Below, piece by piece: positions 1-64,000 of a stretch of 64,000 nucleotides of DNA. The notes below the pieces were generated by a model, which saw only the letters and a program-made list of their open reading frames with translations, was not told where the DNA came from and ran no database searches. Origin of the DNA: an uncultured Actinomycetes bacterium (GTDB lineage Bacteria > Actinomycetota > Thermoleophilia > Gaiellales > Gaiellaceae); the NCBI GenBank assembly GCA_963767525.1, contig CAVYEH010000002.1:58149-122148 (forward strand), in the 5' to 3' direction. Made by a program: the position numbers and the translations under genes. Every line of letters starts with the position of its first letter. Position 1 is the stretch's first letter.

Positions 1-1
1 C

Positions 2-643
2 CGAACGGTTTACGGAGTCCACCAGAGCGAGCAGTCCGCGGTCTACGCAAGCTTGCTGGCGACGGCGCTAGGAGTCACGATCGGCGGTGTCGCCGCGTAC
101 CGCGGGGGCGCCGTCGACGCGCTGCTCATGCGCCTTGCGGACGTGCTGAGCGTTTATCCGGCTCTGATGTTGCTGCTCGCCGCATACATCTTCTTCGAGC
201 CGGTCACCGTCGGGAAAGCGACGACCATCCTCGCGCTCTACCTCTGGATTCCGATCGCACGGGTCGTGCGAGGTGAGATCTTCTCGCTCCGTGGGCGGGA
301 GTTCGTGCAGGCGGCGATCGCGAGCGGGGCGTCGGATACCCGGATTTTCTTCCGGCATCTCCTGCCAAACGCGGGGAGCACGATCGTCATCGCGGCCACC
401 GCGGTATTTGGCCAGGTGATCATGCTCGAGGCGACCGTCGAGTTCTTCGGGCTCGGGATCGGCGATCAGCAGACGCAGACGATCGGGAACCTCATCGGCG
501 ACGGTCAGCGCGCCGTCCTGGGGCAGGGCTGGGGCTGGTGGGGCTGGGCCGGTCCTGCGGCCGTTCTCGTCGTGATCATCGTCTGCGCCAACCTCCTCGG
601 CGACGGCATCGCGGACGCGCTCAGGCCGACCCGCCGGCGGTAG
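2..643 (+). CDS. ABC transporter permease, DppC/OppC family (5'-partial, runs off window start)
   Basis: C-terminal permease motifs (…SVYPALMLLLAAYIFF…, …REFVQAAIASGASDTRIFFRHLLPNAGSTIVIAATAVFGQVIMLEATVEFFGLG…); reading frame is open to position 2. Confidence 0.7.
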   Translation, partial: RTVYGVHQSEQSAVYASLLATALGVTIGGVAAYRGGAVDALLMRLADVLSVYPALMLLLAAYIFFEPVTVGKATTILALYLWIPIARVVRGEIFSLRGREFVQAAIASGASDTRIFFRHLLPNAGSTIVIAATAVFGQVIMLEATVEFFGLGIGDQQTQTIGNLIGDGQRAVLGQGWGWWGWAGPAAVLVVIIVCANLLGDGIADALRPTRRR

Positions 644-658
644 CGCGCCAGCTGCTCA

Positions 659-731
659 TGCGCCCGGCAGGAATCGAACCTGCGACCTCGCGCTCCGGAG
701 GCGCGCGCTCTATCCCCTGAGCTACGGGCGC
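659..731 (-). tRNA. tRNA-Arg (anticodon CCG)
   Basis: Reverse complement GCGCCCGTAGCTCAGGGGATAGAGCGCGCGCCTCCGGAGCGCGAGGTCGCAGGTTCGATTCCTGCCGGGCGCA folds as a cloverleaf; anticodon loop CUCCGGA; T-arm GGTTCGATTCC. Confidence 0.85.
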
Positions 732-762
732 GGGGAAGAAGAGGGAGTGTAGCCTCGCCCTC

Positions 763-1783
763 GTGGAGGTCTCCGCGCGCATCGTGACCCTGCAGCTCGC
801 GGAGACGTTCGTCATCTCGCGCGAGTCGAACGACACGGCGACGTCGCTCGTCGTCGAGTTGCGGCACTCCGGCGTCTCGGGCTTCGGCGAGGCGGCGGCC
901 ATCGCGCGTTACGGCGAGTCGGCGGAGTCGGCGCTCGCGTACGTCGAGGAGCACGCCGGCGCGCTGGGCGACGATCCGTTCGCGCTCGAGGATGTCTTCG
1001 CGCGGCTCCCCGCGCGTGAGTTCGCGGCGCGCGCCGCGCTCGACGCGGCGTTCCACGACCTCCAGGGAAAGCTCCTCGGGCAGCCGGTGTGGCGGCTTCT
1101 CGGCCTGCGGCGCGCCGGGCCGCCGACGAGCTGGACGATCTGGCTCGGCGATCCCGACGACATGGCCCGCCGCGCCGAGACGCGCGCTCGGCCGCTTCCG
1201 GCGCCTCAAGCTCAAGCTCGGCGGGCGCGACGGGCTCGACGTCGAGCGCGTGCGCGCGGTGCGCAGCGTTGCGAGCGACCTCCCGCTGCAAGTGGACGTC
1301 AACGAGGCATGGAGCGCGGACGAGGCGCTCGAGTATCTCCCGCAACTCGGCGAGCTCGGCGTCGCGTACTGCGAGCAGCCGCTGCCCGCCCGCGACCCGG
1401 CCGGGCCGCGCGTGAAGGAGCACTCGCCGGTACCGATCTACGTCGACGAGGACTGCCACACGCTCGCCGACATCGCCGCGTGCGCCGACCGTGGGCATGG
1501 CATCAACGTCAAGCTCGCGAAGTCGGGCGGGATCCGCGAGGCGATGCGCATGGTGCACGCGGCGCGCGCGCTTGGGCTCGGCTGCATGCTCGGCTGCATG
1601 GTCGAGGCCGGCCTCGGGATCTCCGCCGCGGCGCAGGTTGCGTCCCTCTTCGACCACTGCGACCTCGACGGCAACCTCCTCCTCGCCCACGATCCGTGGC
1701 CGGGCGTGCCGTTCGTCGACGGCGTTCAGCTTCCGCCCGACCAGCCCGGACTCGGAGTGCATGAAGTACCTGCTGCTCGCTGA
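763..1783 (+). CDS. Enolase-superfamily dipeptide (L-Ala-D/L-Glu-type) epimerase; reading frame shifts near 1185-1195
   Basis: N-terminal capping domain (763 frame) and barrel domain with LKLKLGG ... VDVNEAW ... YCEQP ... YVDED ... KLAKSGG motifs (992 frame); the two halves are in different frames. Confidence 0.75.
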
Positions 1784-2786
1784 AGGCTTCTCGGCCGACC
1801 CGCACTACGGCAAGACGGCGCACGGCGTGCTGCGGTTCCGGCGCGAGGACGTCGTCGCGATCCTCGACTCGACGCGCGGCGCCGGCGAGACGGAGGACGG
1901 AGTGCCGGTCGTCGCGACGGTCGAGGCTGCGCTGCCGTTCGGCCCGACCGCTGCGGTCGTCGGTGTCGCGACGCAGGGCGGCCGCTTCCCGCCGGAGTGG
2001 ATCGCGATTCTCCGCAGCTGCATCGAGCACGGCATCGACATCGAGAACGGGCTGCACGTGTTCCTCTCCGACGACCCGGAGCTGAGCGCGCTCGCGGCCG
2101 CGCGCGGCGTCGAGCTGCGCGACCTCCGCCGCCCGCCGGCCGACCTCTCGACGGCGACGGGCGCAAACCTCGAAGTTCCCGCGACGATCGTCCTCACGGT
2201 CGGCTCCGACTGCGCGATCGGGAAGATGACCATGGGGCTCGAGCTCGACCGCGAGGCGCGCCGGCGCGGGATCCGCTCCGTATTCGTCCCGACCGGCCAG
2301 ACGGGGATGCTGATCGCGGGGTGGGGGATGGCGGTCGACGCGGTCGTCGCGGACTTCATCGCCGGCGCTGCCGAGCGGCTCGTCGTCGAGGGGCACGAGC
2401 GCGGCGGCGATCTCCTCTGGGTCGAGGGGCAGGGCTCGCTCATCCATCCGGTCTACTCGGGCGTCACGCTCGGCCTGTACCACGGCAGCACGCCGCACCT
2501 GCTCGTGCTGTGCCACGAGGTGGGGAGGACGGAGATCGAGACCGCCACCGGGGGGACGCATCCGATCCCGCCGCTCGCGGAGCTCGTCGAGCTGCACGAA
2601 CGGATGGCGCTACCGGCGCGCCCGGCGCGCGTCGTCGCCGTCGCGCTCAACACGCGGCGCGTCGGCGAGGACGAAGCGCGCGCGGCGATCGCCGCGGCCG
2701 AGGCGGAGACGGGCCTCCCGGCCGACGATCCGGTGCGTTTTGGCTCAGCCAAGCTGGTTGACGCGGTCATCGCAAATCACCCTTGA
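1761..2786 (+). CDS. DUF1611-family protein (often paired with dipeptide epimerases)
   Basis: Starts MKYLLLAEGF...; Rossmann-like motif (VLTVGSDCAIGKMT); start overlaps the epimerase stop; high GC3. Confidence 0.65.
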   Translation: MKYLLLAEGFSADPHYGKTAHGVLRFRREDVVAILDSTRGAGETEDGVPVVATVEAALPFGPTAAVVGVATQGGRFPPEWIAILRSCIEHGIDIENGLHVFLSDDPELSALAAARGVELRDLRRPPADLSTATGANLEVPATIVLTVGSDCAIGKMTMGLELDREARRRGIRSVFVPTGQTGMLIAGWGMAVDAVVADFIAGAAERLVVEGHERGGDLLWVEGQGSLIHPVYSGVTLGLYHGSTPHLLVLCHEVGRTEIETATGGTHPIPPLAELVELHERMALPARPARVVAVALNTRRVGEDEARAAIAAAEAETGLPADDPVRFGSAKLVDAVIANHP

Positions 2787-2787
2787 C
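2780..2787. repeat. 8-bp target-site duplication CCCTTGAC (left copy)
   Basis: Identical octamer CCCTTGAC immediately outside both terminal inverted repeats (2780-2787 and 5015-5022). Confidence 0.6.
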
Positions 2788-2808
2788 GGTAACTATCCCT
2801 TGACAGGG
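2788..2808. repeat. Left terminal inverted repeat of the IS-like element
   Basis: GGTAACTATCCCTTGACAGGG; reverse-complement partner at 4993-5014. Confidence 0.6.
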
Positions 2809-2899
2809 AGTACTCTGCATGAGACAAGCCTCCTATGTCGCACGGTAGACCGCAATAACCCGAAGCGCGGAACCGCATCCGGAGTCGACGTACTCGCTG

Positions 2900-3812
2900 A
2901 TGGAGTTCATGCGCGAGTTCCCCGACGACGCGGCTTGCCTGGAATGCCTGTGGCGGACAGCGCTTCTCGGCGGATGGCGAGCACATGCCCACTGCCCGAA
3001 GTGCGAGCGTCGAGCGGAAGTTCCACACGCGTGAACGGACCGCCCGGTCCTATAGACTGCGACACCTGCCGGCCACCACATCCATCCGACCGCGTCGGGA
3101 CGATCTTCCACAAGTCGTCCACGTCGCTGCATCTGTGGTTCTACGCGATGTACCTCATCACGAGCACTCGATGCGGGATCTCGGCCAAGCAGTTGGAGCG
3201 CGAGCTTGGCGTGACGTACAAGACCGCATGGCGGATGTTCAACATGATCCGCAACGAGCTCATGGACGCAGGACGACGACAAGCCTCTGTCCGGTGAGGT
3301 CGAGGCGGACGAGACGTGCATCGGCGGCAAGACGCGCGAGTCGTACCGGCGCGAAGTAGCGCGCGAAGAGATGGAACATGCAGATCGGCCCTACTGGGAT
3401 CGAAGGCGATCGTGTTCGGCACTGTCGAGCGCGGCGGACGATCCGCGCGTCGAGGTTGTGCCGAGTAGTCGGGCCACGACCGCTCCGCCGAAGGCGTCGG
3501 GAGTACGTCCTGCCGGGCTCGATGGTCTACACCGACGACTACCACGGCTACAACGGCAGCTCGGCGCGAAGGGGTACCAGCACCAGGCGGATCAACCACT
3601 CCGAGCGGGTCTACGTCGAAGGGCGACGTTCACACGCAGACCATCGAGGGGTTCTTCTCGCCTGTTCAAGAACGGCATCCGTGGCGTCGTACCACTCCGT
3701 CTCGCAGAAGTGGCTGCAGGGCTACGTCAACGAGTATGTGTGGCGTTACAACCACCGCGACTCTGGAGCGCGCCATGTTCTCGATCTGATCGAAACCGCG
3801 CAAACCAGTTAG
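2900..3812 (+). pseudogene. IS1595-family (ISXO2-like) transposase, multiply frameshifted
   Basis: Fragments in three frames: MEFMREFPDDAACLECLWR...HCPKCER (Zn-ribbon); GTIFHKSSTSLHLWFYAMYLITSTRCGISAKQLERELGVTYKTAWRMFNMIRNELM; DDE-domain C-terminus YTDDYHGYNG...HSERVYVEG...SLFKNGIRG...YHSVSQKWLQGYVNEYVWRYNHRD. Confidence 0.7.
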
Positions 3813-4103
3813 CTAGCGGATTGGCCGCGTGGTCGTAGCCTGGTTTGACCCCCGCGCGGCCTCTTTTTACGTGGGTGGGATCCCGTTCGTCCCCGTGATC
3901 GTCTTCGGCGTCGTGATGTATCTGAGAGGGCGGCGGAGGCGGCGTAGCCTTCCTGGGCTTGGCGACCTTCTTGAAGAAGTCCATGACGTCCTTCTTCAAC
4001 GGGACGGGGATCTCGTAGCCTTGAGCGTCTTCTGCGTGGGCTGATCTTCCGAGGCCGGCGGTTGTTCTTGCACGTCCTTCTCCATTCATGGTGAGGTTAC
4101 CGC

Positions 4104-4769
4104 GTGGCTGCGAAAACGAGCGCCCAGCGGAAGCTCGCTTGGGGCATAAAACAGGCTGATCTGCTCTGCGGGGAAACCCGCGCCTTCGCTGATGCGAAGG
4201 CCTACGCGCTCCGAAAAGAGCGTGAAGACCGTTCGCCCGAGGAGGTTCACTATGAGTGTTTTGCAGTCATCCGAAAGCCGATCCCCGACCATTGGCCGCT
4301 TCTCTTCGGGGACGCGATCCAGAATCTGCGGAACGCACTTGAACACGCTGTCTACAGCGCCGCTCGGGAGAAAGGGCGACCCCAGTTCCCGATCTTCACC
4401 GACGCCTGCGAGTTCCAGGTGAGGGGGATTCCGATGATCGAGCGGGTACCCGCTCCGATAAGGACACAGATCGAGAGGGCGCAACCGTTCCAGTCTCTGA
4501 GCCCCGCCGAGTTCGACCCTCTCGCCATTCTCGCCGACCTCTCGAACTTCGACAAGCACAGAAGCCTCCCGCTCGCTGCGGGAAAGGTCGCCGTTACATG
4601 GGTTCCCGCGAGCGACGACTTCCCCGAACTCACCTTCGATTACGTCCATCCCAACTGGGAGCCTCTTCACGAAGGCACACGCGTCCTGGCGTTCACGCTC
4701 CGAGGCCCTAAAGCCGCGAAAGTGAAGGTGGATCCCGACTTCGCCTATGGCGTAGGCGTAGAGAGGTGA
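4104..4769 (+). CDS. Hypothetical protein (passenger of IS-like element); contains an Rx4H (HEPN-like) motif QNLRNALEH
   Basis: 221-aa ORF with coding-like codon bias; preferred over the fully overlapping antisense ORF 4086-4841, which has low-complexity composition; no recognisable family apart from a possible Rx4-6H motif. Confidence 0.4.
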   Translation: MAAKTSAQRKLAWGIKQADLLCGETRAFADAKAYALRKEREDRSPEEVHYECFAVIRKPIPDHWPLLFGDAIQNLRNALEHAVYSAAREKGRPQFPIFTDACEFQVRGIPMIERVPAPIRTQIERAQPFQSLSPAEFDPLAILADLSNFDKHRSLPLAAGKVAVTWVPASDDFPELTFDYVHPNWEPLHEGTRVLAFTLRGPKAAKVKVDPDFAYGVGVER

Positions 4770-4992
4770 CAAACGGGGGGCCCGAAAGCCCGAACTCGTC
4801 GGGATCGAAGACACACTTCGCCAGATCCAGCTCCGGGTCACTGAAGTCGTAGCGGCGATTGAGGGCCGCGACGAAATCGTCGTCTGGAATCGCCCCAGCG
4901 ACCCTGCCGTTTCCTACGTGGCTCACTGAGAGAGGTCACGGCCATAGGCCGTAGACCCTGCGCCTGCTTGCCATGCAGGTTCAGAGTCTACC

Positions 4993-5014
4993 CCCTGTGA
5001 AGGGTATAGTTACC
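4993..5014. repeat. Right terminal inverted repeat of the IS-like element
   Basis: CCCTGTGAAGGGTATAGTTACC equals the reverse complement of the left repeat with one indel and one mismatch. Confidence 0.6.
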
Positions 5015-5022
5015 CCCTTGAC
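5015..5022. repeat. 8-bp target-site duplication CCCTTGAC (right copy)
   Basis: Direct repeat of 2780-2787. Confidence 0.6.
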
Positions 5023-5062
5023 ACGCGAACAGATGTTCGTCTACTATGCGAACAGATGTTCG
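5018..5062 (+). promoter_or_regulatory. SOS-type promoter: -35 TTGACA, 18-bp spacer, -10 TACTAT, with two LexA (Cheo/SOS) boxes CGAACAGATGTTCG
   Basis: TTGACA (5018-5023), TACTAT (5042-5047); perfect CGAAC-N4-GTTCG boxes at 5026-5039 and 5049-5062; the second box overlaps the ATG at 5056, so the mRNA is probably leaderless. Confidence 0.6.
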
Positions 5063-5295
5063 GAAAGCTTCTCATTCTCGTGTGCCTCGCGGCTCTGGCC
5101 GTCGGGTACGCGGCTCACGGTTCCTCGGGTGCTGGGCCGCGGCAGACGTACGTCGTTCGTCCCGGTGACACGCTCTGGTCGATCGCGGCGCACTCGTACG
5201 CCGGCGACCCGCGTGAGGGCGTCTGGGAGATCCAGCACCGGAACCACCTCGCCACGGCGACGATCTCGCCCGGCGAGAAGCTCTTCCTTCCGTAG
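5056..5295 (+). CDS. Small LysM-domain protein with N-terminal membrane/signal segment (YneA/ChiZ-like SOS-regulated candidate)
   Basis: MFGKLLILVCLAALAVGYAA... then LysM motif YVVRPGDTLWSIAAHSYAGDP...ISPGEKLFLP; preceded by the LexA boxes above. Confidence 0.65.
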   Translation: MFGKLLILVCLAALAVGYAAHGSSGAGPRQTYVVRPGDTLWSIAAHSYAGDPREGVWEIQHRNHLATATISPGEKLFLP

Positions 5296-5308
5296 CGGTA
5301 GCGCCGTA

Positions 5309-5764
5309 CTAGGCGCGCGGCGGCAGGTCGATGCCGAACGTGTAGACCTTCTCGCCGCGGAAGAGCTTCCGCTCCGGATCCCACGGGAACCAGATCAGCA
5401 CCTTCCACTCGAGCCGCCCTTCGAGCGGCCCCTGCCCGAGCCAGGGCGCCGACTGCGTCGCCGTCACGTTCGCCTCCTCGCACACGCCCTGAGGGCCGAT
5501 CACGATGTCGGTCAGGTTGAAGACGATGTCCGGGAACGCGGTCAGCAGCTCCGTGTAGAACCGCGCCGCACCCTCGTGCCCCTCCCAGCGGTGCCCCGTC
5601 TGAACGAGCTCGTACACGCAGTCCGGCGTGAGCGTCGCAAGCAGGCCCTCGATGCTGCGCGCGTCCTCCGCGATCGAATGCGCCTTGTACAGCTCGCGGA
5701 CTTCGGTGTACGTCTCCGGCGAGAACTCGCGCCTGTACAGCTCGAGGAGGCTCGGATCGGGCAC
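5309..5764 (-). CDS. SnoaL-like / NTF2-fold protein
   Basis: 151 aa with …ATLTPDCVYELVQTGHRWEGHEGAARFYTELLTAFPDIVFNLTDIVIGPQGV…, typical SnoaL-like polyketide cyclase family. Confidence 0.55.
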   Translation of the reverse strand: MPDPSLLELYRREFSPETYTEVRELYKAHSIAEDARSIEGLLATLTPDCVYELVQTGHRWEGHEGAARFYTELLTAFPDIVFNLTDIVIGPQGVCEEANVTATQSAPWLGQGPLEGRLEWKVLIWFPWDPERKLFRGEKVYTFGIDLPPRA

Positions 5765-5773
5765 GGCCGGAGC

Positions 5774-7091
5774 CTACGCGAGAACGAGCTCCGGAATCCG
5801 CGTCTCCGTCTCGAGCCGCTCCGGCTTCCGCTCCGCAACCCGGAGGAACGCATCGACCACGGCGGGCGCGAACTGCGTGCCGCGATTCCGGACGATCTCC
5901 TCTACCGCGTCCACATAGGCCGGGAGTCGCTGTACGGGCGATCCGTCGTCATCGCATCGAACGCGTCGGCGAGCCCCACGATGCCGGCCTCGACCGGGAT
6001 CGCTTCGGCGCGTCAGCGCATGCGGGTAGCCGCAGCCGTCCCAGCGCTCGTGGTGATGAAGGATCGCAGGCACGATCGCCTGGAGACTCCTGAGGCGTCC
6101 GACGATCCGCGCGCCGTCCTCCGGATGCCGCTTGACGACCTCGTACTCGTCGTCCGTCAGGCGCTCCGGCTTCGTCAGGATCGCGTCGGGCACGCCGATC
6201 TTCCCGATGTCGTGGAAGAGGCCCGCGTAGTGGAGCGTCTCGAGGCGGTCCTCGCTGAGGCCCATCTCCCGGCCGATCTCGACGGCGATGCGCTGCACCC
6301 GGAGCGAGTGGCCGGCCGTGTACGGGTCCTTCGCATCGACCGTCTCGTTCAGGCTCGCGACTGCGTCGAGCGCGCTCTGCTCGAGCAGGCGGTTCGACTC
6401 CACGAGCCGCCGCGAGCCGCTGCGGACGAGCAGGGCGAGCGCCGCCCAGAGAGTGAGGAAGACCGCGGCGACGATGATCCAGATCATCCGCCGGCGCGGC
6501 GCCGATGAGCCTGTCGACCGAGGCCGGGTTCGCGTAGATCTCGTACGCGCCGATCACCTGCCCCGACCGCGAGCCGACGATCGGGGCGTAGACCTGGAGG
6601 AGGCTCGGGTACCCGAGATTCGCCTCGAAGTCGTCCTCCGCACTCGCGTTCGATGTCGACACGAAGCTCGCCTGCGCGAGGTTGTCGTTGACCGCGACCT
6701 CGAGCGGCCCTTCGAGCGGGAAGCGGTGTCCGATCCGCTCGCGGTCGAGATTCGTCCAGGCCAGGCGCCCGTTCGGCTCCCAGACCTTCACGGCGACGAC
6801 GTCCTGCCGCTGCGCGTTGAACGAGTCGCGCATCGCCTTGTCGCCCGACCGGTTCACGACAACGCGGTTTCCGTGCACGAGCGTGGGGCGCACGACTCCG
6901 TCGACGTAGCGGGCCAGAGACGAGCGCTCGGAGGCGACCGCCTGCTGCCACAGCGTCCGCGAAAGCGCCCAGCCGAGAACGGCGCCGCCGGCCACGAGAA
7001 TGAGTGCAGAGGCGAGGAGGAAGGCGCGCAGCAGCGTGATCGACCGGGTCAGGCCGTCGGAGCGCAGCAGTCCCCGCGTAGGCGCATCCAT
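5774..7091 (-). CDS. Membrane sensor / HD-GYP domain c-di-GMP phosphodiesterase (three frame shifts)
   Basis: N-terminal TM plus periplasmic sensor (7091 frame), second TM, HD-GYP motifs …HDIGKIGVP…HHERWDGCGYP…; true frame switches for IPVEAGIVGLADAFDAMTTDRPY then returns for LPAYVDAVEEIVRNRGTQFAP. Confidence 0.65.
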
Positions 7092-7148
7092 AAGGCCGTA
7101 TATCGCCCGAAAGCCCGCCGTGGTTTAGCCCCCTCCTAGAATCGCCGC

Positions 7149-8126
7149 GTGGATCTCGACGTCGTCTTCCTCGGCACCTCCGCCTCGGCGCCGACCGCGC
7201 AGCGCAGTCCCGCGGCCGTCGTCGTGCGTCGCGGCGGCGAACGCCTCCTCTTCGACTGCGGCGAGGGGACACAGCGACAGCTCCAGCGCTCGGCGCTCGG
7301 GCTCCCCGATCTCGAGGAGATCTTCCTCACGCACTTCCACGCCGACCACTTTCTCGGCCTGCCGGGGATGCTCAAGACGTTCGCGCTGCGCGGCCGCGAC
7401 GAGACGCCTCTCACCGTCTACGGCCCGCGCGGCCTCCGCGATCTCTTCAAGCAGCTCCAGCCGTTCGTCGGGCGGCTGCCGTATCCCACGAGCCTCGTTG
7501 AGCTCGAGCCGGGCGAGGCGGTGCCACATGGCGAGTACGCGGTCGAGGCGTTCGCCGCCGACCACGGCGTCGCTGCGCTCGGGTACGCGCTCGTCGAGCC
7601 CGAGCGGCCCGGCCGTTTCGATGTCGCCGTCGCAGACGGGCTCGGCGTTCCGGCCGGTCCGGCGCGCGGGCGTCTCCAGGCGGGGGAGGCGGTCGAGCTG
7701 CCCGACGGACGCACCGTCACGCCCGACGAGGTGCTCGGCGAGCCGCGCCCCGGCCGGAAGGTCGTCATCTCCGGCGACACCGCGCCGTCACCGACCGTCG
7801 TCCAGGCGGCGTACGGAGCCGACCTGCTCGTCCACGAGGCGAGCTTCCTCGCGGAGGAGGCCGACCGCGCCCGCGAGACGAACCACTCCACCGCGGCCGA
7901 GGCCGCCGAGGTCGCGCGGCTTGCGCAGGTTCGCCTCCTCGCGCTGACGCACGTCTCGCCGCGGTACTTCGGGCCTGAGCTCGCGGAAGAAGCGCGGGCC
8001 GTCTTCCCCGACACCGTCGTCCCGCGCGACTTCGACGTCATCGAGGTGCCGTTCGTGGAAAGGGGCGCGCCGGCGCTGGTCGAACGCGGCGCCCGCCCGC
8101 CACGTCCTATGATCACGACGGAATGA
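7149..8126 (+). CDS. rnz: Ribonuclease Z (tRNA 3'-processing endonuclease)
   Basis: MDLDVVFLGTSASAPT...HFHADH metallo-beta-lactamase motifs; 325 aa. Confidence 0.85.
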   Translation: MDLDVVFLGTSASAPTAQRSPAAVVVRRGGERLLFDCGEGTQRQLQRSALGLPDLEEIFLTHFHADHFLGLPGMLKTFALRGRDETPLTVYGPRGLRDLFKQLQPFVGRLPYPTSLVELEPGEAVPHGEYAVEAFAADHGVAALGYALVEPERPGRFDVAVADGLGVPAGPARGRLQAGEAVELPDGRTVTPDEVLGEPRPGRKVVISGDTAPSPTVVQAAYGADLLVHEASFLAEEADRARETNHSTAAEAAEVARLAQVRLLALTHVSPRYFGPELAEEARAVFPDTVVPRDFDVIEVPFVERGAPALVERGARPPRPMITTE

Positions 8127-8335
8127 GCGGGATGGTCACAGCCGCGATCGCTGGCGACATCGCCGAGGCGGAGGAGATCCAGGAGATCCTCCGCAACGCG
8201 GGCATCGACTCGTCGATCGAGCAGGCGCCTGACGCCGACGCGGTCAGCGTCCTCGTCCCCGAAGGCGCCCTCGACGACGCGCAGGAAGCGATCGAGGCGC
8301 TCACCGAGCCGGACGACCCGATCTCCGAGGCGTAG
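8123..8335 (+). CDS. Small acidic DUF2007-like protein, start overlaps rnz stop (ATGA)
   Basis: 70 aa, very high GC3; alternating hydrophobic pattern resembling DUF2007 putative signal-transducing proteins. Confidence 0.4.
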   Translation: MSGMVTAAIAGDIAEAEEIQEILRNAGIDSSIEQAPDADAVSVLVPEGALDDAQEAIEALTEPDDPISEA

Positions 8336-8345
8336 TTCTCCCGGC

Positions 8346-8990
8346 GTGGACGACGCCGACCTTCAGCTCCGCCGTCGCACGTACGCCTTCTTCGTCGAGC
8401 ACGGCCGAGCGCCGGAGCCGGCCGAGCTCGGAGAGCCGGAGGATGTCGTCGCCGCATGGCGCCGCCTCCACGACGCCCACGCAATCGTCCTCGATCGGGA
8501 CACCGACGAGCTGCGGATGCTCAACCCGTTCTCAGCCGTGCCGACCGCCTACCGCGTCGAGGCGCAGGGCCGCTCGTGGTACGGCAACTGTGCATGGGAC
8601 GCGATCGGGATCTGCGCGGCGCTCCACGCCGATGGGCTGATCGAGACATCGTGTCCGGACTGTGGCGAGCCGATCACGCTCGAGATCCGCGACGGCCGGC
8701 CGGGCGACGAGTCGCTCCTGTTCCACGTCCTCGTCCCGGCGCGGCACTGGTGGGACGACATCGTCTTCACCTGAGGGACGATGAACCTCTTCCGGTCGGA
8801 AGAGCACATCGCCCGCTGGCTTGGGACGCGCCGACCGGGCGCCACGATTCCGGTCGCGAAGCTCGCCGAGCTCGCGTTCGCCTGGTGGGACGACCGGATC
8901 GCGCCGGACTGGACGCCGCACACGCGCGAGCAGAACGCCGCGATCCTCAAGCGCCTCGGGCTGGTCGGCGAGTTCTGGGAGCTCGCATGA
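8346..8990 (+). pseudogene. MerB-like (alkylmercury lyase family) gene interrupted by an in-frame TGA at 8772-8774
   Basis: N-terminal part has MerB-like C-x-x-D (GNCAWDAIGIC) and SCPDCGEP; the downstream ORF 8781-8990 is in the same frame and aligns to the MerB C-terminus (SEEHIARWLG...AELAFAWW). Confidence 0.5.
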
Positions 8991-9379
8991 CGCAGCCCCG
9001 GGACCCACGCATCGACGCGTACATCGGCGGCCTGCCCGACTGGCAGCAAGCGATCTGCTATGAGCTTCGTGAGGTGATCCACGCGGCCGACCCGGAGATG
9101 GGCGAGACGATCAAGCGGCGCGACAGGCCTTACTTCGTGCTCGACGGCAATGTCTGCGCGTTGCTCGCCGCCAGGGATCACGTCAACCTCTTCCTGTACG
9201 ACGGCGCGATTGTCCCCGACCCGGACGGGATCATCACCGGCGGTCACGATAACCAGACGGCGCGGACGATCGCATACCACGAGGGCGAAGCCATCAGGGA
9301 GCGGCCGCTCCTCGCGATGCTCGCCCAGATTGTCGCGAACAACCGCGCCGGCGGCTGGCGGAAACTGAAGAAGTCGTAG
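8987..9379 (+). CDS. DUF1801 (YdhG-like) domain protein
   Basis: MTQPRDPRIDAYIGGLPDWQQAICYELREVIHAADPEMGETIKRRDRPYFVLDGNVCALLAARDHVNLFLYDGAIVPDP...; start overlaps the previous stop (ATGA). Confidence 0.6.
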   Translation: MTQPRDPRIDAYIGGLPDWQQAICYELREVIHAADPEMGETIKRRDRPYFVLDGNVCALLAARDHVNLFLYDGAIVPDPDGIITGGHDNQTARTIAYHEGEAIRERPLLAMLAQIVANNRAGGWRKLKKS

Positions 9380-9525
9380 CCGGCCGCGTCCTCGTGCCGG
9401 CCCGGCGCATGTGGGACGATCGCCTCGCGCCCGACTGGACACCACACAGGCGCCAGGAAAACATGGCGATTCTCGAGCGCCTCGGCCTCGTCGGGGAGTT
9501 CTGGGAGCTCGCGTCTGCGGGCTGA
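9380..9525 (+). other. Duplicated 3' remnant of the MerB-like gene
   Basis: Encodes ...VLVPARRMWDDRLAPDWTPHRRQENMAILERLGLVGEFWELASAG*, roughly 80% nt identity to 8869-8990 and to the VLVPARHWWDD segment at ~8740; no start codon of its own. Confidence 0.5.
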
Positions 9526-9547
9526 ACGTGGTTAGGTTGACGAACCG

Positions 9548-10792
9548 ATGCGAGTTCCTTTCGTCGCGCAATTAGGCATGGCGTCGATGTGCTGCTGTGT
9601 GGTCATCGCGGTGTCGGGCTGCGGTTCATCGTCCCGCGCCTCATCGTCGTTCGTGCCTTGTTCAGTCGCGCACCGGACGTACGACCTCAAGCGGAAGCAA
9701 CAGGGGCAACCGCACCTGCTCGCGGTGGCAGAGCGGGCCGGCGGAAGCGTGATCTACGCGGTGTCTCCATCGGGATTCGTGTTCGCGAGCCGGAACGAGG
9801 GCTGCGCGTGGACGCGCTTCGGTCGCCGCGTGCCGGGACTGCCGGACGGCGTCGTGGCCATCGATCCGGCGAAGCCGTCGGTGATGTTCGCTGAGAACGG
9901 CGACGCGATCGCTCGTACAGCCGATGCAGGTGCGCACTGGGCGAAGGTCGACCTTCCGGGCGGCGCTCGTGCAAAGTCGGTGCTATTCGCAGGCGAGGGC
10001 GGCCGGACTGTGTACGCGTGGGGCGGCGTGCCCGGCGGGAACGGCGGCTTTAAGCTCGAGGGCCCACCGGGCGAAATGTTCCGCAGCGATGACGGTGGCG
10101 TGACGTGGCGCAAGGTCGCCAATCCCGACCCGTATGGCACCGGCTACGTCGGGGTCGCAGCGTCGAGACCAAGGACGGTGTATGTCGGAACGGACAGCGG
10201 CCTCTTCCTGACGACTGACGGCGGCGGAAGCTGGACGGGGCGCACTAACGGACTGCCTTCCCTTTACGGGCAACCGCCCACCATCGACGCCGTGGCTGTT
10301 TCACCGACCGACTCATCGCTCGCGTTCGCCGATGCGATGCAGAAAACCGGAATGAGCGGCCACGCCGTTGGCTGGATGAACTCGGACCCGCTGGAAACGA
10401 TCTTCCGCACGACTGACGGCGGCAAGTCCTGGCAGCCGGCGCTCACCGGCGAATTCGGGGCGGACAACGGCATCGTGTTCGCGCCGCACAGCGCGCGCAC
10501 GGCCTACGCCTTGGTCCTCCGGGCGAACCGGGCACGCACGAACTCGACGCCGGGAGAGCTGTACGTAACCCACGACGGCGGAACGTCATGGCACGCGCTC
10601 CCCGGACGGGTTCCCGGGCCATGCAGGTATCCGGGCGCGGATCCGTGCGGCGACTCGCACGCCATTACGACGCTGATGGTTGACCCGCTCCACGAGAATG
10701 TCCTCTACGGAGAGACCGGCGGTGGCCGGTTCGCGCGGAGCGTTAACGGCGGCCGGAGCTGGACGTTCATGCCGATGCCGCCGAGCAAGTGA
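9548..10792 (+). CDS. Lipoprotein with BNR/Asp-box repeats (sialidase/Ycf48-like beta-propeller)
   Basis: Signal peptide with lipobox (VIAVSGC); repeated S/TxDGGxxW motifs (SDDGGVTW, TTDGGGSW, TTDGGKSW, THDGGTSW, VNGGRSW). Confidence 0.6.
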   Translation: MRVPFVAQLGMASMCCCVVIAVSGCGSSSRASSSFVPCSVAHRTYDLKRKQQGQPHLLAVAERAGGSVIYAVSPSGFVFASRNEGCAWTRFGRRVPGLPDGVVAIDPAKPSVMFAENGDAIARTADAGAHWAKVDLPGGARAKSVLFAGEGGRTVYAWGGVPGGNGGFKLEGPPGEMFRSDDGGVTWRKVANPDPYGTGYVGVAASRPRTVYVGTDSGLFLTTDGGGSWTGRTNGLPSLYGQPPTIDAVAVSPTDSSLAFADAMQKTGMSGHAVGWMNSDPLETIFRTTDGGKSWQPALTGEFGADNGIVFAPHSARTAYALVLRANRARTNSTPGELYVTHDGGTSWHALPGRVPGPCRYPGADPCGDSHAITTLMVDPLHENVLYGETGGGRFARSVNGGRSWTFMPMPPSK

Positions 10793-10844
10793 CGCACGCC
10801 TGGTGGGTGCGCGTCCGGTTGAGCCGCTAAGCTCCCCTGCGGTC

Positions 10845-10878
10845 GTACCCCTTTAACCCGGTCCAGCGAGGCCGGAAA
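10845..10878 (+). promoter_or_regulatory. Candidate PyrR-binding attenuator loop in the pyr leader
   Basis: GGUCCAGCGAGGCC (10861-10873) matches the PyrR binding-loop consensus RUCCNGNGAGGCU, sitting just upstream of pyrR. Confidence 0.45.
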
Positions 10879-10886
10879 GGAGACGG

Positions 10887-11474
10887 ATGAATACGCACGC
10901 GCCCATTCAGGGCAAGTCGGTCCTCGACGCGGAAGCGTTGGGCCGCACCCTTTCGAGAATCGCCCACGAGATCATCGAGGGCAATCCGGAACTCGACGAC
11001 CTGGCACTCGTCGGGATCCAGACCCGCGGTGTGCCGCTCGCGCAGCGGCTCGCCCGGCTCATCTCCGAACGCGCCGGCGCGGCGCCCGCCCTCGGCGCCG
11101 TCGACATCACCTTCCACCGCGACGACGTCATGGTGCGCGCGGGAGAAGCGCCGCTCGCGGCGCAGCCGCTCGTCCGCGCGACGTCGCTCGATTTCCCGCT
11201 CGACGGCCGCACCGTCGTGCTCGTCGACGACGTCCTCTACACCGGCCGCACGATCCGGGCCGCGATCGAGGCGCTCTTCGACTACGGCCGGCCCGAGCGC
11301 GTCCAGCTCGCCGTGCTCGTCGACCGCGGCCACCGCGAGCTGCCGATCCGCCCCGACTACGTCGGGAAGAACCTGCCCACCGCCCGCGACGAGCGCATCC
11401 AGGTGCAGCTCGTCGAGGTGGACGAAGTAGACGCGGTGCTGCTCGTCGCCGCCGCAGAAGAGGAGAGAACATGA
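10887..11474 (+). CDS. pyrR: Bifunctional pyrimidine operon regulator / uracil phosphoribosyltransferase PyrR
   Basis: VVLVDDVLYTGRTIRAAIEAL PRTase motif; 195 aa. Confidence 0.9.
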   Translation: MNTHAPIQGKSVLDAEALGRTLSRIAHEIIEGNPELDDLALVGIQTRGVPLAQRLARLISERAGAAPALGAVDITFHRDDVMVRAGEAPLAAQPLVRATSLDFPLDGRTVVLVDDVLYTGRTIRAAIEALFDYGRPERVQLAVLVDRGHRELPIRPDYVGKNLPTARDERIQVQLVEVDEVDAVLLVAAAEEERT

Positions 11475-12451
11475 TCCGTCTCGTCAAGGACGACCTGCGC
11501 CCACCCGGCCCGCCGCCGAAGCGCCACCTCATCTCGGTCGCCGATCTCACGCGCGACGACGTCGAGCGCCTGCTCGGCACCGCGCGCACGTTCGCGGCGT
11601 CGCTCGACCGCCACGTGAAGAAGCTCCCGACGCTCAAGGGCCACCTCGTCGTCAACCTCTTCTACGAGTCCTCGACACGCACGTCGTCGTCCTTCGAGCT
11701 CGCCGCGAAGCGCCTCTCCGCCGACACGCTCAACATCAAGGCCGCCGGCTCCTCGGTGGACAAGGGCGAGTCGCTCAAGGACACGGCGCTCACGCTCGGC
11801 GCGTACGACCCCGACGTCATCGTCATCCGCCATCCCCAAATTGGCGCGCCGCAGCTCGTCGCGCGGACGATCGACGCGCACGTCGTCAACGCAGGGGACG
11901 GCAAGAACCAGCACCCGACGCAGGCGCTCCTCGACCTCTACACGATCCAAGAGGAGCTCGGGCGCCTCGAAGGGCTGCACGTCGCGATCGTCGGCGACGT
12001 CCTCCACTCGCGCGTCGCGCGCTCGCTCATCCAGGCGTTCGCGCTCGTCGGGATCCGCGCGACGCTCGTTGGCCCGCCGGCGCTCCTGCCGCGCGAGCTG
12101 CCCGCGGAGATGACGACCGACATCGACGCGATCCGCGACGCTGACGTCGTCTACGTCCTCCGCATGCAGAACGAGCGGATGGAGCCCGGCGCGAACTACG
12201 TCCCGAGCCTCCGCGAGTACACGGCGCGCTGGGGCATCACGCCCGAGCGGCTGCGCCCCGGCCAGAAGGTGATGCACCCGGGGCCGATGAACCGCGGCGT
12301 CGAGATCGATCCGCGCGTCGCCGACTCGCCCGAGTCGCTCGTCGTCACCGAGGTGCGCTCCGGTCTCGTGACGCGGATGGCGGTGCTCTACGACGTCCTG
12401 ACCGGCGGTCCGGTCGGAGTTCAGGCGCTCGCCGCGGCGGAGGTGGCGTGA
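11471..12451 (+). CDS. pyrB: Aspartate carbamoyltransferase catalytic subunit
   Basis: STRTS and HPTQALLDLYT motifs. Confidence 0.9.
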   Translation: MIRLVKDDLRPPGPPPKRHLISVADLTRDDVERLLGTARTFAASLDRHVKKLPTLKGHLVVNLFYESSTRTSSSFELAAKRLSADTLNIKAAGSSVDKGESLKDTALTLGAYDPDVIVIRHPQIGAPQLVARTIDAHVVNAGDGKNQHPTQALLDLYTIQEELGRLEGLHVAIVGDVLHSRVARSLIQAFALVGIRATLVGPPALLPRELPAEMTTDIDAIRDADVVYVLRMQNERMEPGANYVPSLREYTARWGITPERLRPGQKVMHPGPMNRGVEIDPRVADSPESLVVTEVRSGLVTRMAVLYDVLTGGPVGVQALAAAEVA

Positions 12452-13761
12452 TGGCAGCGGAGATGCTCTGGCAGAGAGAGGCTCCCGGCGCGAACGTCGT
12501 CATCCGCGGCGCGCGCGTCCTCGATCCGGCGGAGGGAATCGACGCGACGCTCGAGGTGCGGATCGACAACGGCCGCATCGCCGACATCGCGGAGAAGGTC
12601 GACGCGAACGAGCACCGCGTGATCGACGCGGCGGGGCTCGTGCTCGCGCCGGCGTTCGTCGATCCGCACGTCCATCTGCGCACACCCGGTCGCGAGGACG
12701 AGGAGACGGTCGAGACCGGCACCGCCTCGGCGGCGGCCGGCGGCTTCTGCGCGATCCTCGCGATGCCGAACACCGACCCGGTCGTCGACTCGGCCGCGAC
12801 ACTCGGCGCGCTCGTCGAGACCGCGCGGCGCGAGGCGATCGTTCCCGTCGGCTTCCTCGCGGCGATCACGCGCGGCCAGCGCGGGGAGGAGCTGACCGAG
12901 ATGGGCGAGCTCGCCGACACGGGCGCGGTCGCTTTCTCCGACGACGGCATGCCCGTCGCGTCGGCAGGCCTCATGCGGCGCGCGCTCCAGTACGCGTCGA
13001 TCACCGACCGGCCGCTCGCGCTCCATTGCGAAGAGCCGACGCTCTCGCACGGCGCGCATGTCCACGAAGGACGTGTCGCGGCCGAGCTCGGCTTCGCCGG
13101 CTATCCGTCGGTGGCGGAGTCGGTCGCGGTCGAGCGCGATCTCTCGCTCGCCGCGTACGAGAGCGGGCGCATCCACGTGCTCCATCTCTCGGCCGCCGAG
13201 TCGGTCGACGCGCTGCGGCGCGCCCGCGAAGCGGGCATCGCGGCGAGCGGCGAAGCGACGCCGCACCACCTCATCCTCACCGACGAAGCCGTCCGGTCGC
13301 TCGATCCGAACGTGAAGATGAACCCGCCGCTGCGCGCCGAGAAGGACAGGCTCGCGCTGCTCGAGGCGGTCAAGGACGGCACGATCGAGGCGATCGCGAC
13401 CGACCACGCACCGCACGCCGCGCACGAGAAGGACGTCCCGTTCGAGGCCGCGCCGTTCGGCGTCACCGGCCTCGAGACGGCGTTTGCATCGCTCTACACG
13501 CACCTCGTCCAGCCCGGGCTGCTGCCGCTCGAGACGCTGCTCGAGCGGATGTCGGCCGGCCCGGCGCGGCTCTTCGGGCTCGACCGGCCGCGCGTCGAGA
13601 AGGGAGCGACCGCGAATCTCGTCCTGCTCGACCTCGGCCGCGAGTGGACGGTCGGCGAGCAGCCGTTCCGCTCGCGCTCTGGCAACTCGTGGCTGCTCGG
13701 CTCGACGCTGACGGGCGCGGTGCGCATGACGCTCGCCGGCGGACAGATCGCGTACGAATGA
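12448..13761 (+). CDS. pyrC: Dihydroorotase
   Basis: DPHVHLRTPG... amidohydrolase motifs; 437 aa. Confidence 0.85.
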   Translation: MMAAEMLWQREAPGANVVIRGARVLDPAEGIDATLEVRIDNGRIADIAEKVDANEHRVIDAAGLVLAPAFVDPHVHLRTPGREDEETVETGTASAAAGGFCAILAMPNTDPVVDSAATLGALVETARREAIVPVGFLAAITRGQRGEELTEMGELADTGAVAFSDDGMPVASAGLMRRALQYASITDRPLALHCEEPTLSHGAHVHEGRVAAELGFAGYPSVAESVAVERDLSLAAYESGRIHVLHLSAAESVDALRRAREAGIAASGEATPHHLILTDEAVRSLDPNVKMNPPLRAEKDRLALLEAVKDGTIEAIATDHAPHAAHEKDVPFEAAPFGVTGLETAFASLYTHLVQPGLLPLETLLERMSAGPARLFGLDRPRVEKGATANLVLLDLGREWTVGEQPFRSRSGNSWLLGSTLTGAVRMTLAGGQIAYE

Positions 13762-14787
13762 GTTACCTCGCGCTCGAGGACGGCACGGTCTGGCCCGGCG
13801 AGTCGGTCGGCGCGGACGGCCACGCGCCCACCTATGCACTCGGCGAGGCCGTCTTCACGACCGGCATGTCGGGCTACCAGGAGGCGGTCACCGACCCGAG
13901 CTTCGAGGACCAGCTCATCTGCTTCACGGCGCCGATGGTCGGCAACTACGGCGTCGCGGACGAGCGCGACGAGTCGGCGACGACGCACGCACGCGCGGTG
14001 CTCATGCGCGAGGCGCGCGGCCCCGAATGGACCGACTGGCTCCGCGAGCACGGCATCGTTGCGCTGACCGGGATCGACACGCGGAGCCTCGTCCTCCACC
14101 TCCGCGAGGCGGGCTCTGCGCTCGCGATCGCGGTTGCCGGAGACATGCCCGTCGACGAGGCGATCGAGCTAGCGCGTCGACAGCCGCCGATGCTCGGCCG
14201 CGCGCTCATCGCCGGCGTCTCGACGCCCCAGTCGTACGTCTTCGCGCCGGAGGGACGCGTCTCGGTCGGCGTCGTCGACTACGGCGTGAAGAACTCCGTC
14301 TTGCGCCGCCTCGCGAAGGCGGGCGCGAAGGTCACCGTTCACCCGCACGACGTCGACGCAGACACGCTCGCGGCGCACGACGGTGTCCTCCTCTCGCCGG
14401 GGCCAGGCGACCCTGAGCCGTTGACCGGCGAAGCCAAGACGGTCGAAGAGCTGCTCGGCCGCACGCCGGTGCTCGGCATCTGCCTCGGCCACCAGCTCAT
14501 CGCTCGCGCGACCGGACACGAGACCTACAAGCTCCCGTTCGGCCATCGCGGCGCGAACCACCCGGTGCTCGAGCGGCAGACAGGTCGCGTCCTCGTCACG
14601 AGCCAGAACCACGGCTTCGCGGTGCGCGCGACAGAAGCCGCCGAGGCGTCGCACGTCTCGCTTTATGACGGCACCGTCGAAGGTCTCGACTTCCCGGAGT
14701 TGCGCGCGCGGTCGCTCCAGTTCCATCCCGAAGCCGGCCCCGGCCCGCACGACGCGTGGTCGCTCATCGAGACGTGGGTGGCTGACC

Positions 14788-14798
<11 letters not shown>
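13758..14798 (+). CDS. carA: Carbamoyl-phosphate synthase small (glutaminase) subunit
   Basis: …LGICLGHQL… GATase motif; ATG overlaps the pyrC stop. Confidence 0.9.
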
Positions 14799-17862
<3,064 letters not shown>

Positions 17863-17881
<19 letters not shown>

Positions 17882-18608
17882 CTGCCGGGTCACCGGCGCC
17901 GAGCGCGTCGGCCTGTACACACTCGTTCGCGTCGAGCGCGGCGGACTCGAGCCGGGGGTGCCGGGGCAGTTCTTCATGCTCGAGGCGCCGGGACGCCTCC
18001 TACCGCGGCCGTTCTCCGTCTGCCTCGCGCCGCCGGGCGAGCTCGCGTTCCTCGTCGACGTCGTCGGCCCCGGAACCGAAGCGATCGCCGCGCTCGAGCC
18101 GGGCGACGAGATCCACGTCTTCGGCCCGCTGGGAAACGGCTATCGCCTCGACATCGCGCGCCCGCTCCTCGTCGGCGGCGGGATCGGCATCGCGCCGCTC
18201 CCGTACCTCGCCCACTGTCTCTCTGGGCACCTCGGCGGCGCGCCGCGCATCGTCGCCGGGTTCCGCACCGCGGAGCATGCCGAAGCCGCCGCGATCCTCC
18301 CCGCGCACGCCGAGGTCGTCGTCGAACCAACGCTTGTAACACAGTGTTACTTGGAAGGTTGGGACGTTCTGGCCTGTGGTCCGGAGCCGATGCTGCACGC
18401 GGTCGCTCAGCTCTGCCCTACGTCGCAGCTGGCGTGGGAAGCGCCGATGGCGTGCGGCTACGGGGCATGTTATGGCTGTGTCGTCGAGATCGACGGGCGG
18501 TTGAAACGCCTCTGCATCGATGGCCCAGTCGTCGACGCCGCGCGAATTCTCGAACCCACGAACTCGCCAAGTAACACTGTGTTACAAGGGACGGAGACGC
18601 CGGCGTGA
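17863..18608 (+). CDS. pyrK: Dihydroorotate dehydrogenase electron-transfer subunit PyrK (with two in-frame 21-bp repeat insertions)
   Basis: FAD/NAD-binding domain, ACGPEPM, MACGYGACYGCVV 2Fe-2S motif; start codon uncertain (TTG near 17863); extra heptapeptides LVTQCYL and SNTVLQG are encoded by the repeat. Confidence 0.75.
18333..18353 (-). repeat. 21-bp repeat with palindromic core, copy a (CTTGTAACACAGTGTTACTTG)
   Basis: Exact reverse complement of copies b and d; in-frame within pyrK (encodes LVTQCYL). Confidence 0.7.
18568..18588 (+). repeat. 21-bp repeat with palindromic core, copy b (CAAGTAACACTGTGTTACAAG)
   Basis: 235 bp from copy a in inverted orientation; in-frame at the pyrK 3' end (encodes SNTVLQG). 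Confidence 0.7.
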
Positions 18609-19459
18609 GGTTGCTGAACGCCTCCGGCTGTCTCGACGCGCTCACCGCGCCCGCGGTCGCGCGCGCTCTCGACGCCTTCGTGACGAAGACCGTCACGCCG
18701 CTGCCGCGCGAGGGCAACGCGCCGCCGCGTATCGCCGAGACCGCGCACGGGATGCTCAACGCGATCGGTCTGGCGAATCCCGGCCGCGAGCGTTTCCTCG
18801 CCGAGAACCTCCCGCAACTGCGCGAGCTCGGCGTCCCGCTCTGGGTCAGCGTGGGCGGCTTCTGCGCGGCGGACTACGCGGAGACGTGCGCGCGACTCAG
18901 GGATATCGAGGCGATCGAGCTCAACCTCTCATGCCCGAACGTCGACGAGGCCGCCGACTCCGCTGCCGAGATCGTCGCCGCCTGCCGCGCCGCGACCGCG
19001 CTGCCGCTCTACGCGAAGCTCTCCGCCGCACATCCCGACATCGCCGAGGTCGCGCGCGCCGTCGCCGCAGCCGGCGCGAACGGGCTCTCGCTCATCAACA
19101 CGCTGCGCGGCGTCGCACTCGACAAGAACCTCCGCCCGGCGCTCGCGCGCGGCAGCGGCGGGTACTCCGGCCCGGCCCTCAAACCGGTTGCGCTCCACGC
19201 TGTGCGAGCTTGCGCCGAGGCGACCGCGCTCCCGATCGTCGGCATGGGAGGGGTCACCACCGGGCGCGACGCGCTCGAGTTCCTCGCCTGCGGAGCGACC
19301 CGCGTCGCGCTCGGCACCGTGCTCTTCTCAGACCCCGACGCGCCGGCCCGTGTCCGCGCCGAGCTCGCCGCCGCGTGCACCGAAGCAGGCGTTGCCTCAC
19401 CCGACGACGCGGTCGGCCTGGCAAAAAGCCCGGAAATCGAGGCAAACGTCACTGCTTGA
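18605..19459 (+). CDS. pyrD: Dihydroorotate dehydrogenase catalytic subunit (class 1B)
   Basis: …NASGCLDA…NTLRG…GMGGV… motifs; GTG start overlapping the pyrK stop. Confidence 0.85.
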   Translation: MRLLNASGCLDALTAPAVARALDAFVTKTVTPLPREGNAPPRIAETAHGMLNAIGLANPGRERFLAENLPQLRELGVPLWVSVGGFCAADYAETCARLRDIEAIELNLSCPNVDEAADSAAEIVAACRAATALPLYAKLSAAHPDIAEVARAVAAAGANGLSLINTLRGVALDKNLRPALARGSGGYSGPALKPVALHAVRACAEATALPIVGMGGVTTGRDALEFLACGATRVALGTVLFSDPDAPARVRAELAAACTEAGVASPDDAVGLAKSPEIEANVTA

Positions 19460-19477
19460 TACGAGCCGGGAGGTTGG

Positions 19478-19823
19478 TATGCTCGCCCGGCCCATGAGTC
19501 CGACTAAGACGCAGGCGCACGCCCCCGCCCGGTCACTCGACCAGCGGATGGACGCCCTCAAGAGAGCGAACGACGTCCGCGTCAAGCGCGCGAAGCTCAA
19601 GAAGGACCTCAAGGAGGGGAAGACCAAGATCCAAACGATCCTCGGCAACCCTCCGGAGTACGTCGAGACCGCGAAGGTGATCGACATTCTCATGGCGGTG
19701 CCGAAGTTCGGGCGCGTCAAGGCCGGCCGCTTTCTCAACGTCTGCAAGATCAGCCCCTCGAAGACCGTCGGCGGCTTGTCTGAACGACAGCGCACAGAGC
19801 TGATCGGGCTCTTCAATCGCTAA
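19478..19823 (+). CDS. mihF: Actinobacterial integration host factor mIHF
   Basis: …RANDVRVKRAKLKKDLKEGK…VPKFGRVKAGRFL… typical mIHF; sits upstream of gmk as in mycobacteria. Confidence 0.7.
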
Positions 19824-19827
19824 GACC

Positions 19828-20406
19828 GTGCCTCCGGTGCTCGTAGTCACGGGCCCGTCGGGCGCCGGCAAGGGGACGCTGATCAAGGAGCTCATTGCGC
19901 GCGTCCCGGCGATCGAGCCGACCGTCTCCGCGACGACGCGCTCGCGCCGGCCGGCGGAGGAGGACGGGCGCGAGTACTGGTTCCTCACGAACGACGACTT
20001 CTCGCAGCGCGTCGCGGCCGGCGAGTTCCTCGAGTGGGTCAAGTACGTCTCCGGTCACCGGTACGGCACGCTCCGCTCCGAGCTCGACCGGATCGCGGAG
20101 AAGGGACGGGTTCCGCTCCTCGAGCTCGAGACCGAGGGCGCTCTCCGCGTCAAGGACAAAGTCCCGGGCGCCGTGACGATCTTCATCTCCGCCAGCGTCG
20201 ACGAGCTCGAGCGGCGCTTGCGCGAGCGCGCGACCGAGAGCACGGGCGAAATCGGCGAGCGGATCGACCTCGCGCGGCGCCAGCTCGAGCAGGCCGACGA
20301 GTTCGACCATGTGATCGAGAACGACATCCTCGAGCGCGCCGCCGGCGAGCTCACCCAACTCGTGTCCGGTCTCGTGGCCCCGGCAGCTACCATGCCCGGA
20401 CGATGA
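19828..20406 (+). CDS. gmk: Guanylate kinase
   Basis: GPSGAGKGT P-loop; TTRSRRPAEEDGREYWF. Confidence 0.85.
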   Translation: MPPVLVVTGPSGAGKGTLIKELIARVPAIEPTVSATTRSRRPAEEDGREYWFLTNDDFSQRVAAGEFLEWVKYVSGHRYGTLRSELDRIAEKGRVPLLELETEGALRVKDKVPGAVTIFISASVDELERRLRERATESTGEIGERIDLARRQLEQADEFDHVIENDILERAAGELTQLVSGLVAPAATMPGR

Positions 20407-20633
20407 TCGAAGCCCGCCTCGACGACCTGCTGGAGAACGTTGACTCGCGCTACGCCCTCGTGATCGTGGCGGCGAAGCGCGCGCGGCAGATCAACAACTA
20501 CCACCATCAGCTTGGTGAGGGTTCGTTCGGCGACAATCTGCCGCCGCTCGTCGAGAGCCGCTCGAAGAACTATCTGACCATGTCCTTCGAGGAGATCTCG
20601 CAGGGCATGCTGAAGTTCACGTATCCGAAATAG
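20403..20633 (+). CDS. rpoZ: DNA-directed RNA polymerase subunit omega
   Basis: …VDSRYALVIVAAKRARQIN… conserved omega core. Confidence 0.8.
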   Translation: MIEARLDDLLENVDSRYALVIVAAKRARQINNYHHQLGEGSFGDNLPPLVESRSKNYLTMSFEEISQGMLKFTYPK

Positions 20634-20661
20634 TTCGGCCCGGCGTAGGCATCCTTTCCGG

Positions 20662-21828
20662 ATGACGCGCGTCCTCCTGGGAGTGACGGGTGGGATCGCC
20701 GCCTACAAGGCGTGCGAGCTCTGCCGGCTGTTCGTGAAGGATGGTCACGACGTCGTGCCGCTCGTCACGCCCGGCGCCGAGCGCTTCGTCACGGCGGAGA
20801 CGTTCACGGCGCTCGCGCGGCGCCCTGTCGGTGACGACGTCTATCTCCACCTGACGCGCGCCGACATTCTCGTCGTCGCGCCGTGCACTGCGAACACGCT
20901 CGCGAAGCTCGCGCATGGGCTCGCCGACAACGTCCTCACCGAGGCGGCGCTCGCGCATCGCGGGCCTGTGCTCGTTGCGCCGGCGATGAACCCGCGCATG
21001 TGGGCGCACGCCGCCACGCGGGAGAACGTCGAGATCCTGCGAGCGCGCGGCGTCGCGTTCGTCGGTCCGGACGAGGGTGAGACGGCCGAGGGCGAGCTCG
21101 GCGTGGGGAGGATGGCCGAGCCGGAGGACATCTTCCGCGCTGCACTGGAGCTGCTCCACGGGATGAGCGCGCTGCGCGGAAAGCGGGTCCTCGTGTCGGC
21201 CGGAGGCACGCGCGAACCCGTCGACGCAGTGCGCTTCGTCGGAAATCGCTCGTCCGGCCGCATGGGAGTCGCGCTCGCCGCCGAGGCACGCCGGCGCGGC
21301 GCCGACGTCACACTCCTCGCGGCGAACCTCGCGGTGCCTGCGCCGGAAGGAGTCGAGGTCGTCGACACGCCGACGGCGGCAGATCTCGAGCGGGAGGCGC
21401 TCGCTCGCGCCGCCGAGGCCGACGTCATCGTGATGGCCGCCGCAGTCGCCGACTACCGGCCCGCCGCTGCGCTCGCTGCGAAACGTCCCAAGGACGCCGA
21501 AACATGGACGCTCGAGCTCGAGCCGACCGCCGACGTTCTCGCCGCGCTCTGCAGCGAGACGGGCGCGAACCGGCGCGCCGGACAGGTCATCGTCGGATTC
21601 GCCGCCGAGACGGGCGACGGCGGCATCGATCGCGCGCGCACGAAGCTCGAGCGCAAGGGCGCCGACCTCTTCGTCTTCAACGACGTCTCGCAACCCGGCA
21701 TCGGCTTCGACGCGCCCGACAACGCCGTGACCCTCGTCTCCGCCGCGGGCGAGCGAGTTCTCCCGAAGGCGCCGAAGAGCGAGATCGCGGTCGCGATCCT
21801 CGACGAGGTGGAACGCCAAGTCGGGTGA
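20662..21828 (+). CDS. coaBC: Bifunctional phosphopantothenoylcysteine decarboxylase / synthetase
   Basis: VTGGIAAYK flavoprotein N-terminus plus CTP-dependent synthetase C-terminus; 388 aa. Confidence 0.9.
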   Translation: MTRVLLGVTGGIAAYKACELCRLFVKDGHDVVPLVTPGAERFVTAETFTALARRPVGDDVYLHLTRADILVVAPCTANTLAKLAHGLADNVLTEAALAHRGPVLVAPAMNPRMWAHAATRENVEILRARGVAFVGPDEGETAEGELGVGRMAEPEDIFRAALELLHGMSALRGKRVLVSAGGTREPVDAVRFVGNRSSGRMGVALAAEARRRGADVTLLAANLAVPAPEGVEVVDTPTAADLEREALARAAEADVIVMAAAVADYRPAAALAAKRPKDAETWTLELEPTADVLAALCSETGANRRAGQVIVGFAAETGDGGIDRARTKLERKGADLFVFNDVSQPGIGFDAPDNAVTLVSAAGERVLPKAPKSEIAVAILDEVERQVG

Positions 21829-22178
21829 GTGAGTCGACGTACAGCCTCTACGAGCGCGGCCGGAAGCATCTCCGGTCGGGGATGGCTGCCCAGGCGACCG
21901 TCGCCCTCGAGAAGGCGAAGCGGCGGGAGCCTGACAAGGCGTCGATCCGCGAGGCGCTCGGCATCGCGTACTTCCGGATTCGCCGTTACAACGAGGCGGC
22001 GACCGAGTTCCGCGCCGCACTCGAGCTCTCTCCCGTCAACGACTACGCGCACTACGCGCTCGGCCGCTGCCTCGAGATGCTCGGGAAGCCGGCCGAGGCG
22101 AACGGTCACTACAAGCTTGCGAGCTCTCTCAGGCCGGGGTCAAAGCAGTACCGGTCGCGGATCCTCGAGCTCGAGTAG
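21825..22178 (+). CDS. TPR-repeat protein
   Basis: Tetratricopeptide-like helices (…ALGIAYFRIRRYNEAATEFRAALELSP…); GTG start overlaps the coaBC stop. Confidence 0.5.
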   Translation: MSESTYSLYERGRKHLRSGMAAQATVALEKAKRREPDKASIREALGIAYFRIRRYNEAATEFRAALELSPVNDYAHYALGRCLEMLGKPAEANGHYKLASSLRPGSKQYRSRILELE

Positions 22179-22187
22179 GCCGGTCGC

Positions 22188-23921
22188 TCACTCGAGCCAG
22201 TCGCCGCTGACGCGCCGGACCTCTTCGAGCGAGGAGATGCCGGCGACCACGAGACGCATGCCGTCGCGGCGGAGCGTCGTCATCCCCTCTTCGACCGCTG
22301 CAGCGTGGATCTCGTCGGCCGATGCCGAGCGAATGAGCCGTCGCAAGCGTCCTGTCACGGGCAGCACCTCGTACAGAGCCACACGGCCCGAGTAGCCGGT
22401 GTCCCAGCACTGGGAGCAGCCCCGCGCGCGGTATATCTCGAGGTCGGCGGTCGCTCCGTCGAGCCCGAGCTCGGCAAGATCGGCCCCGCTCGCCTGATAC
22501 GGCTCGCGGCAGGAAACGCAGAGCCGGCGCGCGAGTCGCTGCGCCACGATGCAGTTGATCGACGTGGCGAGGACACTCGGGTCGACGCCCATGTCCTGGA
22601 GGCGCGCGATCGACGACGCGGCCGTCTGCGCGTGGAGCGTCGACAGGACGAGGTGCCCGGTCAACGCAGCCTGGATTGCGATCTGCGCCGTCTCCTCGTC
22701 ACGGATCTCACCGATGAGGAGAACGTCGGGGTCCGAGCGCAGGATCGTTCGCAGTCCGGCCGCGAACGTGAGTCCGCTACGCGGGTTCGTCTCGATCTGA
22801 CTGATCCCTTCCATCTGGTACTCGACGGGGTCCTCGATCGTCATCAGCACGCGCCCTTCCTCGTTGAGCATCCCGAGAGCCGCGTACAGCGTCGTCGTCT
22901 TGCCGGCCCCCGAGGGGCCTACCGTCAGCACGGCGCCGTAGGGCTGGCGGATTGCATGGCCGAACGCCGCCTGCGCAGCCGGCGTCATGCCAAGGTCGTC
23001 CAGCTCGATCCGGCCCTCGGCGCGGCTCATGATTCGCAGCACGACCTGCTCACCGTGCGTCGTCGGGAGGACGGCGATACGAATGTCCACCGGCCGCCCG
23101 CGATGACGGATCGAGACGCGGCCGTCCTGTGGTGCACGGCGCTCGGCGATGTCGAGCTCACCCATGATCTTGAGCCGGGCCGTCACGGCCTGCTGGAGGT
23201 TCGGAGGGATCGTCGTCACGCGGCGCGTCACACCGTCGATTCGGGCCCGGACGACGACCTCGTGCGCCTGCGGCTCGATGTGCAGGTCGGAGGCGCCGTC
23301 GTCGATGGCCTGAGAGACGAGCTTGTTGACGAGCTCGATCGCCGGTGCGCTCGTGCCTGCGTCGGAGATGTCTTCTTCGACAGGGCCCGTGTCCGCGGCG
23401 CTCTCATCGGCGTACATCTTGATGTCGATCTCGCTGCGGTAGCAGCTTCCGATCGCGGTGGCGATCGCGGGCGCCGACCCAACAGCGAGGCGTACGTTCA
23501 GCCCGAGCGCGAGCCGGAGGTCGTCGGAAGCGAGGACGTTCGTCGGATCTGCGACCGCGACGAGCACAAGCCCATCCGAGACGAAGCGCACGGGGATCGC
23601 CTCGTAGCGCCGAGCGTACTGCTCGGGCAGGAGGGCTGCGACCTTCCGGTCGACCGCTTCCTCGTTCAAGTCGACGAACTGAAGACCATGCTGCTCGGCG
23701 AGCACGCGGGCGAGTGTCGTCGGATCGATCCAGCCGTGCGAGACCAGGATCTCGCCCACGCGGGAACCCGTCTGGTCCTTCTCGACGAGCGCCTCCTCGA
23801 GCTGCCCGGCGTTGATCAGGCCGTCGCGGAGCAAGAGCGCCCCGAGGGGGCGGCGCGGGTGTGATCCTGGCTCTCTGTCGGCAGGTCGCAGCGCGTGAAG
23901 GTGGGCGGCGGATTCCACCAT
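22188..23921 (-). CDS. Type II secretion / type IV pilus assembly ATPase (GspE/PilB family)
   Basis: T2SSE N-terminal domain, Walker [11 protein letters not shown], Walker B/Asp box, tetracysteine motif; 577 aa. Confidence 0.8.
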
Positions 23922-23949
23922 TCCCGTATCGGACTATTCTGGCCAAAGC

Positions 23950-24381
23950 ATGAGGGCCGTGTGCCAACGCCTCCGGGAGGGCCGCGTGCGCGTCGCCGGA
24001 GAAGTCGTGGGCGAGGTCGGGGAGGGGCTCTGCGTTCTGCTCGGCGTCGCGCGTGGCGACGGGGAGGACGAGGCGGCCAAGCTCGCGGGGAAGGTGGCCC
24101 GGCTGCGGATCTTCGCCGACGAGGAGGGCAGGTTCGACCGTTCGGTCCTCGATGTCGGCGGCGGCGTGCTCGTCGTCTCGCAGTTCACGCTCATCGCCGA
24201 CACGGCGAAAGGCAACCGGCCGAGCTTTGGAGAAGCCGCGCCGCCCGAGGCTGCGGAGCCGGTCTACGAACGCTTCTGCGGGGAGCTGCGTGCGCTGGGC
24301 CTGCCGGTCGAGACCGGCGTCTTCGGGGCGGAGATGGTGCTTGAGCTCGTCAACGACGGTCCCGTCACGATCGTCCTCTAA
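23950..24381 (+). CDS. dtd: D-aminoacyl-tRNA deacylase
   Basis: …VSQFTL… Dtd fold; 143 aa. Confidence 0.8.
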
Positions 24382-24424
24382 AGGGCCGCTGCTACACTCG
24401 ACAGACCATTTTCGGCGTTACTGA

Positions 24425-24449
24425 AATGGGCCTGCGGGCCCATTTTTTG
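24425..24449 (+). terminator. Rho-independent terminator after dtd
   Basis: AATGGGCC-tgcg-GGCCCATT hairpin followed by TTTTTTG. Confidence 0.6.
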
Positions 24450-24463
24450 TGAGGAGAGTCCCC

Positions 24464-24898
24464 ATGGCCACGACGTTTCAGAAGGAGCGCGAGCTGACAA
24501 CCGAGATCGTTCCGCGTGTCGAGCATGAGGTGCCGGGCGTCGACGTTCTCGCCGTCGAGCTCCTCTCGCCGTCGCGCTTCTGCGTCTACGTCGACCACCC
24601 TGCGGGTGTCGACCATGAGCTCTGCGTGCGCGTCACCGACGCTCTCCGCGACTACCTCCGCGAGTACTCGGTCGAGGTCTCTTCGCCGGGGCTCGACCGC
24701 CCGCTGCGCACGCGCGAGCACTTCGCCGGCGCGGTCGGCAGTCGCGTCAAGGTGCGAATGCTTGGCAGCAAGAAGCTCAAGGGCGAGGTCGTCTCCGCCG
24801 GAGAGGACAGCGTCACCGTCGCCGCCGCAGACGGCGCCGAGACTCATATCCCGTACAGCGAGATCGTGCGGGCCAATCTGATCGAGCCGGGAAATTAG
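24464..24898 (+). CDS. rimP: Ribosome maturation factor RimP
   Basis: Position upstream of nusA; conserved RimP fold; RBS GAGGAGAG precedes ATG 24464. Confidence 0.75.
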   Translation: MATTFQKERELTTEIVPRVEHEVPGVDVLAVELLSPSRFCVYVDHPAGVDHELCVRVTDALRDYLREYSVEVSSPGLDRPLRTREHFAGAVGSRVKVRMLGSKKLKGEVVSAGEDSVTVAAADGAETHIPYSEIVRANLIEPGN

Positions 24899-24914
24899 GC
24901 AGAGGGAGCGTGTC

Positions 24915-26309
24915 ATGAGCCAGGAAATCATCGACGCTGTTCGCGAGATCGAGCGCGACAAAGGGATCGAGGAGGGTGCGCTCGTCTCGGCCCTCGAAGA
25001 CGCGCTGCTCGCCGCGTACAAGAAGACTCCGGGCGCGTCGCGGCACGCGACGGTCGAGATGCACGACGACGGCGAGTTCCGCGTCTACTCCGTCGAGCTA
25101 CCGCCCGACGTCGAGGAGCGGCTCATCGACGAGGCGCGCGAGCGGAAGCTCGAGGAGCTCGAGCGGCTCGAGGAGGAGACGGGCGAGCGCCAGCACACGC
25201 TCATCTCCGACGACGACCTCGACATCGACTGGTCCGAGGTTCCCGAGAGCGACGTCAAGCGCGAGGACGTGACGCCGGAGGGCTTCGGCCGCATCGCCGC
25301 ACAGACCGCGAAGCAGGTCATCCTCCAGCGGATCCGCGAGGAGGAGCGCCGGATGATGTACGACGAGTACATCGACCGCGTCACCGAGGTCGTCACCGGC
25401 ATCGTCCAGCAGGCCGGTGACCGCAACAACGTTCTCGTCGATCTCGGCAAGGTCGAAGCGCTGCTGCCGCGCTCGGAGCAGGTCGACGGCGAGCGCTACG
25501 AGCAGGGCTCGCGCATCAAGGCCGTCATCACCGAGGTGCGGAGCGGGACGAAGGGGCCGCAGGTCATCCTCTCGCGCCGCGATCCCGAGCTCATCAAGAC
25601 GCTGTTCGAGCTCGAGGTGCCGGAGATCGCCGACGGGCTTGTCGAGATCCGTGGCGTCGCCCGCGAACCGGGCTATCGCTCGAAGATCGCCGTCGAGTCG
25701 CACGCGCAGGGCGTCGACCCCGTCGGCGCGTGCGTCGGCCCTCGCGGCTCCCGCGTGCGCATGGTCGTCTCCGAGCTCCGCGGCGAGAAGATCGACATCA
25801 TCCCGTGGAACCAGGAGCCGGCGCGGTTCGTCGCCAAGGCGCTCTCCCCGGCGCGCGTCCGCGAGGTTTACCTCGACGACGACGCGCGTGAAGCGACGGT
25901 CGTCGTCCCCGACGACCAGCTCGCGCTTGCGATCGGCAAGGAGGGCATGAACGCCCGCCTCGCCGCGCGTCTGACGGGGTGGAAGGTCGACATCCAGAGT
26001 GACTCCGAGTTCGCGAAGGCCGAGGCCGAGGCGGCGTTCGGCGGCGCCGACGGCGAGAGCGGGGAGGACTACTCCGGCCGCTGCGCTGCGATTCTCACGA
26101 ACGGCAAGCGCTGCCCGAACGCAGCGCTCCCTGGCTCCCGCTGGTGCGGCGTCCCCGCTCACCAGGAGCTCGAAGGCTCCGGCAGCGATTACGTCGGCGG
26201 TCCCCCGCCGGAAGAGCCCGAGGTCGAGGAAGTCGAGGTCGAGGAAGTCGAGCTCGCGGCCGACGCGGAAGGCGCCGAGGTGATCGAGGCCGAGGTCGAC
26301 GGTCGCTGA
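24915..26309 (+). CDS. nusA: Transcription termination/antitermination factor NusA
   Basis: S1 plus KH domains (…FGRIAAQTAKQVILQRIRE…, …GACVGPRGSRV…); acidic C-terminal tail. Confidence 0.9.
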   Translation: MSQEIIDAVREIERDKGIEEGALVSALEDALLAAYKKTPGASRHATVEMHDDGEFRVYSVELPPDVEERLIDEARERKLEELERLEEETGERQHTLISDDDLDIDWSEVPESDVKREDVTPEGFGRIAAQTAKQVILQRIREEERRMMYDEYIDRVTEVVTGIVQQAGDRNNVLVDLGKVEALLPRSEQVDGERYEQGSRIKAVITEVRSGTKGPQVILSRRDPELIKTLFELEVPEIADGLVEIRGVAREPGYRSKIAVESHAQGVDPVGACVGPRGSRVRMVVSELRGEKIDIIPWNQEPARFVAKALSPARVREVYLDDDAREATVVVPDDQLALAIGKEGMNARLAARLTGWKVDIQSDSEFAKAEAEAAFGGADGESGEDYSGRCAAILTNGKRCPNAALPGSRWCGVPAHQELEGSGSDYVGGPPPEEPEVEEVEVEEVELAADAEGAEVIEAEVDGR

Positions 26310-26345
26310 GGTCGCCGCGGAGGAGGAGTCGTAGGATCCGAACCG

Positions 26346-26585
26346 TTGCGGACGTGCGCCGGCTGCGGCAGGCGCACTCCGCAGCGTGACTTGCTTCGGT
26401 TCGCTGCCCGCGACGGCGTGCTCGTAGCAGGGCGCTGCGAGCCGGGACGCGGCGCGTACACGTGCCGCGACGTCGCGTGTTTCGAGCGTGCAGTCGAGCG
26501 GCGCCAGTTCGTAAGGGTTCTCAAGCAAAACGTCCACATCGACCCCGCGTTAAGACGTCTCTACACTGAGGAGCTAGATGGCTAA
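26346..26585 (+). CDS. YlxR/DUF448 family RNA-binding protein
   Basis: RTCAGCGRR...LLRF motif; conserved nusA-infB operon position. Confidence 0.7.
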
Positions 26586-28549
26586 CGGAGGCAAACCGAA
26601 TCGTCCGCTCCGCCCGCGTGGCGGCGGCGGCCCCGCGGGGCGGCGCAGGCGCGTCGTCATCGATCAGGGCGCGCAGCGGCCGAACGCGCGCGAGCAGCGC
26701 CAGGCGCGTCAGGATGCCGCGCAGGCGCGCGGGCCGAAGACGCCGGCCGCGCCGCCGACCGGTCCCGTCTCCGTCGAGTCCGGAATCAGCGTCCAGAACC
26801 TCTCGCAGGCGCTCGGCGTCTCGATGCCGCAACTCATCAAGATCCTCATGGGGCTCGGCCAGATGCGCACCGCGACCCAGTCGCTGAGCGACGAAGAAGT
26901 CGAGCTCATCGCGGCGGAAGTCGACCGCGAGATCACGATCAAGCACGCGGCCGACGAGGAGGAGGAGCCCGAGGCGTTCGAAGACACCGACGAGCAGCTC
27001 CAGGCGCGCCCGCCGGTCGTGACGATCATGGGCCACGTCGACCACGGCAAGACGACGCTTCTCGACGCGATCCGCGACGCGCGCGTCGTCGCCACCGAGG
27101 CGGGCGGCATCACGCAGCACATCGGCGCGTACCAGGTCGACGTCGACGGCCGGAAGATCACGTTCCTCGACACGCCGGGCCACGAGGCGTTCACCGCGAT
27201 GCGCGCCCGCGGCGCGAAGGTCACGGACATCGCCGTCCTCGTCGTCGCGGCCGACGACGGCGTCATGCCGCAGACGAAGGAGTCGATCTCCCACGCGCGC
27301 GCCGCCGGGGTGCCGATCGTCGTCGCCGTCAACAAGATCGACCTCGCCGACGCGAACATCGACCGCGTCAAGGGCGAGCTCGCGCAGGAAGGCCTCAAGC
27401 CCGAGGACTGGGGCGGAGACACGCAGTTCGCAGAGGTCTCCGCCAAGGCGCAGACAGAACCTCGACGCGCTCCTCGAGAAGGTGCTCCTCGTCGCCGACC
27501 TCGAGCTCGAAGGCCTGCGCGCGAATCCCAACGCCGAGGCGTCGGGGCCCATCATCGAGTCTCGGCTCGACATCGGCCGCGGGCCGGTCGCGACGATGCT
27601 CGTGCAGCGCGGCACGCTCAGAGTCGGAGACGCGATCGTCGCCGGCGACGCGTACGGCCGCGTCAAGGCGCTGTTCGACTACAAGGGCGAGCGCCGCGAG
27701 AGCGCCGCTCCCGGCGACCCGATCGAGATTCTCGGCTTCGACAAGCCGCCGGCGGCGGGAGAGCTCGCGCGCGTGGTGTCAAACGACCGCGAGGCGCGCG
27801 ACATCGCGAACCGCCGCGGCGAGCGCCTCCGCCGCGAGCAGCTTGCTGCGGTTCGGCCGGCCGGCGGCGTTTCCCTCGAAGGTCTCTACGACGCGCTCCA
27901 GGCGGGCGAGGTTTCCGACCTCAACCTCGTCGTGCGTGGCGATGTCGTCGGCTCCGTCGAAGCGGTCGTCTCGGAGCTCTCGAAGTTCGATCACCCCGAG
28001 GTGCGCCTCAACGTCATCCAGTCGGGTGTCGGCGCAATCACCCAGAACGACATCATGCTCGCGTCCGCGAGCGATGCGCTCATCGTCGGGTTCAACGTCC
28101 GGCCGAACGCCGAGGCGCGCGAGTTGGCGTCGCGTGAGGGCGTCGAGATCCGGACGTACGACGTCATTTACAAGCTGACCGAGGAGATCGAGCAGGCGCT
28201 CGTCGGCAAGCTTTCCGCCGTCAAGACGGAGGAGACGATCGGCGAAGTCGAGGTGCGTGCGATCTTCAAGGTCTCGCGTCTCGGCACGATCGCCGGCTGC
28301 ATGGTCACGAACGGCGTCGTCCGCCGGAACGCGAACGTCCGCGTCCTCCGCGAGAGCGCAGTGATCTACACGACGACGATTGCGGATCTCAAGCGGTTCA
28401 AGGACGACGTCCGCGAGGTCGCCGAAGGCTTCGAGTGCGGCATCCGCCTCGACGGCTTCAACGACGTGAAGGAAGGCGACGTTCTCGAGATCTTCGAGAC
28501 GCGCGAGATCGAGCGGACGTCGCTCGACGAAGCGCCGTCCGCGTCGTAG
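26578..28549 (+). CDS. infB: Translation initiation factor IF-2 (single-base insertion frameshift near 27463)
   Basis: G-domain [24 protein letters not shown]; frame switches at ...AEVSAKAQT|[11 protein letters not shown]... Confidence 0.9.
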
Positions 28550-28561
28550 TTTCGCGGCGCG

Positions 28562-28861
28562 ATGCCCAGCGGCTGGGTCGGGATCCTCACATGCGAGCTC
28601 CACTTCCCGGAGGCGCACTCGCTGAAGGAGAAGCGCATGCTTCTGCGCTCGGCGAAGGCGCAGCTCCAACACCGCGTGGGCGCATCCGTCGCGGAGGTGG
28701 ATCACCACGACGTCTGGCAGCGCGCCCGGATCACGGCCGCGTGCGTCACGCGTGAGCATCACGAGGCGGAGCGGCTGCTCGACGAGGCGGAGCGCTGGCT
28801 GCGCGGCCAGGAGTGGGAGGTCGCGCTCGTCGAGCGCTTCCTCGTCGATCCCGAGGATTAA
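28562..28861 (+). CDS. DUF503 (YlxP-like) protein
   Basis: Conserved small protein between infB and rbfA in Gram-positives. Confidence 0.65.
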   Translation: MPSGWVGILTCELHFPEAHSLKEKRMLLRSAKAQLQHRVGASVAEVDHHDVWQRARITAACVTREHHEAERLLDEAERWLRGQEWEVALVERFLVDPED

Positions 28862-28870
28862 GGTCACGAC

Positions 28871-30167
28871 GTGAACGTCGTCGATCTCATCGAGCGGAAG
28901 AAGGCGGGCGGAGAGCTTTCGGGCGCCGAGCTCGAAGTCGTTCCTCGCCGGGTATCTCAGCGGCGAGATCCCCGACTACCAGGCGTCGGCGCTCCTCATG
29001 GCGATCTGCTGGCGCGGGATGAGCCCTGCCGAGACGTTTGCGCTTACCGACGCGATGGTCCGGAGCGGCGACACGGTCGATCTCGCAGCGCGCCTCGGGC
29101 GCACCGTTGTTGACAAGCACTCGACCGGAGGGGTCGGCGACAAGATCACGATCGCGGTCGGGCCGGTCGTCGCTGCCTGTGGGGTGCCGTTCGGGAAGAT
29201 GAGCGGCCGCGGTCTCGGCCACACCGGCGGAACGCTCGACAAGCTCGAATCGATCCCGGGCTTCCGCGTCGAGCTGACGACCGACGAGCTCGTCGAGCAG
29301 ACGCGCGCGATCGGGATCGCGGTGGCAGGGCAGAGTGCGAACCTCGTCCCGGCCGACAAGAAGCTCTACGGGCTGCGCGACGTCACCGCGACCGTCGACG
29401 AGGTCTCGCTCATCGCGGCGAGCATCATGTCGAAGAAGATCGCCACCGGCGCGAGCGCGCTCGTCCTCGACGTCAAGGTGGGGGAGGGCGCGTTCAAGCG
29501 GACGGTCGAGGAGGCGCGCGAGCTGGCCGAGGTCATGCGCGAGCTCGGCGTCCGCGCGGGGATGGACGTCGTATGCGTCCTCTCTGACATGGATCAGCCA
29601 CTCGGTCGCGCCGTCGGCAACGCTGTCGAGATGCGTGAGGCGGTCGAGACGATCAGCGGCGGAGGCCCCGCGGACTTTCGCGAGCTCGTCGTCGACGCGT
29701 GCGGGCAGCTTATCGCGCTCTCCGATCTCGGCGTGGACGAGGCCGAGGGGCGGCGCCGCGCCGAGGCCGCGATGGCGGATGGCTCCGCCCTCACGAAGTA
29801 CGGGGAGTGGATCCGCGCGCAGGGCGGCGATCCGGATCTCGGTGCGCTCCCGGTCGCCCCGGTCGTCGTGCCGGTGACTGCGACCGAGCCCGGGTTCGTC
29901 CGCGAGCTGAGGGCGCGGGAGGTTGCGCTGACCGCGCTCGAGCTCGGTGCGGGGCGGCACCGCGCTAGCGATCCCGTCGATCACGCGGTCGGCGTCATGT
30001 GTCTCAAGAAGCGCGGCGATGCGGTCGAAGCGGGCGAGCCGCTCGCCGAAGTGCACGCGCGGAACGAGGCGGCCGTCGACGCGGCGCGGGTCGCGCTCCT
30101 CGCCGCGTACTCGCTCGGCGACACGGCGCCGGAGCCGCGCCCGCTCGTCCTCGACGTGATCCGCTGA
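28871..30167 (+). CDS. Pyrimidine-nucleoside (thymidine) phosphorylase (frameshift near 28925)
   Basis: …GYLSGEIPDYQASALLMAICWRGM…HSTGGVGDKIT…; N-terminus MNVVDLIERKKAGGELSGAELE is in the adjacent frame. Confidence 0.8.
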
Positions 30168-30183
30168 CTAGCGTTCACAGCCG

Positions 30184-30942
30184 ATGGCGAAGAAGAAGGC
30201 CGCTGAGATCGCCGAGCTCCAGAACCGGCTTCGTGCACAGGCCGATCTGTACAAGGAGGCCGAGCCGTTGCTGCCGATCGCGGAGGCGTTGCGGGACGCG
30301 GTCAACGCCCGGCTCATGGGTGAGAGCACCGGCGAGCTCTTCGACATCGACGGTGCGTTCGATGCCGCGCTCACCGAAGTCGCCGAGACGCTTATCGCAT
30401 CGAAGCTCCAGACGCTCGACCCCGAGACAGTCCTGCGCGTGTACGCCGAACATGTCGGAGACGATGTCCTTCGCGAGAAGCTCGGGCGTTGGGCGCGTGC
30501 GAAGGCGGAGGACATCGACCTCGAGCGGAGGCGCGATGCTCTGCGGAAAGCCTCCGCGCGAAGCGGACGGGTCGCACTGAAGGACCTCGACGAAGGAGTT
30601 CGCGTCGAGGTCGGGATGTTCGAGCCGCTGCACGTCAGCCGGGCGCGGCGAGAGAGCAGCATCCCGCCGTCGAGAACGATCGGCTTCCGGCTGCTCGAGC
30701 CGTCGCGCGGCCGCGCGGAGGTCATCAGCGACGTCGCGCTGGCCGGACGACCGCACGAAAGACTGACCGCGCACGCCCGAGGGATATTCGGCTCCCTGAT
30801 CGTGGACGGCGACGAGCGATGGCTCGAACCGAGTCTCCAGCTGCATGCCCCGCTCGGCTACGACCTCGGACACGGGCCCGTCAACTCGCGCGAGGTCATC
30901 GGCTTCGTCGAGGTCGAGAACGGCCTCGTCATCCTCGGTTGA
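30184..30942 (+). CDS. Hypothetical protein
   Basis: 252-aa ORF with strong GC3 bias; no recognisable motifs; preferred over the antisense shadow ORF. Confidence 0.45.
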   Translation: MAKKKAAEIAELQNRLRAQADLYKEAEPLLPIAEALRDAVNARLMGESTGELFDIDGAFDAALTEVAETLIASKLQTLDPETVLRVYAEHVGDDVLREKLGRWARAKAEDIDLERRRDALRKASARSGRVALKDLDEGVRVEVGMFEPLHVSRARRESSIPPSRTIGFRLLEPSRGRAEVISDVALAGRPHERLTAHARGIFGSLIVDGDERWLEPSLQLHAPLGYDLGHGPVNSREVIGFVEVENGLVILG

Positions 30943-30971
30943 CCCTCCGACAGGAGTAGGCTTCATTTGAA

Positions 30972-33029
30972 GTGACCGGCATCATCATCGGAGCCGTCGT
31001 CCTTGGCGTTTTCGCCGCTCTCGGCCTTGTCATCTACAAGTCGCTGACCTACATCGGGCCGACCGAGGTCGGGTTGCCGACAAAGAGGTTCGGCGGGAAG
31101 CTCAACCCCGGCAACGTGATTGCGTTTGCGGGCGAGGCGGGCTATCAAGCAGACCTGCTGATGCCGGGTTGGCGGTTCAGGCTGTGGCCGGTCAACCGGG
31201 TCGACAAGTATCCGTGGGTGCAGGTGCCGGCGGGCGAGATCGGCGTCGTGATCGCGCAGGTCGGCGAGCCGCTCCCGATCGGCGCCAAGAGCGCCGAGTA
31301 TCGCGAGGGCTACGGGGACTTCCGCGATGTGCGCGCATTTCTCGCGAGCGGTGGACAGAAGGGCGTGCAGCGCCCGGTGCTGCCGCCGGGGACGCTCGCG
31401 CCGATCCACCCGGTCGCGTTCCTCGTCATCACGGCCCAGACGGTCTACGGCGAGCCGGTGGGACCCGATGTCCCGGCCATCGACAATCGCGGCAACTTCG
31501 GGCCGGCGAGTTTCGGGCTGCGGCCGGAGGACCTGTCTGTCGTCACCATCACCCCGAGCGCTCAAGCCGGCGATGTCGTCGGCGTAGTCACCGTGCTCGA
31601 GGGACAGCCGCTCGCCAAGGGCGACATCGCGAGCCGGCTCGGCGGCTTCGAAGACGTCAAGGAGCTCGAGCGCGAGCACAAGTTCGTCGAGATCATCGCC
31701 GCGCTGATCGGGACGAAGAACGACCTGCACAACAACTACCAGGACTTCCAGGCGTTCCTCGACAACGGCGGGCGCATCGGTCTCCAGCACGATCCGCTCC
31801 TGTACGGCGCCTACTTGCTGAACCCGTTCCTGGTGCAGGTCGAGCTCGTGCCGATGACCGTCGTGCAGCAAGGCGAAGTCGCGGTAATCAAGTCCTACGT
31901 CGGTCTGCCGACGGAGGACACGTCGGGCGAGCACTTCAAGTTCGGCGCGATGGTCAACCCGGGGCATCAGGGCATCTGGTACGAGCCACTCCGCACCGGC
32001 AAGTACCCGCTCAATCCCCGCATCTACGCGGCCGAGATCGTTCCGACGAGCATCCTCACGCTCAACTGGGCGACCGAGACGAGCGAAGCGCACAACCTCG
32101 ACGAGTCGCTCAGCCCGATCACTGCGAAGAGCCGCGAGGGCTTCGAATTCATCATCGACCTGCAGGTGCTCATTCACGTGCCGGACACGCAGGCGGCGAA
32201 GGTGATCAGCATGGTCGGGACGATGAAGAACCTCGTCAACGAGGTCCTCGAGAGCGCCGTCGGCAACCACTTCCGCAACAACCTGCAGGGAGAGCCGGCC
32301 GTGACATTCATCGAGACGCGCGATGAGGTGCAGAAGAAGGCGGAGGAGTACATCCGCACCTACCTCTCGCGCTACGAGGTCGAGACCCGCGGCGTGTACA
32401 TCCAGGGCGTGGTCTTGCCCGAGCAGCTCGTGCAGGTGCTGACCGAGCGTGAGATCGCCCGGCAGCAGCACACGACGTTCGAGCAGGAACGCGTTGCGGA
32501 GGAGAAGCGGGTCGAGCTCGAACAGGTGCGCGGGACGGCGGCGATGCAGGCTGATCTCGCGAAGTCGAGCGTCTCGATCAAGATCAAGGAGAACGACGCC
32601 GAAGGCCGGAAAGCCGAGGCTGCCGGCACGGCCGCGTATACGAAGATGACCGGTGAGGCAGATGCGCACGTCGTCCAGGTGAAGGGCGACGCGCAGGCAC
32701 ACGTCGTCAAGGCGACCGGTGAGGCCGAAGCGGCGGCGATCGAGGCCCAAGGTGTCGCACGCGCGATCGGATATGAGAAACAACGGGAAGCCCTCGGTTC
32801 TGACGCCACTGCTCTCGTCGCGGTCTTCAGCGAGATCGGCGACGGCAACGTGAAGATCGTTCCTGACGTCCTTGTGGGGAGCGGAGGGCCGATCGACGGG
32901 CTCGCGGCCGCGCTTACGCAGACCCTGCGCACCAACGGGAAGATCCCCGAGCAAGTGATCCCGGAGCAGGCGAAGAGCAAGTCGAAGCCGTCGGCGCAGC
33001 CCGAGGAGCCGGCCCCGACCGAGACGTAA
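30972..33029 (+). CDS. SPFH/band-7 (flotillin/YqiK-like) membrane protein
   Basis: N-terminal TM, SPFH domain, coiled-coil region rich in E/A/Q (…AEEKRVELEQVRGTAAMQADLAKS…). Confidence 0.65.
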   Translation: MTGIIIGAVVLGVFAALGLVIYKSLTYIGPTEVGLPTKRFGGKLNPGNVIAFAGEAGYQADLLMPGWRFRLWPVNRVDKYPWVQVPAGEIGVVIAQVGEPLPIGAKSAEYREGYGDFRDVRAFLASGGQKGVQRPVLPPGTLAPIHPVAFLVITAQTVYGEPVGPDVPAIDNRGNFGPASFGLRPEDLSVVTITPSAQAGDVVGVVTVLEGQPLAKGDIASRLGGFEDVKELEREHKFVEIIAALIGTKNDLHNNYQDFQAFLDNGGRIGLQHDPLLYGAYLLNPFLVQVELVPMTVVQQGEVAVIKSYVGLPTEDTSGEHFKFGAMVNPGHQGIWYEPLRTGKYPLNPRIYAAEIVPTSILTLNWATETSEAHNLDESLSPITAKSREGFEFIIDLQVLIHVPDTQAAKVISMVGTMKNLVNEVLESAVGNHFRNNLQGEPAVTFIETRDEVQKKAEEYIRTYLSRYEVETRGVYIQGVVLPEQLVQVLTEREIARQQHTTFEQERVAEEKRVELEQVRGTAAMQADLAKSSVSIKIKENDAEGRKAEAAGTAAYTKMTGEADAHVVQVKGDAQAHVVKATGEAEAAAIEAQGVARAIGYEKQREALGSDATALVAVFSEIGDGNVKIVPDVLVGSGGPIDGLAAALTQTLRTNGKIPEQVIPEQAKSKSKPSAQPEEPAPTET

Positions 33030-33091
33030 GGCCGGGTGACGCGGCGGTTGCGCCGACCGCGCCGACAGACCGAGCCGCTTGAATAGAACGC

Positions 33092-33469
33092 ATGAGTGAG
33101 CGCATGCGGCGCGTGAACGAATCTGTCCGGCAAGTCCTCGCTGAGGCGGTCCCCGAGCTCAAGGATCCGCGCATCGGGCTCGTTACCGTGACGGGGGTCG
33201 ACACGGCATCCGACTTGCGTCACGCAACGGTCTATATCAGCGTCCTCGGCTCGGGCCGCAAGCGCACCGCGACCCTCGCCGGCCTCGATGCGGCGCACGG
33301 CCTGCTCCAGTCCCGCCTCGCGCGCGAGTTGAGATTGAAGCGAACCCCACAACTGGCCTTCGAGTACGATCCGTCGGTCGAGCGCGGCGTGCGTATGAGC
33401 CAGCTCATCGACGAGCTCGCGCCGGACGACACGGATGACCCAGGGGACAACCATGGCAGAGTCGAGTGA
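33092..33469 (+). CDS. rbfA: Ribosome-binding factor A
   Basis: …RIGLVTVTGVDTASDLRHATVYISVLG… RbfA KH fold. Confidence 0.85.
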   Translation: MSERMRRVNESVRQVLAEAVPELKDPRIGLVTVTGVDTASDLRHATVYISVLGSGRKRTATLAGLDAAHGLLQSRLARELRLKRTPQLAFEYDPSVERGVRMSQLIDELAPDDTDDPGDNHGRVE

Positions 33470-34448
33470 CCTCCAGGCGATAGCGGACGCGCTGCGGGAG
33501 CACGATCGCTTCCTCGTCGTCACCCACGAGAACCCGGATGGGGACGCGCTCGGCTCACTTCTCGCCATGACCCTCGCTCTCCGTGGGCTCGGCAAGGACG
33601 TCGTGATGTATCTCGCACCCGGAGCCCCTCTGCCGCACGAGTACGGCTTCATGCCGCTGGGAGAGCTCGTCCGCGAACGCCCGGCCGACGCGGCCGAGCG
33701 GGTCGTCATTGCCGTGGACTGTGCGAGCGAGCACAGAATCGGCGATCCCGAGGCGCTCGCGAGCGCCTCGCTCTCGCTCGACATCGACCACCACCACGAC
33801 AACACCCGCTTCGGAGACGTCAACCTCGTCGTCCCCGACGCCTCGTCCACCGGCGAAGTCCTGCGGGACGTCTTCGCGGCGCTCGACATCGACCTGACAC
33901 CGGCGCTCGCCGAGCCGCTCTACATCGCCCTCGTGACCGACACGGGCCGCTTCCAGTACTCGAACACGACGCCGAAGTCGCTTCGCCTCGCGGCCGAGCT
34001 CGTCGAGGCCGGCGCCGACATCCACGCCGTCTTCAAGCAGGTCTACGAGTCCGTCGAGTTCGCGAAGCTCAAGCTTCTCGCCCGTGTGCTCGAGCGCGCC
34101 GAAGTGCTCGAAGGCGGGCGGATCGTCGTGTCCCACCTCCTGCGTGCTGACTTCGCGGACGTCGGCGCATCCGAGCCGTACTCCGAAGGGCTCATCGACT
34201 ACCTCCGGGAAGTCGAGGGCGCCGAGCTGGCGGTGTTCGTCCGCGAGCAGATGGGTCGCGGTGCGCACGGCCACAAGGGGTCGCTCCGCTCGAGCATCGA
34301 CGAGCTCGATGTCTCGGCGATTGCCCGGCGGTTCGGGGGAGGCGGGCACCGTCAGGCTGCCGGCTTCTCGAGCGACGCCACGCTCGCGGAGATCGTCGAA
34401 ACCGTCCGCCTCGGCTTCCTCGAGCAACGTGCCGCCACGCGCACTTGA
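33453..34448 (+). CDS. DHH-family phosphoesterase (NrnA-like oligoribonuclease / pAp phosphatase)
   Basis: DHH motifs HENPDGDALGS...DHH; DHHA1 GGGH. Confidence 0.75.
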   Translation: MAESSDLQAIADALREHDRFLVVTHENPDGDALGSLLAMTLALRGLGKDVVMYLAPGAPLPHEYGFMPLGELVRERPADAAERVVIAVDCASEHRIGDPEALASASLSLDIDHHHDNTRFGDVNLVVPDASSTGEVLRDVFAALDIDLTPALAEPLYIALVTDTGRFQYSNTTPKSLRLAAELVEAGADIHAVFKQVYESVEFAKLKLLARVLERAEVLEGGRIVVSHLLRADFADVGASEPYSEGLIDYLREVEGAELAVFVREQMGRGAHGHKGSLRSSIDELDVSAIARRFGGGGHRQAAGFSSDATLAEIVETVRLGFLEQRAATRT

Positions 34449-35118
34449 CCCGGCCGGCGTCGCGCTCGTCGACAAGCCGCGCGGCCCGTCCTCCTTCGCC
34501 GTCGTAGCCGAGATCCGCCGCAGGACCCGCGCGCGGACCGGGCACGCCGGAACGCTCGACCCATTTGCGACCGGGCTCCTGGTGCTGTTGTCCGGTAGGG
34601 CAACTAAGCTCGCCCCATGCCTCGTGGGGTTGGACAAGCGCTACGTCACCGAGATCGATCTCTCCGCCCGGACGTCGACCGGCGACCCGGAGGGCGAGGT
34701 CGTTGCGCGTCAGGAGCCGCCGGCGGAAAGCGAGCTCGCAGCGCGGCTCGAGCCCCTCCGCGGTGAGATCGAACTGCCGATCCCCGCCGCCTCGGCGGTG
34801 AAGATCGGCGGCGAGCGCGCGTACAAGCTCGCGCGGCGAGGGGTGGAGGTCGAGATGCCGCTCCGCCGTTCGATGGTGCGTGGGCTCGACGTCATCGCGT
34901 ATAGAGACGGAGTCGTCGCGCTCGACCTCACTGTGAGCTCGGGGACGTACATCCGCGCGATCGCCGACGCCCTAGGCGGCCACTGCGTGTCGCTGCGCCG
35001 GCTGGAAGTCGGGCCATTCTCGGTCGCCGACGCCGTCACGCCCGACGCGTTCGTCCCGGAGTGTCTGCTCAGCGAGGCGAGCGTTCTCGCGTCGCTCGAG
35101 GCGGCGGGCGTCGCGTGA
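34428..35118 (+). CDS. truB: tRNA pseudouridine(55) synthase
   Basis: …HAGTLDPFATGLL… catalytic Asp motif. Confidence 0.8.
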
Positions 35119-35981
35119 ACGTCGCCCGGGCTGTCGATCAGCTGCCGGAAGCGCGGCGGGGCGTCGCCGTGGGGACGTTCGACGGCGTGCACCTCGGTCA
35201 CCTGAGGGTGATCGACGCCGCTCGGGCCTCGGGGCTGCGGACGGCTGTCGTCACCTTCGACCCCCATCCGCGGGCTGCGCTGGGACGCCGGGTCGAGCTG
35301 CTGGCGACGCTCGAGCGGCGGCTCGAGCTCTTCGAGGCGGCGCAAGTCGACGACGTTGTCGTACTCCCGTTCGACGACTTGCTGGCGCGGCTCGAGCCGG
35401 CGGAGTTCGCAGAGCGCATCCTCCGCGGCATGGGCGCCGAGATCGTCGCGGCCGGGGAGACGTTCCGCTTCGGGCGGGACAGGCAGGGCGATCTCGCGCT
35501 CCTCGAGGATCTCGGCTTCGACGTCCGGCGCGTTCCCGTGCTCGAGAACGTCTCGTCGAGCCGAATCCGGGAGCTCGTCCACGGTGGAGAGCCGGCGCGC
35601 GCAGCGCGGCTCCTCGGACGGCCGCCCGAGGTCGAGGGCATCGTCGTTCACGGCGACCACCGCGGGCGGGAGCTCGGCTTCCCGACCGCGAACCTCGACG
35701 TGCCCGCGGAAGTGCTGGTTCCGCCCGACGGCGTCTACGCCGGCTTCGCTCGCGACCGGCTCGCGGCGATCTCGATCGGGACGAATCCTCAGTTCGACGG
35801 CGTCGAACGGCGCGTCGAGGCGCACCTCCTCGACTTCGACGGCGACTTGTACGACCAGCGGCTCGTCGTGGAGGTCTGGGATTGGATTCGCGGCCAGATG
35901 CTCTTCGAGTCGGTCGAAGCGCTCGTCGAGCAGATCCGCGCGGACACCGTGAACGTGCGCGGCGCCCGGCGGCCGGTCTAG
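35115..35981 (+). CDS. ribF: Bifunctional riboflavin kinase / FMN adenylyltransferase
   Basis: GTFDGVHLGH and PTAN motifs. Confidence 0.85.
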   Translation: MNVARAVDQLPEARRGVAVGTFDGVHLGHLRVIDAARASGLRTAVVTFDPHPRAALGRRVELLATLERRLELFEAAQVDDVVVLPFDDLLARLEPAEFAERILRGMGAEIVAAGETFRFGRDRQGDLALLEDLGFDVRRVPVLENVSSSRIRELVHGGEPARAARLLGRPPEVEGIVVHGDHRGRELGFPTANLDVPAEVLVPPDGVYAGFARDRLAAISIGTNPQFDGVERRVEAHLLDFDGDLYDQRLVVEVWDWIRGQMLFESVEALVEQIRADTVNVRGARRPV

Positions 35982-36054
35982 ACAGCGTCGACGCGCGGGA
36001 GCGCGACCCAGCCGATACGCGCGACGCCCGGCCGCGGGAAGTCGACGCGGTGGC

Positions 36055-37044
36055 TCATGAGCGCCGCGTCGAACGAGATGCGGTACTTGCGTCGCACCGC
36101 GGCGCCGGAGATCGGGTCGGTCTCCTGCTCGATGATCCAGCCGTCGCGGACCTCGGCTGAGACGCTGCCGAGCGCGTACCGACCTGGCTCGATCGAACTG
36201 TCGAGTTGGACACAGTGTTACTTGGGGGGTTTAGGCCGAGATCGCGGACTACGCGACGGATCGCACCGCTGCCGCGCCAGCTGTTCGTCAGCACCGCGAG
36301 CGCGACGCGCTCCTCCGGAACGAGAAGCAGGAGGGACTGAAAACCCGCGACCGAGCCCTCGTGGTCGAACGCGACCCGGCCGCCGTCGAGCTCGCGGCGC
36401 CAGCAGCCGAGGCAATACTCGGCGCAGAGCGCTTCCGCCTGCGGCTCCTGCAGCCCATGCGGGTCGTCGAACTGGTATTCGGCGAAACGGAGCAGGTCGC
36501 CGACCGTCGACCAGAGGCCGCCCGATGCATAGCGCGACGTGGGATAGGGCGGCGACTCGACGGGACGTTGTCCGGTCGCACCCGCTTGCACATGCCCGCG
36601 CGCCGCACCGTCGGGCTCATCGAACGATGTCGCATTGAGGCCGGACGGCTCGAGGATCCGGTCGCGCATCGCCTCGGCGAACGAGGTTCCGGTTGCCTCG
36701 GCCACGCGTTCACCGGCGGCCCAGTACCCCGAGTTCGCGTACGACCACAGTCCCTGACATGACTCCGGTAGCGGCTCCGAGACCTCGGGCTGGAGACCGG
36801 CGGTATGCGAGAGCAGCCGGCGCATCTCGTCGTCGAGCGTTCCGCATGCCGACGCGAGCGACGCGGTGAACCACTTCGTGATCGATGCGATGCGAAACGG
36901 CGTGTCGACACCCACTGGTCCGTCCGCGACGAGCTCGGCCGAACCGTCCACAAGCAGCCCCGCGGCGACTGCGGGCACGCCCGTCCGCGACCGCGCGTTG
37001 CGCACGATCTCCCCGAGCCGACCCTGCGGAATCGCGCTAGCCAT
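36055..37044 (-). CDS. Serine hydrolase, beta-lactamase (class C-like) family; C-terminal tail contains a degenerate copy of the 21-bp repeat
   Basis: SxxK motif ASITKWF; the tail after LTNSWRG reads ...[12 protein letters not shown]... (repeat-encoded), then low complexity. Confidence 0.65.
36206..36224 (-). repeat. Degenerate copy c of the repeat (TTGGACACAGTGTTACTTG)
   Basis: Shares CACAGTGTTACTTG with copy a; left half is diverged. Confidence 0.55.
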
Positions 37045-37140
37045 GCGGTTCCGCTACCCTACCCGGCGACCCAGGCTCGGCTCGCTGACGCCTTCGCGCG
37101 GTGGGCGGGACCTCGGGAGACGAACGAAAGGAGAGGGCAA

Positions 37141-37411
37141 GTGGCCCTTACAAAGGAAGCAGAAGCAGGAACTCATCACGAAGCACGGGCGCGGTGCAGC
37201 TGACACCGGAAGCACAGAGGTCCAAATTGCGATGCTCACGGAGCGCATCAACACGCTGACCGAGCATCTCCGCACGCACAAGCACGATCACAACACCCGC
37301 GTGGGGCTTCTCAAGCTCGTAGGAAAGCGCCGCCGCTTCCTGAACTACCTGCAACGGAAGGATCTCGAGGGCTATCGCGCCCTCATCAAGGAGCTCGGCC
37401 TGCGCCGTTAG
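37141..37411 (+). CDS. rpsO: 30S ribosomal protein S15 (single-base insertion frameshift ~37160)
   Basis: VALTKE|[64 protein letters not shown]...; GTG start after RBS AAGGAGAG. Confidence 0.85.
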
Positions 37412-37504
37412 CTCCAGAAATCAGGAGGGTGGAAGTTCGAGCGAGTGCGCGCGATCGCATTGGCTCGAGCTCCCGCTCTCCACAAGCACAGTGGAGGACA
37501 ACTT

Positions 37505-40028
37505 ATGAGTATCGCGACCGATCGCCGGGCGCAGGTCTCCGTCCAGATTGGACAGCAGGAGATCAGCTTCGAAACCGGCAAGCTCGCGAAGCAGGCGGAC
37601 GGCGCAGTCGTCGTTCGCTCGGGCGAGACGATGGTTCTCGCCACCGCGGTGGGACGCTCGGAGGCCCGCGAGGGCGCCGACTTCTTCCCGCTGACGATCG
37701 ACGTCGAGGAGCGGATGTACGCCGCGGGCAAGATCCCCGGCGGCTTCTTCAAGCGCGAGGGACGCGCGAGTGAGCGCGCCACCCTGACTGCGCGGATGAT
37801 CGACCGCCCGATCCGGCCGCTTTGGCCGAAGGGTTTCCGCAACGAGGTGCAGGTCATCTGCACCGTGCTCTCGGCCGACCTCGTCACCCCGCACGACATT
37901 CTCTGCATCAACGGTGCGTCGGCTGCGCTCATGCTGTCGCCGCTGCCGTTCTTCGGGCCGGTCGGCGCGGTGCGCATCGGGCTGATCGACGGCGAGCTCG
38001 TCGTCAACCCGACGTTGCAGCAGAACTGGGAGGAGACCTCCCTCGACCTCATCGTCGTCGGCACGAAGGACGGCTTGACCATGGTCGAGGCCGGCGCCGA
38101 CGAGGTGCCGGAGGATCTGCTTCTCCAGGCGCTCGAGCTCGCGCACAGCGAGATCCGCCGCCTCTGCGAGGCGCAGGAGGATCTCCGCGCGCAGGCCGGC
38201 AAGGCGAAGTGGCTCGACGCCGACCTCAACGCCGAGATCGAGTCGTCCCAGGGGCACGCCATCTGGGAGCGGATCCAGCGCGACGGTCTCGCCGCGGCGG
38301 GAGCGATCGTCGAGGAGCTCGGTTCCGACCTCGCTCCGGCGATCTCGATGGACTCGACCGACGACGACATCCAGCGCCAGATCCAGGTGCGGACGAGCCT
38401 CAACATGCTGCTCGAGAAGCAGCGGCTTGCGGCAGTCGAGGGTCCGGTGCGGGAACAGTTCGGCGATCAGCTGAAGGCGCTCACCGACGCCGAGCAGGAC
38501 TCGAAGGAGCTCAAGTCCGCGAAGCGGCATCTCCTCTTCGATCGCATCCTCGCCGAGGTGACTCTCCCGTTCCCGTCCGGCGGCGACGAGGGAGCGATGG
38601 ACTCGCTCACGAAGTCGTACGTCAAGAAGGCGGGCGACGCGATCTACAAGGACATCGTCCGGAAGAAGATCGCCATAGACAAGCGGCGGCCCGACGGCCG
38701 CGGCACCGAGGAGATCAGGCCGATCGACGTCGAGGTCGGGATGAACCCGCGCTCGCACGGCTCCGGCCTGTTCCAGCGCGGCCAGACGCAGGTGCTCTCG
38801 TCGCTCACGCTCGGCACAGCCAAGGAGGGTCAGCGCATCGACGACCTCTCCCTCGAGCGTGATCGCCGCTACATGCACCACTACAACTTCCCGCCCTTCT
38901 CGGTCGGGGAGACCGGCTTCATGCGCGGCCCGAAGCGGCGTGACATCGGCCACGGTGCGCTCGCACAGCGCGCACTCGAAGCGATGATCCCGACCGCCGA
39001 GGACTTCCCGTACACGATCCGGATCGTCTCGGAGACGCTCGAGTCGAACGGCTCGTCGTCGATGGGCTCGGTCTGCGGATCGACGCTCTCGCTCATGGAC
39101 GCGGGCGTTCCGATCAAGGCGCCGGTCTCCGGCATCGCGATGGGCCTCGTGAAGGAGGGCGACGACTACGTCATCCTCACCGACATCCAGGGAGCCGAGG
39201 ATCACCTCGGCGACATGGACTTCAAGGTTGCCGGCACGCGCGACGGGAATCACGGCGTTGCAGATGGACATCAAGATCACCGGCGTCACGCAGGAGATCA
39301 TGAGCAACGCCCTCGCCCAGGCGAAGCAGGCCCGCAACGAGATCCTCGACACGATGCTCGCGGTCATCCCCGAGTCGCGTGCCGAGCTCGCGTCGAACGC
39401 GCCGCGCATCTCGACGATCAAGATCGATCAGGAGAAGATCGGCATGGTCATCGGCAAGGGCGGCGAGACGATCCGCGGCCTCGAGGCCGACTACGAGGTG
39501 CAGATCGACATCGAGGAGGACGGCACGATCCTCATCTACGCGACCGACGGCGAGAAGGCCGCTGCGGCGATCGCCGCGGTCGAGTCGCTCACGAAGGAGC
39601 CCGAGGTTGGCGACGCGTTCACCGGCAAGGTCGTGAAGACGACCCAGTTCGGGGCGTTCGTCGAGCTCAAGAAGGGCACCGACGGCCTGCTCCACGTGTC
39701 GAACGTCGGCCCCGGCCGCGTCGCGCACATCGAGGACGTCATGAGCCGCGGTGACGTCGTCGACGTCGTCGTGCAGGAGGTCGACAAGGCCCGCGGCCGC
39801 ATCGGCCTCAAGCTCGTCGCGAAGCACGAGGACGGCGCGATGGTCACTCCCGAGGAGCTCGTCGAGCGGGCGAAGGATGCCCCGCCGAGGCCCCCGGAGG
39901 AGGATCGGCCCCGTGGCGGCGACCGCGGCGCGGCGGTCGCGGAGGCGGTGGGCGCGACCGGCGTCCGCGTCGCGACGACGAGTAGGGCAGCGCCAAACGG
40001 TAGGACTGGGTCAAGCGGCCGGAGGTAA
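37505..40028 (+). CDS. pnp: Polyribonucleotide nucleotidyltransferase (single-base insertion frameshift ~39250)
   Basis: Two RNase PH domains, KH and S1 domains; frame switches at ...[10 protein letters not shown]|ITALQMDIK...; long actinobacterial-style C-terminal tail. Confidence 0.9.
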
Positions 40029-40106
40029 ATCCGGCCGCTTACGCTTTCCGCAAAGGCTCATACGCGCGCGGCTCGCTGCCGATGATGCAAATCGGACGGC
40101 GAACAC

Positions 40107-41714
40107 TTGACAAGCACGAACATCTCACCGTTGCGGGGCCTCCTCGAGGTGACCCGCCTCCTGCGGGCGCGTGAAGATCTCCCGGCGCTGCTCGATGCGG
40201 TCGCCCGGACGATCGGCGAGACGCTCGGCTTCCGCACGGTCGCGGTGAACCTTTACCGGCCGGCGTGGGACGACTTCGAGGTCGTCGTCGTGCACGGCAA
40301 CGAGCACGCGCGCGCGGCGCTCGTCGGCAACACGCGCGAGGGTGCGCATCTCGTCGTGCTCCTCAACGAGCGCTTCGAGCGCCGCGGCGCGTACTACGTC
40401 CCAAAGGGGTCCGTCGACTGGGACTCGCTCGGCCCGAGCTACACGCCCGACGGCAAGCGGCAGGCGCATCCCGACGCGTGGGATCCCGAGGACGCGCTGC
40501 TCGTGCCGATGCGCGACGCCACCGGGAACCTCCTCGGCACGATTTCCGTCGACGAGCCCGTCAGCGGCCGCGTGCCGGCGACAAGGAACTCGACCTGCTC
40601 GTCGCGCTCGTCGATCACGCGGCGCTCGCCGTCGAGGAGGCGAACGAGACGCGGAACGCGCGCCGGCACCAGCGTGCGCTCGAGGAGCTGCTCGACGTCT
40701 CATCGCGGATCACCGGCGAGACCTCGACCGACGAGATCCTGCGCCGGGTCTGCGGCGGCATCCACACCGCGCTGGAGTTCGACAACGTCTGTGCCGCGCT
40801 CGTCGATCCCGACACCGGGGCGCTCGTGCCGCGGGCAGTGGCCGGTTGGAGCCTCAAGGAGATGCTCGCCCGTCCCCGCGCGACCGTCGCGCTCATCGAA
40901 CCGCTTCTCGACGCCGAGTTCGAGCGCGAGGGCTGCTTCCTCCTCACACACGCGCAGGCCCACTCGCGCCTCGCGCGTGGTGTCGACGTCTACCCGTCCA
41001 GCTGAACGGCCGCGGGCCGTGGGCGTGGAACCGGCACTGGCTCCTCGTGCCGCTGCGCGACGGCGACGGCGCGATTCTCGGCGTCATCTGGGTGGACAAC
41101 CCGCGCGACCGGCTCATCCCGTCTGCCGACCGCCTCCAGGCTCTGCGAATCTTCGCGAACGACGCGGCGGCCGCGCTCGTGTCGGGAAAGCACCTCGGCG
41201 AGCTCCGTTTCCTCGCCGACCACGACCCGCTCACTCGTCTCCTGAACCGGCGCGCGTTCGTGTCGCGGCTCGACGGGGAGGTCGCGCGCGCGACGCGGTA
41301 CGGGCGGTCGGTGGGTCTCGTCATCGCCGATCTCGACCGGTTCAAGGATCGCAACGACCAGTTTCGGTCACGCGGCGGGAGACGAGGCGCTCGTTGCTTT
41401 CGCCGCCATCCTCACGCGCGCGCTGCGCCGCCCTGACGCAGCCTTTCGCATCGGCGGGGACGAGTTTGCGCTGCTTCTCGCCGAGACGACGGACGGCGGC
41501 GCCGCCGTTGTCGTTGAGCGCATCCACGCGATGCTCGCCGAGCAGGGCGGCGAACGGAACCCCGGCGCTCGCGGGCTTGACGGCGAGCTTCGGCTTCGCC
41601 GTCGTGCCCGGCCGACGCGGTGGATGCGCAAACATTGTTCCGCGCTCGCCGACGAGGCGCTGTACGAGGCGAAACGAGCCGGCGAGGGCTCTCCTCGTCG
41701 TGGCCGGCGCGTAG
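40107..41714 (+). pseudogene. GAF-GAF-GGDEF diguanylate cyclase with about 5 frame shifts
   Basis: GAF segments, then DHDPLTRLLNRRAF...GLVIADLDRFKDRND ... RIGGDEFALLL ... ADEALYEAKRAGEG spread across three frames. Confidence 0.55.
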
Positions 41715-41735
41715 CCTGCCCGTCACCATCCGCTC

Positions 41736-43032
41736 GTGCAGAAGGTGACACTCAGCGAGCTCGACAGCGGCGAGCGCGTCGTCTCCGAGCGCCTGAACGG
41801 CGTGCGGTCCGTCTCGCTCGGCTTCTGGATCGACGTCGGCTCCCGCGACGAGCGCGACGACCGCGCCGGCGTCTCGCACTTCATCGAGCACCTGCTCTTC
41901 AAGGGCTCGCGCCGCTTCGACGCGCAGACGATCGCGGAGACGTTCGACGCGATGGGCGCCGAGCTCAACGCCGCGACGTCGCGCGAGAACACCGTCGTCT
42001 TCGCGCGCGTCCCCGACCACCACGTCGAGACGGCGCTCGACGTCATGGCCGACATGGTCTTCGCGCCGGCGTTCGCCGAGGTCGACCAGGAGCGGGAAGT
42101 CGTCCTCGAGGAGATCGCGATGTACGAGGACTCGCCGCAGGAGCTCGTCCACGACCTCTTCTCACAGGCGGTGTTCGGAGACCATCCGCTCGGCCGGCCC
42201 GTGATCGGCACGGCCGACGTCATCTCGACCGTCAGCCGTCGCGCGCTCTCGGCGTACCACCGCACCGCGTACGCGCCGGGGAACGTCGTCGTCGCTGCCG
42301 CAGGGAACCTCGAGCACGACCGCCTCGTCGCGCTGCTCCAGAAGAGCGAGCGCCGCGCGGGCGCCCCCGCGCGCGCCGGCACACGCGTCCGCCGTCCATT
42401 CACGCGCCCGCCGGCGCCCGCGCTCCGCTTCCAGCGGAAGGACACCGAGCAGTACCACGTCTGTCTCGGCGCGACCGGCATCTCGCGCTCCGACCGCCGC
42501 CGCTTCGCCGCGTCGCTCCTCGACTCGGTCCTCGGCGGCTCGGCGTCGTCGAGGCTCTTCCAGGAGATCCGCGAGAAGCGAGGCATGGCGTACGCCGTCT
42601 ACAGCTTTGCGTCGCAGTACAGCGACACCGGCGTCGATCGGCGTTTACGTCGGCACGCGCGAGGAGAACCTCGGCTCGTGCGTCGAGATCTGCATCGAGC
42701 AGATCGGCGAGATCGCGGCGGGGCGCCTCAAGAAGGGCGAGCTCGAGCGTGCGAAGGAGAATCTCAAGGGCCGGATCGTCCTCTCGCTCGAGTCGACATC
42801 GAACCGGATGAGCCGGCTCGGGAAGTCGCTCGTCACCGACACCGAGCTCATGACCCTCGAGCGCGTCATGGCGGAGATCGACGCCGTCGATCCGGACGAG
42901 CTCGCCGACGCTTGCGGCGGATCTTCTTCCGCCGGAGCGGCTCGCCGCCTCGGGTGTCGGGCCGGACGAGGGCAAGTTCCGCGCCGCTGTCGCGCGCGCG
43001 AGCTCGACGCTCACGATGACGAAGGCGGCCGC

Positions 43033-43037
<5 letters not shown>
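41736..43037 (+). CDS. M16-family (pitrilysin/insulinase-like) zinc peptidase, pepR-like (2 frameshifts)
   Basis: HFIEHLLFKG (HxxEH inverted zincin motif); C-terminal half in the 42607 frame. Confidence 0.7.
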
Positions 43038-43666
<629 letters not shown>

Positions 43667-43678
43667 AAGATTGGCCCG

Positions 43679-44467
43679 ATGCCGGGTCAAGCCGCAGAGC
43701 TCGTCTTCGATCAAGCAACGAAGATCTACCCGGGGCGGGAGGGAGCAGCTGTCCACGAGCTGTCGCTCACCGTGCCCGCGGGCGAGATCTGCGTGCTCGT
43801 CGGTCCGTCGGGCGGCGGCAAGACGACGGCCCTCAAGCTCGTCAACCGCCTCATCCCGCTCACGAGCGGCGACATCCGCATCGACGGCACGTCGATCCTC
43901 GCCCACGACGTCGTCGAATTGCGCCGCTCTATCGGCTACGTGATCCAGCAGGTCGGGCTGTTCCCGCACTACACGGTTGAAGCGAACATCGGCGTCGTGC
44001 CGCGCCTATACGGCGAGTCGCGGGAGTGGACGAAGGCGCGCTCCGCAGAGTTGCTCGAGCTCGTCGGCCTCGACCAGTCGTACGCCAAGCGTTACCCGTC
44101 CCAGCTCTCCGGCGGCGAGCGCCAGCGGGTCGGTCTCGCGCGCGCACTCGCCGCAAATCCGCCGCTCATGCTGATGGACGAGCCGTTTGGTGCGATCGAC
44201 CCCATCGTCCGCACCCGCCTGCAGGACGAGTTCCTCCGGCTGCAGGACGAGCTACGGAAGACGGTCGTTTTCGTCACGCACGACATCGACGAGGCGATCA
44301 AGCTCGGCGATCGGATAGCGATCCTTCGCGAGGGGGGAGTGCTTGCGCAGTACGACACGCCCGCCGCGGTCCTCGCCAACCCCGTCGACAAGTTCGTCGC
44401 CGACTTCGTCGGCCTCGACGACGGTGCGATGGCTCGTCTGCGGGCGAGAGCGGACGTGCCCCAATGA
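43679..44467 (+). CDS. Osmoprotectant (glycine betaine/choline-type) ABC transporter ATP-binding protein
   Basis: Walker A GPSGGGKTT, signature LSGGERQRV, Walker B LMLMDEP. Confidence 0.8.
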   Translation: MPGQAAELVFDQATKIYPGREGAAVHELSLTVPAGEICVLVGPSGGGKTTALKLVNRLIPLTSGDIRIDGTSILAHDVVELRRSIGYVIQQVGLFPHYTVEANIGVVPRLYGESREWTKARSAELLELVGLDQSYAKRYPSQLSGGERQRVGLARALAANPPLMLMDEPFGAIDPIVRTRLQDEFLRLQDELRKTVVFVTHDIDEAIKLGDRIAILREGGVLAQYDTPAAVLANPVDKFVADFVGLDDGAMARLRARADVPQ

Positions 44468-45183
44468 ACCTTCTCCTGGCGGGAGGGCCGGTCATCCCGA
44501 GCTTCGGGAAGGCGGACAAGTGCATCACGCACCACCACTGGTTCTGCACGAGCTGGGTGCAGAAGTACTGGGGCAACACCCTCCAGCCGGCGTTGATTCA
44601 GCACATCGAGTTGACGTTGCTCGCCGTCGGAATCGGCTTCGTGATCGCATTCCTCATGGCGCTGATTGCCTTTCGCTTCCGGATCCTCGATGGGCCGCTC
44701 GGCGCCCTCGGCGACTTTTTCTACGCGCTCCCGAGCATCTCGCTCTTCGTCATCCTCGTGCCGATCACCGGCCTGACGTGGACGACGATCCTCATTCCGC
44801 TCGTCGCCTACACGCTGTTCGTCCTCTATCGAAACACGCTGGCCGGTCTCAGGGGCGTGCCCGCGGAGGTGCTCGAGTCGGCGCGCGGGATGGGGCTGAC
44901 ACCAACCCAGACGTTCTTCCGCGTCGAGCTCCGCCTCGCCGCGCCCACGATCATCGCGGGGCTTCGTATTGCGACGGTCTCAACGATCTCGATCGCCACC
45001 ATCGCTGCCTTCGTCCTCGCGGACGGTTTGGGCAAGCCGATCTTCGACGCCCTCAAGACCCCTGACATCTTGAAGACGGAGCTCGTCGCAGCGAGCGCGC
45101 TCGTCGTCGGACTCGCCCTCGTCGCCGACGGGTTGCTCTGGCTGCTCCAGCGCGCGCTGACGCCATGGGGGCGCGTGCGGTGA
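44464..45183 (+). CDS. ABC transporter permease (OpuCB-like)
   Basis: Multi-TM BPD-transporter permease; ATG overlaps the upstream stop. Confidence 0.75.
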   Translation: MNLLLAGGPVIPSFGKADKCITHHHWFCTSWVQKYWGNTLQPALIQHIELTLLAVGIGFVIAFLMALIAFRFRILDGPLGALGDFFYALPSISLFVILVPITGLTWTTILIPLVAYTLFVLYRNTLAGLRGVPAEVLESARGMGLTPTQTFFRVELRLAAPTIIAGLRIATVSTISIATIAAFVLADGLGKPIFDALKTPDILKTELVAASALVVGLALVADGLLWLLQRALTPWGRVR

Positions 45184-45836
45184 TCGCGAACGTCTTCATC
45201 AACGCGTTCCAGTTCATCCCGGAGCACGCGTCGCTCCTCTTCCACAAGGGAGTCGGAACGGTCGAGCTGGCTTTTGCGGCCCTCGGGATTGCTATCGGCC
45301 TGGCGCTGCCCCTCGGTCTTTGGCTTGGCCACAAGCACCGTGGCCTCTTCCTCGCGCTCGCGTTGTCGAACGTCGGGCGTGCCCTGCCGAGCATCGTCCT
45401 CATCGGCTTCGCCATCCTCATATTCCACTTCAGCCTCTTCGGGGACTGCGTGCTGGCGCTCGTCGTGATCGCGATTCCGCCGATCCTCACGAATTCGTTC
45501 TTCGCGATCGAAGGCGTCGATCCAGACGTGGTCGAAGCCGCCCGGGGGATGGGACTGACGGAGACGCAGATCCTCGTCCGCGTCGAGTTGCCGCTCGGCC
45601 TGCCGCTCATCATCGCCGGCCTCCGCATCGCGTCGGTCTTCGTCATCGCCACGGCGACGATCGCCGGGATCGTCGGCGGCGGTGGCCTCGGCGACATCAT
45701 CGCGAACCAGCCGGCATACGGCGACGCGGGCGTCCTCGGCGCGTCGTATTGCGTCGCGGCCATCGCTCTTGTCACGGCGGGCGCGCTCGCGCTTCTCCAA
45801 CGCGCGGCCTTTCGCAGAATGTCCCCGACCACGTAG
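45165..45836 (+). CDS. ABC transporter permease (OpuCD-like)
   Basis: Second permease paralog of the same operon. Confidence 0.75.
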   Translation: MGARAVIANVFINAFQFIPEHASLLFHKGVGTVELAFAALGIAIGLALPLGLWLGHKHRGLFLALALSNVGRALPSIVLIGFAILIFHFSLFGDCVLALVVIAIPPILTNSFFAIEGVDPDVVEAARGMGLTETQILVRVELPLGLPLIIAGLRIASVFVIATATIAGIVGGGGLGDIIANQPAYGDAGVLGASYCVAAIALVTAGALALLQRAAFRRMSPTT

Positions 45837-45873
45837 GGTCCGGGGGCAGGGAAAACACGAGAGGAGGAATCGG

Positions 45874-46818
45874 ATGTTCCGCAAGCACACGCGCCGCGCT
45901 GCCAGGGCAGCGTTCGCGATCTCGTTCGGAGTAGCGCTTCTGATCGGAATCATCGCCACCGGCAGCGCCGGTGCGGCGAAGGCCACGACGAAGCCAACGA
46001 TCGTGCTCGGTACGAAGAACTTCACCGAGGAGTACATCCTCGGTTATCTCTACGGCGAAGCTCTCCACGCGAAGGGCTTCAAGGTCGTCTACAAGGGGAG
46101 CTTCGGCTCGTCGGAGCTCGCCGACACGGCCATTCGCACCGGGAAGATGAACTTCTACCCGGAGTACACAGGGATCATCGCGCTCGACCTCGCACAAACG
46201 GCGTCGGTAAACGAGACGTTCCCGAAGACGGCCACCGCGACGTACAACTACGCGAAGAAGTACGAGGAGAAGCACGGTCTCACGCTGCTTGCTCGGACGC
46301 CGTTCGTCGATGCCGACACCGTGACGATGCTCACGGCGACCGCGAAGGCGGACGGCGTGAAGACGATCTCCGACCTGAAGAAGCTCTCGTCGTTCAATTA
46401 CGCCGGCTACCCGGAGTGCCAGACGCGAATCACATGCTTTGCGGGCCTGCAGCAGATCTACGGGCTGGACAAGGCAACCTTCACGTCGCTCAGCTCGATC
46501 AGCGTCTACACGTTGCTCGACCAAGCGTCGATCGACGGCGGTGACGGATTCACGACCGATCCGCAGCAGAACAGCAAGAAGTACACGACGCTCGTCGACA
46601 ACAAGCACATCTTCGGCTTCGAGAACGTCGCTCCCGTCGTCTCGAAGAAGCTCCTCAAGGGCTCGAACGGGATGCTCTTCGAGGCAACCTGCAACAAGGT
46701 GTCGAAGCTGCTGACCATCAAGGCGATGCGGGCGATGGACGCGGCTGCATACGCCCAGAAGGGCACGCCGAAGCAGATCGCGAACGCGTTCCTGAAGGCC
46801 AACCATCTCGTCAAGTAG
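45874..46818 (+). CDS. Glycine betaine/osmoprotectant ABC transporter substrate-binding protein
   Basis: Signal peptide, OpuAC/OsmF-like fold; RBS GAGGAGGA. Confidence 0.75.
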   Translation: MFRKHTRRAARAAFAISFGVALLIGIIATGSAGAAKATTKPTIVLGTKNFTEEYILGYLYGEALHAKGFKVVYKGSFGSSELADTAIRTGKMNFYPEYTGIIALDLAQTASVNETFPKTATATYNYAKKYEEKHGLTLLARTPFVDADTVTMLTATAKADGVKTISDLKKLSSFNYAGYPECQTRITCFAGLQQIYGLDKATFTSLSSISVYTLLDQASIDGGDGFTTDPQQNSKKYTTLVDNKHIFGFENVAPVVSKKLLKGSNGMLFEATCNKVSKLLTIKAMRAMDAAAYAQKGTPKQIANAFLKANHLVK

Positions 46819-46968
46819 GTGAAACGTCGTTCCAGGCGGAGGGTCGACCGGCGAGCACTTCGTCGGCGCCCTCCGCCGGTACGGCTCACTCGAGGGCGAG
46901 GCCAAGGGTGCGCGGGAAGGAGCTCGAGCGGGCTTCTCGGTAGGTCTTTCGAGCCGCGCTCGAACATC

Positions 46969-47955
46969 TCAGCCGGTCGCGAGCACGAGCGCGAACCGTG
47001 AAGCCTCGTCGGTCCACCACGCCGTCGCTTGGAGACCGGCTGCCGCGAGCTCGGCCTCGATCCCGTCGCGCCGGAACTTGCTGCTCACTTCGACACGAAG
47101 GCGTTCACCCTCGGCGAGCTCGAACGCGACCTCGAGCTCCGCGATGTGGACGGTATGCGCCTCGACGGCGTTGAACCCGATGTCCATCCACTCGCGCTCT
47201 GCATCCCAGTGGGCGTCGAAGGCGAACCGCTCTTGGACGAAGTCGGCTCCGAGGTCACGGTTCGCGGCCGTCAGGCCGTTCCGGACGAACTGCTCCGTCA
47301 CCCCGGCAGAGTCGTTGTACGCGCGCGCGATGACGGCCGGATCCTTCACCAGGTCGATACCGAGCAGGAAGGAGTCTCCGGGCGCGAGCGCGGCCGCGAT
47401 CGCCTTGAGCAGCGTTGCGCGGCGCTCCGGGTAGAGGTTGCCGATCGTGCTTCCGAGAAATGCGATGACGCGACTCTCACCGGGCGGAATCGCTGCAAGG
47501 TCGCGTTCGAAGTCGCCCACGATGCCATGCACCGAGATCGTCGGATAGCGCTCGGCGATCGCCTCGGCGCTGATCCGGAGGATGTCATCGCTCACGTCGA
47601 GCGGTACGAACCGCTCGAGCGTGCCCGCCGCCGTCAGCGCGTCGAGCAGCAGCAGCGTCTTCTCGGATGTGCCCGCACCAAGTTCGACGAGCGTGCGGCC
47701 CTTGGTGAGGTCGGCAATCTCAGACGCCCGCGCCGTGAGGATCTCGCGTTCGGCGTTGGTCGGGTAGTACTCGGGCAGGCGCGTGATCTCGTCGAACAAG
47801 ATCGAGCCGCGCTCGTCGTAGAGCCAGGACGCGGGTAGCTCGCGCGGGGTCGCACGGAGGCTCCAGAACGTCGCGTCGTGGAACTCCGCGCGCCGGTGCG
47901 CGTCGTCGACGAGGACGTCGATCCGGATCCGGGGCTGGGTGGTGCTACCCGTCAC
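46969..47955 (-). CDS. egtD: L-histidine N-alpha-methyltransferase (ergothioneine biosynthesis)
   Basis: …YYPTNAEREIL…LVELGAGTSEKT… SAM-dependent methyltransferase of the EgtD family. Confidence 0.8.
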   Translation of the reverse strand: MTGSTTQPRIRIDVLVDDAHRRAEFHDATFWSLRATPRELPASWLYDERGSILFDEITRLPEYYPTNAEREILTARASEIADLTKGRTLVELGAGTSEKTLLLLDALTAAGTLERFVPLDVSDDILRISAEAIAERYPTISVHGIVGDFERDLAAIPPGESRVIAFLGSTIGNLYPERRATLLKAIAAALAPGDSFLLGIDLVKDPAVIARAYNDSAGVTEQFVRNGLTAANRDLGADFVQERFAFDAHWDAEREWMDIGFNAVEAHTVHIAELEVAFELAEGERLRVEVSSKFRRDGIEAELAAAGLQATAWWTDEASRFALVLATG

Positions 47956-49114
47956 ACGCGCACCGAATCCCGGCGAAGATCTGCCGCCGCTGCGGGTAGT
48001 CCCAGTTGCGGAAGCTCAGCCGCGCGACGAGCGGGTCGGTCATGAACGATCCGCCGCGCAGAATCCGGAACTCGTCGCCGAAGAACACTTCCGAATACTC
48101 GCGGTACGGGAACGCCTCGAAGCCGGGGTAGCCCGCGAACGGCGACGACGTCCACTGCCACACGGCGCCCGTCGCGTGCTCGAGGTCGCAGGTGCGCGCA
48201 GCGTGCTCCCACTCCGCCTCCGTCGGCAGGCGCTTGCCCGCCCAGCGCGCGAACGCCTCGGCTTCCCAGAAGCAGACGTGCATGACCGGCTCGTCTCCGG
48301 GCACCGGCTCGACCGCGCCGAACCGCGTCCGCGCCCAGTCGTCGCCGTCGCGCTCCCAGTAGAGCGGGGCAGAGGCGGCCTCGGCCTCACGCCACGCCCA
48401 GCCGTCGTCGCTCCACAACGAGCGACTCTCGTACCCGCCGTCGCGCATGAAGCTCACGTACTCGGCGTTCGTCGTGAGCGCGCGGTCGATCCGGAACGGA
48501 GCGAGCTCGACCTCGTGCGCGGGCCGCTCGTTGTCGTACGCCCACGGCTCGTCGGCGCCGAGAACGGCACGACCTCCGGCGACGCTGATCTCCCCGCTCG
48601 CCCGCACCGCCGGCGGAGCGTCGATCTGCGCGGGCAGCCCGCCGAGCTGCATCGTCTGCGCCATCGTCTCGTTGTGCTGGAGCTCGTGCTGCACGACGAG
48701 GCCGAAGACGAAGCCCCCCTTCAGCAGTGGGTCGAGCAGGCGGTCGCCGTCGAGCGCCACGCGATCGAGTAGCTCGAGCGAGCGGCCGCGAACGTCGTCG
48801 ACGAACGCGCGAGCCGCGGCGGGTGGCAGGTACGGCAACTCGCCGCGCTCGCTCCGCTCATGCGCGAACGCGTCGTAGACGTCGTCGTGCGTCTCGTGCA
48901 GAGGCTCGTTGCCGCCGACGGTGCGCAGGAGCCACAGCTCTTCGAAGTGGCCGATATGCGCGAAGTCCCACACGAGCGGCGATTGCAACGGCGATACCTG
49001 CAGGCACAGCTGGTCGTCGGAGAACGGCGCAAGCAGCTGCAGCGTGCGGCTGCGCGCCTGTTCCATCGTCCCGGCGATCGCCGTCCGGTCGAATCCCTCC
49101 ACCCGGGCGAGCAT
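47945..49114 (-). CDS. egtB: Hercynine oxygenase / sulfoxide synthase
   Basis: DinB_2 plus FGE-sulfatase domains; 3-His motif region HIGHFEELW; C-terminal …LRGGSF…. Confidence 0.8.
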   Translation of the reverse strand: MLARVEGFDRTAIAGTMEQARSRTLQLLAPFSDDQLCLQVSPLQSPLVWDFAHIGHFEELWLLRTVGGNEPLHETHDDVYDAFAHERSERGELPYLPPAAARAFVDDVRGRSLELLDRVALDGDRLLDPLLKGGFVFGLVVQHELQHNETMAQTMQLGGLPAQIDAPPAVRASGEISVAGGRAVLGADEPWAYDNERPAHEVELAPFRIDRALTTNAEYVSFMRDGGYESRSLWSDDGWAWREAEAASAPLYWERDGDDWARTRFGAVEPVPGDEPVMHVCFWEAEAFARWAGKRLPTEAEWEHAARTCDLEHATGAVWQWTSSPFAGYPGFEAFPYREYSEVFFGDEFRILRGGSFMTDPLVARLSFRNWDYPQRRQIFAGIRCACDG

Positions 49115-49124
49115 AATCAGCGGG

Positions 49125-50450
49125 GTGAAGGTTGTGGTCCTCGGTGGCGGGTCGACGGGCGAGCATTTCGTCGGCGCACTGCGGCGGCACGACACCGACG
49201 CCGAGGTGACGCTCGTCGAGGGCCGGCTCGTCGGCGGCGAGTGCTCGTACTTCGCGTGCATGCCGACGAAGACGATGCTGCGCGCGACCGAGCTCGCCGC
49301 GTCGCTCGACCGCGCGCCCGGCCTCGTCCCGCAGATGCCCGATCCGGCCGGCGTGTGGTCGTGGCGCGACTGGATGACGAGTGACTGGGACGACTCCGGC
49401 CAGCTCCGCTACCTCGCCGACTGGAACTGCCGGCTCGTGCGCGGCGACGGGAAAGTGGCCGGGCCGGGCATCGTCGAGGTCGACGGCGAGGAGATCCCGT
49501 ACGACAAGCTCATCGTTGCGACCGGATCGCGGCCGGCGATCCCGCCGGTCGACGGCATCGACGAGGTGGAGTACTGGACGAACCGCGAGGCAACGCGCGC
49601 GCACCAGGTTCCCGAGAGCCTCGTCGTGCTCGGCGGCGGTCCGGTCGGCTGCGAGCTCGCGCAGTTCTACGCGCGGATGGGCGCGAAGGTGACGATCGTC
49701 GAACGCGGCGCAACGTTGCTCGGGCGCATCCACTCCGACGCGGGGGCGCTTCTCGCCGACGTATTCAGCGAGGACGGGATCGACGTGCGCGTCGGCGTCG
49801 GCGTCGACAAGGTCGAGCCGGGAATTCGTGTCCATCTCTCCGACGGAACCGCGATCGAGAGCCGGCGGCTGCTCGTCGCGACCGGGCGGCGGCCGAACGT
49901 CGAAGGGCTCGGCCTCGAGCAGCTCGGCGTCGAGATCACGCCCCGCGGGATCGTCGTCGACGACCGGCTGCGCGCCGCCGACAACGTGTGGGCGATCGGC
50001 GACGTCAACGGCATCGCGCTCTTCACGCACGTCGGGAAATACCAGGCGCGCGTCGCGGCGGCGGACGTCTGCCGGCAGCGCACGCGGGCCGACTACCGCG
50101 CGATCCCTGCCGGCGTCTTCACCGACCCCGAGGTCGCGACCGTAGGGAGGACGAGTGGCGACGGGCTCGTCACGGCACGCATCGAGCTCGACTCCGTGCC
50201 GCGGCTCTCGACATACGAGAAGCCGGCGCGGCCCGGCTTCCTGCGCCTCTTTGCCGACCCGCGCGCCGAGATTCTCGTCGGTGCCGTCTGCGTCGGCCCG
50301 CAGGCGGCGGAATGGCTCGGCCAGCTGACGCTCGCGATTCGCGCCGCAGTCCCGCTCGAGACGCTCCTCGACACGATCCAGCCGTACCCGACCTTCTCCG
50401 AGGGCGTCTTCTTCGCGCTCCAGGCCGTCGACGCTGCGCTCGATGCTTAG
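49125..50450 (+). CDS. FAD-dependent pyridine nucleotide-disulfide oxidoreductase
   Basis: GGGSTGEH FAD site, redox CxxxxC (GGECSYFACMP), NAD site VVLGGGPVGCE. Confidence 0.7.
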   Translation: MKVVVLGGGSTGEHFVGALRRHDTDAEVTLVEGRLVGGECSYFACMPTKTMLRATELAASLDRAPGLVPQMPDPAGVWSWRDWMTSDWDDSGQLRYLADWNCRLVRGDGKVAGPGIVEVDGEEIPYDKLIVATGSRPAIPPVDGIDEVEYWTNREATRAHQVPESLVVLGGGPVGCELAQFYARMGAKVTIVERGATLLGRIHSDAGALLADVFSEDGIDVRVGVGVDKVEPGIRVHLSDGTAIESRRLLVATGRRPNVEGLGLEQLGVEITPRGIVVDDRLRAADNVWAIGDVNGIALFTHVGKYQARVAAADVCRQRTRADYRAIPAGVFTDPEVATVGRTSGDGLVTARIELDSVPRLSTYEKPARPGFLRLFADPRAEILVGAVCVGPQAAEWLGQLTLAIRAAVPLETLLDTIQPYPTFSEGVFFALQAVDAALDA

Positions 50451-50518
50451 CCCAACCCGCAACGTGCCTCCGTGTTCGCACGGATGCGACCAGGCGCCGT
50501 AACGAGGAGTCTGAAGGC

Positions 50519-51667
50519 GTGGAGTCCAGGGACGCAGCGGTCATCACGCCAGACGCGCTCGACGACCTGATCGCGGATCCTCAGCGCACGCGGGTTCCGC
50601 GTCCTCGGCCCGACAGGTGCGCGACGGCGCGATCGTCTACGACGAGCTCGACTCGCTGCGGAGCTTCCGATCGGCGTCGCCGACGATCAGGAGCCGGGCA
50701 GCTACCGGCTCGAGCAGCGCGACGACGAAGCGCGGTTCGGGTACGCGGTCGGCCCGCAGTCGTGGAAGCGCCACCTCTTCCCGCCGCGCGTCACGCTCTG
50801 GCGCGCGCGGAAGGAGAACGGTGGCCGCGCGATCGAGGAGGAGCCGCTCCGACGGAAACGCCGCTCGCGTTCATCGGCGTGCGCTCGTGCGAGCTCGAGG
50901 CGATCGCGATCCAGGATCGCGGTCTTCCTCGGCGGGAAGTTCGTCGACCGCGACTACGCCGGCGCGCCGCGACGGCGCGTTCTTCGTCGCCGTCAACTGC
51001 GGCTCGCCGGGCGCGAAGCTGCTTCTGCGCCTCGATGGACACCGGCCCGCGTGCGCGCAGCGGCTACGACCTCGCGCTGACGGAGATCCTCGACGGCGAG
51101 CACCGCTTCGTCGTCGAGGCCGGCAGCAGACCGTGGGGCGGAGGTGCTCGCCGAGCTCCCCTCGCGGCCGGCTGCTGACGACGACATTGCGGCGTCCGTC
51201 GCCGTCACGACCGAGGCGATCGCCCGCATGACGAAGGCGATGCCCGAGGTCGACCTCCACGCGCTCATCGCCGGCAGCCTCGACGCAACCGCGCTGGGAC
51301 GATGTCGCCGAGCGCTGCCTCACGCTGCACGAACTGCACGCTCGTCTGCCCGACGTGCTTCTGCTCGTCGGTCGAGGACACGAGCGACCTCACCGGCGCC
51401 GAGACGGCCCGCGCGCGGGTCTGGGACTCGTGCTTCTCGCTCGACTACTCGTACATCCACGGCGGCAGCATCCGCTCGTCGTCCCGCTCCCGCTACCGGC
51501 AGTGGCTCACGCACAAGCTCGGCACGTGGCACGACCAGTTCGACACGTCCGGCTGCGTCGGCTGCGGCCGTTGCATCACGTGGTGCCCGGTCGGGATCGA
51601 CATCACCGAAGAGGTCGCCGCCCTGAAGACTGAACAGGAGGAGAACAGTGCCGCAACAGCAGCTTGA
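50519..51667 (+). CDS. [NiFe]-hydrogenase group-3 beta (Fe-S) subunit, HyhB/HydB-like (at least 3 frameshifts)
   Basis: …[19 protein letters not shown]…; …[10 protein letters not shown]…GYDLALTEI…; 4Fe-4S motifs [13 protein letters not shown] and [12 protein letters not shown], spread over several frames. Confidence 0.55.
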
Positions 51668-52122
51668 CGAGCTCCTCGGCCGCTTGCCGTTCTTCGCCGG
51701 CATGACGGAGGAGGACCTCGACGCTCATCGCCGGCTGCGGGCGCAACGTCCACTTCGAGGAGGGCGAGACGATCCTCCGCCAGGGCGACCCCGCCGACAG
51801 CTTCTACGTCATCCGCCACGGCTCGGTCGCCGTCGGGAACTTCGTCCCGCCGCGCGGCGAGATCGTGATCGAGGCGATTCACGACGGCGAGATCCTCGGC
51901 TGGTCGTGGCTCTTCCCGCCGTACCGCGCGCATTTCGACGCCAGGGCGATGACGGACGTGCGCGCGACGCAGTTCGACGGCACGTGCCTGCGCGGGAAGT
52001 GCGCCGAGGACCCCGCGTTCGGCTTCCGCGTCGTCAGCCGGTTCGCGCAGGTGCTGATGGAGCGCCTGCAGTGGACGCATCTCCGACTCCTCGACCTCTA
52101 TGGCAACGGCCACTCAGGCTGA
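51648..52122 (+). CDS. Cyclic-nucleotide-binding (Crp-like cNMP) domain protein (one frameshift)
   Basis: …[14 protein letters not shown]… then …[21 protein letters not shown]…[15 protein letters not shown]…. Confidence 0.55.
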
Positions 52123-52947
52123 GCTCCTTCCCGGAGCGTTCGTCCCGCTCCCGTTCCGCGTCGCCGAGCAAGCGGCAGGACACGGTCGACACGTGGACGC
52201 TGACGTTCGAGCCCGAGGCGGAGGGCTTCGCCGTCGAGCCGGGGCAGTTCGTGATGGTGCACGTCTGGGGGATCGGCGAGGTGCCGATCTCGGTGTCGGG
52301 CTGTCCGGAGCACGCGGGCGATCCCATCGTCCTCACGGTCCGCGCGGTGGGCGCGGTCTCGGGCGCGATCTGCGCCTCCGGCCCCGGGTCGCTGCTCGGC
52401 CTGCGCGGACCGTGCGGCAACACATGGCCGATCGCAGAAGCCGCCGGGGGTGACGTCCTCGTCGTCGCCGGCGGGATCGGCCTCGCGCCGCTGCGCCCGG
52501 TCGATCGTCCACGCGCTGGCGCACCGGGCGGACTACGGCTCGGCGGCGGTGCTCTACGGCGCGCGCACGCCCGGCGATCTCCTCTACACCGACCAGCTCG
52601 AGGCCTGGCGCGAGACCCTCGCGGTCGACGTCACGGTCGACGCCGCCGACACGAGCTGGAAGGGCAAGGTCGGCGTCGTTCCGAAGCTTGTCTCGACGGC
52701 CGAGTTTCGGGCCGACGCCGTCACCGCTTTCGTCTGCGGCCCGGAGGTGATGATCCACTACACGGTCGAGGCGCTGCGCGAACGGGGCGTGCCAGACGAG
52801 CGGATCTTCCAGTCCCTCGAGCGCGACATGCGCTGCGGTATCGGCCTGTGCGGCCACTGCCAGCTCGGCCCGACGCTCATCTGCCGCGACGGGCCCGTCT
52901 ACTCGCAGGCCGAGATCGGCGCGCTGATGGAGGTGCGTGAGCTGTGA
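52100..52947 (+). CDS. [NiFe]-hydrogenase group-3 gamma subunit (FAD/NAD-binding, 2Fe-2S), 2 frameshifts
   Basis: …[22 protein letters not shown]…[13 protein letters not shown]…[12 protein letters not shown]…. Confidence 0.65.
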
Positions 52948-53721
52948 GTGACAAGAACGGCAAGCCGACCCTCGCGGTGTGGAAGTTCGCGTCGTGCGAC
53001 GGCTGCCAGCTGACGCTGCTCGACCTCGAGGACGAGCTGCTCGCGATCACGGGCGAGATCGACATCTCCGACTTCCGCGAGGCGACGAGCGCCGTCGTCG
53101 ACGGGCCGTACGACGTCTCGCTCGTCGAGGGCTCGATCACGACCCCGCACGACGCCGAGCGGATCCAGGAGATCCGCCGCCAGTCGGGCGCGCTCATCAC
53201 GATCGGCGCGTGCGCGACGTCGGGCGGCATCCAGGCGCTCCGCAACTTCGCCGACGTGGAGGAGTTCACGCGCATCGTCTACGCGTCGCCCGAGTACATC
53301 TCGACGCTCGAGACGTCGACGCCGATCTCCGACCACGTCACGGTCGACTTCGAGCTGCGCGGCTGCCCGATCGACAAGCACCAGCTCGTCGAGCTCGTCA
53401 CCGCGACGCTCGTCGGGCGGAAGCCGCGGATCCCGACGACGAGCGTCTGCGTCGAGTGCAAGCTCCGCGGCGTGAACTGCGTCATGGTCGCGCACGGCAC
53501 GCCGTGCCTCGGGCCGGTCACGCAGGCGGGCTGCGGCGCGCTCTGCCCGGCGTACAACCGCGGCTGCTTCGGCTGCTTCGGGCCGATGGAGTCCCCGAAC
53601 ACCGCGTCGCTCGTGCCGCTCCTCAAGCGGCTCGGCCGCGAGCGACGGCGACGTCGAGCGGCTCTTCTCCACCTTCAACACGAACGCCGAGGAGTTCAAG
53701 GAGGCGGCAGGACGTGGCTAA
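52944..53721 (+). CDS. [NiFe]-hydrogenase small (delta) subunit (frameshift near 53640)
   Basis: …[15 protein letters not shown]…[10 protein letters not shown]…GCPI…; true C-terminus [27 protein letters not shown] in the adjacent frame. Confidence 0.75.
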
Positions 53722-55003
53722 GCGGCGGACGATCGTGACCGAGTACCTCGCGCGCGTCGAGGGCGAGGGCTCGATGACCGTGAAGCTCAACGGCGACACG
53801 GTCGAGCACGTCGAGCTCGGGATCTTCGAGCCGCCGCGTTTCTTCGAGGCGTTCCTCCGCGGCCGCCAGTACACCGAGGCGCCGGACATCACGGCGCGCA
53901 TCTGCGGGATCTGCCCCGTCGCGTACCAGACGAGCGCGGTCAACGCGATCGAGAGCCTGTGCGGCGTCGAGATCCCCGAGCAGATCCGCATGCTTCGGCG
54001 GCTTCTCTACTGCGGCGAGTGGATCGAGAGCCACGCGCTGCACGTCTACATGCTCCACGCGCCCGACTTCCTCGGTTACGAGAGCGCGATCGAGCTCGCG
54101 CAGGTCGCTCCCGACGCGGTCGAGCGCGGGCTGAAGCTCAAGCGCATCGGCAACGACGTCATGACGCTCGTCGGCGGACGCGAGATCCATCCGATCAACG
54201 TCCGCGTCGGCGGCTTCTACCGCGTGCCGACGAAGCGCGAGCTGCGGACGCTCGTCGAGCCGCTCGAGCGCGCCCGCGAGGCGGCGCTCGAGACGGTGCG
54301 CTGGACGGCGACTCTCGACTTCCCGGAGCGCGAGGTCGAGTGCGATCTCGTCGCGCTCCAGTGGCCGGGCGAGTACGCGATCGAGCGCGGGCGCGTCGTC
54401 TCGAGCGCGGGCCTCGACCTCGACCCGGCGGAGTACGAGGAGCATTTCGAGGAGCTCCACGTCGAGCGCTCGAACGCGCTCCAGTCGCAGCTCAAGGGCG
54501 GCGGCACGTACCTCACCGGCCCGCTCGCGCGGTACACCCTCGGCCACGACTCGCTCTCGCCGACTGCGCGCGAGGCCGCGAAGGAGGCCGGCCTCGGGAC
54601 GGAGTGCCGCGACCCGTTCCGCAGCATCGTCGTCCGCAGCGTCGAGCTCGTGCACGCGTGCGACGAGTCGTTGCGCATCATCGAGAAGTACGAGGAGCCC
54701 GACGCGCCGGCGGTGCCGGTCGAGCCGGTCGCGGGGACGGGCTACGGCGTGAGCGAGGCGCCGCGCGGCCTCCTCTACCACCGCTACCGCCTCGACGCCG
54801 ACGGCACGATCCTCGACGCGAAGATCGTCCCGCCGACGTCGCAGAACCAGCTCGCGATCGAGGACGACCTCCGCGACGTCGTCGCGCGCAACACGCGCCT
54901 CGACGACGACGCGCTGCGGCGGCTGTGCGAGCAGACGATCCGCAACTACGACCCGTGCATCTCGTGCGCGACGCACTTCCTCGACCTCAAGGTCGAGAGA
55001 TGA
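53714..55003 (+). CDS. [NiFe]-hydrogenase large (alpha) subunit
   Basis: N-terminal RICGICP and C-terminal DPCISCATH Ni-Fe ligand motifs; intact 429 aa. Confidence 0.85.
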
Positions 55004-55068
55004 GCGTAGGCTCGACGTGAGCTCACGGAGGAGCGGAGGCGCCGACCTGGGTGGCGACGGAGCGGGAA

Positions 55069-55506
55069 ATGACCCAGACAGTCGTAATCGGCGTCGGGAA
55101 CGCTCTGCGCGGCGATGACGCCGCCGGAGTCGAGGTTGCGTCGCGGCTCGGCGGCCTGGCATGTGACGAGGAGCCGAGCCGCCTCATCGAGGCGTGGGAG
55201 GGAGCCGACGCCGCCGTGCTCGTCGACACCGTCGTCTCGGACGCGGCGCCCGGGACGATCCACCGCTTCGACGCGAGCGACGAGCCGATCCCCGCGCGAG
55301 CGCTGCGCTCGTCCACACACGCGATCGGCCTTGCGGAGACGATCGAGCTCGCGCGGGCGCTCGGCCGGCTCCCGAAGAGCGTCGTCGTCTACGGGATCGA
55401 AGGCGCGAGCTTCGAAGCCGGCGCGCCGCTCAGTCCCGCCGTCGAAGATGCTGTGAGCCGGCTCGTGGCGACTATCGAGGAGGAGATATGCACGAACGCG
55501 CCCTGA
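55069..55506 (+). CDS. Hydrogenase maturation endopeptidase (HoxW/HycI family)
   Basis: MTQTVVIGVGNALRGDDAAGVEVA... typical HycI N-terminus. Confidence 0.75.
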   Translation: MTQTVVIGVGNALRGDDAAGVEVASRLGGLACDEEPSRLIEAWEGADAAVLVDTVVSDAAPGTIHRFDASDEPIPARALRSSTHAIGLAETIELARALGRLPKSVVVYGIEGASFEAGAPLSPAVEDAVSRLVATIEEEICTNAP

Positions 55507-55760
55507 TGAACGACCTCATGCGCGAGATCGAGAACGTCGCGCGCGTCGACGGCGCGACGCGCGTCACGAAGATCGAGGTGCGCCTCGGCGCGCTGTCGCA
55601 TTTCACGCCGGAGCACTTCCGCGAGCACTTCGTCGACGCGTCGCGCGGCACACTCGCCGAAGGCGCGGTCGTCGCCGCGACCCTCGCGACGAGCATCGAC
55701 GACCCGCAGGCGGCTGGCGTCGTCCTCGAGAGCGTCGAGGTCGAAGTCCCCGACGCCTGA
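55488..55760 (+). CDS. hypA: HypA-like nickel insertion protein lacking the zinc-finger cysteines
   Basis: MHERALMNDLMREIE N-terminal Ni-binding MHE motif; 90 aa with no Cys. Confidence 0.55.
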   Translation: MHERALMNDLMREIENVARVDGATRVTKIEVRLGALSHFTPEHFREHFVDASRGTLAEGAVVAATLATSIDDPQAAGVVLESVEVEVPDA

Positions 55761-55762
55761 CG

Positions 55763-56773
55763 TCAGCAGATCCGCGGCAGCGGATCGCCGACGAGCATGT
55801 CGACGATCCGGCTCCCGCCGAACGGCGTCTCGGCGAGCACGAGCGGCATGTCGTCCTCACGCACTTCTCCGATGATCGCTGCGCCCGCGCCGAGCGGATG
55901 GCTCTTCAGCGTGGCGAGTGCTTCGTCCGCTGCGTCGGCCGCGACGACGGCGACGAGCTTCCCCTCGTTCGCGACGTAGAGCGGATCGATCCCGAGCACC
56001 TCACACGCGGCGCGAACGTCGTCGCGCACGGGGATCGCCGCCTCCTCGAGCGCAACGGTCATCGCTGCGCCCGACGACAGCTCGTTGAGGGTTGTCGCAA
56101 CGCCACCGCGCGTCGGGTCGCGCATCCAGCGGACGTCGCCGCCGAGCGCATAGAGGAGCGCCGCGAGCTCGTGAAGCGGCGCCGTGTCGCTCTCGACATC
56201 GAGCTCGAGCGCGAGATTGCCGCGCGCCATCATCACCGCGATCCCGTGCTCGGCGATGCCGCCGGAGACCAGCACCTTGTCCCCCGGCTCGACGCGCTCG
56301 GGACCGAGCTCGACGCGCGGATCGACGAGCCCGACACCGGCGGTCGTGACGTACAAGCCGTCCGCCGCGCCGCGCTCGACGACCTTCGTGTCGCCGGCCG
56401 CGATCGAGACGTTGGCGCCCGCGGCCGCGCGCGCGACCGACCGCGCAATCCCGCGCAGGTCGTCGAGCGGGAGCCCCTCCTCGATGACGAATCCCGCCGT
56501 GAGCGCGATGGGCACGGCTCCGGAGACGGCGAGGTCGTTGACGGTGCCGTTCACCGCGAGCTCGCCGATGTCCCCGCCGGGAAAGACGAGCGGGCGCACG
56601 ACGTACGAGTCGGTCGTCACGGCGAGCCGGGCGCCACCGGCTGTGAGATACGCGGCGTCCGCGAGCGGCTCGAGCAGCGGGTTCCGCAGCTCCGGGAGGA
56701 AGAGCTCTTCGACGAGTCGCCGCGACGCCTTCCCGCCGGCGCCGTGGGCGAGCGTGACGACGTCGTCGCTCAT
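55763..56773 (-). CDS. hypE: Hydrogenase maturation protein HypE
   Basis: MSDDVVTLAHGAGGK..., C-terminal ...PRIC cysteine; PurM-like fold. Confidence 0.85.
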   Translation of the reverse strand: MSDDVVTLAHGAGGKASRRLVEELFLPELRNPLLEPLADAAYLTAGGARLAVTTDSYVVRPLVFPGGDIGELAVNGTVNDLAVSGAVPIALTAGFVIEEGLPLDDLRGIARSVARAAAGANVSIAAGDTKVVERGAADGLYVTTAGVGLVDPRVELGPERVEPGDKVLVSGGIAEHGIAVMMARGNLALELDVESDTAPLHELAALLYALGGDVRWMRDPTRGGVATTLNELSSGAAMTVALEEAAIPVRDDVRAACEVLGIDPLYVANEGKLVAVVAADAADEALATLKSHPLGAGAAIIGEVREDDMPLVLAETPFGGSRIVDMLVGDPLPRIC

Positions 56774-57885
56774 GCGGGCGTCTTCGCGCGGTGCCGGCCG
56801 TACGCGTAGTACGCAGCGCACGCGCCTTCGGCCGAGACCATGCACGTGCCGAGCGGCTTCTCCGGCGTGCACGCGGTGCCGAACACGCCGCACTCGTACG
56901 GCTTCGCCATGCCGCGCAGGACGTCTCCGCACCGGCACGCCTTCGGATCCTCGATCCGCGCGCCCGGCACCTCGAAGCGGTTCTCTGCGTCCCAGTCCGC
57001 GAACTCGTCACCGATGCGGAACCCGCTGTGCGGGATGACGCCCAGGCCGCGCCACTCGAAGTCCTCGCGCACCGTGAAAACCCGCTCGAGCGCGGCGAGC
57101 GCCGCGGGATTGCCGTCGTCACGCACGACGCGGCCGTACTGGTTCTCGACCGCGGCGCGACCTTCCCGGAGCTGGTGGAGGAGCCGCGCGACGGCCTGGA
57201 GCATGTCGGTCGGCTCGAAGCCGGAGACGACGACGGGACGGTGGTACTCCTCGGCGATGAAGTCATACGGCCGCGTCCCGATCACGGTCGAGACATGGCC
57301 CGGCCCGATGAAGCCGTCGATCTCCGTGTCGGGGGAGTCGAGGATCGCACGGAGCGCCGGCGCGACGAGCACGTGGTTCGCGAACACCGAGAAGTTGCGG
57401 ACATCGAGCTCCTTCGCGCGGATGAGCGTCAGCGCGATCGCCGGTGCGGTCGTCTCGAAGCCGACGCCGAAGAAGACGACCTCGCGCTCCGGCTCTGCCT
57501 GAGCGAGAGCGAGCGCGTCGAGCGGCGAGTAGACGATGCGCACGTCGGCGCCGCGCGCCTTCGCCTCGAGGAGCGAACGGCGCCGCCCGCCAGGCACGCG
57601 CAGCATGTCGCCGAAGCTCGTGAACGTCACCTCGGGACGCTCGGCGATCGTGATCGCGTCGTCCACGCGTCCCATCGGGATCACGCAGACCGGGCAGCCG
57701 GGGCCGTGCACGAGCTCGACCTCGGGCGGGAGGAGTGTGTCGATGCCGTGCCGGTAGATCGCGTGCGTGTGGCCGCCGCAGACCTCCATGAGCTTCACGT
57801 GCGAGCCGGGCTCGACGAGCGTCGTGAGCTCGGCTGCGATCGCTGCCGCGGCCTCCGGGTTGCGGTACTCGTCGACGTATCTCAC
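56770..57885 (-). CDS. hypD: Hydrogenase maturation protein HypD
   Basis: VRYVDEYRN, CGGHT, GPGCPVC, FETTAP, CPVC motifs. Confidence 0.85.
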   Translation of the reverse strand: MRYVDEYRNPEAAAAIAAELTTLVEPGSHVKLMEVCGGHTHAIYRHGIDTLLPPEVELVHGPGCPVCVIPMGRVDDAITIAERPEVTFTSFGDMLRVPGGRRRSLLEAKARGADVRIVYSPLDALALAQAEPEREVVFFGVGFETTAPAIALTLIRAKELDVRNFSVFANHVLVAPALRAILDSPDTEIDGFIGPGHVSTVIGTRPYDFIAEEYHRPVVVSGFEPTDMLQAVARLLHQLREGRAAVENQYGRVVRDDGNPAALAALERVFTVREDFEWRGLGVIPHSGFRIGDEFADWDAENRFEVPGARIEDPKACRCGDVLRGMAKPYECGVFGTACTPEKPLGTCMVSAEGACAAYYAYGRHRAKTPA

Positions 57886-58127
57886 GTTGTCGCCTCCTGG
57901 GCCGCCAGCTCCGCCTCGATCGCTTCGCCGAGCAGGTCGATCGTCGCCTTCGCCTGCTCCTCGTCGACCTGCGCGAGCGCGAAGCCGACGTGGACGAGCA
58001 CCCAGTCGCCGACTCCGGCTTCGGGCGTGAACATGACGTTGACCGAGCGCTTGACGCCGCCGAAGTCGACCTTTCCAAGGCCGTCTTCCTGCAGCTCGAC
58101 GAGCTGGCCGGGGATCGCTAGGCACAT
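57882..58127 (-). CDS. hypC: Hydrogenase maturation protein HypC
   Basis: MCLAIPG N-terminus. Confidence 0.85.
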   Translation of the reverse strand: MCLAIPGQLVELQEDGLGKVDFGGVKRSVNVMFTPEAGVGDWVLVHVGFALAQVDEEQAKATIDLLGEAIEAELAAQEATT

Positions 58128-60304
58128 GAGAGCCTCCTCGCGGCAATCGCCGCCTGTCCGAAGCTGATGCCCCCGTCGTTCGCGGGGACGAGCCGGTGCT
58201 CGAGCACACGAAAGCCTGCCTCCTCGAGGCGCGCGCGTGTCGAGCGCGCGAGCCTACGGTTCTGGAACGAGCCGCCCGAGAGGACGACCGTGCCGCCGCC
58301 GTGCGCGCGGCACGCGTCGGCTGCTGCCGCGGCCACGGTCTCGTGGAACGCCGCCGCAATCTCCTCTCGCGCACGCCCTTCGCAAACCAGCAAGTAACAC
58401 TGTGTTACAAGGTCGGTTGTCGCTCCGAACTGCCACGGAAGCGGCTCTGCGGGCGTGTCGCCGGCGAGGAGCTCGAGCTCGATAGCCGCTTGGCCCTCGT
58501 ACGAGATGCGTTCGCGCACACCGAGGAGCGCGGCGACCGCGTCGAAGAGGCGGCCCATGCCCGAGGCGAGCGGCGCATTCACGGCGAGACTCTCCCGCAC
58601 CTGCGCCCACGCTGTCCAGGGAACGGGCAGACCGGCGCGGTCGAGATGCGCAGCCGCGATGCGCCACGGCTCGCGCACGGCGGCCTCGCCGCCGGGCAGC
58701 GGTATCGGATCGAGCCACGCGAGCCGCTCGTAGCTTTCGAGGTCGGCGCGCAGGAGCTCTCCGCCCCAGAGCGTCCCGTCGGGCCCGTAGCCGGTGCCGT
58801 CGAAGACGAGCGCGAGCGCCGGTCCGGTCTCGCCGTGCTCGGCGAGGCATGCGGCGGCGTGGGCGTGATGGTGCTGCACCTCGACGAGCGGCAGGCCGAG
58901 CTCGCGCGCCCACTTCGTCGACAGGTACTCCGGATGGAGATCGCACGCGACGGCCTCGGGCTCGACGCGAAGCATCTCGAGGTAGAGGCGCAAGTCCTCG
59001 CGGAACGCGCGGTACGCCGGCTCGGAGTCGAGGTCGCCGAGGTGCGCGGAGAGGAACGCTTCGCGCCCGCGCACGACGCAGAACGTGCTCTTGAGCTCGC
59101 CGCCGGCCGCGACGAGCGGCACCGGCGCTGCGACCGGCAGCGCGAGCGGCTGCGGCGCGTAGCCGCGAGAGCGCCGGAGAACAGCCCCCGCGCGCACGAC
59201 CGAGTCCTCGGCGCGGCGATGGATCGGGCGGTCGTGACCGAGGAACGCGTCGGCAATGTCGCCGAGCCTCCGCCGCGCCTCGGCGTCGTCGAACGCGATC
59301 GGCTCGTCGCTGCGGTTCCCGCTCGTGAGGACGATCGGCTCGCGGAGGTCGTGCCAGAGCAGGTGATGGAGCGGGGTGTAGGGGAGCATCACACCGAGCC
59401 ACGGAGAGCCGGGAGCGACCGACTCGGCGACGTTGGCGTCCGTGCGGCGCACCGCGAGAACGATCGGCCGCGCCGGCGACTCGAGCAGCGCCCGCTCGTC
59501 GGCGTCGAGAACGCAGAGCGCGTCCGGGTCGCCGGTCATGACGGCGAGCGGCTTCTCCTCGCGCTCCTTCCGCGTGCGCAGCCGCGCGACCGCCGCCTCG
59601 TCGCCCGCGAGACAGGCGAGGTGGTAGCCGCCGAGACCCTTCACCGCAACGATCCCGCCGTCGCGCAACACGGCAACTGCATCCTCGAGCGGCATCGACA
59701 ATCGCGGCCCGCACACGGGACATGCGATCGGCTCGGCGTGGAACCGGCGATCCGACGGATCCTCGTACTCGCGCCGGCAGTCGGTGCAGAGCTCGAAGCC
59801 GGCCATCGTCGTGCGCGCGCGGTCGTACGGGACGGAGCGCACGATCGTGAAGCGCGGCCCGCACTGCGTGCAGTTGAGGAACGGGTAGCGGTAGCGCCGG
59901 TCACGCGGATCGAACAGCTCGCGCAAACAGTCTTCGCACGTCGCGACGTCTGGCGGGATCGCGGCCGCGGCCCCGCCGTTGTCGGCGCTGAGCCGGATCG
60001 CGAACGCGTCATCGTGGACAACCGCGACGGGAACGGCGGCGAGCGACTCGACCCGCGCGAGAGGCGGCGCCTCGCTCACGAGCTCCGCGGCGAAGGCATC
60101 GAGCGCGGTCGCAGCGCCTTCCGCCTCGATCACGACCCCGCCACCGTCGTTGAGGACGAAGCCCGCGAGCCCGTGCGCGGACGCCAGCCGGTGGACGAAC
60201 GGCCGGAAGCCCACGCCCTGCACGACTCCCTGCGCCCGAAAGCGGCGACGTTCGACAACCGGTGTCATCGATGAGAGCGTGCCGTCTGGGGCGCTCGGCC
60301 GCAA
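58118..60304 (-). CDS. hypF: Carbamoyltransferase HypF (contains in-frame 21-bp repeat insertion)
   Basis: Acylphosphatase domain, two Zn-finger CxxC pairs, YrdC and Kae1-like domains; LVTQCYL heptapeptide near the C-terminus encoded by the repeat. Confidence 0.85.
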   Translation of the reverse strand: MRPSAPDGTLSSMTPVVERRRFRAQGVVQGVGFRPFVHRLASAHGLAGFVLNDGGGVVIEAEGAATALDAFAAELVSEAPPLARVESLAAVPVAVVHDDAFAIRLSADNGGAAAAIPPDVATCEDCLRELFDPRDRRYRYPFLNCTQCGPRFTIVRSVPYDRARTTMAGFELCTDCRREYEDPSDRRFHAEPIACPVCGPRLSMPLEDAVAVLRDGGIVAVKGLGGYHLACLAGDEAAVARLRTRKEREEKPLAVMTGDPDALCVLDADERALLESPARPIVLAVRRTDANVAESVAPGSPWLGVMLPYTPLHHLLWHDLREPIVLTSGNRSDEPIAFDDAEARRRLGDIADAFLGHDRPIHRRAEDSVVRAGAVLRRSRGYAPQPLALPVAAPVPLVAAGGELKSTFCVVRGREAFLSAHLGDLDSEPAYRAFREDLRLYLEMLRVEPEAVACDLHPEYLSTKWARELGLPLVEVQHHHAHAAACLAEHGETGPALALVFDGTGYGPDGTLWGGELLRADLESYERLAWLDPIPLPGGEAAVREPWRIAAAHLDRAGLPVPWTAWAQVRESLAVNAPLASGMGRLFDAVAALLGVRERISYEGQAAIELELLAGDTPAEPLPWQFGATTDLVTQCYLLVCEGRAREEIAAAFHETVAAAAADACRAHGGGTVVLSGGSFQNRRLARSTRARLEEAGFRVLEHRLVPANDGGISFGQAAIAARRLSCA
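58391..58411 (+). repeat. 21-bp repeat with palindromic core, copy d (CAAGTAACACTGTGTTACAAG)
   Basis: Identical to copy b; lies inside hypF on the opposite strand. Confidence 0.7.
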
Positions 60305-60345
60305 CCGGGGAAGGCACTACAGCGGGGGACGTAGAATCCCTGCAC

Positions 60346-61231
60346 ATGCTTGGTGCAGTCCTCACAGCGATGGTCACGCCGTTCAAGCCGGACGGCTCGG
60401 TCGACGTCGACAGCTTCCGCGAGCTCGCGACGTACCTCGTCGACAACGGCTCCGACGGCGTCGTCGTGTGCGGCACCACGGGCGAGTCGCCGACGCTGAG
60501 CGACAAGGAGAAGCTCCTCCTCTTTGCGGCGGCGCGGGACACGGTTGGCGACCGCGCGACCGTCATCGCCGGCACGGGGACGTACGACACGGCGCACTCC
60601 GTCCATCTCACGCAGCAGGCGGAGCACCTCGGCGTCGACGGCGTTCTCGTCGTGACGCCGTACTACAACAAGCCGCCGCAGCGGGCGATCGTCAAGCACT
60701 TCGAGGCGATCGCGGCGGCGTCCGACCTTCCGATCATCGCGTACAACATCCCCGGCCGCGTCATCGTGAACATCGAGCCGATCACGATCTCGCGCCTCGC
60801 GGAGATCGACACCGTCGTCGCCGTGAAGCAGGCGCACGACAACCTCGACGAGGCGCGCTTCATCGCCGACCAGACGCGCCTCGACCTCTACTCCGGGGAC
60901 GATCCGAACACGCTCGCGTTCCTCGATGTCGGCGCGAAGGGCGTCGTCTCGGTCACGGCGCACCTGTGGGGGAACGCAGATCGCCGAGATGATCCGCCTC
61001 CACGGTGCCGGCGACTACGCGGGCGCGCGCGCTCTCGACGCCGAGATGGAGCCGTCCTACGAGCTGCTGCGGGTGCAGGTGAACCCGATCCCGATCAAGG
61101 CGGCGCTCAACCTCATGGGCCATGCGGTCGGCGGCCACCGCCTGCCGATGGTCGAGCCGACGAAGGACGAGCTAGGCGAGATCCGCACGTGCCTCGAGCG
61201 CGCCGGCCTCGTCGCCGCAACGTCCGCCTGA
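60346..61231 (+). CDS. dapA: 4-hydroxy-tetrahydrodipicolinate synthase (frameshift ~60975)
   Basis: …TPFKPDGSVD…GTTGES…KQA…; C-terminus in the 60926 frame. Confidence 0.85.
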
Positions 61232-62890
61232 TGGGCGTTTGCCGGATCATCCCGCTCGGCGGCCTCGGCGAGGTCGGCAAGAACATGACCGTGTACGAGG
61301 CCGACGGCGCGATCGTCGTCGTCGACGCCGGTCTGGCGTTCCCGCGCGACGAGCACCTCGGCGTCGACCTCGTCCTGCCCGACTTCTCGTACCTGCGCGA
61401 GCGCGAGGAGATGGTGCGCGCCGTCATCCTCACGCATGGCCACGAAGACCACGTCGGCTCGCTTCCGTACCTCATGCGCGAGGTGCAGGTGCCGCTCGTC
61501 ATCGCGACGCGCCTCACGCTCGCGCTCGTCAAGTCGAAGCTCGACGAGCACGGCCTCGCCCAAGCCGCCGAGCTGCGCGAGCTCATGCCGGGAGACGATC
61601 CGCAGCAGGTCGGCCCGTTCCGCATCGAGATGGTGCGGATGGCGCACTCGATCCCCGACTCGGCCGCCGTCGTCCTCGAGACGCCCGGCGGGCGCTGCGT
61701 CCACACGGGCGACTACAAGCTCGACCACACGCCGGTCGACGGCCAGCGCACCGACGTCGGCCGCCTCGCCGAGATCGGCAGCCAGGGAGTCGACCTGCTC
61801 CTCGGCGACTCGACGAACGCCGAGCGCGCGGGCGTGACGCAGTCGGAGCGCGTCGTCGGCGAGGCATTCCGCCAGATCTTCCCGCAGCGCACCGGCCGGA
61901 TCATCGTCTCGTCGTTCGCGTCGAACGTCCACCGCATGCAGCAGGCCGCCGATGTCGGCGTGAGCTGCGGCCGCAAGGTCGCGTTCGTCGGCCGCTCGAT
62001 GCGGAAGAACGGGAACATCGCGCGCAGCCTCGGCTACATGGACATTCCCGACCACGCGATCCTCAACCCGAAGAATCTCGCCGACCTGCCGCGCGACCAG
62101 CAGCTCATCCTCTGCACCGGCAGCCAGGGCGAGCCGATGTCGGCCATGACCCGCATCGCGTACAACGACCACGGCCAGGTCAAGGTCGAGGCCGGCGACA
62201 CGGTGATCATCTCCGCGAAGCCGATCCCGGGGAACGAGCTGCGCGTCCACGACGCGATCAACCGCCTCGCGAAGATGGGCGCCGAGGTGCTGCACGAGGA
62301 CAACGCGCCCGTGCACGTCTCCGGCCACGGCAAGGCGGAGGAGCTGCGCACGATCATCGGCCTCACGCGCCCGAAGGCGGTGATGCCGATGCACGGCGAG
62401 TTCCGGATGCTCGCCGCGCACGCGCAGATCGCGCGCGAGGGCGGCGTTCCCGACGACCGCATCATCATGGCCGAGAACGGCACGGTCGTCGAGCTACGCG
62501 ATGGTGTTCCGAACGATCGTCGACGAGGTTCCGGCCGGGATGACGTTCGTCGACGGCCTGGGAGTGGGGGACGTCCACGACGTCGCGCTCCGCGACCGGC
62601 GGCGGCTCGCCGAGGACGGCGTCCTCATCGTCGTCGCGACGGTGGCGATCGACGACGACGAGGGCCTGACCGCGCCGCCGGAGCTCATTGCGCGCGGCTT
62701 CGGCGAGGGGGCCGAGCCACTCCTCGAGGAGCTGCGCGAAGAAGCGAACCGCGTCCTCCGCGACCTGCTCGAAGGCGACGTGACCGAGATCAAGCTCCTC
62801 CAAGAGCACCTGCATGAAGCGCTCGGGAAGATCGTCTACAACCGCACGCGCCGACGCCCGATGATCCTGCCGGTCATTGTCGAGGTCTGA
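61231..62890 (+). CDS. rnj: Ribonuclease J (frameshift ~62505)
   Basis: Metallo-beta-lactamase HGHEDH, beta-CASP, RNase J C-terminal domain; ATG overlaps the dapA stop. Confidence 0.85.
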
Positions 62891-63404
62891 GCGTCAGCAA
62901 GAGCCAGTCGTCCTCGGAAAAGCGCCGGCCGGCGGCGGGGCGTTGGGTTTTGACGACGTATGCGGCGAAGAGGCTTGGCGCGGTCGATCCGTTGAGCGGC
63001 GCGAAGCGCATACTCGAATAGCCGAGATGGTGCCGGTCGAGCCAGCGCCTCGCGACGGCGAGCGAGCGGCCGGTGAAATCCGGGAGGCGGTAGTGCTTCG
63101 GAGGCTGATTCCCGTAAACCGGAGAGCCGCTGGGGCCGCCCATGGGGACGAGCGTGACGGTGCTACCCGGCGCTACGCGAGTCCCTGCAGACGGGATCGC
63201 TTTCGAGATCCCGTCAGGGAGGTAGCTCGCCAAGACGAACGGGTCGCTGACCGAGACTCGGAACCCCTTCGACCGGAGAAGCGCGTAAGCCTGCTCGATC
63301 GTGCGGTTTCCCATATCCGGGACTGCGACGCCGCTCGACCCGCCGCACCCCGCGAGGGCGAGCGTCACAACCGCGAGGAGGAGCAGCTTCGCCTTCACCG
63401 TCAT
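62874..63404 (-). CDS. Lipoprotein with PASTA-like domains
   Basis: Lipobox LALAGC; …VPDMGNRTIEQAYALLRSKGFRV…GSTVTLV… PASTA-like repeats. Confidence 0.5.
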   Translation of the reverse strand: MTVKAKLLLLAVVTLALAGCGGSSGVAVPDMGNRTIEQAYALLRSKGFRVSVSDPFVLASYLPDGISKAIPSAGTRVAPGSTVTLVPMGGPSGSPVYGNQPPKHYRLPDFTGRSLAVARRWLDRHHLGYSSMRFAPLNGSTAPSLFAAYVVKTQRPAAGRRFSEDDWLLLTLRPRQ

Positions 63405-63413
63405 CGTCGCCGT

Positions 63414-64000
63414 CTAGCGTGCGTTCCAGCTGGCGCGGCAGGGGCCGTGCACGATCACGTGCGGCTTCCCGCCCGCGAAGGGAATCGTCTCGACGACGCC
63501 GTACGGTAGGCCCAGCCCGCCGCAGCCGATCGCCGCGAGCACTGTGCGGCCGTCTGTGCTGAGCCCTTGCGCGAACAGGTCGCCGACCCACGGAGTCAGG
63601 GGACGTGCGTCGCCGGTGGCCACGTCGACCGCCCAGAGGCGCCCGTTGTGTGTCGCCGGATTCGCTGCGAGGAGCTTCTTGCCGTCCGCGGAGAAGACGA
63701 TCGGCCAAGCGCCCGAGCGTGTGTGGGTCAGCTGCCGGATGTGGTGCGGCGTCCCATCGCTGAGCCATATGTCCGAGAACGCGCCGTGCGTGAAGTGAAT
63801 GAACGCGATGCCGCGCTTACCCCACACGGGTGCGCCGCTCTTGTGGTCGTACGTGAGCCGTACGGGCGTCCCTCCGCGCGTCGGAACGACGTACAAGTCG
63901 TCGCCTCTGTGGTCGCCCGCGGTGTAGACGATCTTGCGGGAATCCGGCGAGAAGAAGTGCCACGAGCTGGCGTTCGCGGCCAAGACCTTGGCGTGGAGCG
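63414..64000 (-). CDS. TolB-like beta-propeller (PD40/WD40-like) protein, 5'-partial at window end
   Basis: Repeated …DG..IVF/LAF… PD40-like blades; ORF open to the window end. Confidence 0.5.
   Translation of the reverse strand, partial: LHAKVLAANASSWHFFSPDSRKIVYTAGDHRGDDLYVVPTRGGTPVRLTYDHKSGAPVWGKRGIAFIHFTHGAFSDIWLSDGTPHHIRQLTHTRSGAWPIVFSADGKKLLAANPATHNGRLWAVDVATGDARPLTPWVGDLFAQGLSTDGRTVLAAIGCGGLGLPYGVVETIPFAGGKPHVIVHGPCRASWNAR

Follow-up and report, generated by a model that had tools for sequence, protein, structure and literature searches.

Why should the same 21-bp palindromic sequence be read in frame within conserved genes of an uncultured Gaiellaceae bacterium, twice in pyrK alone, and is it an insertion, an inversion site or the site of a DNA-binding protein? 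In the window, by which we mean the whole stretch of 64 kb that was analysed (G+C ~70 %), the 21-mer CAAGTAACACTGTGTTACAAG occurs exactly at 18333-18353 (in its reverse-complement form), 18568-18588 and 58391-58411, and 100 dinucleotide-preserving shuffles gave 0 matches to it at up to 3 mismatches. Its 15-bp core is a perfect 7-1-7 palindrome; the whole 21-mer is divisible by three in length, and four of its six frames are open. The heptamer GTGTTAC is confined to four places in the 64 kb, namely the three exact copies and a decayed copy, AGTTGGACACAGTGTTACTTG, at 36204..36224, where 16 of 21 bases match (five mismatches) and the right-hand 15 nt are exact, one half-site being intact and the other degraded. 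The host of this decayed site is a beta-lactamase-family ORF on the minus strand (36055-37044; Pfam Beta-lactamase), whose 3' end is ~150 nt away. The initial annotation had already listed these four copies, and its coordinates hold for the three exact ones, whereas the decayed one spans 36204-36224 and not 36206-36224; the peptides that it had read from the sites (LVTQCYL, SNTVLQG and PSNTVSN) and the host ORFs that it had named, a PyrK-type protein and HypF, were reproduced, the third host belonging to the beta-lactamase family by Pfam. In an Rfam scan of the window only a tRNA at 659-731 reached threshold and no family covers the sites, while the segment 18300-18620 gave no match in PLSDB, leaving a plasmid origin unsupported. 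As a side observation, GGTT stands 4-8 nt outside the site in 3 of the 4 copies in the window, and likewise ahead of the small gene described below, but in just 16 % of flanks overall.

The motif recurs well beyond the window, as the initial annotation had supposed. A scan of species-representative genomes turned up at least 116 contig blocks with the exact 21-mer, whose records are nearly all titled as Gaiellaceae, Gaiellales, Thermoleophilia or uncultured Actinomycetes MAGs. These MAGs come from several projects and from short-read as well as long-read assemblers, and with the motif present across so many projects and assemblers an artefact or linker origin is ruled out. Among the matches listed, the density in Gaiellales is estimated at roughly one locus per 20-35 kb, and ~25 extra independent sites were seen in 892 kb of ascertained loci. 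At least three forms of the core, which we call dialects, could be distinguished: GTAACAC-N-GTGTTAC (dialect A), GTGACAA-N-TTGTCAC (dialect B, in at least 120 metagenome stretches, several of which share the same large contigs) and GTAACAG-N-CTGTTAC (dialect C). They are lineage-specific and differ by changes that are mirrored in both arms. When the flanks were left open in the search (CWWG), the four combinations of CAAG and CTTG flanks were about equally frequent (35/30/28/26) and AT and TA steps were rare, as expected of symmetric recognition and not of copying from a master element. The flank symmetry therefore gives a half-site C-(AA/TT)-G-T-[AG]-A-C-A-N and a site without orientation, and the description of the two pyrK copies as inverted loses its meaning, the core being a perfect palindrome. 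In the literature searched, the motif string appeared in no relevant context, and no paper joined Gaiellales with palindromic repeats.

Whether the 21 bp had been added to genes could be judged in pyrK (17862..18608, plus strand; Pfam DHODB_Fe-S_bind), which encodes the 248-residue electron-transfer subunit of dihydroorotate dehydrogenase and hosts two of the exact copies; its product is 100 % identical to a protein encoded on an 892-kb contig (P0001). Site P1 (18333..18353, dialect A, an exact match) encodes LVTQCYL. PyrK homologues keep equal length across P1 (120 homologues), and the very heptapeptide that had been taken for an addition occurs in 12 of the 120, most others having LVTSCHL, LVTDCYL or, in deeper relatives, LVTELI[DE], all of the same length. 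The corresponding codons are CTTGTAACACAGTGTTACTTG in the window and in loci L103 and L087, CTTGTGACAAGTTGTCACTTG in L117, CTTGTAACAGACTGTTACCTG in L120 and the non-palindromic CTCGTGACGGATTGCGACTTG in L118; depending on the orthologue, identical positions carry dialect A, B or C. Site P2 (18568..18588, dialect A, again an exact match to CAAGTAACACTGTGTTACAAG) encodes SNTVLQ in a C-terminal extension of PyrK and lies 16 nt upstream of the GTG start of pyrD at 18605. This 3' extension of 17-21 codons (18534..18605, plus strand, with boundaries that are approximate because the indel is old) is absent from PyrK orthologues of 222-225 residues, which have no C-terminal tail and in which pyrK overlaps pyrD. 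The counterpart of P2 is a dialect B site, CAAGTGACAACTTGTCACAAG, in L117, is decayed in L120 and L103 and is absent from L118 and L087. Among the 30 informative PyrK homologues, P1 and P2 are of the same dialect in every case (25 B/B, 3 C/C and 2 A/A), and therefore sites at fixed orthologous positions change dialect together.

The other coding sites tested agree with P1. Site P3 (58391..58411, dialect A, an exact match, again encoding LVTQCYL) is located in hypF on the minus strand (58118..60304; carbamoyltransferase HypF; Pfam HypF_C_2, Sua5_yciO_yrdC, zf-HYPF and Acylphosphatase), and the HypF segment DLVTQCYLLVCEGRAREEIAAAFHE aligns residue for residue with the solved HypF structures 3vth and 3tsp. 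LVTQCYLVL is also encoded by L042 and L069, in a frame that is open and high in GC3. At related loci, the alignment of MetH with solved homologues is gap-free at the site, MurE shows a net one-residue difference and QueA is 3-5 residues shorter there. None of the five coding sites tested (PyrK P1, HypF, QueA, MurE and MetH) thus carries a 7-residue insertion, so these sites were written into existing codons by substitution; extra sequence is found only at P2, in the tail of 17-21 residues that some orthologues lack. Flanking direct repeats of at least 3 nt were not found above control around singlets or doublets, and in-frame insertion is ruled out at the five sites by the protein and DNA alignments. 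The earlier claim that removal of the 21 bp restores a contiguous protein is wrong for P1 and HypF, because homologues have residues of the same length there, and applies loosely to P2 only, as part of the C-terminal extension. Annotation of the peptides LVTQCYL, SNTVLQ and SDKLSQ as insertions or assembly artefacts is unwarranted, and conserved coding sequence can evidently acquire long perfect palindromes with no indel.

Sites are over-represented outside genes and gather at gene 3' ends. Using a codon-usage gene caller, which labelled 89 % of the sequence as coding, it was found that only 37 % of dialect A sites and 54 % of dialect B sites lie within genes. Between genes, sites exceed expectation 2.2-fold in convergent gaps and fall 4.5-fold short of it in divergent ones (chi-square 44, p = 3e-10), and many sites either lie 1-5 nt past a stop codon or contain it. 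Coding sites use two stop-free frames, with x-S-[ND]-x-[VL]-[LS]-[QL] preferred ~3:1 over [LQ]-V-T-x-C-[YH]-[LK]; a third frame carries TAA in dialect A or TGA in dialect B, and in 24 A and 10 B cases the upstream gene ends on this triplet. The bias to gene 3' ends and the depletion in divergent gaps make a promoter regulon unlikely, and a transcription-factor regulon was rejected in view of this scarcity, the gene of the small protein described below being the exception.

Sites also tend to occur as doublets. Next-neighbour distances among dialect A loci include 31 at 53-56 bp and 5 at 75-78 bp, and dialect B has a peak at 54-55 bp as well. The doublet spacers of 33-35 nt are mutually unrelated even within one genome, similar only between orthologues, and fold no better than shuffled sequences (mean z +0.19). 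Whole doublets do form long hairpins (-27 to -49 kcal/mol), a trivial result because two palindromes pair with each other. Genomes may differ in having a single site or a doublet at the same orthologous position, as they do inside queA, where indels of one site plus spacer were observed. Tandem duplication as the source of the doublets was set aside, since the spacers are unlike the flanks by eye; so were a REPIN/MITE-type conserved or structured spacer, given that the spacers are unrelated and unstructured, and a CRISPR array, as the units are almost only singlets or doublets, many of them intragenic, with a repeat of 21 bp. The length (33-35 bp) and uniqueness of the spacers do resemble those of CRISPR arrays. 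No cas genes were seen among the called genes of those fetched loci that list Pfam hits.

A candidate for the protein that reads these sites emerged from pairs of sites 368-391 bp apart, which enclose an ORF of ~95 residues. At all 18 distinct loci of this small gene an upstream site is centred ~70-100 bp before its start, and at most of them a second site is found at or just past its stop. When loci were fetched through the protein alone, and hence without bias towards the motif, sites again flanked the gene, and the 9-20 kb of these loci contained no more than one or two others. The genomic context varies: the gene lies between trpB and trpA in L251 and L252, between trpB and a methyltransferase gene preceding trpA in L254, between an MFS transporter gene and uvrC in L040, L072 and L128, and in further contexts in other lineages, the uvrC-adjacent cassette being present in every uvrC locus compared. 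The window itself holds no copy, and presence of the gene in the source genome is assumed. Between the upstream site and the gene no convincing -10 element of a sigma-70-like promoter was recognised by eye.

Searches of Pfam and NCBIfam gave no family for the small protein, only scattered single-member chance matches, and neither ParB nor any other Pfam domain was detected in the 3 + 85 members scanned. A profile search retrieved 461 cluster representatives (at 50 % identity), of which the best 150 are all 50-170 residues long; among these 150 there is no catalytic domain, no Y1_Tnp or DDE match and no longer relative with a transposase catalytic domain. The protein is predicted to adopt a helix-turn-helix-like fold. 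Foldseek against the PDB returned no match at E <= 0.001; the best structural matches of the protein are the end-binding helix-turn-helix domains of TnsB, Tc3, Mos1, MuA and SETMAR. The sites that flank the gene are of dialect A, B, C or intermediate, and the two residues following the invariant Tyr of R-P-S-Y-x-x-V-R track base 7 of the half-site with 0 discordant cases: QR/QC occur with C (6 loci), ER with A (5 loci, and 2 with mixed A/C) and EQ/QQ with G (4 loci). These covarying residues open the predicted helix 46-58, which would be the recognition helix. The link between protein and site consists of this covariation and the physical linkage among related lineages, which are non-independent observations.

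Several other explanations deserve to be weighed against these data. The 21-mer, or the 75-bp doublet, may be thought of as a selfish element like REP/REPINs or MITEs, copied by a trans-acting transposase with the small gene in a RAYT-like role, a comparison invited by the doublets and the bracketed gene. We regard this as unlikely, since all five coding sites tested are substitutions in place with no target-site duplication, doublet spacers are unrelated within a genome and fold like shuffles (mean z +0.19), the four flank combinations are equally common instead of bearing the mark of a master copy, dialects switch at fixed orthologous positions, and the ~95-residue protein has no catalytic domain and no Y1_Tnp/DDE match among the best 150 of the 461 representatives (50-170 residues). 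The related proposal of the initial annotation, a 21-bp in-frame insertion in the manner of a miniature RPE or an excision footprint of a mobile or homing element, or else a site for recombination or inversion of the 213-bp pyrK segment, fares much worse. It could draw on the length being a multiple of three with four of six frames open, on the placement of P2 within an inserted tail and on the indels of one site plus spacer inside queA, and yet there is no 7-residue insertion at PyrK P1, HypF, QueA, MurE or MetH, homologues being of the same length, and no target-site duplication. As for inversion, the segment between P1 and P2 is collinear in every pyrK orthologue examined and the site has no orientation. 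Tyrosine and serine recombinases, moreover, use a crossover spacer, for which the single-base centre of the palindrome leaves no room, and in sum this proposal is scarcely credible. The insertion reading also falls by the criterion that the initial annotation had itself set, PyrK homologues sharing the heptapeptide.

A motif of the DNA-uptake-sequence kind, in which a bias of uptake, recombination or repair drives near-matches to perfection wherever coding allows, agrees with several of the observations. The enrichment at gene 3' ends fits the DUS pairs reported at gene 3' ends, and a drive of this kind would account for concerted re-writing better than selection site by site. Origin by point mutation at poorly conserved coding positions with a frame bias is as in USS/DUS (PMC2817400), as are the lineage-specific dialects in DUS (PMC3630211). 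The density, however, is ~20-35 times below the ~1 per kb of genomes bearing uptake sequences (PMC2817400), with 4 sites in the 64 kb of the window, and the motif is palindromic, perfect and long. Nor do the known uptake systems resemble a cytoplasmic-looking helix-turn-helix gene with sites on both sides, and this explanation appears unlikely, slightly more so than the selfish element. We know of no demonstration of competence in a Gaiellales lineage. Less probable again is an element that acts at the RNA level, with transcribed copies, especially doublets, forming hairpins that terminate transcription or stabilise 3' ends. Such a role would suit the bias to gene 3' ends, with many sites 1-5 nt past or containing the stop codon, and the doublet hairpins of -27 to -49 kcal/mol, but a single site makes at most a 6-bp A/U-rich stem, no U-tract follows it, the spacers are unstructured, 37-54 % of sites are intragenic and no Rfam family matches; the behaviour of the AA/TT flanks and the covariation with the protein point instead to recognition of double-stranded DNA.

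With these alternatives in mind, we lean, with somewhat better than even confidence, towards considering the 21-mer family as dyad-symmetric sites of the ~95-residue helix-turn-helix protein, which would be landmarks or roadblocks on the chromosome and not a promoter regulon. The full site can be written as C-(AA/TT)-G-TAACAC-N-GTGTTA-C-(AA/TT)-G, and we infer its binding by protein from the comparison of sequences. Symmetric flanks, mirrored dialects, the lack of scars and retention at orthologous positions point to a symmetric binder of double-stranded DNA, and not to copy-and-paste spread. The putative binder, a hitherto undescribed protein, is presumably dimeric and, with its own gene bracketed by sites, might regulate itself. 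Site and protein would be inherited together and co-evolve, the residues at the start of the recognition helix shifting with the dialect. Intragenic sites would arise by substitution within codons already present, at positions that tolerate change and mainly in the two stop-free frames, and would then be retained at orthologous positions and re-written upon a change of dialect. In the cell, the sites may serve as roadblocks, insulators or nucleoid-organising landmarks, possibly bridged in pairs; their leaning to gene 3' ends and their scarcity in divergent gaps suggest landmarks that are tolerated or used away from promoters. Among the possibilities raised by the initial annotation, whose observations are partly confirmed and whose interpretation is partly supported, the binding site of a regulator or nucleoid protein is the one that the evidence now favours.

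Some features sit uneasily with simple selection for binding sites. Concerted re-writing of ~100 sites is hard to achieve through ordinary selection at each site, and a drive or homogenising process may be involved; the sharp 54-56 bp spacing of doublets with unrelated spacers and the indels between single sites and doublets are likewise not explained by simple selection for binding. A more speculative extension is self-perpetuating site-writing, in which the small protein would bias repair, recombination or the choice of replication template at near-cognate sequences and so perfect sites in place without transposition or uptake. Such a process would explain the concerted switching of dialect at ~100 sites, including those in essential genes, the random orientation of flanks and the lack of insertion scars, but we give it only a small chance of being correct, about that of the uptake motif.

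If the link between protein and site holds, an unnamed family with 461 cluster representatives at 50 % identity gains a DNA target, and Gaiellales, an almost uncultured soil lineage, gains genome-wide sequence landmarks. The system would also offer a natural case of co-evolution in protein-DNA specificity, with at least three dialects and two candidate specificity residues, and orthologous sites in conserved genes could be used as an internal clock. Palindromes that arise in place bear, in addition, on the origin and uniformity of dispersed motifs such as REP, HIP1 and uptake sequences.

Among known systems, Noc-NBS, ParB-parS, MatP-matS and SlmA-SBS represent nucleoid-associated proteins with dispersed chromosomal sites, which number from tens to ~100 per chromosome, are in many cases intragenic, are conserved at the DNA level and are not promoter operators. 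The NBSs of Noc in Bacillus are short dyad-symmetric sites scattered on the chromosome (PMC4331003, PMC8429893), and the Gaiellales sites, presumably protein-bound, are likewise short, dyad-symmetric and dispersed, also within genes. They differ from sites of the Noc/ParB type in their greater length (21 bp), in the doublets at 54-56 bp and in the preference for gene 3' ends, and the system as a whole differs in its lineage dialects, in the bracketing of its own gene by two sites at most loci and in a candidate binder that is a stand-alone ~95-residue helix-turn-helix protein of no Pfam or NCBIfam family. Domesticated transposase DNA-binding domains that recognise scattered transposon ends, such as SETMAR with the Hsmar1 inverted repeats, offer another parallel, the Gaiellales protein also being a predicted stand-alone DNA-binding domain with many genomic sites. 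RPEs of Rickettsia are insertions of ~100-150 bp that add residues; they share with the Gaiellales sites the nature of palindromic repeats placed in frame inside conserved genes, whereas the latter add no residues in any of the five tests.

In REP-RAYT systems the linked gene is flanked by repeats, and repeat and gene co-evolve. REPs and REPINs are short, lineage-specific palindromic repeats found both singly and in doublets of preferred spacing (Bertels and Rainey 2011, PMC3116915), as are the Gaiellales sites. The doublets and the bracketed gene suit this analogy, but it breaks down over extragenic confinement and the kind of protein involved, and the hairpin appears not to extend to the spacers. 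REPs are extragenic, and 37-54 % of the Gaiellales sites lie in genes and arose in place; REPINs are hairpin doublets, whereas the Gaiellales doublets fold trivially and their spacers are unrelated and unstructured; and RAYTs are tyrosine transposases related to IS200/IS605, whereas the Gaiellales protein has no catalytic signature. USS arise through point mutations at poorly conserved sites of coding sequence, with a bias in reading frame, and the genomes tabulated carry ~1 site per kb (PMC2817400); DUS form species-specific dialects (PMC3630211), and their receptor in Neisseria is the ComP protein (PMC3868556). The Gaiellales motif is also written in place, biased in frame and divided into dialects, but it is ~20-35 times sparser, palindromic, 21 bp long and linked to a helix-turn-helix gene bracketed by its sites. 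The Gaiellales system is a member of none of the families tested, and is an undescribed variant of the theme of dispersed palindromic sites with a cognate protein, here a candidate one.

In three genomes, the gene of the roughly 95-residue helix-turn-helix protein, the candidate binder of the 21-bp palindromic site, was found together with its flanking sites directly 3' of trpB (L251, positions 10001-10288; L252, 10001-10276; L254, 10001-10306). The next gene is trpA in the first two of these loci, and in L254 a methyltransferase gene lies between the small gene and trpA. The flanking sites in all three carry A as the seventh base of the half-site (GTGACAA or GTAACAA type). The shared placement directly after trpB suggests that the trp operon of this lineage acquired the bracketed small gene as a cassette.

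Read in its third frame, the site holds TAA in dialect A (half-site GTAACAC) or TGA in dialect B (GTGACAA). In 34 cases across loci of both dialects, the gene preceding the site in fact terminates at this codon, the small gene being among the genes so terminated; L125 6508-6528 and L122 10213-10233 are examples of such sites.

Some sites are accompanied on one side by a GGTT-containing extension, 4-8 nt outside the site, with a consensus of roughly G-N-N-GGTT-C/G-GG. It occurs at three of the four copies in the window (18354-18366, 58412-58424 and 36225-36237) and also adjoins the site that precedes the small gene in L128, L072 and L125; overall, only 16% of flanks carry it. A longer, asymmetric subclass of the site may exist.

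Reading of ORF sequences further pointed to polymerase-like hosts, amongst which each ORF resembling the DnaE-type polymerase III alpha subunit holds either a single conserved site or two, and a putative DNA polymerase I-like ORF holds a conserved in-frame doublet of sites. These polymerase-like ORFs lie in L065 (sites at 1292 and 2858), L050 (2034), L115 (6364), L219 (5482), L071 (1463/1517), L025 and L089. Locus L016 has a rare triplet of sites at 2190-2330. Its two spacers, 34 and 43 nt long, are alike in their 3' parts, and the triplet looks as if a spacer and its adjoining site had been duplicated locally. One contig labelled as a Verrucomicrobiota MAG (L091, JBLMYA010000066.1) bears a doublet of dialect A, as is typical of Gaiellales, and is probably mis-binned.

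Several conserved genes of the window show apparent frameshifts (14665-17881, 37445-39754 and 60262-62817). carB is split into two frames with a break near 15.9 kb, whereas in related loci a single gene encodes all 1030 residues; towards its end the PNPase ORF degenerates into Arg/His-rich nonsense, and dapA and RNase J are fused in a single ORF. These cases look like indel errors of a long-read MAG and not biology.

The only Rfam match in the window above the gathering threshold is a tRNA gene on the minus strand (659-731). Downstream of pyrD, and followed by guanylate-kinase and rpoZ homologues, an ORF at 19479-19823 looks like actinobacterial integration host factor (mIHF); at the equivalent position, related loci give an H2TH_5 Pfam match. 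This mIHF-like ORF and the small helix-turn-helix family are unrelated.
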